Assembly (NCBI RefSeq): GCF_028641065.1 | Contig: NC_073398.1 | Coordinates: 7,998,001-8,062,000 of the forward strand | Reading direction: 5' to 3' | Length of the DNA: 64,000 nt | From: Leucoraja erinacea | Taxonomy: Eukaryota | Shown here: positions 1 through 64,000 of the stretch, in pieces | How positions within the stretch are numbered: the first letter of the stretch is position 1 | Layout: each line of letters begins with the position of its first letter | Program-made: the position numbers and the translations under genes | Notes under the pieces: model-generated | Told to the model about the DNA's origin: nothing | The model's input: only the letters and a program-made list of their open reading frames with translations | Database searches by the model: none

Positions 1-609
1 TACCTGTACTTCTAGACCCCTCTGCTCTACAACACTCCCAGGACCCTACCATTCACTGTAAAGATCCTGCCCTGGTTTCACTTCCCAAAATGCATCACCT
101 TGGTTCCAATCTGCATTGAACTCCATTAGCTATTCCACAGCCCACTTGCCCAGCAGATCAAGTGGCTGGTGTAATTTTTGACAACCAGTTTCCCTATCTA
201 TGATACCACCCACTTCAGTATCATAGTATCAATTATTTAACCTGTCAGTGACATTTTTGTATTTATGTACAGTATTATCTGACATGATTGAATACTATGT
301 AAAACAAAGCTTTTCACTGTACACTGATACACATAATAGACCTAAACTTAAAACCTAACTGTTAGATAAACTGAGATAAAGTGTATCATTCTCAACACCT
401 TTTTACTGATGCATACTAGTTTCTTTATAATAGACTGCTGTGCCAGAGTAGTTGATCATTGATTTTTTTTTTAAATAAAGAGTTGAAACATTAAGATATT
501 GATACCGTAAAGCAGAAGAGTAAGGTAGTGGATATGGTTGGACCACTGTGGCATAAAGTCTGTGTTCTTTTTACTCAAGGTAGAGGGAAATAGATAGGGT
601 GAATGCACA

Positions 610-1050
610 GTTTAAGAAGGAACTGCAGATGCTGGAAAATCGAAGTGTTGGAGAAACTCAACAGGTGAGGCAGCATCTATGGAGCAAAGGAAATAGGTAA
701 CGTTTCGGGTCGAGATCTTTCTGCAGACTATCTGAAATTAGAGAAGTCAATGTTCATACCGCTGGGGTGAAAACTGCCCAAGCGAAATATGAGGTGCTGC
801 TCCTCCAGTTTACGGTGGTCCTCACTCTGGCCATGGAGGCGGCCCAGGACAGAAAGGTCGGATTCGGAATGGGAGGGGGAGTTGAAGTGCTGAGCCACTG
901 GGAGGTCAGGTAGGTTAATGCGAACCGAGCGGAGGTGTTGGGCGAAGCAATCGCCAAGCCTACGCTTGATCTCATCGATGTAGAGCAGGTGACATCTAGA
1001 TAGGTTAATGCGAAACGAGTGGAGGTGTTGGGGGTTAATTCGAACCGAGT
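610..1050 (-). mobile_element. Penelope-like (Neptune-type) 3' fragment with pLTR, inserted in a CR1 remnant
   Basis: pLTR end (gtttaagaaggaactgcagatgctgg) and degenerate GIY-YIG coding sequence homologous to 55850-56400. CR1 3' sequence is present on both sides (575-609, 1050-1325). Confidence 0.75.
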
Positions 1051-2274
1051 ATGCAGAGTATTTATCCCCACCAGAGTAGGGGAATCAAGAAGTGGGCATA
1101 GGTTTAAAGTGAGAGGGAAAAGATCTAATAAGTACCTGATGGTCAACCTATAGTGGGTGTAGGGAACCAACTACCAGAGGAGGCAGTTGCAGCATTTAAC
1201 ACATTTGCAGAAGTGCATGGACAGCAAATATTCAGAGGGATATGGGCCAAACGTGGGCGAATGGGGCTAGCTTAGATGGGACATCATAGTTGGCATAGAT
1301 GATTAGGCTGCTCCATGGTGCATGACTAACAAGTCAATATAACAATTTACATTCTGGATTTTGTTCATCTGGTTGTAGTGTCCACAATTCTTACCGCATG
1401 AACGGAGATAAAAAAAACTTGAACATTTCCCCAAAAGGTTTTTATCTTTAAAATATGGGACCTTGAAATCCATAATGAATCCTACTTGAAGTCTCATCAT
1501 TCTGTAACTTATGAAGCATGAAGCAGAAGCTCCCAGTTTACTTCTTCAGATGGTGCTTCTGTGGCAGTACGGAGCTGAACCACCACCCCTAGCTCTGGTC
1601 TACATAGCTGCCTCAAGAGACGTACTACTGGTTAGTAATTCGATCATTGTGCTTATTCTGCCACAATGAGATCATGATCAATCTTAACTCCATCTATCTG
1701 CTTTGCTCCATGCAGTAATAAACACTTGCCCGGCAAAAACTCCAATCAGGTCAGATTTAATGCAAATGAGAAAACATCTCTTGCTTTTTGAGAACATTTG
1801 TTCTGGCTCAGACTACATCCTTGATAATGTCTTCTCTTCCTCCAGTAGGCAAACCGCCAAAAATCACCAATTCAAGGAATAAAAGCTTTTTGTCTTATAA
1901 TGTTTCTCCTTATGACCCATCCACTTATAACTGATTCTGGTGAAGGAAAACAATAATGTGCAAAGGTACTCGCATGGCCAAGCAGTTTTTGTGGAGCTAA
2001 TATTTCAGGTTGACGAGCTTTCACTGATTCTGAACATCATCAATCTGAAAATGTTAACCGTTTCTCTTCCGAGATGCTGCCTGCCTTGCCGAGGATACCC
2101 ATCAGCCTTTAGTTCTCATTTTAGAGTCGACAGTACTTTGAACATATTGCACACTATCCACATATTCCTTTCAATGTATTATCTAACCTCTGGCATAGGC
2201 GTAGCAAAATATATTTTCCTTAATATTTTACACATCTGATAAAGCTTAAATTTGATCAACTTTGTAGCTGACTT

Positions 2275-2362
2275 AGACACAAAAAGCTGGAGTAACTCAG
2301 CGAGACAGGCAGCATCTCTGGATAGAAGGAATGGGTGACGTTTCGGGTCGAGATCCATCTTC
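2275..2362 (-). mobile_element. Solo Penelope pLTR mini-element with degenerate hammerhead motif
   Basis: Family sequence flanked by an 11-bp direct repeat gtag(c/t)tgactt at 2264-2274 and 2363-2373. Confidence 0.75.
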
Positions 2363-3088
2363 GTAGTTGACTTTTTGCACCTAACCATTACATTTTAGAT
2401 TTCTATATAAGTTGATGGTCATAGCTTTGGACCTCCAAAAAGGAGCGAGCACAGGAAAGGAAAGTTGGCAATGACGAAAGCTGAGAAGGAGCTGAATTCG
2501 GAAAAAGAATACCACCACTGACTTCATGGTGCATTGAGTAGGTATTGTTTCTCTTTGGTAAGTCAGAATTTTTGTAGGAGGGAAAAAGGTTTACTACAGA
2601 ACAAGTAGAAGATAGATGGCTTGATAAAAGATTTTTTAACATATTCTGAAAGTATTAACGTTGTTTTGCTGATTTTGTTACGAATAGTAAAGAATGCAGC
2701 TAATGACTTCAAATCTGGACATCTGCATTGACAGACTCCTTTTGAGCCTCTACAGTTTTTAAAGTTGGTCCCTGCATCAGCTTATAATTTGAACATTCGC
2801 TTCCTTGAATTTCTATCCCTTATTACTGTAAGTGTACTGTGGTACACTATACTAATAAACACAAAATAACACGAGTTTGTCTATTTTGCTGCCACGAGTT
2901 TATATTATATGAAACCACAAGTGCAAGTCAAAATTTCAATGCTGATGAGGCTTTATGTCTAAACATTTTGAAAATCATTGTTAATATTTTTGAAACTTGA
3001 AAAATCACCTTCCTATACAATTTATCCATAGTTTGGTGGAGAGAGGTCAAATGGAAAATACAATCAAAAGACACACATTACAATATAC

Positions 3089-3235
3089 TGAAGGTACACA
3101 AAAAAAGCTGGAGAAACTCAGCGGGTGCAGCAGCATCTATGGAGCTATGCTCCATAGATGCTGCTGCGCCCGCTGAGTTTCTCCAGCTTTTTTGTGTACC
3201 TTCAATTTTCCAGCATCTGCAGTTCCTTCTTAAAC
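3089..3235 (+). mobile_element. Penelope pLTR mini-element with 5' inversion forming a near-perfect hairpin
   Basis: Arms 3089-3145 and 3149-3204 with a 3-nt loop; 16-bp direct repeat acaatatactgaaggt at 3080-3095 and 3236-3251. Confidence 0.85.
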
Positions 3236-4664
3236 ACAATATACTGAAGGTTGTATTAAGTTTCTTTTTGAGACACAGAATTAATGTAAAATATTACTTT
3301 AAAATTTTAAGGATGAAGGATAAAACCTCTCTGTAAAAATATGACCTGCCTTTCAGGTACACTTGCAACAATTCTAGTAGAATGCAGATTGAGCTTTATT
3401 TTGGCCCTACCTGTGCTGCTTCTTCTAGACTTATGTGAAGTTTAGTTGTCATGTGTCAACCATGGAGCCATGTTCATAATGTTGTAGGAAGCCAGTCGGT
3501 CTGTCAGTACAAGTAAAAACAGCTCAAAGCCGAATTATTCAGAAGTACAATAATACACTGCTGCAGCACAAAATTGTACTATTTGGTTTGCAGTGTTAAG
3601 ACCACATACTATATGTGACCTATTGAAAAGTCAGGCTCTTAACAGGATGGCAATGTACATCACTTCATAAGTCTCAAGAATACAGTTATGTAAAGATATT
3701 ATGATTTCTATCATTTAAAAAAAAATCAGATTCAGACAATTATTGACATTAAGTTTTAAGAAAATTTGAAAGCATTTTCCATTAAGCACAAATGCAGGAT
3801 TTTAAAGTGCAATATTTCCATTCCTTCTGAACTTCGGGATTAACCACAGAAACTATGATTAAAATACAATGAGTCTTTCTGACAATCACACAGGGCAACA
3901 GCAATGTAAAGTTAATGTCGACACTGCTTAAGTGACATGCTCGGTTTGAAGAACTTGCTTCATACATAATAATAATTTAATGCTTGGTATGTTGAGGTGC
4001 CCAGGGTGTTTGTCTTTAAATGTGCTTGATCAGTGATTTAAAATCAATAGGAAGATTGAGTCATTGATGGAATTTGATGGATCTTTGCATTATATTAAAT
4101 TAATACCAGTCTTTGGAGAGAAAACCGCATTTAACAGAATAGAACAAAATAGGCGAGTACCCATTTTTGCATTTTAGCAATACAAGATGTTACAAGAAAT
4201 AGGAGATTATGGGAAGGATGAAGAGAAAGCATACTTCCACTGTTTTAAGACTTAACAAAATTAAAATTGTGATAATTTGATTACAATTAGCTCAATTGGT
4301 TTGAATAGAATAGAATTGAACAGAAAATTAATGATTGTCAGCATTGGAAAATAGGGACTGTGCATAGGACACACAAACAAGTAAAGCACAGGAACAGGTC
4401 CTTTGGCCTACAATATCTGTGCTGAACATGATGCCAAGATAATCTGATCTCCTCTGCCTGATCCTCTATAATCCTACATTTCTATGTACCCATCAAAAGT
4501 CCTCTTAAATACCACTATTGTATCCGATTCCACCACCACCCTTGGCAACACGTGCCAGGCACCCACCACCCTCCTAAAATGATCCCGCAGATTTTCTTTA
4601 AATTTTTCCCCTCTCCCTTTAAAGCTACACCCTCGAGTCTTCAGATTTGTTAGCACCTGTTATC

Positions 4665-4860
4665 GAGGCTGGTTTACAAAAAAACTCAAAGTACTGGAGT
4701 AACTTAGCTGACCAGACAGCACCTTTGGTAAACGGGAACAGGTGATGCTTTGGTTTGGAGTCCTCCTTTAGTCTGAAGGGTCCTGACCCAAACCATTACC
4801 TATTCATGTTCACCAGAGATGCTTCCTGACCCACAAAGCTATCCCAGCACTTTGCGTCTT
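4665..4860. mobile_element. Diverged head-to-head pLTR pair
   Basis: ctggagtaacttagc... arm and ...ccagcactttg arm in inverted orientation around a decayed ctgaagggtcctgaccc core. Confidence 0.65.
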
Positions 4861-5896
4861 TAATTATTTTAAATTAACTTTTATCTTTTCAAGATGTCTG
4901 TGGCTATTTTAAATATTTAAAAGCAGTTGCAAAGTCCTTGGCAGCAATAAATTGCCAACCAGCTATCAGGATGTTCCAGGGCAAAGTCAGAATAGCTACT
5001 GGTCCACACCGGATGATTACTCAGGATTTGCTAAACAGAGCACATTACAGCATAGACTCTTCGACCCCACAATGTCGTCGCTGAACATGATGCCAAGTTC
5101 AACTCATCTCCTTTGCCCACATGCAATCCACATCTGTCTATTCTCTCTATATACTTGCATCCATACAAAAGCCACTGGCGTGTCTGTCTCCACCACATTC
5201 CCTCTGCAGCATATACCAGGAACCCACAACTCTAAAATAAAAAATTGCCTCTCATCTCCTTTAAACTTTTCCCTTTCAACTTCACATAAGGGTTTTGGCA
5301 TGAAGCAAAGAATTCGATCCACACAGCCGCATATGGTTATTGCGGCTGTCAAAACAGCATTGAGGTGGTGTACCTTGAGCCCAACTACTTTTTATTTCCT
5401 TCTATAGATTAGGGAGTAGCAGCAACAGTAATGGGTCCAAAAATTAAATCCACAAAAGTAAGGGGTATACCTTGGGCTGATTCAGTATCCATTTTCAAAA
5501 AGTGTACAAAATGCATGCCGAATAGGGAACTGTAATCTCTGTCACTGGCATCACTTGTAACTGGCCAATTTTGGATGGATACAGAAGCCAGAATGGATGT
5601 ACAACGGATGGTACCCACACTCACCAACCAACCAGTTGTAAATGAAACCGCTCACATTACAAAGATGATGCTGCAGCCATTTGTCTGCAGATAAAGCACC
5701 ATACTCATATTGAAACCACCATTCATGTTTAGTGTATGCTCAATGGGAGTAATTCAGGTTGGCTGAATCCAAGTTCATTGAGTTCTCTAGATCAGAATTT
5801 CATTAACAGCTGTTATTTTATTTAGCCACTGATGTGAACACCACTTGCAAGCTGACATTTATTAGCCATCATTAATTGCTCTCCGGATTGAATAAA

Positions 5897-6102
5897 AACA
5901 AAGTTCTGGAGGAACTTAGCAGGTCAGGCAGCATCTTTGGAGAAAACGGACTGGCGATGTTTCGGGTCGAGAGCTTTTCTCTGAAGGGTCCTGACCTGAA
6001 ATGTCACCAATCCATTACCTTCACGGGAGTTGCCTGACCCGCTGAATTCCACCTGCACTGTGTTTTGTTTGAGATTCCAGCATCTGCAGTTCCACACGTC
6101 TA
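5897..6102. mobile_element. Head-to-head pLTR pair
   Basis: Minus copy (...gatgtttcgggtcgag) joined to a plus copy (ctgaagggtcctgacctgaaatgtc...cagcatctgcagttcc). Confidence 0.7.
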
Positions 6103-7516
6103 CAAATTGAGTAGCTTGGTGGGCAGTTAAGTCACGGCAGTAGATTTAGAGTTACATGTAGGTTGCACATAGGATGGCAGAATTACTTCATTGGAGGGCA
6201 ATTTAACAGTTTAATGTTCATCATTCCTGACATTATTTTATCATTCCAGGCATAATTACTTTAAATTCAAGTCAACTGTGCCAAGCATTTAGTTTTTCAG
6301 ATATTAATCCAGTAATGTAAGAATTGCTGTCATAATGCTAAAAGTGTGGAGCCATTAGAGTGAAACAAAGTGGCTGAAAATCAATACATGGAAATAGGCA
6401 CTTCCACAATCAGTGGACCAAAACGACAACGCTGGTTTATTATTAGCAACATGGGGTGGGTTGGATGCCAGATGAAAGCTCCCTTAATGACGAGAAACAG
6501 TTGCATGCTGATCTAAGGCACGTAAATATCTGCAACCAGGAACATCAAATGGATGATCCATCTTGGCCACCCCCCCTCAAAGGCCATGACCCAAGCAAGA
6601 ATTAGTCAGACCACTAGCTAATCTATCTCAGTACAACAACAGAATTACTCTCAAGAACATAATGACCCACTCCACCATTCAATATCATTGCAGATGATAT
6701 TTTATCTCAGCTTCACTTTCCTGCATTCATTGCATAAACATTGAGCCATTAAAGTCTATCATGCTCCTTCTTGAAATTGTTTAGTTTCTCAGCCCCGTGA
6801 CCACTCCCACATGAAGAATTCGAAAGATTCACTATAGATGTTTTCTCATCCCTGTCCCGAGTGGCTGACTCTTTATTTTTTTTGGATTAACTCCTGGTAC
6901 CAAACACACGAGTCAGAACATCTAGCCCGCCAAGCCCTTGGAGAGTTCTGTTCCCTTCAAATACTTCTAGTATTTCTAGTTTCCTCCACTGTGTCCATAT
7001 GCAATCTCAAAACCTTGCAAACAATCTAAACAGTTAAAATATAAAGGTGCATCAAAAAATGTTCCTCAGAAGTGGCATATCCTACAATATCAGGAATAAA
7101 GTCCTCAATTTTAGAAAGAGGAAATTTATAAGTCAGCCTATCAATTTGATAAGTCAGTTTGATTTTTGTCAATTCCACTATAGGTTTTCCACATCTCCTT
7201 GCACTTTATGGAAATGGAAAATAAATTTGCCAATGTACCCATGAAGTGAATAAATTAATTCTCAAAGGATAAAGTGTTCAAATTTGACCCAGGCATGTAG
7301 ATTACAGATGGTTTCAGATGTTTTAAAGCAAACTGCACATTAGGACAGGCAGGTGAATTTTAAAGTCCACAGTAATTTTAAAAGGAAAATAGGGATGTTT
7401 ATCTGAACGTATTCCCCTCTGGCAAGACAAGATTAGTGCCATAGCTCAATTTGTGCGTAGTTGACTATACGCAATACAATTGATTAAAAGACATTAGAAA
7501 TACACTTCAAACGTAC

Positions 7517-7630
7517 CGATAAATGTTTGGATCAAGGAGTAAAGCAGCATCCTGTGGTAGTTTTGACAAGTGAACTGTTTTTGTCCTCAGTTGTGATCTG
7601 TCATTTTCATTCACCCATACATCAGGCAAA
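7517..7630 (-). CDS. AEBP2: AEBP2 coding exon 7, C-terminal PRC2-binding region
   Basis: [37 protein letters not shown](R); acceptor cttttacAG, donor GTacgt; 114 nt, phase 2/2. Confidence 0.96.
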
Positions 7631-9054
7631 CTGTAAAAGAGAGCAAACAATTACCACAAAACAATTCCCGCTTTGCCTCAATGCTTTGTAAAATAATTCA
7701 CTTATATTAGCAGATGCCAGTTCTGCTGGCAAATGAACTCGGCCCAAAACACACATTTCACTAATTGTTTTGAGAACTTGCAACCCTCCTGTTCCTTCGC
7801 TTTGTGATCTGCCCACGCAAGTCCAGACCTCAGAGGGCCAAACAAACAAACACTTTACCTTCAGTACACCGCTGGTACATGTGCTGCTTCTTTCTCTCTC
7901 CACAGAAATTGCCTGACCTGCTGAGTATTTCAAACATTCCAGCTTTTGCTTCAGATTTCATGCATTGGCTATTTTGTTTTGCTTATTAATAACAAATGAT
8001 TTAAAAAAAATCTTAACACTCAGCCAATCATAGACCCACCCAATTCTTCAGTGAGGAGCTAGATTGAATATGCGAGTATTAGACAGTACGAATAGGTTTT
8101 GAAGCAACCGATCAGCCATTGAAGTGCCAGCTGATTGTGTTAAGAGTACGACAAAAAAAACTGAATCCTGAAAGAGGGAAAAGGTTACATTTACTGACCA
8201 AATTTAACCATAGGTTTCAACCACAAAACAGAGTGCCGATGTAGGGTCTCGGTTGCATGTGATGACCTATCCTTCGCCTCCACAGGGGCTGCTTGGTCGA
8301 CCGAATTCCTCCACCAGCTTTTTGGTCTATAATTCCAGCATCTAGAGACTTGTGTGACTTCCAATAACTACAAAAACAACTGCAGAGGGAAACTGGAAAC
8401 CTGAAATAAAGTGCTCCAACACTCAGGTGGCGAGGTAGCGTTTGCAGGTAAAGGCAAATGAGAAGGTTGCAGCTTGAAAATGCTGCCCAACCCACTGAGT
8501 TCCTCCAGAAATGTGTTTTGCACAAGATCCCCGCATCTGCAGTTCCTTGCATCTCCACGCAAGAGTTGCAATATGCCTGTTTGGAAACTGAGCTGCTCTT
8601 TGTAGTCTTCGTTGGAACATCATAAGAGGCCAAAGTTATAACGGTCAGTGGAAGCAGAATAAAAAATTAATATAATGGACAACAAAATTCAAGTTTACCC
8701 TTGTGAAATGATTGGTGGCAATCTATAAAGCAGTTACCCCTCCAATTTGTTTCTCCAATGAAGAGCTTAGTATTGATTGCAGTACACAAAGTTGTAAATT
8801 GTACAACTGAATTACTGCTTCTTCTATAAGGAATGCTCAGGTCACTGAACGGTGATAAAAGAGCAGATGTTGCACTGCCCGTAGTTACATTGTAGGATTC
8901 TGCGAGAAGGAGAATGGGTATTGGAGGGAAGACACACCCAAGGAGGTACTGGTCTCCTGATCCTTTGGAAAGCTCAAAGAAGGGAAGATATGCCTGGTGT
9001 TAGTAGTATGCAAAAGCTGGCAGAAATTATAGTTGATCTCCAAATGTTGATGCC

Positions 9055-9147
9055 GGACACAAAATGCTGGAGTAACTCAGCGGGATAGGCAGCATTTCTG
9101 GAGAGAAGGAATGGGTGACGTTTCGGGTCAAGGCCCTTCTTCAGACT
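9055..9147 (-). mobile_element. Solo pLTR with intact minimal hammerhead core
   Basis: Minus strand reads CTGAAGA-agggccttgaccc-GAAA-CGTC at 9116-9144. Confidence 0.75.
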
Positions 9148-9346
9148 TTTTTCTTTTATGAAAGGAAAGTAATTTTGAAACTTCTGGCATGGAATGCCTT
9201 GTCATTACAGCAGATACGATGGGAAGATAAGAGAAACTGAGATGAATAAGATAGAATTATCAAGTAACATAGCACAGTCATGGTTGCCGAGGAACACAGT
9301 GCGCATGTAATGGATATTGATTGCTAGCCTGAGGTGCTGGTAGAGC

Positions 9347-11081
9347 ATGCTGAAACCTGGGAAAGCAGCAGGAATCGATGATGTACTGACGGAAATGATA
9401 CAGCAACTTGGACCTAAAGCAAAGACCTGGTTCCTAGCAATGCTGAACTCATGCATGGCACAGAAAACAACCCCACCTGTATGGAGAAAGGCCAAGACTG
9501 TCGCAATTCCAAAACCTGGAAAGGACCCATCATCCCCAAAGAGCTACAGACCCATTTCCCTCCTCTGCATCACCTACAAGCTCTACGAGAGGTTACTACT
9601 CCAACGCCTTATGCCACTTATAGACTCCAAGCTTACTAAAGATCAAGCTGGCATCCGACCTGGCCGCTCCTGTGCCGGGCAGCTACTGAACGTCACCCAA
9701 CACATTGAGGTCAGTTTTGAGTGCAAACTCATCGCCGGAGCAGCTTTCATAGATCTCACCGCTGCCTACGACACTGTCCAGCACCGCACCATGATCAGGA
9801 AACTTTTTGACATGACTGTTGACCTCGACCTGTGCCAAGTCATCAAAAGCCTTCTCAACAACAGGCGCTTCTTCGTTCAACTAAACGACAAGAAGAGCAA
9901 ATGGAAAACACAAAAGAATGGCCTACCACAAGGCAGCGTACTGGCCCCCCTCCTCTTCAACATCTACACCAACGACCAACCACTTCCCCCACAATGCCGC
10001 CGCTTCATCTATGCTGATGATCTCTGCATCACCACCCAACAGGAGAACTTCCAGAAGATCGAGTCTGTCCTGGAAAGTGCCCTCCAAGAGATGACAACCT
10101 ACTACAATAACAGCCACCTGAAACCCAACCCATCAAAAACCCAACTATGCAGCTTCCATCTTAAAAATCGAGATGCAGGAAAACAACTGAGCGTCTCATG
10201 GGATGGCCGCAAACTCTCCAACCACCTCCACCCCGTGTACCTCGGAGTCACACTCGACAGGACACTCTCTTTCAAAACCCACCTTCAGAACACCAAAGCC
10301 AAGGTCAACACTCGCAACAACATCCTGCGCAAACTGGTAAACTCAAAGTGGGGCGCTGATCCACCAACCATCCGTGCAACTGCCCTAGCCCTGTGCTTCT
10401 CCACAGCTGAATACGCGTGCTCAAGCTGGAGCCGCTCCCACCACACCAAACTGGTTGACACAGCCCTCAACGACACCTGCCGCATTATCACGGGATGCAT
10501 AAAGACAACGCCAGGCCCGTGCCTCTACGCCCTAGCTGGTATTGCCCCCCCCCCCCCCCCCATATCAGACGATCCATCGTCGCCCAAGACGAGCGGAGAG
10601 CACAGGAGACCGATACCAGGCACCCCCTGCACGGACACACAGCACCTCCACCCCGACTGAAATCTAGAGCCAGTTTCTTGCAGACAGTCCCACCTCTCCA
10701 GACAACCAAAGAAACAGCAAGGACCAACATCTGGAAAGATGATTGGAACCAGCTCAACATACGAGCCCACGACTGGATGGAGAGAGGAATCATTCCAACT
10801 GAATGCCTCGCCAGCTGGCACGACCTCGCATGGCCAACCTGGAAGACCCTCAACAGATTACGAGTGGAGCAGGGGAGGTGCAAAGCACTTATGAAAGCAT
10901 GGAACTACCAGGCAGAAGACACATGCAGCTGTGGAGCAGTACAGACAATGTCCCACCTACTGGAGTGTGACGACGCCCCCCAGTGCAGCCCCCAGGACCT
11001 GGCTGAACCGACCCGACCAGCTGTGACCTGCGCCAGATACTGGCAGAACGACATCTGAGATTGCAACGGACTCGAAGAAGA
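9347..11081 (+). mobile_element. 5'-truncated non-LTR retrotransposon, Vingi/Ingi-like (RT plus C-terminal Cys/His motif)
   Basis: ORF 9347-10660 has YRPISLL, PQGSVLAP and YADD motifs. It continues after one frameshift in a 17-C run (10545-10561) into ORF 10495-11058, ending in CSCG...QTMSHLLEC. No RNase H is evident; short gaagaaga 3' tail. Clade assignment is from motif recognition only. Confidence 0.85.
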
Positions 11082-12059
11082 CTTAAAGGAAAAATCCAAG
11101 GTGGACCATGCAAAGTTGGCAGCAGGGTAGGAATTGGCAAAGGCAAACCTCGTTCCAGCAAAAATCCAAATAGGAGAGAAGATTTAAAAAATGCAATCAT
11201 TGTTTGGGCATTGCGAAAAACTAAAAATGGTTACGATGAACACAGTACAATGGATTTAGATTTATAAAGAGGTAAGAAGGCAGCAGACATAATGGGAGCT
11301 TGAAAATAGGTGACAGAAATCTTGGCTAGAAAATGGACTTTATTAAAGCCAACATGGCCGAGGTGGGTGGAGAGGGTTACAGATGTTAATTACAAGGCTC
11401 CCTGAAGATTCAGTGCCAAGAAAAGGTTGTTTACAGCATCAATGTGGTATATAATTGTGGAGGGTTATAAAACCTGATATTTCGATAATCAGAATCAAAA
11501 ACAATACAGCCTCAGTTCACAACCGCATGTAGGTTTCACTGGATGAATAGGGTTGATGAAAAAGACAGAGACCAAACAAGTTTTTGTGAAAAAAATCAAC
11601 GGGGGGGGGGGTAAACAAAGAGTTGAGAACAAATTTGTTGACAACAAAATAAGATGGGAATAAAGTTATTGTAGTAAAAGTCTAATGGAAACTGACTTGG
11701 TGAGACTGGACATGGATGTTAACACTGATCACCAGCACAAAGGCAAGACAACTCAACAGCGCGGTAAGCACAGGTTGTTGCATGGGCTACAAACCATTCT
11801 GGGCTTCCAATGTAACTAGAGAATTCAGACAGACTGCGTTCCAGAGGATACAAAATTCGAAGGTAAAAGCAAAACAAATAGATTTGAGTTGCTCTAACGA
11901 ACCACCAATCCAGAAAGTCCAAAAACGTTCCTTCATCTTTATTTTTCTGGTAACTTTCACTGACCAGTTGGAAAGTAGCGTCATTCAGGAGTCAAAGGAA
12001 GCGGTTTCAAGATTGAACTGGGCATTTCGTCAGTCTTCCGAAAAAGACCAAACCACTTT

Positions 12060-12440
12060 ATTCCTTGGAGCGCAGGAGGCAGAGGGGTGGTCTTACAGTG
12101 GTGTATAAAATCAAGAGGAGGATAGGATGAATGCACAAAGTATTTTATCCAGGAAATATAATCATCAAACCAGAGGCCATTGGTTTCAATTAAGGGCAAG
12201 ATTTAATAGGTACCCGAGGGGCAACTTTTCACTCATACAAATTGAGCTGCCAGAGGTGGTACTTGAGACAAGTACTACGACAACATTTAAAAGACACTCG
12301 GGCAGGTGAGGTGCATGGATAGGAAAGCTTTTGGATATTGGTCAATCGCAGGCAAAATGGTACTGGCATAGATGGGACATCTTGGTCAGCATGGATGAGT
12401 TGGGCCGAAGGGCTCGCTTCCATGCTGCATGAGTATGACT
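12060..12440 (+). mobile_element. CR1/HER1 LINE 3' remnant
   Basis: Degenerate match to the C-terminal coding region and 3' UTR type seen in the CR1 at 33385-34418. Confidence 0.65.
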
Positions 12441-12644
12441 CGAACTGTAGGTGCAGGACACCTAATTTAAAATCAGCAAATGATTGAATATCTGGGTGAA
12501 GACTGTTCCTTTCCACATGTGCTGCCTGACCTGCTCAGTATTTCCAGCAGCTTCCTTTTGATTTCTCAGATCTCTGCAGCAGTCAAACAATTCACATTTG
12601 GTCTAATATGTGCTCTGGTATAAACTCTATTTTTTTTTTTTTTG

Positions 12645-12845
12645 CACACAAATTGCTGAACTCTCACAGCAGATCATGCAGTATCTCAGGAGAATGTGGA
12701 TGTTTCGGGTCAGGGGCCTTCTTCAGACCGAAGACATAATTGAAGAGTCCCAGCTCGAAACGTAACTAAACTATGTCATGCTGCCAGACCTGACGAGTTA
12801 CTCAAGCAGTCTTTGTTTGGAAACCAGCACCTGCAGTTCCTTGTT
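12645..12845. mobile_element. Head-to-head pLTR pair
   Basis: tgtttcgggtcaggggccttcttcag followed by the inverted gaagagtcccagctcgaaacgt...ccagcacctgcagttcc. Confidence 0.65.
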
Positions 12846-15800
12846 TTTCTCACTTAATTTCTTTGCAACTTACGTCCTTTTTATAAAATGAAGAGTAAAA
12901 CTATTTTATTGTATTCCATACACAATGTATCCTTGGATTAATAAATGTATCGCAACTTGAGTTTTTCCACTTCTAAAACACAGGAAAGAAAGTCAAACTT
13001 TAAGAAAACATTGGCATCACTACTTTTGCCAATTTGAGATATGCATTCCATATGTTCATGTTTTATTCCGTTCAGACATATAGGGCCCGATTTGCACTAC
13101 AAATCAGGTAGTGCATGACTTGATTCCTTCTGTCAAAATGCAGAACCACAACAAACAATACCTCGTAGATTTGCCTCAAATACAAGCAGAAACATGCAAA
13201 CTTCAGTCCTTTCGTTTCCTGATCCAGGAAAACATAAAATGTTGAATGGAATGCAGAAATATTTTTTTCTCAAAGCTGCCATTTGAAATCATTTAAATGA
13301 CTGCATGATGATGTTTAGCAGTTTCTTTTTGCATATTTACCAGATTCATTTCCGCTAATCAGTTGTTTTATAATTACTTCCACAACCAATTACTAAATAC
13401 ATGCATGCTGCCAAGATAAGTGTTTTTTTTTTTAACATTTCTTTCAAGGGACTGGCAGAACATCGGCAAACTGGGTGGCTTTCTGAAGGAAGCATAAAGA
13501 AAAAGTAACCTTAGTTTTCCAGAAAATTCCTTGTAGGCACCCAAAACAATATGCTCTTTTATTAAAGTGCTAAAGCAATATCCTTTTGATGTCAGTGCTG
13601 ACAATTACGCAGACAAAAAAAAACAAAGGAATAATTCTGGGCGAATATCTGTGATGCAACTGGTGAGAACAGCGTTGTCGATACACTAAATTACCTTAAG
13701 GTGTCTAGAATTCTGTATTTTATCTTCTAAGTTCCAAATGTGTTTGTTAGCATCTTACAGAAAAAAACAATATGAAAGCAAAATAGTGCTGATGATAGAA
13801 ATACTCAACAGGTCAGGCGCATCTGTGGAGAGAGAACAGTTAACATTTCAGGTCAATGACCTTTCACCAAAACTGGAAAAAGCAGATGCACATAATTTGA
13901 AGTGCAAAGAAAGGGGCAAGGGGGAGAATTGAATATCAGCAATAGGAGTAGTACGTGGGAGAGATTAAATGACAAGAAGGACAATGGTGCAAAAGGAAAG
14001 GGGATGGCAATGGCATGTATAAAAACAATGATCACGAGAGACTAGGGAAATGGGAGGAGAATCTGAAATTGAGCTCAATGGTGAGTCTGTAATGTGCCCA
14101 AGATCACTGCTGTTTCTTGAGCTTGTGCCAAACTTTTTGAAAAATGAAGGGGGTTGGGGAAGACAAGGACAGAATTGGAATGAATAAAATTCTCTGTTCC
14201 AGTTGCAAACTAACCTCTATCCTCAGCTTCCTTCACTGATCCAGTATTATTCAAGCTCTTAAAACAGCACCCATCTTTCAACCAACACATTACAACCATC
14301 TGGATTCTATGTTGAGTTCCATTTTAGAGAAAGCTTCTATCACCATTTATACCATCTCCACTGTGACTTTGATTTTGAACTCGTCAAATCTTTTGTCTTG
14401 CACCATCCATACCTGTCTCCCCTATCCTTGTTCTTCTCCTTCATCCCATCCTGCCTTTGTTTCTTTTGCTGCATTTCAAAACTTATCTGCAAAACTTTCT
14501 GGTTTTGATGAAAAGTCAGTGACTTAAGAATTTTACCTCTCCATTGATGCTACTCTACTTGACCATTTCCAGGAAGCTGCCTTCAGACCAAACTAGTAGT
14601 TTGATTCTTTTGGCAGGGCAAATATCAACATTTCAACTGCAATTAATAGCCATCAGGCTATTAAACACGACAACAAATAAGGTCTGAACTACAAAAAACG
14701 TTTTATTATTATTATTGCACTATATTTGTTTATCTATTGATGAAAATGTGTGCATGTGTATATATACACACACTGAACTGTTTTTCTCCTGTTATGTACT
14801 GTATTTACATATTCTGCTGTGCTGCAGCAAGTAAGGATTTCATTATCCTATTTAGGATATATGACATTAAAACACTCTTTGACAATTTCAAAATCACTCT
14901 TTACAGATGAATCAATTAGCATTAAAGCAAGCTCAAAAGACTAGGGTTACCATCTACATTATCTCTAGGTTACGATGCTTTGGTTTTAGTATCTGAATGC
15001 AAGTAGTTAAAGGTGAATTGGGGACAAATGATAACTTTCACTCAAATTCTACTTCTTAAAATGTTTTGAACAATATGCAAGTTCACTTTTTATTGATAAC
15101 CTTATTGTAATAATCCGGACCTGATTAGAAATAGAGATTTTAATATCAACTCTGCACATCCACATGCCCCTTGTTTGAAGGAAATTCCCAATCACAAGAT
15201 TGTTTGGAATAAAACAAATGGTTAAATGTTTCCAAAGTAGTACCAGGACTTCAATGCAGAGCTTTGTAATACAGGAGGAGGCAGCCATTCATCCCAGTGT
15301 CATCACCCGCCAAATATTGAGTTCTTTAGATTATTCTCTTTCTCAGCCCAGTTTTGTACATACGACTCAGATCGTCACCTTCTTTTATGGTGTGTCCTGC
15401 CTCCACCATCATTTTAGGCAGACAGTTCCAGACTCTTGGTACTCTTTTTGATGGAAAAGATTTTCTCCACTGTTTAAAATTGGTCTCCCTCACAGGGAAT
15501 TCCTTCCTGTTCACTGCAAGTCTCTTAAATTTGTAGACTTGATTAAAGCTAACCTCAAGTTTCAATAGTCAACTGATCTCTTCCTGAAATCTACTATTTC
15601 CTTCCTCAAAGTTAAATGGTCAGTTCTTTTCATTATCTACAATCTTAATCATGCTTTCTACATATCAGTCTCAGATGAAAACCAAACAAAGAATTCAATA
15701 CCACGCTCCAGGGAATTTCATTGCAAACAGCTTCCACTCAATAAAATACTACGAAGCCACTAGATTTTACTTCCTGGAACTAATTTCCCTCAGATCGTAC

Positions 15801-16954
15801 AACTTTTTTTTACTGCTTTATCCACCCGTTATCTAAGATTTTGTGGAACACCTTGTTATTTAGATTGTAGTTAACATTATGCTATAATCTCATCAAGCTT
15901 CCTCAATCAACTGTTCCCTCAAATTCACATTTAATTGTTCAAACAAATCTACACTCACTGCCCTTTGTTTGCTGTACATTTCTAGGTCAAATGGCAAGGA
16001 TTTCCTCTCTAACCACATCCCAATAACATGCGCATTGCAGTAACCTCAATCTCTTTTTCAAAAAAGGGTATGATTTCACATTCACCACCTGTCAGCTGCA
16101 GACAAAGTGGGTTGGAAAATGATATTCAAAGTTGGCACCATTTCCCTCCGGGATTTAGGTTTGATCCCGACCAGGCTATGTCTTTATTTTTAAAAGATAC
16201 TGAACGTCTTAGGTTAACATCATTTTCAGAATTTTGCGTTGTCTTCCTTAACATCAGTCATTATTGTCCGCTTTGAAGACAGCTGCAATAAATTTAGAGA
16301 ACAGTGCACAACTTCTGCCTTCAACATTTTCAATTTGAGTAGGAGTGTTTGTGTTATCTTTTCCTTGTAGTTGGGAAATATCACAGGCTTTTACTTAATT
16401 TTATCCAACGACACGTGCGAGTCTTGTACTTGTCGCGATTTTCTGTAGTACTGAGCATGTTAGTAAGGACCTTTTTGCCTTATTCTTTTCCGGTTTCTCG
16501 ACATGCATAGGAATGTATACTTCAAACTTCCTCAATTATTTTTCTTGGAAAATTAGTTACACCATGCAGAACTCTCACCATCTTATCCAGGAATGCCAAC
16601 CTAAGTTAAGGTACCGACTATGCTTTGAGCAGCTACTTCCATTCTACCGTTGCTAAATCTACTCAGCCTGGAAAAAGTGGCATTACTCCAGGTTAAAATT
16701 GCTAGTTTTGTCCTTTTTCATTACCATGCAGATGCTGGTATACAACGAAGATAGACACAAAATGCAGGAGTAACTCAGTGGGTCAGGCAGCATCCCTGGA
16801 AAAAGGGAATAGGCGATGTTTCAGGTTGAGAAACTTCTTCAGACAAAAACAAATAATGATTGCTGCCTCCAAAATACTTCCCGACTGCCACTTTCCCCAG
16901 AGTCATTTGCACCGAGTGTTTTTCCTTCTCATTGAAGTTGCTATTTACAGGAGG

Positions 16955-17250
16955 GAGGCACAGTGGTGCGGCGGTAGAGCTATTGCCTTTCTGCGCCAGA
17001 GACCCGGGTTCAATCCTGACCATGGGTACTTGTTTGTACGGAGTTTGTCTGTTCTCCCCATGATATGAGTGGGCTTTCTCTGAGATTTCCAGTTTCCTCC
17101 CACCTTCCAAAAATGTACAGGTTTGTAGGTTAATTGGGTTGGTATAAAATGTAAAGTTGTCCTTAGTTTGTGTAGGGTGGTGTTAATGTGAGGGGATCGC
17201 TGGTCGGCTCAGACTCTGTGGGCCAAAACACTGTATCCCTAAACTAAATA
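16955..17250 (+). mobile_element. tRNA-derived SINE (HE1/V-SINE-like)
   Basis: Box A-like tggtgcggcggtagagc, box B ggttcaatcc, central body ctccagtttcctccca...gtaggttaattgg, CR1-like tail ctgtatccctaaactaaa. Confidence 0.8.
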
Positions 17251-17908
17251 AAAAACCCTACAGATTGAAAATGTTTTCTCGAGTGCACTTCAAGACATCT
17301 ATTCAATCTATACCCTTTTTACTGCTCTAGTTAACATTAGGATCTTAGCATTACGTTATTGCTTAGGTTTTCTTCTCAGAAACTAATCCATGACTGGCTC
17401 TGCTTGTTTGGGACTTCAATCCACATGGCCTCATCTGTTGATCTTTCTCGTGTTTCATCCCTCCTTGCAGCTGTAAAAGTTTCATTAATCAATATTGCCA
17501 AGAACTTGGAAAACTCTCAGCCTCTGTCAGCCAGAAACATCCGTGCATTCGGAATCCAGAGTTCTGTAGCACAGGATAGGACCCTTCAGCCCACAATGTC
17601 TACCATGTAACCATCTAGCCGAAACAAATTTGGCTACACATATCAATTCTTGTCCCCAGGCACTATGAAGGTAACGCATCATTCAGGAATGATTCCTGTG
17701 GGCAAAGAAATTCAAACCTCCATTTAACTGTTCAATGCCCTGCTCCGTGAAACCAAGTTGTAGGTGTATCCCACAACGCACCACTGTCTCTTGTCTTCAG
17801 ATGTATCCAGTGACAGTGACAAGCATCACGGAAAGCTTGCATAAAATAGTGATATTTAAATATGAATACAATTTTCAATTTGAAGACAACATTGTTTCAA
17901 TGACTTAC

Positions 17909-17976
17909 ATGTCTTCGGGCGTCCAGTGAAGCAGCACTTTGACTTTTCCAGAATCTTCTTTCCTCCGTGCTATTAC
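17909..17976 (-). CDS. AEBP2: AEBP2 coding exon 6
   Basis: VIARRKEDSGKVKVLLHWTPED(I); acceptor ttttccAG, donor GTaagt; 68 nt, phase 0/2. Confidence 0.96.
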
Positions 17977-18121
17977 CTGGAAAAAATATTAAACATTTGT
18001 CCAAGTAAATCGACGGTAATTTTACAATAACACAAGCAATAAACATGGATCTGGCACAGGATTTAAATGGCACTTGCACTTTTCCCAATGAATGCTTCCC
18101 AAAATATGGAATCCAGTTAGC

Positions 18122-18385
18122 ATGTTTAGAGATACAGCACGGAAAAGGGCCCTTTGGCGCTCCGAGTCCACGCTGACACTCGCTCATCCATTCATACTAG
18201 TTCTATGTTATCTCACTTTCGCATCCACTCCCAACAAGTCACGACCAATTTACAGAGGCCAATTAACTTACAAACTCGCATGCCTATGCCACACGAGGAA
18301 ATCGGAGCATCGGAGGAAGAACGTGCAACTCAATACAGACCACACCCGAGTTAGGATTGAACTTGGGCGCCTGGCACTGGTGCAT
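18122..18385 (-). mobile_element. tRNA-derived SINE (HE1-like)
   Basis: Reverse complement of the same family: tail tttagagatacag and box B aggattgaact on the plus strand. Confidence 0.75.
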
Positions 18386-18652
18386 TTCTCCATTTCAAAC
18401 ACAATACAACTCAGACTTGTCAACTGTGAAATTTAACTCAAAAATACAAAAATATTTGAGACCTAATATATATATATCTCATATACTCACACCAACACGA
18501 TCTGAAATGGCACCTATCCATGTTCTGCATAGATGTCGCCCGACCCGCTGAGTTGCTCTAACATTCTCTTTAAAAAAAAAACCCAAATCTGCAGTTTCTT
18601 GAAGAATATTGGTTTTTCGCTACACTAAGATTCAGAACAGGCCTGCATAGAC

Positions 18653-19514
18653 TAGGTATGTTACAAAACCTACCTGAATCGTGGCTGAGCATCTGCCCCA
18701 CCCCTTGTGTGTGATTTTGGCGCTGTTTGGAGGGGGCGGGTTTAAAACGCGATTTTTACTAGGCTTTTCCAATCGCAGATGTTCAGCCTAGTAAATCATT
18801 AACGGAGAATCGCTGCAAGACCCGGTCGCAAAAGCTATTATTAGTTTTATAGGCCTCGAATAATAGATATAATAGTTTTAAAAGCTCTCGTTCACTCCGC
18901 AACCTCTCGCAGCCCCAGGGTTTTATAAAGCAAACTATTAAAGGTATGTACCTTATTTTTACATTAAATGGGGCATGTATATAACCCTGTATATCAAGTT
19001 ATCTATAGCGAGTAGTTCATTTTGGGCTTTTTATATCCCGCAGTATTTTTCTCGGCATTTGAGGGCACTAATCCAGCGCGATGTCAACGTTCTAAACCAG
19101 CGCGTTCCACATGAACCCACTAGAAAGCCGATTTAAATGGGCATTTATTTACAGCAATTGAACACTAAATTCCTTCCATTTGGCCTATAAATTAATGTAA
19201 ATTAGATATAAAAATCATGTTATATTGTGAATTATTTGTGAATAATCTTTGGACACTTAGGCTATTTAAAAATGTTAATCTTTCCTTAAGAAATGGGCTT
19301 TTGACTATCCAAGATCACAGCTTTTTTGTAATGTCCATTGAAAATCAATAGGGAACAAGATGCTAATTTCCGAGTATGAAAATGGCCATAACCTTTTTAA
19401 TACTTGAGATATGAAAGTGAATTTGGTGTCAAATTAAACTTATTGTTATGCTTTATCTGATGGGATAAATTGCAGACTTGATTTTTAAAATCTCAAAATT
19501 TTGTAACATTGCTA
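18653..19514. mobile_element. Non-autonomous hAT-like DNA transposon
   Basis: 16-bp imperfect TIRs taggtatgttacaaaa / ttttgtaacattgcta with TAG...CTA ends; flanking direct repeat catagac(t) of 7-8 bp; no ORF. Confidence 0.75.
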
Positions 19515-20556
19515 CATAGACTTTGAAAGGAACAATAGGTGTCCAGCCATGCCCACTGAGTCCAGGATGTGGACTTGAGCATTACCTCCTGTCACTCCAC
19601 ATCGTCACTGGACTCCATGTAACGCTCAGCGGATGGCACCTGAAGTGTTATCATGGGCATTTCATGTCACTCACGGCTGGCAGAGGCTCAGAAAGAGATG
19701 TTTAAGTGCTACTTATGTTTTAATATTGATATTATAAAATTAAAAATATTAATATTTCATTTACTCAATTGTGGTCATTTTGATTTGTTTATGCTTGATA
19801 CAGCACTTCTTATCCTTGGCCTCGACTATCAGGGTGCTACATATCAGAGCCCTGGCAGCGCTTCCTGAGGCACACGCCACTAAAATGTTGCTGGCTGCGG
19901 CCTTCCTTGCCCACCCCCGTTTAAGTGAGAGTGGCTGGGCAACACAAACAGTGACCTAGATACAGCACAACTCATCCTTGCAAGTTTATGCCACAACATT
20001 AAATTAATGAAATCATGCATATAATAAATTCTCTATGACAAAATCAACTCCATCAAAACTAAAACCAATCATAATCTTGGCTCTGTTCAACTTCAAGATG
20101 AACTCCAGATAACATTAGGCCACCAGCTCAAATGCTTATTTCTATCTCATTCCTCTTCAGACACTGTGGAACCCCCTCTTTGCCTTGATTACCTCTCGGC
20201 TGGTCTACCCAATTAGCTTTTCTCCATCATCTTACTGTAAACTTGGGACGATTGTTGGATATATTCATTCATATACATTGTGAATTACAACTGCTCCCGA
20301 TCAAACAAGTGACCTTGGCGGGTCAGAAAATGCTGGAAACACAAAGCAGGACAGGCCAGTCTTTTGTGGAAGAGAAGAAATCGTAACATTTCAGGTTGGA
20401 GTTCAAGAAGATTTTCAGCATCTGCGATTTTAAATTCACTTGGGATATCCAAATTCTTCACACATAATCTTGAAGTACTTTTATTGAGAAAGTCAAAAAA
20501 AAGTGCTACTACAGTAGAATATTTTTAAACAAATCTGTTTAAAGATTGAGATTAGG

Positions 20557-20570
20557 TTGCCCTCTTGTGG
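20557..20570 (-). promoter_or_regulatory. Candidate CTCF site
   Basis: Minus strand CCACAAGAGGGCAA fits the CTCF core consensus; motif match only. Confidence 0.4.
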
Positions 20571-21469
20571 ACAAATGAACAGAACCAAATATCGCAATTT
20601 TTAGTTTACTTAAGTATTGCAAGAAAATATTTGCTACAGTAATGAACGGTGTATTGCCAATCAACATAGAATATTAAACAAACCTTATTGCTTTTATCTA
20701 AAAATGTAGCATTTCCCCCTTATCTACTTCAACAAGAACCAAAATCGTGTATGGAGTCTTTTCACTATTAACAGAGCATTGCACACATACAGGATACTGC
20801 GTAGGACCAGTCATGTCAATTGATAACCTAGGTCACAGATTTTAAAGTTCACAATATCATGAATCATGATTCAACCATTAGCCAAACTCAGAATGGATAC
20901 AAGAGTTCCTGAATTCTGTAGAAAATGATTGCTTAATCAAAACTTGAACTATCAACTTAGTGACAGCACTAATTCTTGCATATACGTATTGATCAGAATT
21001 GCGCACTTCAAATTTGGAATAAAGAAGAATATCTATGCAACCCGGGGCACCCAACATTTAAGTGATGTTAGGTGAAATAGGGTATCAGACACCCATTCAC
21101 TAATTTGCAAGTTGTTCCAACACTTTCAACCTCTTAACTGCAGCAGTCACTTTTTACATTCTCTGCACCTGTTCTCCAAAAGAAAGACCGACAATTATAT
21201 GCCATTTTGTACTTGGTCTTAAAGGACTGGGGGGGGGGAGCAAGATGTCAACCACCGCTTTGTAAAATAAGTCTAAAAATTTATTATAATTTATGATGGA
21301 AATTAAATTGAAAAGTTATGTTGTTACATGCTTTACACAAAAAAAAAAGCCACCTCCTTCTGTTAAACTACTCATCTGCACAACACACAAATTAAGTGTT
21401 ATTTATTTCCTGGCTTTTCTCCAGAATGTGGATTCATCCACAAAAGAAAGATGATGCCTATTCACATCA

Positions 21470-21483
21470 CCACTAGATGGCAC
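21470..21483 (+). promoter_or_regulatory. Candidate CTCF site
   Basis: CCACTAGATGGCAC fits the CTCF core consensus in non-repeat sequence; motif match only. Confidence 0.5.
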
Positions 21484-22874
21484 CCGGTTAATTTTCCACA
21501 GATACTAAACGAAATTGAAGGTCAAAAAAATGACTCATTTTCAAACTGCAGAGAAAAGCTATTAAAGCTGCAAAATGGCCTCAGGTTTGGAAATGATATA
21601 TAGCACAAATAAACTGTTTAGGACAGGAACAGGCCTTTCAGCCCGTATTGTCAATGTTGAACACAATATCAGGTTAAACTAATCTCTGCTTGCATGTGAT
21701 CCATATCAATCCATTCCCCACATATCTATTTGCCTATCTTGAAACAAGTCACACAAGACGAGGGAATAGCATGTTACTCATATGCTTTGGAGAACTGCCG
21801 TGTCATGCTGATGTAGCAAAATTGACATCTTGCCAGTTTCTGTCAATTCGAGTCTCAATAATTCCTCTTGACAAATTTCCATTCAAACAGGAGCAGTTTC
21901 AATCCATTGTGTAATTCTTAATTTAAAATGTACGGATTGAAAAATATTAAAACATTCAACCTCATGCACAGAAAGTTTTAGAAATGTGTGATGATATTGC
22001 TGCAAAGAACACTGCCACTCCAAACACAGAATATGAATTATCTGCTGCTATACAAGAAGTCACCAAAAATTAAGACATTGGATTGGTGTATAACTTTAGC
22101 AAAGGTTTATAATTGGTTCATGGCTAATAAACAATAAAACAAACTTTCAGGGTCCCGACTTGAAACGTCATTCCATGTTCTCCCAAATGCTGCCTGGCCT
22201 GCTGAGTTACTCCAGTACTTTGTGTTTTTTTTTTTTTTTTTTAAAACTTAAGCAATGACTGGTCGAGCTGTGTATATTATATCCATCTCTGCCAATGAAT
22301 AATGTAGGACTATAGGTTTTGACTATAACAGAAAGAAGCTGCTGTTATGTCATGGGAAAGGTTAGTGATAAGGTAGCGACAAATTCTATTATGGCTAATT
22401 AAAGCCAAATATGTAAATCAAATGCTTGCAAAAATTCAGTTCCCAAAACAAAGATGTACACTGGAAACGGTTTTAATATTCCAACAGAATGTCACAGACA
22501 TTGTATCAGTACTCAATTCATTGGATTAAAACATCTGTAATAATTTAAAAGATTTGCCCTTATTAAATCAAAATGAAGTGCCCCCAAAATTCAAGGAAAA
22601 AATCAATTCTAGAAAATGCTCCTAAGATAAGCAACTCTTACAGCCCTTCCTTGGAAACAGTTTTTTCCTCTTGATGCAGGCCAAAATCTCTAATGAATCT
22701 TCTCCTTGTAACACAATGACTTAATTGCATCATTAAATCACCATCAGTCTTGCTATTTTAAAGGTGAACAAGCACATTTTAAGTTTTGAGAGTTGCAAAG
22801 ACTTAGCGAAACCATGCAAACGGCACCTTCAAATACATTGACATGCATCTGAAGTACTATTCAAAACCTGCCTC

Positions 22875-23705
22875 GAGTCGGAGTATAGAAGAGAGATCGA
22901 CCGACTGACCAAATGGTGCCAGCACAATAACCTGGCCCTCAACACCAGCAAAACCAAGGAACTGATTGTGGACTTTGGAAGGAGTAGGAGGGGGACCCAT
23001 AGCCCCGTTTATATGGTTGAAAGGGTCAAGAACTTCAAATTCCTTGGCGTGAACATCTCTGAAGATCTTTCCTGGTCCAAGAACACTAATGCAATCATAA
23101 AGAAAGCTCATCAGCGCCTCTACTTCCTGAGAAGATTACGGAGAGTCGGCATGTCAAGGAGGACTCTCTCTAACCTCTACAGGTGCACAGTAGAGAGCAT
23201 GCTGACCGGTTGCATCGTGGCTTGGTTCGGCAACTTGAGCGCTCAGGAACAGAAAAGACTACAAAAAGTAGTAAACACCGCCCAGTCCATCATCGGCTCT
23301 GACCTCCCTACCATCGAGGGGATCTATCGATCTATCAAAAAGATTGGCAGCATGATCAAGGACCCACACCATCCTGGCCACGCACTCATCTCCCCGCTCC
23401 CTTCAGGTAGAAGGTACAGGAGCCTGAAGACTGCAACGTCCAGGTTCAGAAACAGCTTCTTCCCCAGAGCCATCAGGCTATTGAACTCAACTCAAACAAA
23501 ACTCTGAACATTAATAGCCCATTATCTGTTTATTTGCACTTTCTCTGTTTTATTTATTCATGTGTGTATATATGTATACAATGGTATATGGGACACACTG
23601 ATCTGTTTCGTATTCATGCCTTCTATAATTCTGTTGTGCTGATGCAAAGCAAGAATTTCATTGTCCTATCTGGGACACATGTCAATAAACTCTCTTGAAT
23701 CTTGA
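22875..23705 (+). mobile_element. Rex1/Babar-like LINE, 5'-truncated
   Basis: WCQHNNLALNTSKTKELIVDF...FKFLGVNISEDLSW...HQRLYFLRRL...RFRNSFFPRAIRLLN, then a 3' UTR ending caataaactctcttgaatcttga. Confidence 0.85.
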
Positions 23706-24189
23706 CATTAACACCAATACGAGGAATCTTTAGATAAATTAAATTTAAAATATGAATGAACGAGTGTCTGGGGTATAATATCGACATTTAAATGTGTGCA
23801 ATCTCTAACATAAAACAAATAAAGTAAAGAGAATCTAGCTTGTTTGCTCTAAAGTGCAAGACCCTAAAAATCATAAATATTACAAATGTGGAGGCAGACA
23901 TATCAGAAACAAATATTACTGCAATAACTCAATGGGACAGCACTCTTTTTCAGACAAAGGTCTGAAGGATCATGATCCAAAATGTAATTTATCCATTCCC
24001 TCCACTGAAGCTGCCTGACCCATATAATTCATTCAGCACTGTGTTTTGCTCAAGATTTGAACATCAGCAGTCTCTTATGTTTCTCCAAGTCTATATCAGC
24101 TTCAGAATATCAATCCCATTCCCCTAGACTGTTCCCTTCTCAAATGCTTACTCAGCTCCATTCCATTTCCACCACACCCAAAGACAAGT

Positions 24190-24227
24190 CTAGATCATAA
24201 ACCACCCACTAGATCATAAACCACCCA
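24190..24227. repeat. Perfect 19-bp tandem duplication
   Basis: ctagatcataaaccaccca x2. Confidence 0.85.
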
Positions 24228-24316
24228 TACAACCAACTGAGCAGCTGTTAACTAAACATATGTAAAATGGACCACAGTCACTAAAACAAATATACTGTTG
24301 CCACCCCTCTATCTTT

Positions 24317-24450
24317 CAGTCTGGAGAAGGGTTCTGACCCAAAACGTCACCAATTTATTTTCTCCGGAGATGCTACCTGACCCACTGAGTTCCTCCAGCA
24401 GTTTGTGTCTATCTTCGGTATAAACCAGCATCTGCAGTCCTTCCTACACA
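24317..24450 (+). mobile_element. Solo pLTR mini-element
   Basis: ctggagaagggttctgacccaaaacgtc (mutated hammerhead core) through cagcatctgcagtccttcctacac. Confidence 0.75.
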
Positions 24451-24979
24451 AGGGAACAGTGGTGTTCTGATGCTACACAAATAGTATCAGCAGACTAGAA
24501 GAGGCAGATTAACCTTCGGGGCCTAACCAAGGGTATCCTTTGACATTATGGGAAGCTTAGGAAGAATATTGACATATGGTTACTGCTGAAATTTAGTTGT
24601 AAAATGGTAGAGTGTAGATGCAAGAATTCCAAAGAGCAGATGATGTCACAAATATCACCGAAAGGCACAAACAAGATTGCTCAAAAGGTTTTCATGTTGT
24701 TTGCTTCCTCATCATTAATGTTATGCAGACTTCTCCACCTTTTGCACTCCAGAGAGAGAAATATGACCAGGGCAAACACAATGTTACTGATATGGCTGTC
24801 TTATTCTGGTCAAAGAACAGCATGTCAAAGTGTTGTCTAATCTCCTTTAAACATTGAGGTCATTTTTATTTATGGTTGAAGTTACAGCAATTGGAAGATC
24901 AATTGGGAGCAAGAAATTTTATTAGTGAAGGAACTGTTCCATAATTGGAAGAACAAATCACTGTTAAAACTGTACTTAC

Positions 24980-25104
24980 TGTGCTATGGAACACGACACT
25001 ATGGCCATTTCCATGACTTTCAATATGGGTCGACAGATTAAAACAGATGGCACGATGTCTTATGGCATCCATTGTCTGAGCATCAAAAAAGTCATGTGGT
25101 CTTG
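24980..25104 (-). CDS. AEBP2: AEBP2 coding exon 5
   Basis: (P)[41 protein letters not shown]; acceptor ttttacAG, donor GTaagt; 125 nt, phase 1/0. Confidence 0.97.
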
Positions 25105-27016
25105 CTGTAAAAACAAAATATCAGAAGGGCAGGTCATCAAAGCGCATACTGTAATTTTAAACAGATACTCCAGTTAAGATTATGGTGAAATACAGTTAAT
25201 TTATATCGAACATGTTAAACAATTAAAATTGCAAAATTGGTCAATACTGAGGAATTCTAGCCTAAGTGACAGCTCAGCATCTTAGATAAGGTGAACAAAT
25301 GATTTACCATACTGAAACATACAGAAGTCATAACATAGTACACTAGCTGAAAGCGGATGAAATGGGAGTGTGCAAAATTGGTATACCAATGCCATTTACA
25401 GGTTTAAGAACGCATTTGTATGCCATTTAATTAAGAATTCATATGCTGTTCCTCCCATAACACCAACCCCCAGAAAAATTAAATCTTATGGAACAGCATC
25501 AGAACAGCTCCTTCAGCACACAATGTTCGTACTGTACACGGTGCTAAGTTAAATCAATCTCCTCTGCAGGCACATAATCGATATCCCACCATTTCCTATA
25601 TAACTTCGTGCTGATCTAAAAGTATCTTAAATGCAACAACGATCACAACCGCTTCCACCACCACCACCCCAGGCAATGCGTTGCAGGCAAACACTATTCT
25701 TTGTGTGAACAACTTTCCCTGCACATCTCCTTTCAACCGCTCCTCTTACCCTCAAATTTATGGCCTCTGGTCTTTGACATTTCCACCCTGAGAAAAAGGT
25801 ACCAAAACTCAAAATGTATTTTCCTCCTTGGCTCCAGCAACCCAAATTCACAGCTAGCTTCTGACAAATACAAACATTTTATCTCAACCAAAATATACCT
25901 GATCTTCTCACAACCACGCAACATGCAGAAACTCATGATACAAAGCCTGCAATGCATCTCTCTACCAACTATGCTGATTAGTGCAGCTTGCTTTCCTTTT
26001 GAAAGATGGCCATGTCATAACAGAGGATAGAGGACCTATTGTTAAATACCCATTTGCAAATGTTATTACGACATAATGTAGGATTTAATTTGAACATAGA
26101 TTATAGATTATATTCAAGCCTCCAGGAATTAATAATGGCTTCATAACCAAACAAGCAAAATATGTAGAAATCGTGGGTCGTAGCAAGATACACCAAATAA
26201 TCCATGTCAACCATCAAGTGAACTATACTTGGAACTAGGAAAAAGGGTCCCAATCTGAAATGTCACCTAACCATTTTCTCCAGAGATACTGTCTGGCCCA
26301 CTGAATTACTCCAGCATTTTGTCTAATTTTTGGAGCTATGGTTTATTGGTGTCACATGTTCCGAGATAGTGGAATATTGTGCTATCCAGTCAAATCATGC
26401 AATACACATGTGCAATCAACTCATACACAAGTACATCCAATGATGGGAAGAGAAAAATAGCCAGAGTACAGAATATAATGTTCCAGCCTTGTAGCGCACA
26501 GATGCAGAGAAAGTGCAGATTTAAAAAAAAGTTTAAGGACTGCAAATGAGAAAGGTTGAAAGATTAGAACTACACCCAGAGCATGGGTGGGTCATTCAAT
26601 AGTCTGATAACTGTCTAATGAAGTAGAAGCATTGATGTGCTTTCATGGCCAGTTTCAATGAGATTGGTCCAGGATAAATTGTTGATAGTTAAGTCTAATA
26701 CTGTGAAGCTCTCGTCTACCATTACTTCGGCATCATTGACACTGATCGAGGCGTGTACTTCACCTTGATACCTGAAGTCAATAACTAGCTCGTTAGAGCT
26801 AGCTCCTAAGATTCCAGCATCAGCAAATCCTTATCTCATGACAGTGCTAAACTGGTAAATTTAGAAAGCAACTTGATCCATTCAAAGCAATCAATTTCAG
26901 GAGTTCATATCACCCCATAACAACATAGGAGTCCAATTTGTCATCCAATCCTCACCAGACTAATCAGAGTGCTCATTCAATAGTCACTGTAAAATTAAAA
27001 AAAACAAAAAACAAAA

Positions 27017-27315
27017 GCACAGGTAGCAGAGCTGGTGGAGCTGCTGCCTCATAGCGCTGGAGACCTGGGTTCGATCCAGACTTCAGGTGTGGTTTGTTTG
27101 TTCTCCCTGTGATGCACGGGATTCCTCTGGGTGCTCCTGTTTCTGCCCACATCCCAAAGACATGAGATTGTGTAGATTAATTGTCACTAGTGTGTAGGAA
27201 GTAGATGAGAAGGTGGGACAACATTGAAGTACTGTGAGTGGGTGATCAAGGAGTCAGCGTGATCGGAAGGGCAAATATGTGTTTCCATGCTGTATCTCTA
27301 TTAAACTAAACTAAA
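27017..27315 (+). mobile_element. tRNA-derived SINE (HE1-like)
   Basis: Box B ggttcgatcc and tail ctgtatctctattaaactaaactaaa; same family as 16955-17250. Confidence 0.75.
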
Positions 27316-28149
27316 TAGTGTTTTTGTAGGAAGGAACTGCCGATGCTCATTTAAACCAAAGATAGACACAAAAAACTGGAGAAACTCAGCGGGTCAGCAA
27401 CAGATTTGATTTTGAGCTGATCTCAATATATAACCTTCTTAATGTAGGATTCAATCAAAAATTGCAGTGGGCACTACAATAAAACCACAGTAAATATAGC
27501 TGAATAACTTCACTGGTTATCAATCCTTTTTCCTCAAGCCTCTCCATAATCTTAATTTCAATTATGCTCAGTTGCAGATGGGAGAACCAATGGATTATTT
27601 GCAGTTACGACTTACGACGGTCAGATGGAAGGGTCGTCCAAAACTAGGTAGGTTCATCTGTGCAAGAAACGGCAAACAATCGAGAAGGAATGGGTGACGT
27701 TTCAGGTCAAGACCAGTTCGATCCAAAACATCACCCATTCCTTCTCTCCAGAGATGCTGCCTGTCCTGCTCAGTTTCTCCAACATTGTGTCATATCTTCA
27801 ATTTAAGCCAGCATCTGCAGTTCTTTCCTCCACATGTTTATCGGCTTTGAAGTTTCATATTACTGAACCACTGGTACCAGGTTTCAGCGTGCAACTGAAG
27901 CTCAAAGGTTCAAAGGGTATATTGTCACGTGTACCAATTAAGGTACAGTGATACATCCAAAACAGGTTTCATCATTCAGAGTGATGTTTAGAACCAAAGT
28001 TTAAAGTATGCAAAAAGAAAAAGGCTGATAAGACATGAGAATTAAAAATTGGGAATAAGGAAATAAACCTGAAATCACAAAATATCTCATAAGGATCTCA
28101 CAAAGCTGAGGAGGTGGAACCTAATATAATATTTAAAAAATATACGTGG

Positions 28150-29285
28150 AAATATATATCCTAAGGACCTGATGATTTACAATTTTGAAAAAGTGGAGTT
28201 CTCTGGTTATTATCTTTCAAATGTCTATATATTCTGTAATTGCTCCCATGGATTAGAGGGCAGAAAATGTGACCCCACTATTTATCGGAAAAGGGGTTAT
28301 GCAAAAAAAAAAAAAAAAAAGGCAGTCGGCAATGAACATAATGAAAACAGCTTGAAAATAAAATAATTGAGTTGAGGCAACATGGATTTATTAAACGGAA
28401 CTCATGTTTGACTAATGTGCCAGAGTTCTTTGAAATTTAACTGGAATAAAAGTGGAACCAGTTGTGATAAATGTAGAACCAGTAAACGGCATGAATTTAA
28501 AAATTTTGGAAGCCTTTCAATGTGGTCTTACATAGGGAGATTGATCAACAAAGGTAGAGCACATCACATATAGATATGGATTTGGAATTAATTATGAGAC
28601 AAAAACATGGGGTGTAAATGGATCCTTCAGGTAGGCAGGTTGTGACTAGTGGAATACTACAATATCGATGCCCTCAATTCTTCTCAATCTGTACAAGCTA
28701 TTTGATCAGGGGGACTGAATATAATACTGCTAAGCTTGCTGACAATACTAAATTAGGTGGCAGAGAATGTCACGGAGGAGAAATCAGAGGGTTACAGACA
28801 AGCCAAGTGGGCAAAACTATGGTTGATCGTATACAGTGAGGTAATATAAAGTTATCTATTTTACAGAAAATCAATTTGTTAATTACAGTATGATGGGGGT
28901 GATGCACATGCCCAAAAGGAACATAGGCACATTTGTATACAAGATAAAGGGCAACATGCAAGTGCAGCGTGATATATCAGCCTTTATTACACATGGATCC
29001 AAATACATAAGCGAAGAGATTTTATCGTGACCAAATAGGGCACTAATGAAACCACGCCAGGTGGTACTGTGTATGGATTTGGTGATCTTACACAAGAAAG
29101 GATCAACTTGTCATAATAGTGCAGCGACGATGCCCTAGATGAGTTCCAGGGATGGCAGGGTGACGATACGGGCAGAAATCAAGTAGATTTACACTATATT
29201 TCCCAGATTTTAGAAGTTTGCAGGTTCTCATTAAAACATAAAATTCTTATCAGCTCAATGCAGGGGAGGATATTTCCACTGGCTA
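28150..29285 (+). mobile_element. Old CR1 RT remnant
   Basis: Degenerate QHGF, VTSG and KLADNTKLGG motifs interrupted by many stops. Confidence 0.65.
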
Positions 29286-31677
29286 AGAATAATGGCATTT
29301 AGGAAGAGACAATGATTTGAAAATACCAACTTTTACTTTCTTTAGCTGCTAGAATTGGATGATCAAGACTCCAGCATTAAAAAATAACTGGGGGGGGGAG
29401 GGTCATTGTTTTTGCCTGTAATTTTACATTTAGCAGTAATTTAACAATTAGTAATTGAAAATTTAGCAGTATTGGATGTTTAATGAGCTGGCTGGATTAT
29501 TAGATACTGCTGTTTAAAAAAAACTTGCAACTCTCCCAGGCACTCAATTCAACAGCAAGTTCATGCAAACCCTGATATGGAAATTATAACAAACCTGGCT
29601 GTGGTTTCTGGAAACCAACTTGGCTTTCCACATCACAGCCAAGCATCACCTTTTCATCTCCAGAAATACTCTGTTTAATTTTAGTCAAGATAGACAGAAA
29701 TTTAGCCCATCGTTGCTGCTATTCAAAATGCTATTTAATTAACCTCACACTCTCACTATCTCTAGAATGATAGTTATTTCATTTAATATTCATTCAATTT
29801 CAATTTGAAAATTATGGTTAATTCTGCTTCACCATCTAGTAATGCATTCTCGTTAACAATTCACTATGTTAAAAAAAAAATCTCCTTTTTCTCAATTGCC
29901 AAAAATATAATCCATCGTCAATGGAAACAATTACCAGTGTATATTCTATCAAAACTACCTTGAATACCTCTAAAATGTTCCTCATAACTGCTACTCTTTT
30001 AAGGAGAATATCAAGTTTATTGGTGTCTTCATTCAGCAGAAACGTATTTAGTACCATTCTGGTAAATGCTCTTTAGATCTTGCAAGGTCTTGACATTCAT
30101 CTTAGTGTGCATTAGGTTCCTGAATGCATTAATATTGATCATGTTGAAGCTTGCTTCTCTCATTCCTTACGCAGTTTATGAAGAGGTCATCAACATTTCT
30201 GCCTTTTTGCCCCGAGCCTCCTCCAATGCCGGAGAGGGCACAGGCAAACTGGGGGAACAACACCTCATATTCCTCTTGGGCATTTTACAACGCAATGCTA
30301 CCAACATTGAGTTCCACAATTTTAGGTAAATAACTGTTCAGCACCTCACTCCATCCCTGTGCCCCACCTCAATATGCATCCAATACTCTTTCCCTCCATT
30401 GTCTCTTTCCACCTATACCCCTTCCTCTGACTTGACATTTCACACTCCTCATTATTTCAGGGCCCTTTTTTTTCATTTCATTCCTGGTCTTTTCCAACAA
30501 TCTGCCAATTAAATCCCCCCACACTTGCATCCACCTCTCACAAGCCAGGCTTTTTCCCCCCACCAATCAGTTTGAAAAAGAGCTCCGAAACATCACCTAA
30601 CCATGTTCCCCAGAGAAGCTGCCTGATCTGGCCAGTCACTCCAGCATTTTATCCTTTTTCATCTAATTTTGAATTACTTTCAATAACAGATGTTCATCTC
30701 CTTTTGAAGAAGAATAGTCTTAAATCATCCACGTCTGCTTCTTCGATCAAGTGGAGCTTGGTGAGAATAAGCTTAATGAGAGGTGACAAGTCAAGTGAAG
30801 CATTATTTTACATGAACTACTTATATTTCCATAACAAGAAAATCTCCACTTGGCTACATGCCCGAATAAAGCATTCCCGTTGAGCAAAGCCAAACTGCAT
30901 TTGTCAGAGCCCTCAGATTGAGCTGCATTAGTTCTGCACCATTCCACAAGAAAATAAGTTACTCAAGAGACTTGAAACAGTGCTAAACTTTATGGCTTGC
31001 TCAGTCACTTCAAATATGAACTATACAAAATTAGTCTTGATTCACATGTAAGCCAGAGTAGGCTGCAGTAAATGCTCTTTCATGATGGACAACCATAAAC
31101 CATATTTTGAAATTGGAATGAATGGGGTAGACAAATCGGACCACGAATAGGCACAGACATACATCTTTTGTTCTACATGCTCTCAACCACAATTCATTCT
31201 CCACATGAATATTTCCTACACCAGCCACCTCCAAAATCACAGGCAATATTATATCCAAAATACAGCCTAAAATTACATTGCCCATGACATGCAACCATAA
31301 GGAACTTCCATGTTTAATTCCGGAAGAATTAGAAGTAAAATAAAGAGGTTTCCCTGTATTACGCCTTTCAGCTTCAACCACCTGATGCAGGGCATCAACT
31401 ACTGAAAACAACAATGCAGCAATGAAGCATTGTCATAGACTCATGCTACATGGAAACAGGCCCGTCATCCCAAATCTGTCATGCCCACCAAGATGTCTCA
31501 TCTAAGCTAGTTTAACTTGCCCGTGTTTAAACCATATTCCTCTAAACCTTTCCTATCCATGTACCTATCCAGATGTCCAAAATGTTATAGCACCCAAGGA
31601 AGAATAATAATAAAGTTGAAAAACTTGGCTTATGAGGAACACCGAATAGTGGTTACTCACAGGTTTAAAAAACTTAC

Positions 31678-31864
31678 GTAGTGAACGCCGTCGCTTATTT
31701 TTTAGTCTCCTTCGTTTATTCATTACTGCTTTTGAAGGGGATTCCTCCTTGACTTTCGGCTGACTAGTAACCTTTGCAGAGTTTTGTTGGCTGAAGTGAG
31801 TGGGAACATGACGAGCAAGGCCGCCTTGAGATGCAAAGCTCGCAGTGCATCCACCAACAACACA
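31678..31864 (-). CDS. AEBP2: AEBP2 coding exon 4, zinc finger 3 and KR-rich basic motif
   Basis: [62 protein letters not shown]; acceptor tttttcAG, donor GTaagt; 187 nt, phase 0/1. Confidence 0.97.
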
Positions 31865-33029
31865 CTGAAAAAAAGAGCAAAAAATTATTAGGGCAAAATG
31901 AAAATCACCATAAATTCACGGAAAATTCTGAATGTTGAACAAATGCAATTGTTATGATTAACTGCAGAATGATTGCAGCTTTAAATTCCACTCAACCATG
32001 CTTCAAAAAAAATCGCTTCAGATAAACTATCTGATGTGAATAAACTGTTTATTAAACACTTGATGCCAATTCACATCTCCAGTTACCTCCCACATTCAAA
32101 AGATGTGCCGATTTGTAGGTTAATTGGCTTCAGTAAAATTATCCAGTATATGTAGGATAGAACTAGTGTGAACAGGTGATCGCTGGTTGGCGCTGAGTCG
32201 GTGGGCTGAAGAGGCTGTGCCTCTAAAACAAAAATCTATAGATAAAGTGCAGGAACAAACGTGTAAGGGCTGCAGCAAGGTAGGGACTGGAAGACTGGCA
32301 CTATAATCTTAGCTTAGGAGAGGTCTCTTCAGTTATCTAATCACAGCATCTCATGGTAGGTTCTTTCAAGCTTTTGTATTGTCTGGCCAACCAGACATGC
32401 AAGAAGAGAGAATGATCCATCATCGACCCGAAACGTCGCCTATTTCCTTCGCTCCATAGATGCTGCCTCACCCGCAGAGTTTCTCCAGCATTTTTGTCTA
32501 CCTTCATTATGTTGGATGCTTTCCCAACATAGCATGAAGTGCAGGTGGAGTAGGTGGGGAAGACTGGTTTGTGTGATGGTGGACTGGGATGCAGCCACAA
32601 CCAAAGATCGTAGAGGGACAAGATAGACCACTCCTTCGAAATTCAATGGGCTGACGTGTAGTACGCAACGGAACGTCACGGCCGCCATTTGTTACAGCGA
32701 CACTCGACTTCCGGTATTCCACCCGCTGTGATTCAAAGCAAAGATTATAGAGCTCCGCTATAATCTTTGATCCAAAGCAAAGATCCTCAAGTATCTTGTA
32801 GCGGGAACAGACCCCTCCTTTGTGTAGTTTCCCTTGCATTGTATTGCTTTAACACACACTGCAAAAAATTAAATTTAACGTATATATATTTAATATATTT
32901 ATATGAATGTGTGTCTGTGTGTGAGAGGCTTAGAATAATAGTTTATTCTCATGATCAGAAGCTACTTTGATTTAAATAATCGCTATTAATTTATTTGTCT
33001 TGTAAGATGATATACATAAACCATAAAGG

Positions 33030-33255
33030 CAATTATATATATAATTATATAGTAATAATATATATGCATATATATATTTACACACACATATATATACACA
33101 TACAATATACACACACATATATATACACATACATACATGCACATACAAATGCACACATACAAATGGATACATTTATATGCATACATACACACATATTATA
33201 TATGACATACATGATATACACACATTTTGTTACATATATATTTATACATATGATT
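33030..33255. repeat. (TA)/(CA)-rich low-complexity microsatellite
   Basis: Imperfect TA/CATA/CACA runs. Confidence 0.85.
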
Positions 33256-33261
33256 AACATG

Positions 33262-34645
33262 TAGAGGAACCAACGAGAGAGCAGGCTATTTTAGACTGGG
33301 TATTGAGGAGGAGGGTTAGTTAGCAATCTGTTGTCTGCCCCCTTGGGCAAGAGTGACCATAATATGGTTGAGTTCTTCATTAGGCAGGCAGTGACTAGTG
33401 GGGTACCGCAAGGCTCAGTGCTGGGACCCCACCTATTTACAATATATATTAATGATCTGGATGAGGGAATTGAAGGCAATATCTCCAAGTTTGCGGATGA
33501 CACTAAGCTGGGGGACAGTGTTAGCTGTGAGGAGGATGCTAGGAGACTGCAAGGTGACTTGGATAGGCTGGGTGAGTGGGCAAATGTTTGGCAGATGCAG
33601 TATAATGTGGATAAATGTGAGGTTATCCATTTTGGTGGCAAAAACAGGAAAGCAGACTATTATCTAAATGGCGGCCGACTAGGAAAAGGGGAGATGCAGC
33701 GAGACCTGGGTGTCATGGTACACCAGTCATTGAAAGTAGGCATGCAGGTGCAGCAGGCAGTGAAGAAAGCGAATGGTATGTTAGCTTTCATAGCGAAAGG
33801 ATTTGAGTATAGGAGCAGGGAGTTTCTACTGCAGTTGTACAGGGTCTTGGTGAGACCACACCTGGAGTATTGCGTACAGTTTTGGTCTCCAAATCTGAGG
33901 AAGGACATTATTGCCATAGAGGGAGTGCAGAGAAGGTTCACCAGACTGATTCCTGGGATGTCAGGACTGTCTTATGAAGAAAGACTGGATACACTTGGTT
34001 TATACTCTCTAGAATTTAGGAGATTGAGAGGGGATCTTATAGAAACTTACAAAATTCTTAAGGGGTTGGACAGACTAGATGCAGGAAGATTGCTCCCGAT
34101 GTTGGGGAAGTCCAGGACAAGGGGTCACAGCTTAAGGATAAGGGGGAAATCCTTTAAAACCGAGATGAGAAGAACCTTTTTCACACAGAGAGTGGTGAAT
34201 CTCTGGAACTCTCTGCCGCAGAGGGTAGTCGAGGCCAGTTCATTGGCTATATTTAAGAGGGAGTTAGATGTGGCCCTTGTGGCTAAGGGGATCAGAGGGT
34301 ATGGAGAGAAGGCAGGTACGGGATACTGAGTTGGATGGTCAGCCATGATCATATTGAATGGCGGTGCAGGCTCGAAGGGACGAATGGCCTACTCCTGCAC
34401 CTAATTTCTATGTTTCTATTATTTTCAACGATCAATAGATTTACGATCAGTTCCTGTGGATTGGAGGATAGCTAATGCTATCCCACTTTTCAAGAAAGGA
34501 GCGAGAGAGAAAATGGGGAATTACAGACCAGTTAGCCTGACTTCTTTGGTGGTGTGAAAGATGCTGGAGTCAATTATTAAAGATGTAATAATGGGGCATT
34601 TGGATAGCAGTAAAAGCATTAGTCCAAGTCAACATGGATTTATGA
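33262..34645 (+). mobile_element. CR1/HER1 LINE pieces; young 3' copy at 33385-34418
   Basis: ORF 33331-34329 has SGVPQGSVLGP, KFADDTKL, RPHLEYCVQFWSP and FFTQRVVNLWNSLP, then a 3' UTR ending ttctatgtttctat. Flanked by other CR1 ORF2 segments (EEPTREQAILD; VPVDWRIAN...NYRPVSLTS...QHGF). Confidence 0.92.
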
Positions 34646-34944
34646 TTTTACAATGCATTTAAGCCTCTCCCATTTTTATGAGATTAATTCCTGGAATATG
34701 CAGGAAGTTTATTGTACCCTAGTGCTACTTGCCTGAACAATGGATGATATATCACTTAAATGCAATTGTTTTCAGTTGTGTGGAGAGACCTGTATATTGA
34801 AAATGTGTTTTGCCTCTAATATGTCAATTTACCTTAAATGTAGAAGAGCTTATTAAAATCTTCTTACAAAGACAATTAAGTATTTTCTATCTATCCTTTT
34901 TTGGACCCAAGGCATAGCAGAGCTGCCAACTCTCACGAAGAGGT

Positions 34945-35280
34945 AAGGGAGGGAGAGATGGAAGGGTGGGAGGGAGGGGAAGGGGAGGAGATCGCGAAGA
35001 GAGGGGGGAGAGAGAGAGAGAGAAGATCGAGAGAAGAGAGGGGAGCGAGAGATCGAGAGGAGGGGAGAGAGCGATCGAGAGAAGAGAGGGAGAAGGGGGG
35101 AGAGGGAGAAGGGGGAGAGGGAGAAGGGGAAAGGGGGGGGACAGGGCGAAGGGGGACAGGGACAAGGGGGAGAGGGAGAAGGGGGAGGGAGAAGGGGAAA
35201 GGGGGGGACAGGGAGAAGGGGGGAGGGAGAAGGGGACAGGGACAAGGGGGAGAGGGAGAAGGGGGAGAGGGAGAGTGGAA
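34945..35280. repeat. Purine-rich (GA/GGGA) minisatellite
   Basis: Almost exclusively G/A on the plus strand, with gggagaagggggaga-type units. Confidence 0.9.
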
Positions 35281-37425
35281 CGATAGCACATTATAACGCG
35301 CAGCCGTCCCATTCCGACCAAAGATTATAGAGCAGAGCTCCACTAGTATCTTTGATTGCGGCCGCCGCCACCGAACCCCCCGACCCACCATTGCACCCAA
35401 AGATGATAGAGCAGAGTTATATAATATTTGATTGCACCCTTCTTCACGGCGGGCTTGTGATGTCTTGTATGTATGTGAGTGTTGTTTGCTATGTCCCTAT
35501 GTTCGAGGAATATAATGGGTAACAGCCGCCCATTCTCGGACTCGAAAAATCTCCTGGTCACTGGACCTGATGTGCCCGCGTGCCATATTGTGCAGACTAA
35601 TCCCTTACAAAACAAAACCAAAAACGTACAGAAGTGTTAAAATTGTCTTTATTATTATGGTGAGTAAAGAACTATTAAAAATAAGTCTAAGAACTTTCTA
35701 ATGTACCGACTAATGTTTCCCAATGGCCGTTGATGGGAGAACAGAAAATACCATTTTCACGACAGAATATCGACTGAAAATAATAAAAATATTTTCTCAC
35801 CTTTCTTTTTTATTGGGGAACCTAAAGAATGACAGGTTGGGTCGTTTAGATTTACGATTAGAATACTTGATAGCGGAGCAGTGAGATGAAGATTTAGCTG
35901 AGGACGCCATTACAGCCCAATAAATGCTTAACAATATGGCGTCGACGGTCACACACGTCATACTACGCGTTTTTCGAGGAGTGGTCTATCTTGTCCCTCT
36001 ACGATCTTTGGCCACAACTCTGCTATTTCTTGAGTCATTGAGCAGCTACCACAGCAAGCTGTAATGCATTCCAATAGGATGCTTTTTACTGTGCATCTGT
36101 ACAAGTTATTAAGAGTAGTTGGAGATGCTGAACTACAGCAGAGGCATTAGGTGCGCTTTCAAGGCTTCAATGTGGTTCATCCAGGACAAATTGTTAGTGA
36201 TATATACACCTAGAAACTTGAAGCTCTCAACCATCTCTATTTCAGCACCACTGAGATGTATGTACACCTTTTGCTGACATTGATGACGAACCTTTGTTTT
36301 GCAGGGAGAGGGAGAAGAGGAGGGGGAGGTTGTTGTCTTGACACCATGTTACTAATCTCTCCATCTCCTTCCTGTACTAGACCTGGACATTGTGCAAGAA
36401 CCAACACACTACAGGGGTGTCAGCCGCAAACTTCTATGTATGTTGGAGCAGAATTTAGCTGCATAATTGAGAGTGCATCGAAAATATAGCAAGGGGCTGA
36501 AAATGCGGCGCATCAGTATTGAGACGAGAGGAGTAGGTATAAATTGAGATACGGTTTAGTTTTGATGTGTGCAAACTTTAATGTTTCTGCCAAATATATT
36601 CAAGGGAAACCATAGATATATTGAGATGCGCTGCTCAGTTTACAGGAATGCTACGATACAAATGGTCATCATCCAAGGACAATTTGCATGGTCAGTATAA
36701 CATTCTTTTGAGAGCATATTCATAGTACAGATATGATAAATGTATTCCTGCTGGCAAGATGATCCAGAAGAATAGGATAAATTATTTAAATTAAATGCAT
36801 GTTATACAACCACAGTTATGCAAGCACTAGACAAAATCTGCAATCAGCTTCAATAAAAACCATTGACCTAACGGGTAAAACAGATTATTTATTTAGAAAA
36901 GCATCATGTGATCAAAAGCAAAGTTAGAAAATAGTGGAGCTGAAAATATTAATCGTCCCAAGTACTATGGGAAAAGGCGGACGATAGTATTAGTTTTGCT
37001 GATTCAATTGTAAAATGATCAGAGAGTTGATCTAAGGAAATTCAATACAGTCTCTTCTGCCTACCTGATCAATTTCAGCTACTACTATCTATTTTAGGGG
37101 AGTTTTCTCTGCTCCCTGAATAGCTATCAAGCAGCTATTCATTATTCGGTTTTAACAGTTTATTAAATGGTTTACATAAGTATGATTGATCAAGGTTATG
37201 GGAGTCCTGTAAGTTTACAAGTATGTATAAATTGGTAAAATCACTACCTACACAATTGGGAAGCAGCAACACAATAGATACAATTGCAATCACATACGAT
37301 GGATTCCACTGTCCTTGAGGCACCATTTCAGGGTTTAAATGGTTTTGCTTCAAATGTTTCAAAGCGAGCTGCTCAGTTGCAATTGTTGGTAATCCACAAG
37401 TAGCAAGTATTGATGTACAGCATAA

Positions 37426-38570
37426 GTTCAAGTTCAAGTGAGTTTATTGTCATGTGTCCCTGATAGGACAATGAAATTCTTGCTTTGCTTCAGCACAGAA
37501 CATAGTAGGCATTTACTACAAAACAGATCAGTGTGTCCATATACCATAATATAAATATATACGCAGATGAATAAATAAAGTGATAAAGTGCAAATAACAA
37601 ATAATGGGTTATTAATAATCAGAGTTTTGTCCGAGCCAGGTTTAATAGCCTGATGGCTGTGGGGAAGTACCTATTCCTGAACCTGGTTGTTGCAGTCTTC
37701 AGGCTCCTGTACCTTCTACCTGAAGGTAGCAGGGAGATGAGTGTGTGGCCAGGATGGTGTAGGTCTTTGATGATACTGCCAGCCTTTTTGAGGTAGCGAC
37801 TGTAATAAATCCCCTCGATGGAAGGAAGGTCAGAGCCGATGATGGATTAGGCAGTGTTTACTACATTTTGTAATCTTTTCCTCTCCAGTTGCCGAACCAA
37901 GCCACAATGCAACCGGCCAGCATGCTCTCTACTGTGCACCTGTAGAAGTTAGAGAGTCCTCCTTGACAAACCGGCTCTCCGTAATCTTCTCAGGAAGTAG
38001 AGGCGCTGATGAACTTTCTTGATAATTGCATTAGTGTTCTTGGACCAGGAAAGATCTTCAGAGATGTTCACGCCCAGGAATTTGAAGTTCTTGACCCTTT
38101 CAACCATATAAACGGGGCTATGGGTCCCCCTCCTACTCCTTCCAAAGTCCACAATCAGTTACTTGGTTTTGCTGGTGTTGAGGGCCAGGTTATTGCACTG
38201 GCACCATATGGACAGTTGCTCGATCTCTCTTCTATACTCTGACTCATCCCATCAGTGATACGTCCCACAACAGTGGTGTCATCAGCGAACTTGATGATGG
38301 AGTTGGCACTGTGACTGGCTACGCAGTCATGAGTATAGAGTGAGTATAGCAGGGGGCTGAGCACGCAGCCTTGAGGTGCTCCCGTGCTGATTGTTATCGA
38401 GGCTGACACATTTCCACCAATACGAATAGACTGTGGTCTGTGAATGAGGAAGCGAGGATCCAATTGCAGAGGGATGCGCAGAGACCCAGTTCTGCGAGTT
38501 TGGTAACCAGCTTGGAGGGGATGATTGTGTTAAATGCCGAGCTGTAATCGATGAATAACAGACTGACATA
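37426..38570 (-). mobile_element. Rex1/Babar-like LINE, 5'-truncated
   Basis: [36 protein letters not shown] and KFADDTTVVGRI motifs with frameshifts; (aacttg)n tail at 37426-37438. Confidence 0.88.
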
Positions 38571-39038
38571 CGAGTTAAACCAACAATCTTGAAATCGACT
38601 GTTTATCATACAGTGGTAAGATGTTGCTCAAGAAACCAGTTTGGCTGCAGTTATATCAATTTCTCGTTTCAGCGCAGTGTGCAGCATTCTAGCCTGAAAC
38701 CCCTGACCACAAAAGTAAACTACTGAGATCCTAACCACATTTAGTCTTGCACCTTTGGAATATCAACAGTTGTCATGTGTAGGTACAAGATGACCCATTT
38801 GTTACAGATTTTAAAACTTAGATTAGTTGTCTACAACATATTTTCAGTCCATTTTAATCAATGCTCTCCAACCATGATGGTAGTTTAAGAATGTTTAAAA
38901 TTGGTTGTAATTGACAGGACTTCATTAATATACCAATAACAATCCAAATAATGCACATGTATACCATGCAAGCTGACAGTGGTATTAGATCATACCCTGA
39001 AACATCTGGATAGTTTGGATAGTCAAAAGACAACCGTA

Positions 39039-39069
<31 letters not shown>

Positions 39070-39215
39070 TAAATCGGAAGGCGCATTTGAACCCATGTCT
39101 TCTCACATTTTTTTTGTTTTTAAAAGAGGTAGGATTTATGGTTTATTCTGAGAAAATGAATCAATGGTGATCTACATTAAGGTTGGGTTAAAATTTGCCT
39201 AAGTTTTCATATTAC

Positions 39216-39323
39216 CTTAAATGGCTTGTCTCCACTATGCGTGAGCATATGCCTCTGCAGCCAGCTTTGACTAGTGGATGGCGTGTTGTACACTTTGCAC
39301 CCTTTCCACAGGCAAACAAACAC
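39216..39323 (-). CDS. AEBP2: AEBP2 coding exon 3, zinc finger 2
   Basis: [36 protein letters not shown]; acceptor ttttcAG, donor GTaata; 108 nt, phase 0/0. Confidence 0.97.
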
Positions 39324-39747
39324 CTGAAAAATAAATTTACAATAATTGAAAAATTATTCAAAAGTAAAAATTCAAGGAACATGCTGCTGCTTTAATGTAC
39401 AATGATGAAATGAACAAGGATGTCAATTCTCAATCAGGAAACATCTTTCCTCTATTGTCACGGCACCCCACTGTGCTTTAAAATATAATTTACTCTACAT
39501 TGGTCCCAACGGGCATTGAACCTTCAATAATACTAATTCCTTGCCTGATTTCCAATATGTCATACTGTACATCTATGACATCTTGTACATTAATTATAAT
39601 CACATGACTGGCCTTGTACTTAAGCCAAAACATTTCACATACTTAACACTAAAGGGATTTCACATGGTTCCTTCTCAAATTGTAGACAGGTTGTAAATCA
39701 CAGCAAAATCAATCACATCAGATCTGGTTACTTCAGATTGACATTTA

Positions 39748-40431
39748 AAAGTTTCAAAGGTCCTTTATTGTCACATGTACCAATTAAGGTTCAGTGATAT
39801 GCGAATTACCATACAGCCATAAGCAACAAGACACACAACTACGTAAAAGTTAACATAAACATCCTCCACAGCGGATTCCCCATATTCCTCACTGTGATGG
39901 AAGGCAGAAAAGTCCAATCTTCTTCCTGTTTATTCTCCCGCGATCGGGGAAGTCGAATCATCCGTCGGGGTGATTGAAGCCCCTGCGTCGGAACGATCAA
40001 AGCTCCCACGTTGGGGCGATCGAAGCTCCTGCAGCTTAAGAGTTCTCGAAGTCGGTCTCCGACCAGAGACCGTGAGCTCCGTGATGTTAAGTCCGCAAGC
40101 ATTCACAGTTGGAGCTTCGAGGTCGATCCCTGGCAAAAGGATCGCGGACTCCGTGATGTTAAAGTCCCAAAGGCTCCCCAAGGCAGAGCTCTCAATAATC
40201 GGTCTCCAGCAAAGGCCAACTCCTCGATGTTAGGCTGCAGTGTGGACGGAGATACGATACAGAAAAAAAAACGCATTTCCGTCGAGGTAAGAAATTTGAA
40301 AAAGTTTCCCTCCAAACCCCCCCCCCACATAAAACACGCTAAAGAACATTAAAAACATACATTTAACACATACTAATTAAACACAAAGGGACGGACTGTT
40401 GGCGAGGCAGCCATTGCTGGCGCCACACGGT
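39748..40431 (-). mobile_element. Non-autonomous LINE-dependent element (GC/CpG-rich body, Rex-like 3' tail)
   Basis: Minus-strand 3' end gtgacaataaaggacctttgaaac resembles the Rex tails in this window; the same tail occurs at 27904-27952; no coding capacity. Confidence 0.55.
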
Positions 40432-43145
40432 AATAAAGAACACTCCATTTTCCGAAGCTCTAATTGAGTCTTGCAAAAATATTACGCACCTTTTGGATGC
40501 ACACCAAAGATGATCAAATGTTAGTACATGTCAGTTTAAGGAAATCACTATATATTAAATGGTGCTTGACGGATATAAAAAACAAAAACAAAAAAATTTG
40601 GTTAGTGGGATGGATGCCATTTCCACAAACTTGCCAAGGAACACAAGGAGCTTCAGAAAGTAGTGTACTCAGCTCAGTCCATCCCTTCCATCCATCAAAC
40701 ACGTTGACACGAGACACAGACTCAAGGCAACATCTATTATCAAGGATCCCCACCATCCAGGCCATGCCCTCTTCCCTTAGTTACCATCAGGTAGGGAGTA
40801 TAGGAGCCTGAAATACAATACCACTACTTCACTGCTGTTAGTTGTAAATGAACCAACCTACACAATTCTAAACCCAACTGAAGAACAGAACACAGCCCAT
40901 CTCATGCACTACAATGGATGTAATATTTCCAAATTATGTTATTGCACCAATGTTTTGTTCATTTGCAGACTCATTTATTTTAGAATTGCGCGTATAATTA
41001 ATGTTTAATCTTCCCAACTGGGATGCATACCCATTTCTTCCCTCCCCTCCCCTTCCACCTATATTCCTTCCTCTGGCTTCACAATTCACACTTCTATCCT
41101 TCCTCACCTGTATCCACTTATTACTGACACCCCCCCCCCCCCCCCCCCCATCTGAAGGGTCCTGACACCACCTATCCATGTTTTCCAGTGATACTGACCT
41201 GCTGAGTTACCCCAGCTCTGTCTCTTTTTATTGGAAACCGGCATCTGAAGTTCCTGGTTTCTTTAATTTTTTTCTGTGTGTTTCTCTATGTGATTTTAAT
41301 ACTACTGCATGATTTGTTATTGGACCTGTACCTCAACGTATACATGCATATGAAAATAAACTTATACTTGAACTGATTGTCAATGGATGAGAAATAAAGG
41401 AGTTGAGAGAAGAGAGATTTAATAGGAACTCGAGGAGCAACTTTTTTCTTACACAAATGGTGGCGTGTGTATGCAATGAGCTAACAGAGGAGATAGTTGA
41501 AGCAAGTATTATCATAATGTTTAAAAGACATTTGGACAGGTACATGGATGGGATAGTTTAAGAAGAATATGTGCTAAACACAGACAGGTGAGGTTAGTGT
41601 AGCTTGTGCATGTTGATCAGTGTGGGTAAGTTTGGCCGAAGTGCTTGTTTCCATGCTTATGACTCTTGGCTTGCGTTTAGAAAGTACATTTTGGAATGGC
41701 TGAATTATAGATAACAATTCACCCTGCAAAGCTTCACTGATTAGATTTCTAGAAAGAACAAATGACGTTAGAATACTGCACTGCTCAAGAACCAGCTGGA
41801 TGCTGTAATTGGAAGATAAATGAGATGGTTTACTAGAAATACAAATCAATTGGAATAAAAGGCTTTCCATCCTGAACTGAAATTAAATGTCCATTAATTT
41901 ATTGGTAATACTTAGGCAATTTGTATAGTGTTGAGAAAAAAATATCCTCAGGCTATTCGATTTTGTATTTTAAGAATTGGCAATAAGAGCAATTGGATTT
42001 CAAACAAAATGCTACCATGTAATACTGGAGTATTTTTGGCAAGCAGTCGTAATCTAGCTACTCTGCAAGTTATGAAGAGTCAACAAGGCTTTCCAAAATG
42101 CCCTGCTTGCGACCTGGAGCCAAGAATTTCACAATGGAACAATGCATTTGAAATAATGGCTCACTGTTGAACAATGTGAACAGATAGAGCAACCAATCCT
42201 TTATTATTAGCCACTTATAATTTTTTTTTATAAGAGAAACAAGACAGCATGTCAGTATTCAAAACCAAACAACTAATTAGATTACTTCCTATCCCTTGTT
42301 CCAGGGAGAGCGTTTGGCCTTAAAAGGGCTTCTAAAATCATAACGGCATAGAGTGCACGGTTGCAGTCTTTTTCCCAGCATTGGCTGGATGCTCGATCAA
42401 TGCAAATCACCTTGAAGCCTCTGTACCCTCTTCATAATCCCACCACATGTGTGTCATCAACAAGGGTTAAAATATTATTCTTTGTTCCCTCAAACAAAAT
42501 CAATGCTACTGCTGCAAATGCTTGCATACTTGGGGAACGAGTAAAACCTTTCAGGCAAGGAAAAACACAAACTAAAACCCACATTATAAATACACTTAAA
42601 TTAACATTATTTTAACCAGATGGGTCAATTTCAACATTACTTTATGCTGTACTACATAGCTAAATGTTCCCATAGAAACAAACTAAAATTTATTAATTGT
42701 TGAAAAGCACTCCAATCATACAATTAGGATATGCAATTACGATAAGTACACATCTACAATTCTCATGACATTTAACATTAAACAATCTACTCAGCTTTGT
42801 ATTGAAAACATTCCAAAAAATTAAGCAAAGTGGTGTTTTTAAAACATTAAAACGAAAAATGGTGGGCTTCTGCTTTATATATTTTATTTCCTTCTGGGAA
42901 GAACAGTGCACAATGCACATTTAAAAACTTTTCATCCTAGAATATCACAATTATTCCTACATCAGAAAAAAAAACAATATAGACTAATGTTATTGAAATC
43001 ATACTGAAGTAGGAGAGAAAATGGGGAAAACTTAATTCCACTGCTGCCCTTGGATAACTACATCACGTTTAAGAAATCCACAGAATAATGTGTGTAATAT
43101 TGAACATCTTGAGAGCAAGTAAAAAGGACATGGACCAAACAAATT

Positions 43146-43800
43146 ACCCTATTTCCCGGCAATGAAGACGTACCTGCATCGAAGACGCACCCCCAATTTG
43201 AGTTGCTAAATTTTGAAAAAAGGATGGCGGGACGTAGAATTTCTCATGCTCAAAAATAAATAAATAAATAAGGGGGTGCCAATTCAAATTGCCCAAGGCT
43301 TCCAGATCTCTTCCATTCTAAGTGACTGAATGGGTGGGGGGTGACGGCAGGTGGAGAGATGGTGGGGAAAACGGAAGCACACCGGAACAAGTCTAATAAG
43401 TTGTGATCTTATTGAATGGCAATACTAGTTCAAGGGACCAATTGAGGTTACTCGCGCTGACACAGGAGTAAGCTCTACCGCCCGCTGTCCTGTTATCCAT
43501 CGCCTGCTGACCCGCTCCGCTCTATGATCTTGAAAGACACGGACCGGGCAGTGAATGCCATGCAGTGTCACCCAGCGCAGCAAATGAGGCCATGTCCTGC
43601 TCCCGGCGACAGTCGTAATATAAGGATGGCGGGAAGCAGCTGACATAAGCGAGTCCGGCGAGCGGCAGGAGAGAGGTGTTCAGACGGAGAGCACTGCCAT
43701 AGGTGAGCAGGCCGGCAGAAGGCACTGAGGTGGTGGCCGGTTTCACTGTCGCGTTCCGGTGGCCGCTCGCAGCCACCCGAGCTACTTCCCACCCTGGCAA
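43146..43800. mobile_element. Probable pogo/Tigger-like transposon remnant with GC-rich interior
   Basis: taccctatttcccggc...aagacg...aagacgcacc resembles a pogo-type TIR; no partner TIR found. Confidence 0.4.
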
Positions 43801-45089
43801 CAATGTAAATAGATGTCAATATGATCTATAGTGGCAAAGTTCCATTTATATTAATTTGCTTTATTTTGCATATGGTAATATAAAGATTGATGCAAAAATA
43901 TGTAGTAAATAAGCTCCAATATTACCAAGTTGTACATTTGCTATCATAACATCTTGACAGAGCTTTTGGTTTGTGATTCCTGTCTCTGGTTACCAGGTTT
44001 TAGTTTCCTTTTGGGTAAATTGGGGGAAATGATGGTGGAGCTAATAAACTTAAAATTAGCATGAGGTTAGCATACCTGGGTATCATTCAGAATGCATCCA
44101 GTAAAATTTCCACATTTGCTGATGTCGATATGGACTTAGACATTTGACAAGGTTCCACACTGTGTACTGGTCAAAAAGTTAAAGCATGTGGGATAAAAGG
44201 CAATCTGGCTACTTGGATCCAAAATTGGGTTGCTAATTAGAGGCAGAGGGTGGTGACAGAAAGATGCTTTTGTGATTGGCAGTCTGCGACTAGTAGTGCA
44301 TCACCAAAATCAGCGCTGGGACCCTTGCGTTTGCGATTCAGGCTACTAACTTGGACATGAATGTATGAGGTATGATTATTGACATTAGTTTATTATCGTA
44401 ACATTTACCAAGATCACATGAAAAACTACGTTCATAAGGCATGCAAGCAGAATTAGGCCATTCCGAGTCTGCCCCGCAATTTGATCATGTCGATCTACTT
44501 TTCCCTCAACCCATTCTCCTGCCTTCTCTTCATAACCTTTGACACTCTAACCAAGCAGGAACTTATCTCTACTTTAAAAATATCCAATGACTTGGACTGC
44601 TGTCTGTGGCAATGAATTCCACAGATTCACCACCCTCTGGCTGTAGAAATTCCTCATCTTCATTAATTTGCACACTATCATGTCAAATAATAATATGCAC
44701 ATGTACAATCAAGCTACACACAAATAGAACAGGTAGCACAAAGTGAAAAGTACCAGCGTGCAGAATAGTTCTACAGCATTATAGCATTACAGCTTGAGAA
44801 AGTGCAGATTATCTAAATGCGCAAAAGCCACAACGTGCTCGGTTGGATTATCAGGATTACATCCAGGTTTAAAAGACCGTTCAGTCGTCTGATAACAGTA
44901 AGGAAGCAGCTGTTCCCAAATCTGGTGGAATGGGCATTTTCTGCCCGATCAGAGAAGGCAGACGAGAGAATGGAGGAGTGTAAAATGGTCCTTCACTGTG
45001 TTGTTATAATGTCGCAATTGTTGGTGGCATTGTGGAAAGTTGTCTATGGCTACAGCAGATAAAGTAGAAAGTTGGGAGTAACGTTTGCA

Positions 45090-46005
45090 GATGATATATT
45101 TTGATAAGTTAAACAGAAATAGGACATGTACAGTAAATAGGGTGTAAGAAATATTGATGAACAGGGGAATCTTGGGGTTCTGCTCCACAGTTACCTAAAA
45201 TTGACAGCTCTGGTAGACAAGGGCAGCATACAGCATGCTTAGCTTCACAGAGCAGGGCACAGAATATAAAAGTTGGGCCATTATGTTACAATCTTACTTA
45301 ACACTGGTTGGACCATATTAGGAATAGTGCATGCAGTTCTGGTCTTTACAGTACAACAAGAAAGAGAATGCAGTAGACAAGAACAAAGCATGGCAGGTAA
45401 ATTGGATGCTGTGCCACAGTTGTATACAATGTGGGTCAAGACACCCTTGGAAGTATTGTGTTTAGCTTTGATCACTGCTGTAGGAAAGATGCCACTAGAT
45501 GAAGGAGTGCAGAAAAGATTTACAACAATGTTCCCAGGACTCAAGGGACTGAGTTATAGGGAGAAGTCGAGTAGGCTAGGTCTCTATACCTAGATACGCA
45601 AGACGTTGAGGGTTGATCTTATGGAGGTGTATAAAATTATGAGGGTAGAGATAGGGTGAATACACAATCTAGAGGAATCAAGAACTAGAGTTCATAGGTT
45701 TAAGGTGAGCGGGGAACGGTCAGGGAGCGAGGCTGTCTTACTCGCTCTGAGTTACTCTAGCACTTTGTCTTTTCCTTGTTTCTAAGTGCCAGGGGGACAA
45801 CCTTTTCCACACAGAGGGTGGTACATGTATGGAATGTGCTGGCAGAGCAAGTGGTTCAAGCAGATGCAATCACATTTGGACAGGTACATGGGTTGGAAAG
45901 GTTTAGATGGTAATGGGCCGAACACAGGCAAACAAGACTAGTTTGGATGGGTATGGATCAGTTGGGCCGCAGAGCTTGTTTCTGTGCTGTATAGCTCTAC
46001 AACTC
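45090..46005 (+). mobile_element. Old CR1 remnants with a small pLTR piece
   Basis: EGVQKRFTTMFPGLKGLSYRE and a CR1 3' UTR. Confidence 0.65.
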
Positions 46006-46782
46006 TTTAATAAGCCTTTCTTAAGAGAAAGCAGTTATAACAACTGCCAGGTGATTCAAACCGGTGAGTCACAAGCGGGACAGCTACTTTTTCACTTTGC
46101 CTACAGCAATGTACACCGTTTGTAGCTACAATGCAAACATCCTTCCATAAGAATCATGATACTATTATCTGCAACAATCCTACGGACCTAAAAACCAAGT
46201 AACCTTTAAATACAATACCAACAAAAGGATACAGGGTGGGTGCCCGGTGGTGAATGACTCACCATCTGACTCTCTAAAGAAGCAAGTCATGAAGTAAGTC
46301 ATGTCGACAAACTATTTGCTTGGTTGTGCACTCAAGCACCTTAGCCCAGTGCAGGCATACATTGGGGGTATTCCAGGAAAGTGGTAATTTCAAATTAATA
46401 GATTTAAAAAAAAATACTAATCGCTAAAATATTGATTTGAATGACCAAATCACAGAACATTTGATAGCTCCAACAGAGACAGAAAGTCGAGAAATTTGAG
46501 AAACCAAACATTTCAAGAATAGGTTAAAAGAAATAGAGCAAGATGGGCATACTGCAGAAACTAGCTTGAAAATAAAACAGCAAGTACTGGCAATTGTTAT
46601 CAATCATGCTTAAAAATATCAAATTACAACTATAACAATTTAAACTAAGGGTTCAATAGCATGCAATATTGGACATCAACTTCATAGTTAATTTAGATTT
46701 TGAATCGCATGATTATGAAAAGGATTCAGCATCACCAATTTTCAACCAATTCTAAATATTTAAAGAACAGTTATCAAATCCA

Positions 46783-46915
46783 GTGCGTGGGAAAGAACTG
46801 CAGATACTGGTTTAAATCGAAAGTGGACACAAAATGCTGGAGTAACTCAGCGGGTCAGGCAGTATCTCTGGAGAGAAGAAATGGGTGACGTTTCGGGTGG
46901 AGACCCTTCTTCAGG
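46783..46915 (-). mobile_element. Solo 133-bp pLTR mini-element with intact minimal hammerhead core
   Basis: Perfect 15-bp TSD cagttatcaaatcca (46768-46782, 46916-46930); minus strand begins cCTGAAGA-a-gggt-ctcc-accc-GAAA-CGTC. Confidence 0.88.
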
Positions 46916-47697
46916 CAGTTATCAAATCCACTCCAGCTTTGATCAAAAAAAAAAATATTGTTTCAATCTCTGTTTATCAAGGATTCAGCAGCATACCATG
47001 TAGCAGATAACCAACTTTACTTTTACTAATCACAATTAAATAGGAAATCTGATACGTCCCATACAGCTAACTGCATTTAGAAAGCAAAATGGAAAGGAGG
47101 GATCAAAAAAGTAAATTTCCCTACTGGAAGAATGGATATAAAAACAAATCAAATCATACTCAGGCATCCAAAAACGAAGTGAACCATCAATGACATATCT
47201 GCAAGACAGATCTTAACAGGAGTGAACTGATACAGACAATTTAACAAAGGTCACATGGAATCATGCAAAAGATTTGGTTCAATCTTTCAATTTGATTAAT
47301 GATCTGGTATTTTTCTAGGGATATTACATATCACTCAGAGCATGCTACCCACTAGCTCCATAACACAAGGTGCCTTAAAATACATGTGTTTGCAGTGAGA
47401 AAAGGGCAAGGGGAGGGGAAATAAAGAACACACAGCAAAACATTTTGCTTAATGCAGCCCCAACATGGTTTGGCACAGAACTCATTGGCAGCAAATTCAA
47501 AACATCAAATATAAGAGGAACCCAAACTAGAATCAAGCAATTTATACAAAAGAACATAGGTGGCAAATAAACAATTTGTAAAATAATCGTTCATAATAGT
47601 TCAAGCAAGCACCACTGAACCGTATTATAGAATAATTACATTTTATCTTGATTCTTAGCTATCCAAATGCATAGGAATAAGGAGAAAAAAAACAGAC

Positions 47698-47902
47698 CCC
47701 TCCACGTTGCCCATCCACATGAATTGAACGGATGTGATCTGCCAAATCTGGACTGGAGCAGAAACTGTTCTGGCATTGGTCCCAACAGCAGTTGTAAGTG
47801 ATATTCTTTCCTGAAGTAGTGCTTCCATGCCCATTTATCAGCGCTGGAGTAGAGCGTCCGCTGGAGATAGTACTGTCCATATCCATTAAGGTGCTGCTGA
47901 TA
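47698..47902 (-). CDS. AEBP2: AEBP2 coding exon (human exon 2 equivalent), C2H2 zinc finger 1
   Basis: Translates [68 protein letters not shown], recognisable as vertebrate AEBP2. Acceptor tctcttcaaAG, donor GTctgt, 205 nt, ends in phase 0. Confidence 0.96.
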
Positions 47903-48510
47903 CTTTGAAGAGAAAGCAGTATTTTTAATAGACTGCAAGGTAATCACATCTACAATCCAAATACTGTATTTATTTCCCATTCTTGATATGACTGCACCGA
48001 GCAAACTGAACAGCCAAAGCTAGCTTCTGGATATCATGCCCCAATGCCTGGGACAGCAAACTTCGCGGAGTAACCATAAGAGGGATTGAATCACTCAAAA
48101 TCCTGGGAACAAATAGGTTCCATTCCACGACGCCTAGACTGTAAAAATCAAACTTGTGAATCGATACAAAGTGGCACTGAAACTTGTGCAATTGAAATAT
48201 TCCCCCCCAAAAATTGAAGGAACTTAAATGCTGTTAAGTAGAATAAAAAATTAAGGCAAACTTAAAATTGTGACTGTCTAATTGAAGACTATTTTGGCAG
48301 ATCCTTAAAATTACAAACAAGGAGAGAGTCAATAGTCAAATGATTCAGGTATTGGTTTACCCTTGCCATGTGCACCGAGCGACAGCGAAGGTGTCCAGGA
48401 CAAAATGATAATTAATTTGTCAAGAAATATCTATTTTCCCCTCAAATGGATCCATTGCAGGCTTAAAATTTCCAGCAAACTACTATCTCTTTAGAATATC
48501 TACGAATGAC

Positions 48511-50245
48511 CAGACCAAGTGCGGACCCGTTGGGCCCGGTCCCCCAAGGCAATATTACACTACTGACCCATAGCCCCCAGCTGCGCAGGCGCGGCTGACG
48601 GGTTCCCGTTGTGACACAAGTCACGGCACACCTCCCCCAACTGCGCAGGCACGGCCAGCAAGTGGGAGCGCGACTGCAACATTTTTAAAGTTCAAAATGG
48701 CAATAACCTGTAAAATATAAGATCAATGTGAACGCATCTCACTCTCCCTCTTCAGTCCCCTATTCCCCTCCTCCATTATCCTCCCTCCACCAACCCTCCT
48801 CTGCTTGCTCCCCTCACCCCCTCCTCCCTCTTCTTCCCAGGATTACCTAGCCATCCCTCGTCCTACCCTTATCCTTCTCATCCCCCAGCACTCCCTCCCC
48901 CTCCTCCTCTTCACCCTCTCCTCCTCCCCTCCGTCACTCCCTCCCTACCCCCTCCTCTCTATCTCCCTGCTCCCCCACTCCACACCTCCCCATCCCATCC
49001 CACTCCCCCTCCTCACCTACCTCCTCACCCCCCCCCCCACCTCTCCCTCCTCCCTCTCCTTCCCTCACCCCCCTCCTCCCCCTTAATACCCCCTTCTCCC
49101 CAGTGTATGTGTGTGCGTGTGTGTGTGTGTGTGTGTGTGCGTGTGCGTGCGTGTGTGTGTATAACTGTTGCTGAAAAAAGGAAACTTAGACTTAGGAACA
49201 TGTCAATGCAAAAAAAAATTCTGCAATACAAAACAGTTAATATGAACAGCATGTTATAATCTAGCAATTTCTTTGGTTAATCTCCAGGAATCAATGCTGC
49301 ATAGAGTACATTTAATCTCTGGAAGGTTAACTTTGACTACTTTTGATGGATTCATTGTTTCTTTCTCAATAGATACGGCCTCCATCCATTGGGGGGGGGG
49401 GGGGGGGGGGGGCTGCGACGTCACAAACACACATACTAACCCCTCCCCCCCCCCTTGATATTATATGAATATTATTTATTTGCTCCTTTTCACCCATCCC
49501 GCCCTATCCACTCACGCATAGCTCCCAACTGCACAGGCGTGGTTAGAGAGGGAGAGGGGTAGAGAGGGCAAAGAGCGAGGGGTAGAGGGGGTAGAGAGTG
49601 AGGAGTAGAGAGTGAGGGGTAGAGAGTGAGGGGTAGAGGGGGGCACAGAGGGAGGGGGGGCAGAGAGGGAGTGGGGCAGAGAGGGAGGGGGCAGAGAGGG
49701 AGGGGGCAGAGAGGGAGGGCGACTTGTTCTATTTGATCTTATTTGATTGTGCACGCCGTTGATTATATCCGTGGAAACACGTGAAGCTGCAAACTCCCAC
49801 CGTCCCATTGTGATGTCATATGTAAATGAGATCCATTGTGATTGGACGTCTGTGAGATGGCACTGTGACATCATCAATGGAAAGTGCTGCAAGAGTCTCC
49901 CACTGAAAAGCAGTTAATTTTTTGAAATAAACGATTAAAACTTTTAAAAAACTTCGGAAATATAGGGTGGAAATGCGACGGGGAGATGTTTATCCCATTG
50001 AGGGAAAAATGTGAGTAGCGTGTGTGAAAATGGGAAGGCTGTGGCCAAGCGTTTTGGAAGAAGATACAAATTAAGGAGATTAAAAGAAACCAACATAACA
50101 CTGCATACACACAGAAATTTAGAATGTTGAGAACAAAGGAAAGAGTTTTAGTATAAAATTAAACCAAGGGGGACCCGTTGGGTCCCGTCCCCTCAAAGCA
50201 CGGTTGGGAGGGGGGGGGGGGGGGGGGTGCTGCGGCATGGCCACA
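48511..50245 (+). mobile_element. Probable non-autonomous Helitron/Helentron-like element with internal simple repeats and the start of a tandem second copy
   Basis: 5' accaag plus palindrome g(g)acccgttggg(t/c)cc at ~48516-48540, repeated at ~50162-50186. Interior has C-rich, (GT)n, poly-G and GA tracts; no TIR or TSD. Class is inferred. Confidence 0.5.
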
Positions 50246-52806
50246 CATGAAAAATAGAAAACTACAGGCCAGACAGCATGTTTGGATAACATGGATAGGT
50301 CAAGATCCTTCTTCAGACTGTTTGTAGGGAGAAGAAAGCTGGAAAATGGGAGAGGCAAGCAAACTAAGGGAATGGGAGTGCCATTCCCATTCCCTTAATT
50401 TTGTTTTAGCAGAATCTGAAACACTGATCTTTCAAGCCCAGATCGTTCCCACGCTGCTCAACAATGCCTTGGGTAGCAGCGTCTCAAAAGTGAAAAATGC
50501 TCCTGGCAAAAAGGTTGGGAATATCTTGCCACATAATCTGATAGCTCTGTAATGAAAAGGAGCACAAACTGCTGATTTTAAACTTGCATCAATATTCACT
50601 TGAACATTGATTGCAACTTTATATCCGTTCTGAACTTCACATTGACTCCGTAAGTGCATTTTATTTTTCAAACTTACGCCTGATTTAATCGTACTATCAC
50701 GCAATTCGTCGCTGTTGCTTTTTCCTCCTCATCTTACAAACAGAACAAATTACACTTATTCAAACAAAAATCAATTCAGGAAGGCGTTTTGTGCAATGGT
50801 GTTGTTACCAATAACGAAACTATTGTGGTTTCAAATGCACCTTCAAATGCACCCGATTTTGTTCCTTCCATTTAAAAAAAAATGGAGCCATACAAAAACT
50901 GAGCTTAAAAAACTGAGATGATAGCACAAAAATTGATTCAATACCTCAATTCACTTTTAGTTTCGTAGTAGCTCTTTGGCATTTAAAATCCACTCTAAGT
51001 GAGCTCCAGTTTCTACATTCCCATCAGAAAGATACACAGATGGAAAGTTTGTCTCCAAGAAAGCACAATCTTTCTTGTAACAAATATCGGGTTCCTATAA
51101 TTTTAATTCAAACTTAATTAAAACCCAAGTGGGAGTAATAAATACTATGAGTAATACACATACTGATTAGAATCTTGAACATGAATTGGAGATCTCCACC
51201 AGGTGCCAGCTAATGCGCATGCTCTATGGAAATTACATTTCTTCATGCTTCCTTTCAGCAGATTACTGCTCTTGCAAACCAACTGACTGTTTAAAAAGCC
51301 ACTAAGTAAAATGTGTGTAATTGAGAGTGCCAAGTACACTTAAAAATTCCAATAATGGGAAATGCTGCCAATCAAGCGAGCACAGAAGATGAATAAATGC
51401 GAACCCACATTCCTTTGAGAATTGCAGAATTCACATCAAATTAAAAAATGCAATCTCCTCAATATCCATTTTTGTGGAGTTCTAATAGGTTAAAGAGAAG
51501 TAGAACAAAGGAAAATGCAGTCCAGTCAAATAGTAATCTGGATGCAAACAAGGCGAAGTCTAACCAAGTTGTAATTTGTTGCAGCGCACAATAAGATGCA
51601 GGAACATTGCGAGTTCACCTGCATCTCTGGGGTGAAAAGAATCGGCAATGTTTTGAGTTGAAACTTTCCAACAGGACTCAGAGGAGAGGGAAGATGGCCA
51701 GTATAAACATAGCCAGACCCGCCAAGTACCTCCAGCAGATTGTCTGTGACCCGATTCTAGAATTTGCAGTCTCTTGCATCTCCAATTTACTTTTTACGTA
51801 CTGCAAAATCAAATAGGCAGATACGGCACAAAGAAAAATAAGGAAATCTAATATAATTAAGGACAGTCGAGTTACAATGAGGTATGGGATGATGAAAAAA
51901 TGATTTGCTTCATCATTAAGGTAAATGAAACGGCAATTATGCCAACATGCTTATTATTATTATTATTATTATTATTAGATGTTATATGCAAAATTCAGCA
52001 TGCATTTACATTTTTAAAAGCAAAGCAGTGGAGAATATGAACACAAGGATCAGCAAGAATGTTACAAGAAATGAGAAGATATGTGAGAGGACACTGAACA
52101 TTTGGGCCTCTTACCTCCAGTAAAAAGGGTCATCTGATTACACACATTCATAATTTTAAAAAGGTTAAAGTGGACAGAAAGAAATTTGTGGTTTTGAAAG
52201 TGCAGCCAAGAGCTGTAGTCGAGTGACAAAACAATTCCAAATATTGAAGATGGTGGGATTATTTTATTTCTGTAAACGTATATACTTGTCAAGCTGATAT
52301 TCTAAACTATTCCCAAAATGAATGTTCATTTCAGAGGTCAGCTAGATTTTAAAAATTCTGTGGACAAAGTACACGTATGTGCTATTGGCCAAACAAGGAA
52401 GATTGGCAGATTGACAGACACTAAATGCTGGAGTAAGTTAGCAGGTCAGGCAGTATCTTCCATCACCTGCAACGGCATTAGTCACATCTTCCCATCTCCA
52501 TCCCTCTTCATCATCTGTAGAGACTACTCCCTTCGCAACTCCATGATTCACCATTCCTTCTAAACCGCCCTGTCTCCAGGTACTTTCCCCTACAACCACA
52601 GGTGATGTAACACCTGTCCATATAGCACCTCACTGCTATGGTCCCACAATAGTCATTGAACATTCACCTCCACGAACCCTCACCTACTGCACAAAGTGAT
52701 CCCAACGTGGCCTCCTATACATTGGCGAGACCAAGGATAGACTCGGTAACCATTTTGCTAAACTATGGCATTCAGTCCAAGACGAACAAGACCTCACAGT
52801 AGCTTA

Positions 52807-53101
52807 AGGGGCTGTCCCACTGTACGAGATAATTCAAGAGTTCCCCCGAGTTCCCCCTGATTTGAACTCGGATAATTATGGTAATAGCCGCTCGTAGGTA
52901 CTCGGGACTCTCGTGGACATCATGTTGAAAAATCTTCACGAGTCTTTCCCCGAGTACCTGCTGTTAGCGTTACGAACCGTTAAGAGACGTCCCTAGCTCC
53001 TACGTACCCGCTACGTACATTCTACGTGCTTACCACGAGTCTGATTTTTTTTTTAAACTCGGGAGAGCTCTTGAATTAGCTCTTACAGTGGGACCGCCCC
53101 T
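52807..53101. mobile_element. MITE with long TIRs (Harbinger-like termini), TA-flanked
   Basis: ~45-bp imperfect TIRs aggggctgtcccactgtacgagataattcaagagtt... / ...gctcttgaattagctcttacagtgggaccgcccct; the host Penelope sequence resumes after a duplicated TA. Confidence 0.8.
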
Positions 53102-53206
53102 TACCATTTTAACTCCCCTTCCCATTCCATCGATGACCGTTCGGTCCTGGGCCTCCTCCATTGCCAGAGCAAAGCCACATGCAAACCGGATGAACAGCAC
53201 CTCATA

Positions 53207-53953
53207 AGCGAGTTCGGTATTCCGACTGCGCATGCCCAGGTCATAGGTCACTAGCTATAAAACAGTCTTGGCAACGATGGTGCTGCATTGTGTGCAGGCT
53301 TGTGTTTCGGCTGTAGTCGGGGTTGGCTCTCCGTCGCAGTGTATGCTGTTGAGCTGTCCCCATCCCCCTCCCCGGTGTCCCGTCCCTGTCCGGGGCGGCC
53401 CTGGACTTGCAGCTGCTGGCTCCAGCTCAGCTCTGCCTATCCCGCCGGGTTGGCCGGCAGCCCTCCACCTCCACCCCCCTCATACACAGAGATCCTGCTG
53501 AAGATGGGCAGCCGCCGGCCCTGCTCGAAGACGGGCAACTCGGAGCCGCTGCTGCTGGAGTCGTCCTGGTTGGAGAGAGAGAGTCTGCAGACGGGCTCCT
53601 GCTGGCCAGGGCAGGCCGGGCGCCCGCTGGAGCTGCTGGCGGTGATAGTGGTGCTGGCGGCAGCAGCAACCTTCTCCCCCTTCCTTGCCCAGGGTCTGGG
53701 CCAGCTCTAACTCCAGGTCGGGGCTGAAGGTTGCCCGCAGCGCAGCAGTCGAGCGCCGGAGGAGGCCGAGCCCAGGCTGGTGCTGTGGCACAGGTGAGGC
53801 CGGGGCCCTCGCTCCTCCTCGGGGTTGTGGACGGAGTGGCAGCGGGTACCGTAGGGGCGGCCTGAGGCCATGGGCTAACTGGCACTTGCCGCTTCCGTGC
53901 ATTTTTGACAAATCCCATGATTCCTTGCATTTTTTCGGAATACCGAACTTGCT
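53207..53953. mobile_element. Non-autonomous TIR element carrying gene-derived cargo (Pack-type)
   Basis: 19-bp TIRs agcgagttcggtattccga / tcggaataccgaacttgct (1 mismatch); TA duplication at 53205-53206 and 53954-53955 within the host motif cacctcatattctgcttggg. Confidence 0.85.
53479..53890 (-). pseudogene. Captured, internally deleted ZFP36/tristetraprolin-family gene fragments
   Basis: Collinear minus-strand pieces in different frames: GKCQLAHGL (end of CCCH finger 1), PYGTRCHSVHNPEEER (end of finger 2), RPHLCHSTS, RSPSADSLS, NQDDSSSSGSELPVFEQGRRLPIFSRISV (C-terminal CNOT1-binding motif). Paralog not determined. Confidence 0.85.
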
Positions 53954-55584
53954 TATTCTGCTTGGGTATCTTTTAACCCAGTGGTATGAACATTGAATTC
54001 TCCAATTTTAGGTAACCTCTGACTACCTGAACTCACACCCATCTCTCCCCTCCAGATTGGCCCCCTGGCCCACACCGTATACTTCACTATCCACAACTCT
54101 TCAAAACCCGTATCACACCCATTTTTCTTATAACTGACTTTTGTTCTAACCATCCAACTGTGTCAACCTATTACCAGCCACACTTTGTCCTGCCTTTTCC
54201 AAACACCCCCCACACCCACCCAGTGAAGAAGGGTCTCAACCCAAAACATCACCTATCCATGTTCTCCAGAGATGCTGCTTGACCCCCTGAGTTACTCCAG
54301 CACTTTGCATCTTTTTTATTTGTTAACTAGCATCTGCATTTACTTGTTCCAACAAAATTGGCAGATTTCCTTTATTGAAGGCTTATGACAACACAGCAGA
54401 TTCATTCATTTTATAAATCATTTTTAATATTAACTTTCCATTCCAGTTTTGTACTTATCCTGGTACTTTGCCTAAGATTTTCCTAATGATCACAAAAAGA
54501 GTCAAACATTATCTCTGGATACCTGTCAAGTAGCTTAACCAGTGCTTGTTTTGCACACCAACATATTCCTTTGTGTACAGGTCAATTAAAAATCAAGCGA
54601 CATCAACTATTTTTCCCATCAATATTCCCAACATTGAGGTAACTTACACCATGCGTTTAGACATGGAGTTAAGTTATTAGAAGTCAGTAGAAAGGCCCCC
54701 GATCCAAACGTCACCTGTCCTCCTTCTCCATAAATACTGCCTGACTCACCAAGTTACTCCAGTATTTTGTATCTTTTTTTGTAAACCAACGTTTTCACAA
54801 TTCCTTTTCTCATTGTTATAATTAATTCACACACTATCCATTAACTAATCATGATTAACAAACATACATGTCACATTGTTGGGAAACAAAATGTTTAACA
54901 TTCAGAAAAGCATTAAGCTTAACCATTATGCTACCATTCCTCAAATGAAGTAGGATATTCCTCATGTAGTATAAAGTGGTAATTTACAATAGTTATCCTA
55001 TTGGTATGTTTTTGGGCATGGAAATAAACCAAAGCACCTGGAAGGAGCCCAACAGGTACAGATACAACATGCAAAATCCCCCCAGACAAGTATCCTGGCA
55101 GCATCAAAAACTATGTCTACATTGTATCTTTATCCAAGCCATTAAGTTAGACTGAAAATAGTTGAGGATCCATCACAGATCGTGGTGGTCCTAATCATAG
55201 CTCGCTATGTTTTTCAACATTTTTTCCCTTTGTTCACCAATCCTCGATACATGCCAAGATATTACTCCAAATATCATGAGCTACTTTGTGCCATGACCCT
55301 CAATATGGCACCTTATTGATTGGCTTTTGGAAATCTGATTACGCTACATCTACCGTTTTCCCCTTTATCTATTGTACTCACTACATTAATGAAAACACAA
55401 ATGCCACGATTTCCCCATTAGGTAACCATGGTGAATTTCCTAATGATACGCTGATAATGGATTCCAACATCTGCCCAACGATAAATGTTGAGATAACCAA
55501 CCCTCATTTCTCGAATTGGAGACTTGCATATGTAATTTTCTAGTCAACCAAGTTTTTTCCAGAACTCAAGCTAACAATCAACCT

Positions 55585-56475
55585 GTTTAAGAAGGAACTG
55601 CAGATGCTGGAAAATCGAAGTTAGACAAAAATGCTGGAGAAACTCAGCGGGTGAGGCAGCATCTATGGAGCGAAGGAAATAAGCAACGTTTCGGGGTCGA
55701 ACCCCTTCTTCCGATGTGAGGGGGGGGGGGGGGGGGGGGGATAAGAAGAAAGGAATAGGTGCAGCCAGTGGGGAGGAGATGGGAAGATAAGGCAAGTGGT
55801 GGGTGGGGTCACGTTGGAGGTGGCAAAAATGCCGGAGGATTATTTGTTGTTATCCTCTGTCATTTTCGCCACCTCCAACGTGACTCCACCACTTGCCACA
55901 TCTTCCCATCTCCCGTCTGCTTTCCGCAGAGACCGCTCCCTCCGTAACTCCCCGGTCAATTTGTCCCTTCCAACCCATACCACCCCCTCTCCTGGCACTT
56001 TCCCTTGCAACCGCAGGAAATGCTACACCTGTCGCTTTACCTCCCCCCCCTTGACTCCATTCAAGGACCCAAGCAGTATTTCCAGGTGCGGCAGAGGTTC
56101 ACCTGCACCTCCTCCAACCTCATCTATTGCAGCCGCTGCTTTAGATGTCAGCTGCTCTACATCAGTGAGACCAAGCGTATGCTTGGCAATCGCTTTGCCA
56201 AACACCTCCACTCGGTTCACAATAACCAACCTGATCTCCCAGAGGCTCTGCACTTCAACTAGCCCCTCCCATTCCGAATCCGACCTTTCTGTCCTGGGCT
56301 TCCTCCATGGCAAGAGGACCACCGTAAATTGGAGGAGCAGCACCTCATATTTCGCTTGGGCAGTTTGCACCCCAGCGGTATGAACATTGACTTCCCTAAA
56401 TTTAGGTGGTTATTACTTTCCCCTCCCCTTCTCAACTCTCCATCAGCCCACTGGCTCCACCTCTTCCTTTCTTCC
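55585..56475 (+). mobile_element. Penelope-like (Neptune-type) GIY-YIG fragment with inverted pLTR
   Basis: PCNRRKCYTC and FTCTSSNLIYCSRCFRCQLLYISETKRMLGNRFAKHL (Cys-rich GIY-YIG); minus-oriented pLTR at 55585-55790. Confidence 0.85.
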
Positions 56476-57320
56476 TTTATCCTGTTTGCTTGATGATGGT
56501 TTGAGATTACTTCAACCCACCCCGCCTCTTCCGGCTGAAAAATTATTTATTAGTACTAGGTTTTAAAAATATCTTCAAACCTGAAGATTAATAGAAAACC
56601 TTTTCCAAGTTTCACCCATTTTGTATTTAATCATTTTTCCCAGTCTCATTCTCTAAGGAATCCACATACGTTTTAGCTTTTCCTTTGTATGCCCAAACTC
56701 CTCTTTTTATTTCATGCAGATCTATCCACATTTACCATCAAATCTTTATCCCCATCTGCTGGTTTACACCAAGCTTGACAATGAGTTTTCTTTCAACTTG
56801 AAGATAGCCTTGACTTAGTCAGCTAGAGGCAGATCACCACATTAATAGAGTGGTCCATTTCACAATTGGGAAGTCTCAAGTATCTGTTTTCTCACATGTT
56901 AGTTTTTAAATCTAATTTCCACTACTGCCTGCCTACCTTTACAGCAATAAAGACATTTGCTGTTTATCTAATGCATTTCCATTTAAATCAAATATGAAAC
57001 TTGATGCAATGATTTTGCTTTGGGGAACTGTTACTATAAAATCATTAATTAATCTAATCTTATGGTTGACGACATGTAAATAACTGGATGAGGTTAATTC
57101 TATAACATTGTACCAAAAATAAATTGATTCAACTCGCCCTCAAGAGTAATTTTGCCACTTTGATTTGTTTAATATTAAACAATAAAATTGACCACTATTA
57201 TTTAATACATTTCTTACATGTACAGGTGCACAACCTTTTATCCGAAAGCCTTGGGACCAGACACTTTTCGTAATTCAGAATTTTTCGGTTTCGGAATGGA
57301 AGATTTTTAGCGTAGATTTT

Positions 57321-57394
57321 AACGGCTGGCTCAGTGGTAGAGTGCTCGGCTCGTATCCGTAAGGTCGCGAGTTTGCGCCTCGATCCCGGCAGTT
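57321..57394 (+). other. tRNA-like sequence (SINE head or pseudo-tRNA) inside the DNA element
   Basis: D-arm/box A tggctcagtggtagagt, anticodon arm cgg-ctcgtat-ccg, aggtc variable loop, disrupted T arm. Confidence 0.6.
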
Positions 57395-57609
57395 ACTCGA
57401 TCGCGAGTTTGAGTCTTCAATGTAGGTTTTTCTTGCAGAATAGGAGAGAATAGGGAGGGTTAGGCTGGGATCCTTCTCTGCGAGATGATCTTAGTGCGGG
57501 AGACAAGTGTAGGAGAGGTGTACTGAGTGTGTGGGCAGAACTTTGGAAGTGATTGCCCACCATTCTCAAAAGCCGCTGTGTCTCCCTGTCCCTCCAACTC
57601 CAGAGGAAT

Positions 57610-58425
57610 CCGCTCCCCGATGGGCCGCTACGGCGATAAGTGGCAGTTCGCCCACAGCCCGAGCTGCGCCCCCTCATCCGCAACCCGGGTTCCTCTGGAG
57701 TTGGAGCGGGGCTGGGCTAGAGTTGTTGCTGGCTGTGAGTCTCTGGGATCTCCGTGCTTGCAGTGGGCCTGGGGGTCGGTGTCCCGATGAGGGGGCGCAG
57801 CTCGGGCTGTGGGCGAACTGCCACTTGTCGCTGTAGCGGCGCATCGGGGAGCGGCTTCTGGTGGTCCTGACGTCTCTCAGCTCCTGTCCAGGGGGACGGC
57901 TGGAGACGTCAGGACCAACAGGAACCCGCTCCCCGATGCGCCGCTACGGCGCCAAGTAGCAGTTCCCCCCACAGCCCGAGCTGCGCCCCCTCATCCGCAA
58001 CCTGGGTTCCTCTGGAGTTGGAGCGGGGCACTTCGAGAGTTGTTGCTGGCTGTGAGTCTCTGGGATCTCCGTGCTTGCAGTGGGCCTGGGGGTCGGTGTC
58101 CCGATGAGGGGGCGCAGCTCGGGCTGTGGGCGAACTGCCACTTGTCGCTGTAGCGGCCCGTCGGGGAGCGGCTTCTGGTGGTCCTGATGTCTCTCAGCTC
58201 CTGTCCAGGGGGACGGCCGGAGACGTCAGGACCAACAGGAACCCGCTCCCCGATGCGCCGCTACAGCGACAAGTGGCAGTTCGCCCACACCCCGAGCTGC
58301 GCCCCCTCATCCGCAACCCGGGTTCCTCTGGAGTTGGAGCGGGGCTGGGCTAGAGTTGCTGCTGGCTGTGAGTCTATGGGATCTCCGTGCTTGCAGTCGG
58401 TGTCCCGTTGGTCCTGACGTCTCCG
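57610..58425. repeat. ~317-bp GC-rich tandem repeat (about 2.5 copies) with internal inverted repeats
   Basis: Units start at 57610, 57926 and 58243. Unit 1 has 69-bp arms (57610-57678 / 57786-57854) and a 14-bp stem (57863-57876 / 57903-57916). Confidence 0.9.
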
Positions 58426-61400
58426 GTCACCCCCTAGAATGGAGCTGAGACTGGGAACTGCACCGCCCTTACCCCCTCCCTCTGCAACTGCAAACAACCC
58501 CACAGTTCCCAGTCTCATTCTGTACAGGGGGGTTGCCACACGTACAGCCCGAGCCATCAGCTTTTCCCTACGGGGCCAGCGGAGAGCGTCTTTTCTGGAA
58601 TTGGAACGGGGCTGGGCTCTGCTGGCTGTGGGTCTCTGGAATCTCCGTGCTTGCATCCCCCTGGGGGTCGGTTTACACCAAGCTTGACCGGTGACTGGCA
58701 CTTTCAACGTGAAGATAGCCTTGACAAAGCCAGCTAGAGCCGGATGCAATGCGCGGGGAGCTGGAGAGGGGAGGGAAGAGGTCACACACATGGCCGGGAA
58801 GCAGAGGGGTGTAGGTGGGGTGAAACTGAAGGGAGCGACAATCTACTGCTGCCTGCACTCTGAGTTAAAAAGTTCCTACGCAAGACTCACGATACACTGA
58901 TTTGAGTTACCGTGGGAACTTTTTAAGCTACGGGCAAAGCAGATTGTCAATTATTAACCCTATGGTTATACCCTCACCTTCTAAATTATGAATGGGGGTT
59001 TAGTTATAACATTGTACCAAAACCGACCGGATTCCGCTGTCAACTCGCGGGCCGCAAGAGTGAATTTTTTCAATTTGATCAAGGACTGAAAAAATTAGAC
59101 ATTCGGATTGGACCGTTATTATTTAATACATTTCTTACATGTACCTACTTCTGCTCTCTAGTTCAGCTAGTTAAGTGGAGTCAGTCCTTGTGATTTAACC
59201 TTCCAGACTAACCCATCATACAAAAGTTCTTGCTAAGTCCAAAGAGATAATGTATGAATATGACTAGCTATTCTGTCCAGTCATTTATTTATTCACTCAC
59301 TCAATTGATTCTACATCCTCATCCATTCGCCAAATTCCTCTCAAACATTTTGTTGCGTGCCGACCAGTCAGCGGAAAAACAATGCATGATTACAATCGCT
59401 CCATTTACGGTGTATAGATATATGATAAGGGAGTAACGTTTAGTGCAAGGTAAAGCCAGCAAGTCTGATCAAGGATAGTCCGAGGGTCATCAAAGTGGTA
59501 GATGGTACTTCAGCACTGCTCTCTGGTTATGGTAGGATGATTCAGTTGCCTGAAGAGCCAGACAGCAGATCAAGTTGTGTGCGGCAAACTAACTGTACTG
59601 CTGACAATACAACACTCAATATCTCAAGAGCTCCAATTTTCTACTGCACAGCTTACTTTCAGGTGTATATCATTTGATACTTCAAACATTTGGTTTGAAT
59701 AATTGGAACAGAGAGCTCGGAGATGAGAATGGACTAATTATAGAGGTTTTCCCGAAATGCTAACCATCAATCAGCTTTAATTACCCTTCCTAAAAGTATG
59801 TTTTGCAGACTTCAGGTCTATTCTGTCAATGTTTTAATCACAAAATTACAGTAAACAATCTCTGCCTGCATATTGATATTTTACAATAGTTTGCTGCAGC
59901 TACAAGGTGTAATAAATGCAAATATTTGAAAGGTTCTATGAAATGAATCAATTTTCAACGGTAATGCATTGCGTTGATGTTTAAGAAATTTCAGATTTGG
60001 TATTTATAGTCTTAATTTTAAGTATGGTGCTGCCCCCTGAAAGATGGATTATCCTCTGAACAAAAAATATTTCTCAAATATTTTGCTATGGGCACTGGTA
60101 CGGCCAGTTACTCGTTGATCCAGATATGATTATATTCCATATTCAAAGGCTCTCGAATATTTCAAATGAATGTGCAAGGCCCTAACGTTATTATCTCCCA
60201 TATACAGCATGTGGTTTTTCTTCATTTATTCCGAGGTTTTAATTTGTTGGTTGTGAAGGTTTAATATTCACTAGTTATTGAGGAACAGTTCCCAACTAAA
60301 ACACACAATAGACAAACCAGGGATAAACAAAAATGGCACAGCTTATGAACCTAATAAAATTGAAGCAAAAGTAATCTTTACAATTTAAAAATGTACGGTT
60401 ATCACCCTTTTTACATCAAACTTCCCTTCATCTTGCAAACTGGTTCAGAAGCATTTGCCAAAGATATCAACATAATATTTTGTTTAAAAAAAAACTGTAT
60501 TAAGTATACCAGGAGGCTAAACCTTGCCCTCATTGGTCTGGCACCTCCTTTAATCCAGACTAAATTACTAGAGTGCACTCGAAATCTCTCCCCAGGTGTG
60601 TGTCCCCCCCAAATTGTGGTGCCTAGGCCAGGTGAGGCAGTCTCATCTGGACTTCCATGGCCGAACTTCTAATCAGTGGATCGAATTTGCCCCCCCTGCG
60701 ACTGGGGCTCTGGAACGCCAACCCAGTCGGAACTGGCAGATCCGCTCCTTTTGTCCACTTCCTAGACTATCTTTGTGGGCCAGTATCTCAGCCTCCCGGC
60801 AGCAAGGATGGACTGTACTATTCGACTCCTCCCTGAGACAGTGACCTCTGCTGGTCCAATAAAGCAGATAGTCCATCAAGACTCTTGAATCAAAGGTGCC
60901 GAAAATTGGTCGGTATTATGTAATCTTGCAGACACATGAACTAAACAAACAAATTTCCACATTTGCTGTACTGTTATTTTTCTGGTGACAGTACAAGTGG
61001 ATCACAATTGTGTATTACCCTAGTAGACAAAAAACCAAAAGTGAAAATGCTCCAGCATACTGGAACTCCAGCGCTGACATTCCTACTTCTACCCATTCCC
61101 GTCGGTAGATGATACAGAAGCATGAAAGCACCACCACTGCTTCTTTTCCTGATATCAGGCTTCTGAACGGTCCTTTCACGAGCAAGGAAGACCTACTACA
61201 TTGCAGATATTGGACTTTTTCCTCTGAAACTGTTACACTACAATTATGAGAACTATATACGGCATCAAAAAAACTCAGTTATTCAAACTTTCAGTACCTC
61301 TCATGTTTTTCCATTATATATAGTCACTAATAAAAGCATCGAGGCAGAACATTTGATTTGATTCTAAAAAAAAAAAATCAAATTTGATCACGGAATTAAA

Positions 61401-62619
61401 ATTAAATTGAACTACTGGAACCTAGTAATATAAAATAATCTTCAATAAAGCTTGTAGATTTAGACCGCAACATAAAGATAGTGACTCTTCGAGTGACATT
61501 AATATTTTTTTCAATATTTGCATTTAAAAAGTTGTGAGAATCTTGTTTTAATCAAACCAGTTGGTTCAAAAGAACTGCTTTAATAATATTCATAAACTCT
61601 TTTGCATATTCAAATCTGATAATTTATAAATAGCAGCAACTAGCTCAAATAAAATTAACATGTTTCAACTTGTATTTTTCCTCATAGTCCTTAAAATTAT
61701 TATTCGAAACAGCACTCTCAAAAGTTTCAACATTTCAGTAGAACAGTTCTAACCTTGCACAATGTAATAGAGGACTTAAACATTTGTCATGTAGCTTTAT
61801 ATCTTGCTAATATGTGTCAAGTTTAATGGTTGCATACAAAGAAACAGGGTAGAGTGGCACAGCTATGAGATACACTACTTCGCCACTGCAGATACCAATG
61901 TCGATCCTGAACATGTATTATGTGGGGAGTTTGCAATTTTTCCCTGTGACTGCACAGGTTTCCCCTCAGTATTCCGCTCCCCCCCCCCCCCCCCCCCCCC
62001 CCCCATCCCAAAGACCCGTGGGTTGTTAGTTCCATCAGCAAATGTAAAAACCCACAAATGTGTAGATGATTGGTGATATCTGGGGAGAGTTGATGAAAAC
62101 AAAAGGAGAACAAAACAGGAATATTGCACACTTTTTGGATCAGAGTGCCTCGCAAGGAGATGAGCAGTGTTTGCTGATCGTGCACCATAATTTTCTCTGA
62201 AGAGGGGAAAAGAGTTTCTCTTCTGTTCACTGTTGTCATGTTGAAAACTCTTTCCATTCCCGAGCTTGCTCTTTTCTTGTTACTGTTATTACCTTAGTCA
62301 AATGGAAGAAACTATATTGAAGCTTGTTCCATTAAAGCCAAGAAGACTACATTACAATCAAGTTTAAGTGAAATGGTTAAAATATGGAATGTTTTATATG
62401 ATTAACAAATTTTAATTTATTATTGCTTAAAAATCATACATTTTTTGTGCCAGGATTGTTTGGTGGTAATTGTGGGAAACTATGGAATTTAAAAAGAAAA
62501 ACATGCAAAGTTTAAACAAGTGAGCTTCTTCTGATGAAATAGATCAAGGTGTTTAGCTTTGAAAGATGGTCTCTACCTTGTTTCATTACTAGTGAACAAT
62601 ACTAGGAAATCAGGTTTCT

Positions 62620-63195
62620 GAGGAGAACAACTGAACAAACTGCTTACTGAGTCATGCAGGCATACACCAATGAAACCGGTCTTTGACAAACAAACTGCCC
62701 ATCAACCTCCCAGTTACGCCAATGCTGCATTACTCCTATTATATTCTCCCCACATCCAATGTGATTCTACCACCAGTCACATCCTCCTATCTCCATCCCT
62801 TTCCGGAGACCACTCCCTCAAATCTTTGGTTTCCTCAACCCCTCCTTCCCAACCTTCCCTGCCCCCCAAATACTTCCCTCTGCAGGAGACCCAACACATG
62901 TCCCTATTCGTCAAACCTTGTCTACTGGATTTGGTTCACCCAATGTGGTCTTCTTTGCATCAGCGACACCAAGCTTGTTCTAGGTGACCATTTCACCAAA
63001 CACAAGCACCCTGTCTGACTTGGCCTGGTCGATCTCCTGGTTGCTAACCATTTTAACTCGCTTACCCATTCTCATACCAACCTTTTTGTCGATGGCATCC
63101 ATTGTTGCTGGAGCAATTGGAGTAACAGCGCCTCATTCCACTTGGGTACCTTACCAACCTAATGGCATGAACCTTGAATTCTCTACTTTGAGTAA
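62620..63195 (+). mobile_element. Old Penelope-like GIY-YIG remnant
   Basis: SNLVYWIWFTQCGLLCISDTKLVLGDHFTKH aligns by eye to the 56005-56262 ORF. Confidence 0.65.
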
Positions 63196-63329
63196 TACAT
63201 CCCCTCTCTGCCCTGTGCATGGCTCACCATGATGTAGACACATTTCTCCCCCATTTCCCGCAAGACTCCCTTCCAGCCACCTTACTTGCTCCACAATTTG
63301 AGATTTGTAATATTAAAAAAAAGTCATGT

Positions 63330-64000
63330 GGTAAAGTGCACCTTATCAGATTTTAATAAAGCCATTTTTATATATTTGTGTTTGGGAAACAGAAGATGTT
63401 TAGCTCTGAAAGATGGTCTCTTAATGTCATATAAATGAAAGTAGTCATGTTTAGTATTTTGTTGCATATCCTTTGCATGTAATTACTGCTTGAAGTCTGC
63501 GATTCATGGACATCACCAGTTGCTGGGTGTCTTCTCTGGTGATGCTCTGCCTGGCCTGTATTGCAGCCATCTTTAGCTTAAGCTTGTTTTGGGGGCCAGT
63601 CCCCTTCAGTTTTCTCTTCAGCGTATAAAAGGCATGCTCAATTGGGTTCAGATCGGGTGATTAACTTGGCTACACAGGAATTGACCATTTTTCAGCTTTG
63701 AAAAACTCCTTTGTTGCTTTAGCAGTATGTTTGTGATCATTGTCTTGCTGTACAATGAACCGCCAGCCAATGAGTTTTGAGGCATTTGTCTGAACTTGAG
63801 CAGATAGGATGTGTCTATACACTTTAGAATTCATTATGCTACTACCATCAGCAGTTGCATAATCAATTAAGATAAGTGAGCCAGTACCTTTAGCAGCCAT
63901 ACATGCCCAGGCCATAACACCCCCACCACCGTGTTGCACAGATGAGGTGGTATGCTTTGGATCTTGGGCAGTTCCTTCTCTCCTCCATACTTTGCTCTTG
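63330..64000 (-). mobile_element. Tc1-like transposon, decayed DD34E transposase C-terminal half, running off the window
   Basis: HGGGGVMAWACMAAKGTGSL...QQDNDHKHT...WPS*SPDLNPIEH motifs with a stop and a frameshift. Confidence 0.88.

Follow-up and report, generated by a model that had tools for sequence, protein, structure and literature searches.

Three short palindromic units (R1, R2 and R3) inside a non-coding TIR element of the skate are probably donor-site scars of a P-type cut-and-paste transposon; we put the probability of this reading at about 0.65. Each is 31-36 bp long, lies within the element at 32602-36010 of the window (the whole 64-kb stretch of DNA analysed), and consists of a head-to-head pair of TIR ends (CAAAGAT...ATCTTTG) between 8-bp flanking repeats. 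This type of lesion is already known; its setting here is new. The sequences, coordinates and flanks that a preliminary description had given for the three remnants are all exact. The features, in order along the window, are:

32594..32601, unstranded: left TSD of host, GCCACAAC, 8/8 against 36011-36018
32602..36010, unstranded: host, a non-autonomous TIR element of 3,409 bp with a perfect 8-bp TSD
32602..32641, + strand: left TIR of host, 33 bp perfectly inverted, 39/40 with one gap
32731..32738, unstranded: left target copy of R1, ATTCAAAG, 7/8 against 32770-32777
32739..32769, + strand: R1, 31 bp; left arm of 14-15 nt and right arm of 16-17 nt, without filler
32770..32777, unstranded: right target copy of R1, ATCCAAAG
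33307..34329, + strand: open frame, part of the reverse transcriptase of a young LINE inserted in the host, Pfam RVT_1, E 1.5e-11
34945..35274, unstranded: GA-rich simple repeat within the host
35311..35318, unstranded: left target copy of R2, ATTCCGAC, 6/8 against 35355-35362; single in empty-site contigs
35319..35354, + strand: R2, 36 bp; left arm of 19 nt and right arm of 17 nt
35355..35362, unstranded: right target copy of R2, ATTGCGGC
35363..35389, unstranded: spacer of host between the R2 and R3 targets
35390..35397, unstranded: left target copy of R3, ATTGCACC, 8/8 with the right copy
35398..35430, + strand: R3, 33 bp; left arm of 19 nt, 3-nt middle, right arm of 11 nt
35431..35438, unstranded: right target copy of R3, ATTGCACC
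35972..36010, - strand: right TIR of host
36011..36018, unstranded: right TSD of host, GCCACAAC

At this locus the host is swollen by the LINE and simple-repeat insertions; the closest named relatives of the LINE are from skate and rays, and it is separate from the scars. The genome is thus batoid-like, which supports the chondrichthyan setting of the preliminary description. Beyond the perfect part of the host TIR, a weaker and imperfect inverted likeness carries on as far as ~90 bp. The host also has a 10-bp inverted pair, at 150 and 131 bp from its ends; the only perfect inverted pairs of 11-12 bp found in it involve the remnant arms. Rfam returned only sub-threshold matches, on an AT/AC simple repeat.

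Within the remnants, R1 and R2 read as two abutting TIR ends, as had been stated for all three, but R3 carries a three-base middle that matches neither arm. The right arms of R1 and R2 are alike at 14/17 positions, R2 and R3 have left arms of 19 nt that agree at positions 18-19, and left and right tips differ at 2/17. All three lie in one and the same orientation, and their junctions are heterogeneous, as first described: three of three differ. When flank lengths of 5-12 were tried, 8 gave the best match for each remnant. The units are imperfect palindromes (fold z of -5.3 for R1, -2.7 for R2 and -0.7 for R3), and minority alleles at two of them are as expected of decayed insertions: 35361 G>A in the right target copy of R2 brings its target match to 7/8, and 35426 A>C in R3 restores the TIR end to perfect.

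By chance, such units would be far rarer. The pattern CAAAGAT-N15-30-ATCTTTG has two exact matches in the 64-kb window against 0.03 expected, and at least two occurred in none of 100 shuffles. Allowing at most one mismatch per 7-mer, we found 12 CAAAGAT/ATCTTTG pairs at 25-45 bp spacing in the window; flanks matching at 6/8 or better accompany three of the 12, which are exactly R1, R2 and R3. In 40 simulated windows, pairs with 6/8 flanks arose at 0.075 per window, and none had 7/8 or 8/8. A CAAAGAT at 32778 with ATCTTG 21 bp downstream was rejected as a further remnant, having no flanking repeat.

Host copies elsewhere show what the R2 and R3 sites looked like before insertion. Public contigs cover the right 735 bp of the host deeply (1,242 and 1,709 in two runs). 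At the R2 empty site the joint runs from 35317 to 35362, skipping 44 bp, that is, the 36 bp of R2 and one 8-bp copy, in two contigs of run X1 and one of run X15 with sides of 36-37. Double-empty contigs, which lack both R2 and R3 (again two in X1 and one in X15), have 23-26 letters resembling the host spacer between the two single targets; a 24-nt spacer homolog in two of them is alike at 20/24 and 21/24 by eye, while the short side of these joints is only 21-22 letters and such joints can arise from other repeats. In run X20, five contigs extend to 35431 without R3. With a single target copy at their empty sites, R2 and R3 are true insertions with an 8-bp duplication, as had been proposed, and rare host copies keep the empty sites.

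Empty forms amount to ~0.11% (X1) and ~0.04% (X15) of R2-bearing depth, and the form bearing both R2 and R3 accounts for more than 99% of contig depth, which is summed depth and not copy number. Because this form makes up nearly all contig depth, R2 and R3 are ancestral to the host family and were amplified with the host; they are not private to this locus, and the idea of repeated events here gives way to family-wide features multiplied along with the host. R2 and R3 also appear in two further runs, X19 from organism C and X20 from organism D, in 2 and 37 contigs of very low summed depth, which may be trace DNA from the same or a close species; we set these aside as dating evidence.

The presence of R2 and R3, similar-looking and 79 bp apart, in almost all contig depth, and the position of R1 137 bp in from the left end of the host, would also suit built-in subterminal repeats, that is, a local duplication of TIR-like motifs whose empty forms are later slippage losses between the 8-bp repeats; hairpins between direct repeats can indeed undergo precise deletion. 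We consider this highly improbable, however: every remnant has an 8-bp duplication with a sequence of its own, the 79-bp units show no relationship outside target and remnant, and 5/17 positions set the remnant arms apart from the host TIR. Double-empty contigs would, moreover, require two precise losses, and they have their own shorter common spacer, like an older lineage. R3 as a tandem copy of the R2-bearing 79-bp unit was rejected, with no likeness beyond target and remnant.

In the excision-scar reading, a CAAAGAT-ended element entered ancestral host copies and duplicated 8 bp, as the empty sites of R2 and R3 show and as would hold for R1. Transposase would then have excised it through a long staggered cut within each TIR, leaving a single-stranded TIR tail of ~17-19 nt on each flank, and end-joining would have fused the tails by blunt, short-microhomology or small-filler junctions, with 31, 36 and 33 bp remaining between whole target copies. 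The scarred host lineage kept transposing, as seen for R2 and R3, so that scars would ride in nearly all copies while rare older host copies retain empty sites; by default the scars would be inert passengers.

The geometry is close to that of Drosophila P, which makes a 17-nt staggered cut and an 8-bp TSD according to the accessible text of PMC7776569. Its scars, in Tables 1-3 of PMC2895639, preserve the two 8-bp target copies and as much as 17 nt per TIR, and are commonly 30-32 bp long and at most ~35 bp, with a 2-nt insertion. R1-R3 likewise retain both TSDs and 11-19 nt of each TIR, with three differing junctions, bearing out the resemblance drawn at first. R1 and R2 each have a right arm of 17 nt. 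Both arms of R1 (14-15 and 16-17) and all right arms (17, 17 and 11) are within the 17-nt limit, but the left arms of R2 and R3, at 19 nt, exceed it unless 2 nt are filler, so the cleavage geometry, said to be the same, is similar and only approximately so. These left arms count against the scar reading: to account for them, either an identical 2-nt fill must have occurred twice, or repair synthesised a short stretch, or the cut was deeper.

Arms beyond 17 nt would be permitted if an 8-bp-TSD element of any superfamily had been excised and sister-chromatid gap repair aborted after the tips, an extreme internal deletion; that the P assignment is putative counts in its favour. According to PMC2895639, wild-type flies most often mend P excision breaks through synthesis that aborts and then end-joining. 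Aborted synthesis gives widely varying lengths, however, in contrast to the 31-36 bp of three out of three remnants, and a 17-nt arm found twice indicates a fixed cut depth; we regard this origin as quite unlikely.

A mobile micro-MITE, a ~36-bp unit that was itself mobile and inserted on three occasions, with R1 and R3 later losing a few bases, is unlikely in our view. R1 differs from R2 in lacking one 5-bp unit (GAGCA) and in three substitutions, R2 and R3 share the 19-nt left arm, and orientation and ATT-starting targets are common to all; the R1-R2 relation and shared orientation would also follow from one mobile unit that underwent slippage afterwards, which counts against scars. The R2 and R3 empty sites fit equally well, no parent element was found, and MADE1, an 80-bp mariner MITE composed of two TIRs, is a precedent. 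Yet the three junctions all differ, at sizes of 31, 36 and 33, and if a 31-36 bp unit were cut in the P manner, 17 nt in from either end, no duplex would remain. P transposase also requires binding sites internal to the TIRs, which a unit this short cannot hold. Two weaker points run the same way: among the 19 of 292 loose ends listed, none had the exact R2 or R3 boundary beside foreign flank, and the share of contigs running on unlike the host was 0.01 and 0 in two deep runs, although matches of only 36 bp may escape placement. The high depth of R2 and R3 comes together with host flanks.

We infer P membership of host and visitors from their ends and TSDs. The 8-bp TSD expected of the superfamily is present (8/8 in the host; 7/8, 6/8 and 8/8 in the remnants), and the remnant ends share CA...TG with Drosophila P and Pdre2, with a different third base. 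The ends of hAT elements can resemble these. All three remnant targets start with ATT as first noted, but with n=3, and the target motif fails to separate P from hAT: across four targets, that of R2 is similar to the P core and the hobo and Hermes motifs are equally similar. A literature search for a superfamily-wide P end motif gave nothing relevant. Because the remnant ends agree with the host TIR at no more than 12/17 positions, they derive from a sister family rather than from the host itself. The preliminary reading of P insertion into a P host followed by excision is supported as to insertion (R2 and R3) and scar-like anatomy; no parent or P transposase was found.

The seven of 38 long window frames scanned against Pfam contained no transposase, and the host interior outside the LINE holds short frames only, with none. 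No longer parent with remnant ends turned up in the window or in viral or metagenome contigs, of which the latter two are not animal genomes and say little. The 19-nt left arm, host TIR and palindromic pattern had 0 matches in viral contigs, and the host TIR had 0 in prokaryote genomes, neither being animal DNA; seven metagenome-contig matches to the 19-nt arm were all chance, with no closing TIR and TSD and no host likeness beyond the motif. CAAAGAT...ATCTTTG pairs at 5660-5939 and 60459-60775 were rejected as parents, having neither TSD nor longer TIR likeness. The mostly open-access literature covered held no account of the host family, nor any of natural P-type scars from cartilaginous fish; the family may already be catalogued, for instance in Repbase or Dfam.

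A long staggered cut is a signature of P chemistry, documented for the Drosophila enzyme; for vertebrate THAP9, the accessible text of PMC10983969 shows excision and gives no cut position. If the scar reading is true, inherited scars are a sequence-only record of P-type cut-and-paste in the cartilaginous-fish germline, and would report both cut depth and the vertebrate repair of long non-complementary overhangs. Annotators should be aware that what look like subterminal repeats in non-autonomous elements can turn out to be scars nested inside them. A very doubtful extension is that a batoid P-like transposase cuts the two ends at ~19 and ~17 nt, and that the scars gained a new role as additional subterminal sites for transposase binding, with which scarred hosts outran unscarred ancestors. 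This would account for the predominance of scar-bearing depth (>99%), and the subterminal repeats on which the success of MITEs depends would then arise in part from excision scars.

Among known systems, the host resembles P-associated MITEs such as BuT5 in being non-coding and high-copy with an 8-bp TSD; BuT5 is linked to an autonomous P element in the accessible text of PMC3698922, whereas no such partner was found for the host. hAT and MULE elements share 8-bp-class TSDs, and the hobo and Hermes target motifs are as close to the remnant targets as those of P; their enzymes form a hairpin on flanking DNA and hence leave no TIR at the donor site (PMC5499845, accessible text), unlike the remnants, which hold 11-19 nt per TIR between whole TSDs. 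Mobile P-like elements with 8-bp TSDs exist in vertebrates, and zebrafish Pdre/THAP9, as far as the accessible text of PMC10983969 goes, has CA-starting TIRs, 8-bp TSDs and internally deleted copies; Pdre2 TIRs are, however, 13 bp and of other sequence, and excision in cell assays gives larger flanking deletions rather than neat scars. The nearest likeness in anatomy is to Drosophila P footprints, with both 8-bp targets kept, TIR tips head to head, ~30-36 bp in total and junctions that are blunt or formed through short microhomologies or small insertions. Unlike those induced footprints, the skate scars are natural and inherited, have CAA...TTG rather than CAT...ATG ends with tips differing at 2/17, reach 19 nt in an arm, come from a putative enzyme and have multiplied inside another transposon.

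The three palindromic remnants of the preliminary description, each consisting of two head-to-head TIR ends (CAAAGAT...ATCTTTG) between 8-bp flanking repeats, were recovered in place with their flanks:

Palindromic remnants in the window
R1: 32739-32769, 31 bp, flanks alike at 7/8 positions
R2: 35319-35354, 36 bp, flanks alike at 6/8 positions
R3: 35398-35430, 33 bp, flanks alike at 8/8 positions

The best-matching flank length was 8 bp for each. The exact CAAAGAT...ATCTTTG pattern occurs twice in the window against 0.03 expected (0/100 shuffles); permitting one mismatch per end, flanks of at least 6/8 were found in 3 of 12 pairs, these being R1, R2 and R3, and simulated windows (n = 40) held 0.075 pairs per window at 6/8 and none above. 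The three-remnant feature is real and non-random. A fourth CAAAGAT, followed by ATCTTG (32778-32798), adjoins R1's right target copy (8-bp flank); it resembles a 21-bp degenerate unit and has no flanking repeat.

All three remnants lie in a 3,409-bp non-autonomous element, the host (32602-36010), whose 8-bp TSD is perfect and whose TIRs are perfect over 33 bp and 39/40 alike with one gap. A LINE piece (RVT_1) lies inside it, together with simple repeats of AT/AC and GA type; no transposase was found in a Pfam scan covering 7 of 38 long frames in the window, the remaining host interior having short frames only. The LINE piece (33307-34329; 340 open codons, 96-97% identity to unnamed proteins), within an apparent older LINE fragment, entered this copy of the host recently; among named proteins, those most closely related to its product come from Leucoraja erinacea (88-94%), Mobula (85%) and Hypanus (76%), which makes a skate or ray genome most likely. 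A 10-bp inverted pair (35870-35879 / 32752-32761), 131 and 150 bp from the host ends and with one member within R1's right arm, is possibly a transposase-binding motif; the commoner allele at 35875 disrupts it by one base. The host's right flank (36043-36108) shows 71% likeness to 37886-37951, at a distance of 1.8 kb, and also has multiple copies in public sequencing runs, indicating that the host's target was an older repeat. Elsewhere in the window are another LINE (9344-10660; 438-codon open frame, reverse transcriptase domain RVT_1, E 1.1e-37); a 221-codon frame (22842-23507) that matches Pfam ALKBH8_N (E 2.9e-12) and probably encodes the C-terminal portion of a LINE protein; an island of GC 0.60 (53001-54007) where both strands carry long open frames, the one scanned having no Pfam match; and a GC-rich tandem repeat (57604-58397; period 317 bp, 2.5 copies, 93% matches).

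The host's right part was present in 20 of 21 listed runs (10 studies, four organism labels). We compared four runs (X1, X15, X19 and X20; X1 may be the window's own source, and X15 differs from it in organism label and study) over 35275-36100, which spans R2 and R3 with R1 outside it, at 80% likeness, host copies less alike being excluded. Matching contigs numbered 1,242 in X1 and 1,709 in X15 and cover R2 and R3 at a summed depth, which is not copy number, in the tens to hundreds of thousands; these remnants therefore characterise a repeat family rather than this locus. Insertions of 12-13 bp and alternative sequence in other copies (35452, 35461-35465, 35540, 35611) imply several host subfamilies, and one X19 contig (record 17) tracks the host + strand over 35275-35734 and then switches to 35954-35983 in reverse complement, marking an inverted or nested copy.

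Alignment of host copies, proposed earlier as a search for empty sites, yielded them for R2 and R3. Among the 8 joints listed, one, seen in 2 contigs of X1 and 1 of X15 with sides of 36-37, omits precisely the 44 bp made up by R2 and a single target copy, two further X15 joints drop R2 with a slightly shorter GCC run, two, one each in X1 and X15, drop R2 and R3 together (short sides, 21-22 letters), and the remaining three are unrelated or ambiguous. A third such double-empty contig is present in X1; by eye, the intervening letters in these contigs are host spacer (20/24 and 21/24 alike for two of the contigs), with one copy of each target. Five X20 contigs extend to R3's target without R3, X19 and X20 having very low depth that may represent trace DNA. 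Empty forms make up ~0.11% (X1) and 0.04% (X15) of R2-bearing depth. R2 and R3 are insertions with 8-bp duplication, later amplified inside the host, very probably as passengers of this batoid non-autonomous element. That the remnants are subterminal repeats built into the host is highly improbable, given a separate TSD per remnant and the double-empty copies' own spacer form. Two minority alleles bring back the older state: with 35361 G>A (2.7% of X1 depth, 5.6% of X15 depth and the sole X20 contig there) R2's TSD becomes 7/8, and with 35426 A>C (30% in X1, 17% in X15, 22% in X20) the TIR end of R3 is regained.

The junctions are heterogeneous, as anticipated, differing in 3/3 remnants. A left arm of 19 nt is common to R2 and R3 apart from one mismatch, and its first 14-15 nt also occur in R1; a right arm of 17 nt is common to R1 and R2 (14/17), and R3 retains 11 nt of it after a 3-nt middle. 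Left and right 17-mers are 15/17 alike, versus 12/17 for each against the host TIR, indicating that the visitor, the element whose ends these are, was of a sister family whose two ends are not quite equal. R1 may equally be read as R2 with a single 5-bp unit missing; should the visitor's right end run on with CTC, R1 and R2 would both be joins over a 3-nt GAG microhomology. A mobile micro-MITE inserted as such would account for the empty sites, for the common orientation and for why R1 resembles R2. We nevertheless consider it unlikely because no two junctions agree, a double cut of the P type would leave it without duplex, and P requires binding sites inside its TIRs.

We favour instead, at a probability of roughly 65%, P-type insertion-then-excision scars with P-like geometry, the visitor's interior having presumably been lost by transposase excision and then end-joining. 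Drosophila P transposase cuts one strand 17 nt inside each TIR (excerpts of PMC7776569), and passages of PMC2895639 describe donor sites in Rad51-deficient flies at which both target copies survive with no more than 17 nt of either end; the remnants there are often 30-32 bp in total, reach ~35 bp where 2 nt are inserted, and can be much shorter. The P cleavage geometry claimed earlier thus suits R1 and the 17-nt right arms, which are directly compatible with such remnants, but not the 19-nt left arm seen twice (R2 and R3), which requires a deeper cut there, a short stretch of repair synthesis, identical filler on both occasions or units of common origin. Aborted gap repair would permit longer arms, but leaves the tight size class unexplained and seems quite unlikely; unequal cut depths with scars reused as subterminal enhancers are doubtful indeed. 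Of the repeated insertion and excision of P-family elements first proposed, insertion with 8-bp duplication stands for R2 and R3, while excision and P-superfamily membership stay provisional.

That visitor and host belong to the P superfamily is a tentative assignment; the 8-bp TSD agrees with it, but the target motif does not tell P from hAT elements, similar motifs being listed for P, hobo and Hermes (PMC2577343). Our literature search, with repeat libraries and supplements outside its scope, brought up neither this family nor scars of this kind in cartilaginous fish. Zebrafish is described as having P-like elements that are mobile and carry 8-bp TSDs (PMC10983969 and PMC7776569), so vertebrate P activity is not new, and a P-associated MITE (PMC3698922, in part) is an analogue of the host. 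The enzymes of hAT, Transib and MULE elements form a hairpin on the flank (PMC5499845, in part), which should leave TIR absent at the donor site, whereas R1-R3 retain TIR sequence, in the manner of the Drosophila P excision footprint.

Follow-up and report, generated by a model that had tools for sequence, protein, structure and literature searches.

What brought a piece of a ZFP36 gene between the inverted ends of a small DNA transposon inside AEBP2, is the locus one of a kind, and does the fragment do anything? The window analysed here is a stretch of 64,000 nucleotides (C22:7998001-8062000) in a 2.19-Gb genome, in which a first-pass annotation, made from the letters alone, had described a 747-bp element with 19-bp terminal inverted repeats (TIRs) and a TA duplication, carrying ZFP36 fragments. 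We consider it highly probable that this element is a decayed copy of a multicopy, non-autonomous family (family A), that its cargo is a contiguous stretch of exon 2 from a third ZFP36 gene, likely taken up in one capture, and that this cargo is likely an inert passenger. The donor, the shared capture junctions, the cargo-free relatives, the TA duplication, the neutral decay of the copies and the presence of the junction in two other transposon families are directly supported by the results below.

The limits of the element, 53207-53953, are exact when checked in the letters of the window, its 19-bp TIRs match at 18 of 19 bases, and TA lies on both flanks (Table 1). The interior has a GC content of 66-72%, compared with 41% for the window. 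All five minus-strand peptides named in the first-pass annotation are present in gene order, spread over three frames. Of the two fingers, the cargo retains the end of the first and part of the second, followed by the C-terminal region with its CNOT1-binding-type tail, the stop region and ∼20 bp of 3′ UTR. A Pfam search with three frameshifted peptides from the window returned 0 families; the identification of the cargo rests on the donor gene. In a pairwise alignment, the window copy is identical to the family consensus at 695 of 740 aligned bases, and its long branch in the copy tree is an alignment artefact. In this copy, ∼390 bp of the right arm are missing together with the 5′ capture junction; ∼50 bp between the fingers and several pieces of 2-12 bp are also gone, and ∼426 of the 561 bp of cargo remain. 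The cargo had been described as condensed by internal deletions; the deletions are real, but the segment is contiguous in exon 2 and its condensed look comes mostly from frameshifts. Immediately to the left of the element lies a separate 299-bp element (52805-53103) with 48-nt inverted arms (90%), which is of very high copy number by the depth of read-run contigs.

Table 1. Features of the window discussed in the text, in window coordinates.
Feature	Position	Strand	Evidence
AEBP2 exon 2, limits approximate	47700..47890	-	
Older repeat of high copy number into which the element inserted; outer limits approximate	53131..54016	.	Contig depth, joints and loose ends; empty sites
Left TA target-site duplication	53205..53206	.	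Single TA at 17/18 empty paralogous sites
Left 19-bp terminal inverted repeat, family A	53207..53225	+	569 exact 21-mer matches genome-wide, control 0
Carrier arm common to cargo-free relatives, GC-rich, non-coding	53226..53462	+	
Captured ZFP36 exon-2 segment, frameshifted, with private deletions	53463..53888	-	
Right carrier arm remnant	53889..53934	+	Global alignment to family consensus
Right 19-bp terminal inverted repeat	53935..53953	-	
Right TA target-site duplication	53954..53955	.	
Young Tc1/mariner-like non-autonomous element, family C; right end missing, mosaic with own flank	57223..59107	+	
Family-A junction with ZFP36 finger 1, short copy 1 of 5 in the family-C element	57624-57686	+	
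Short copy 2 of 5	57788-57840	-	
Short copy 3 of 5	57940-58002	+	
Short copy 4 of 5	58105-58157	-	
Short copy 5 of 5	58257-58319	+	

Motifs of AEBP2 exons lie on the minus strand at ∼47.9, 39.3 and 31.9 kb of the window, and the acidic, alanine-rich N-terminus is encoded by a CpG-island first exon at C22:8073 kb, 11 kb past the window end. These positions place the element in AEBP2 intron 1 with the cargo in sense to AEBP2, as had been annotated. Elsewhere within AEBP2, reverse-transcriptase-like frames of 437 and 187 codons (window 9347-11058) were labelled by eye as a LINE-type insertion. The element interrupts an older high-copy repeat, an empty paralog of which lies within the window at 56340-56410. 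Among 18 distinct empty copies of this repeat in fetched DNA, 17 carry a single TA at the insertion site, while a duplication of “AT” with shifted ends fits 1/18 only. Across 156 family-A ends, the left flank reads A/T, A, T, A at 152, 148, 152 and 155 ends, respectively: a strict (A/T)ATA left flank and a strict palindromic target. A TA duplication would look the same as the blunt insertion of an element with one more base at either end.

The search for a donor paralog that had been recommended points to a single gene. There are three intact tandem-finger genes in the genome, two of which contain Tis11B_N and match the cargo over the fingers only, at 78-79%. The third (L035), on C38, has two exons and is identical to the family consensus at 487 of 513 aligned bases, over a stretch that begins at the end of finger 1 and includes the stop codon; the element itself matches this gene by BLASTN with an E value of 4e-115, far beyond chance. 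ZFP36L1 and ZFP36L2 are rejected as donors on this contrast, and the proposed capture from the ZFP36 family holds. Among named orthologs of the donor protein, the nearest (79% identity) comes from a skate; orthologs are present in rays and sharks under mixed names, and the donor is probably ZFP36/TTP proper. A look for motifs of neighbouring genes in the 58 kb around the donor found nothing. Within the same 58 kb there is no family-A sequence, and the cargo itself is the sole match, so the parent gene is not flanked by the element.

Comparison of donor and transposon also bears on the age of the capture. The two differ at 21 of 127 silent sites, and the silent divergence among the copies themselves is about half of this; the capture may predate the burst of copies, or the small donor chromosome may evolve faster. 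At five of the six amino-acid differences from the donor, the consensus has the residue of other rays, and the transposon thus preserves an older state of the ZFP36 gene, a fossil of the skate sequence. At one site, the ray state is kept in the transposon and the donor instead has a residue in common with another skate, which hints at an old capture. Apparent deletions of 6 and 15 bp in nearly all copies are better read as later insertions in the donor, as the protein of another skate lacks them.

Is the locus one of a kind? A DNA search returned at least 40 loci at 75-100% identity, the 40 scored out of 2,655 candidates, with complete cargo copies mostly 1.15-1.33 kb long. In the genome-wide search for the ends, the exact terminal 21-mer of family A occurs 569 times, and reversed-pattern controls for the exact-match counts gave 0 matches. 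We sampled 60 of these ends in list order from C1 and C2, and found cargo in 13/60 and cargo-free relatives in 47/60, the latter including near-palindromic forms of 0.6-0.7 kb and an AT-rich subfamily of 1.6-1.7 kb. An exact 21-mer from the cargo has 85 matches in the genome, one of them in the donor and 84 elsewhere on many chromosomes. Since this 21-mer recovers 18/51 known copies and 6/13 end-sampled ones, ∼180-240 copies are expected, and the terminal count (569 × 13/60, at 12 exact ends per 38 copies) gives ∼390. We therefore estimate 200-400 family-A copies with cargo, and the amplification proposed in the first-pass annotation is borne out. In contigs from DNA runs of three labelled organisms, the summed depth of the cargo is ∼400-6,600 compared with 6-20 for unique flank pieces, which suggests that family A is common to related species, in a set where no listed contig bridges the junction and one label may be the species of the window.

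These counts also bear on the possibility that the cargo filled a gap just once, in a dead transposon at this locus, or spread by segmental duplication. One-off gap filling is the commonest origin of animal Pack-TIRs in the survey text covered (Tan et al., 2021, PMC8277862), and the private deletions of the window copy would be in keeping with it. The cargo is nevertheless dispersed over ≥40 loci at 75-82% identity and the 84 exact matches given above, and the copies have unrelated flanks, each with its own TA site. This explanation is already refuted, and its probability is close to nil. Cargo-free relatives, which beside a single cargo copy had been named as a sign of such an event, do exist and are the majority, but the cargo form has itself been amplified.

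What kind of transposon is the carrier? No long coding interior, as expected of an autonomous partner, was found in the 60 end-sampled loci or in the 1.7-kb subfamily, and none of 21 DUF3504 matches in the genome resembles family A. As no autonomous element was found, cut-and-paste mobility is argued from the ends and the duplication. By the same two features, the TA duplication suggests a Tc1/mariner affinity, while the AGCG terminus of family A differs from that typical of Tc1/mariner. A Crypton origin is rejected on account of the inverted ends, there being no link to the 21 DUF3504 matches. Helitrons have neither a pair of terminal inverted repeats nor a target duplication, and family A has both. 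The carrier also departs from the likeness to MULEs that had been drawn: Pack-MULEs have 9-10-bp duplications and long ends, unlike the 2-bp TA and 19-bp ends of family A.

Several side features of the family were seen in the sampled loci. In the cargo-free 1.6-1.7-kb subfamily (L107-L126), a 65-codon frame is open in many copies; its 65 residues matched nothing in the Atlas or in a protein search, both weak tests, and it is not taken as a transposase remnant. Four family-A elements on C1 (L049, L050, L059, L061) have different interiors, including SINE-like pieces and, in L049, a stretch of 500 bp, and further captures are possible from these interiors. In three others (L060, L078, L095), both ends are of the left type, which points to a fold-back rearrangement.

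The capture itself was examined in 51 distinct copies (30 from the DNA search, eight from another search and 13 end-sampled), after removal of L041 as a duplicate of L022; L104 was too short and was left out of the tree. The cargo corresponds to a single unbroken stretch of exon 2, which was 727 bp long at capture and later trimmed to 561 bp, in line with the shortening by deletion that had been proposed. None of the 51 main alignments extends upstream of donor position 1552, and 28/51 start at 1553. On the 3′ side, five of the 51 copies keep the longer capture and run to ∼2279, and most others end at 2113. Carrier and cargo probes adjoin at the 5′ junction in 35/51 copies, at the short 3′ junction in 37/51 and at both in 24/51; strict adjacency failed at one junction or more in 27/51, the causes being the long form, deletions and insertions acquired later. 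At the 5′ switch point, the majority sequence of seven cargo-free relatives shares a 4-bp microhomology with the donor, GCCG, which can arise by chance. The 3′ junction has ∼9 extra bases in the long form and is joined at a shared AG in the short form. By-eye comparison with cargo-free copies indicates that ∼190 bp of the carrier middle were replaced by cargo.

A further deletion of 11 bp in finger 2 has identical coordinates in 26/51 copies, with a gap at that site in 29/51, among them the long-form copy L100, and it co-occurs with a derived base in family-A copies. The copy tree is star-like and mostly unresolved, with six of 48 inner branches well supported; neither the long form nor the 11-bp-deletion copies form a single clade (three changes each), and the tree neither shows nor excludes a single origin of either subfamily. 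Taken together, these results lead us to infer that template switching brought in the cargo once and that master copies were trimmed afterwards.

The template could also have been ZFP36 mRNA, with an RNA-templated patch or a retrocopy within the element that the transposon then spread. The captured stretch lies wholly in exon 2 and thus leaves no intron by which to test the template, and LINE reverse-transcriptase frames that look intact are frequent among the loci sampled. Yet there is no poly(A) tail, the capture ends ∼185 bp into the 3′ UTR and ∼550 bp short of its AU-rich part, and the cargo replaces carrier DNA and is not bounded by short direct repeats. We regard an mRNA origin as unlikely and retain template switching on the gene as the preferred reading.

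The family-A junction is not confined to family A. It is also present in another family (family C), where an exact 28-mer across it has 1,769 matches in the genome (some elements hold two; control 0). We sampled 30 of the 97 loci in which the junction has its family-A form, and found family-A ends at six, family-C ends at 15 and neither at nine; of these nine, eight have the ends of a third family (family B), five of them carrying finger DNA fused to the C-terminal tail together with both family-A junctions. PIF/Harbinger elements make a 3-bp TNA-type target duplication, and Tc1/mariner elements a TA duplication, with short inverted ends starting CAG. Family B reaches ∼2.4 kb in its longest copies and has long inverted ends and 3-bp TNA-type flanks, identical in two of the three loci with both ends and with one mismatch in the third. 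Family C has 24-bp ends starting CAG, TA flanks and a length of ∼1.64 kb. From these ends and duplications, set against the superfamily definitions, we take B to be Harbinger-like and C to be Tc1/mariner-like.

Family C is represented by at least 40 copies at 99-100% over the stretch searched, and its left end has 4,109 exact matches, with the junction piece in 11 of 30 end-sampled members. As cargo it carries the family-A 5′ junction and 60-125 bp of finger DNA, present in both direct and inverted orientation; the inverted finger pairs have 82-nt arms at 90-93%, and identity of the family-C piece to the donor is only 67-82%. The window holds one family-C copy (Table 1), with an additional 317-bp tandem unit. 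Over its last 600 bp, family sequence is patched together with pieces of the copy's own left flank (56637-57223); a recent insertion that is heterozygous, and was assembled as a mosaic, may account for this. The start of this element (57315-57380) looks tRNA- or SINE-like by eye, and ARAGORN calls no gene there.

The direction of transfer can be read from derived changes. Older family-C members and the family-B pieces both carry the 11-bp deletion and the two linked derived bases of the late family-A subfamily, which sets the direction of the relay. Segments internal to family B are present in family C at 84-98%, and none is found in two cargo-free relatives of C. The simplest order is gene to A to B to C, and on this sequence evidence a three-step relay of the ZFP36 piece through three transposon families is likely, which would have taken it to well above a thousand further sites. 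A fixed junction combined with derived deletions thus serves as a tracer that orders the transfer of DNA among transposon families, which is usually hard to polarise.

The proposed history would begin with a break inside a family-A element, the repair of which would have switched template onto the ZFP36 gene through the 4-bp microhomology on the 5′ side and added ∼9 bases of filler on the 3′ side. Cargo of 727 bp would have taken the place of ∼190 bp of the carrier middle, and a transposase may then have mobilised the chimera in a star-like burst. During this burst, master copies would have been trimmed from 727 to 561 bp and then by the 11-bp deletion. A derived family-A copy would have given its junction region to the Harbinger-like element of family B, the middle of which would have passed into the Tc1/mariner-like element of family C, which presumably amplified recently.

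Does the cargo do anything? In the copies, 1,509 isolated substitutions were scored, with 1,021 replacements compared with 1,017.5 expected in matched sequence context (z = 0.23). Between donor and consensus there are six replacements compared with 16.4 expected (z = -4.6). The copies evolve neutrally and the donor is under purifying selection; the low raw pN/pS of the copies (0.68) disappears when sequence context is matched. Only one of the 51 copies is without a stop or frameshift, and its finger residues are altered. The capture starts inside finger 1, the first cysteine of which was missing from the outset, and finger 1 was never taken whole. By what is established on tandem CCCH domains, the cargo was therefore never able to encode an RNA-binding unit. 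The copies lack the marks of a functional ZFP36 duplicate, namely two intact CCCH fingers, an open frame and purifying selection. In a poly(A) run from another labelled organism, cargo depth was ≤1.3 at the 90% threshold, a measure too insensitive either way. The cargo is inert by every test run and the copies examined decay like junk; the RNA-level function or exonisation that had been suggested finds no support here.

Some copies might still act on ZFP36-family mRNA or on host genes, whether as a tail peptide with a dominant-negative effect, by exonisation of a piece or through small RNAs to which inverted copies give rise. The conserved C-terminal tail within the cargo, the inverted finger pairs of family C and one acceptor-like site in the window copy, in AEBP2 sense, would each offer a route. 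The neutral substitutions, the near absence of open copies, the incomplete finger 1 and the low identity of the family-C pieces to the donor argue against such action, and the window copy has no donor-like splice site or poly(A) signal; we hold activity of this kind to be quite improbable. Marginally less probable again is a broader scenario, in which skate elements of different superfamilies form a cargo-exchange network and family C, the youngest, with its inverted finger pairs in over a thousand recent copies, gives hairpin-derived small RNAs that act on ZFP36-family mRNAs; if true, gene capture would here have led to silencing cross-talk in a vertebrate. On the preferred reading of an inert passenger, the copies can still inflate counts of ZFP36 genes and confuse read mapping in skate genomes.

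The literature searched, which covered few subscription papers, holds no report of a ZFP36-carrying family, and within the Pack-TIR literature no title or opening of an abstract concerns cartilaginous fish. The family is a high-copy case of the known animal Pack-TIRs, with transfer between families. Its ends are those of one TIR element also found without cargo, the 561- or 727-bp interior (within 100-5000 bp) comes from a host locus, and the same chimera lies at several loci with independent insertion sites. As described in the parts of the animal survey consulted, multicopy Pack-TIRs are likewise pieces of host genes between non-autonomous TIR ends at distinct insertion sites, with four multicopy cases (1.4%), two of them described with 3-4 loci; Pack-hAT-N8_XT, which carries the CAPSL 5′ UTR, and Ssk-FB4 are examples (Tan et al., 2021, PMC8277862). 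As in Ssk-FB4, one of the two capture junctions of family A shows microhomology and the second filler; unlike Ssk-FB4, which is translated and under selection, the family-A cargo is neutral (Tan et al., 2021). The estimated 200-400 copies, on a scale ∼100-fold greater, and the relay into two more families also set it apart from these examples, a contrast that is partly one of ascertainment, as the survey filters described there (unique top hit, ≥90% identity) miss an old high-copy family (Tan et al., 2021). Multicopy cases were rare and small in that survey, in part because its filters exclude such families; in a vertebrate, cut-and-paste elements are able to multiply a captured piece of coding sequence into hundreds of copies.

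The resemblance to plant Pack-MULEs, as these are presented in the same survey, is that non-autonomous cut-and-paste elements capture and re-amplify gene fragments (Tan et al., 2021). Cryptons invite comparison because of the unusual ends and strict target of family A, and its inverted ends set it apart, Cryptons being described in the passages covered as without terminal inverted repeats (Kojima and Jurka, 2011, PMC3212892; PMC13465315). The closest match in scale is with bat Helitrons, for which the text covered reports captured pieces of 54 genes in 12,382 copies (Thomas et al., 2014, PMC4224331). Family A resembles them in the large-scale amplification of captured gene pieces in a vertebrate, and differs in that bat Helitrons are rolling-circle elements, while family A has terminal inverted repeats and a target duplication (Thomas et al., 2014).
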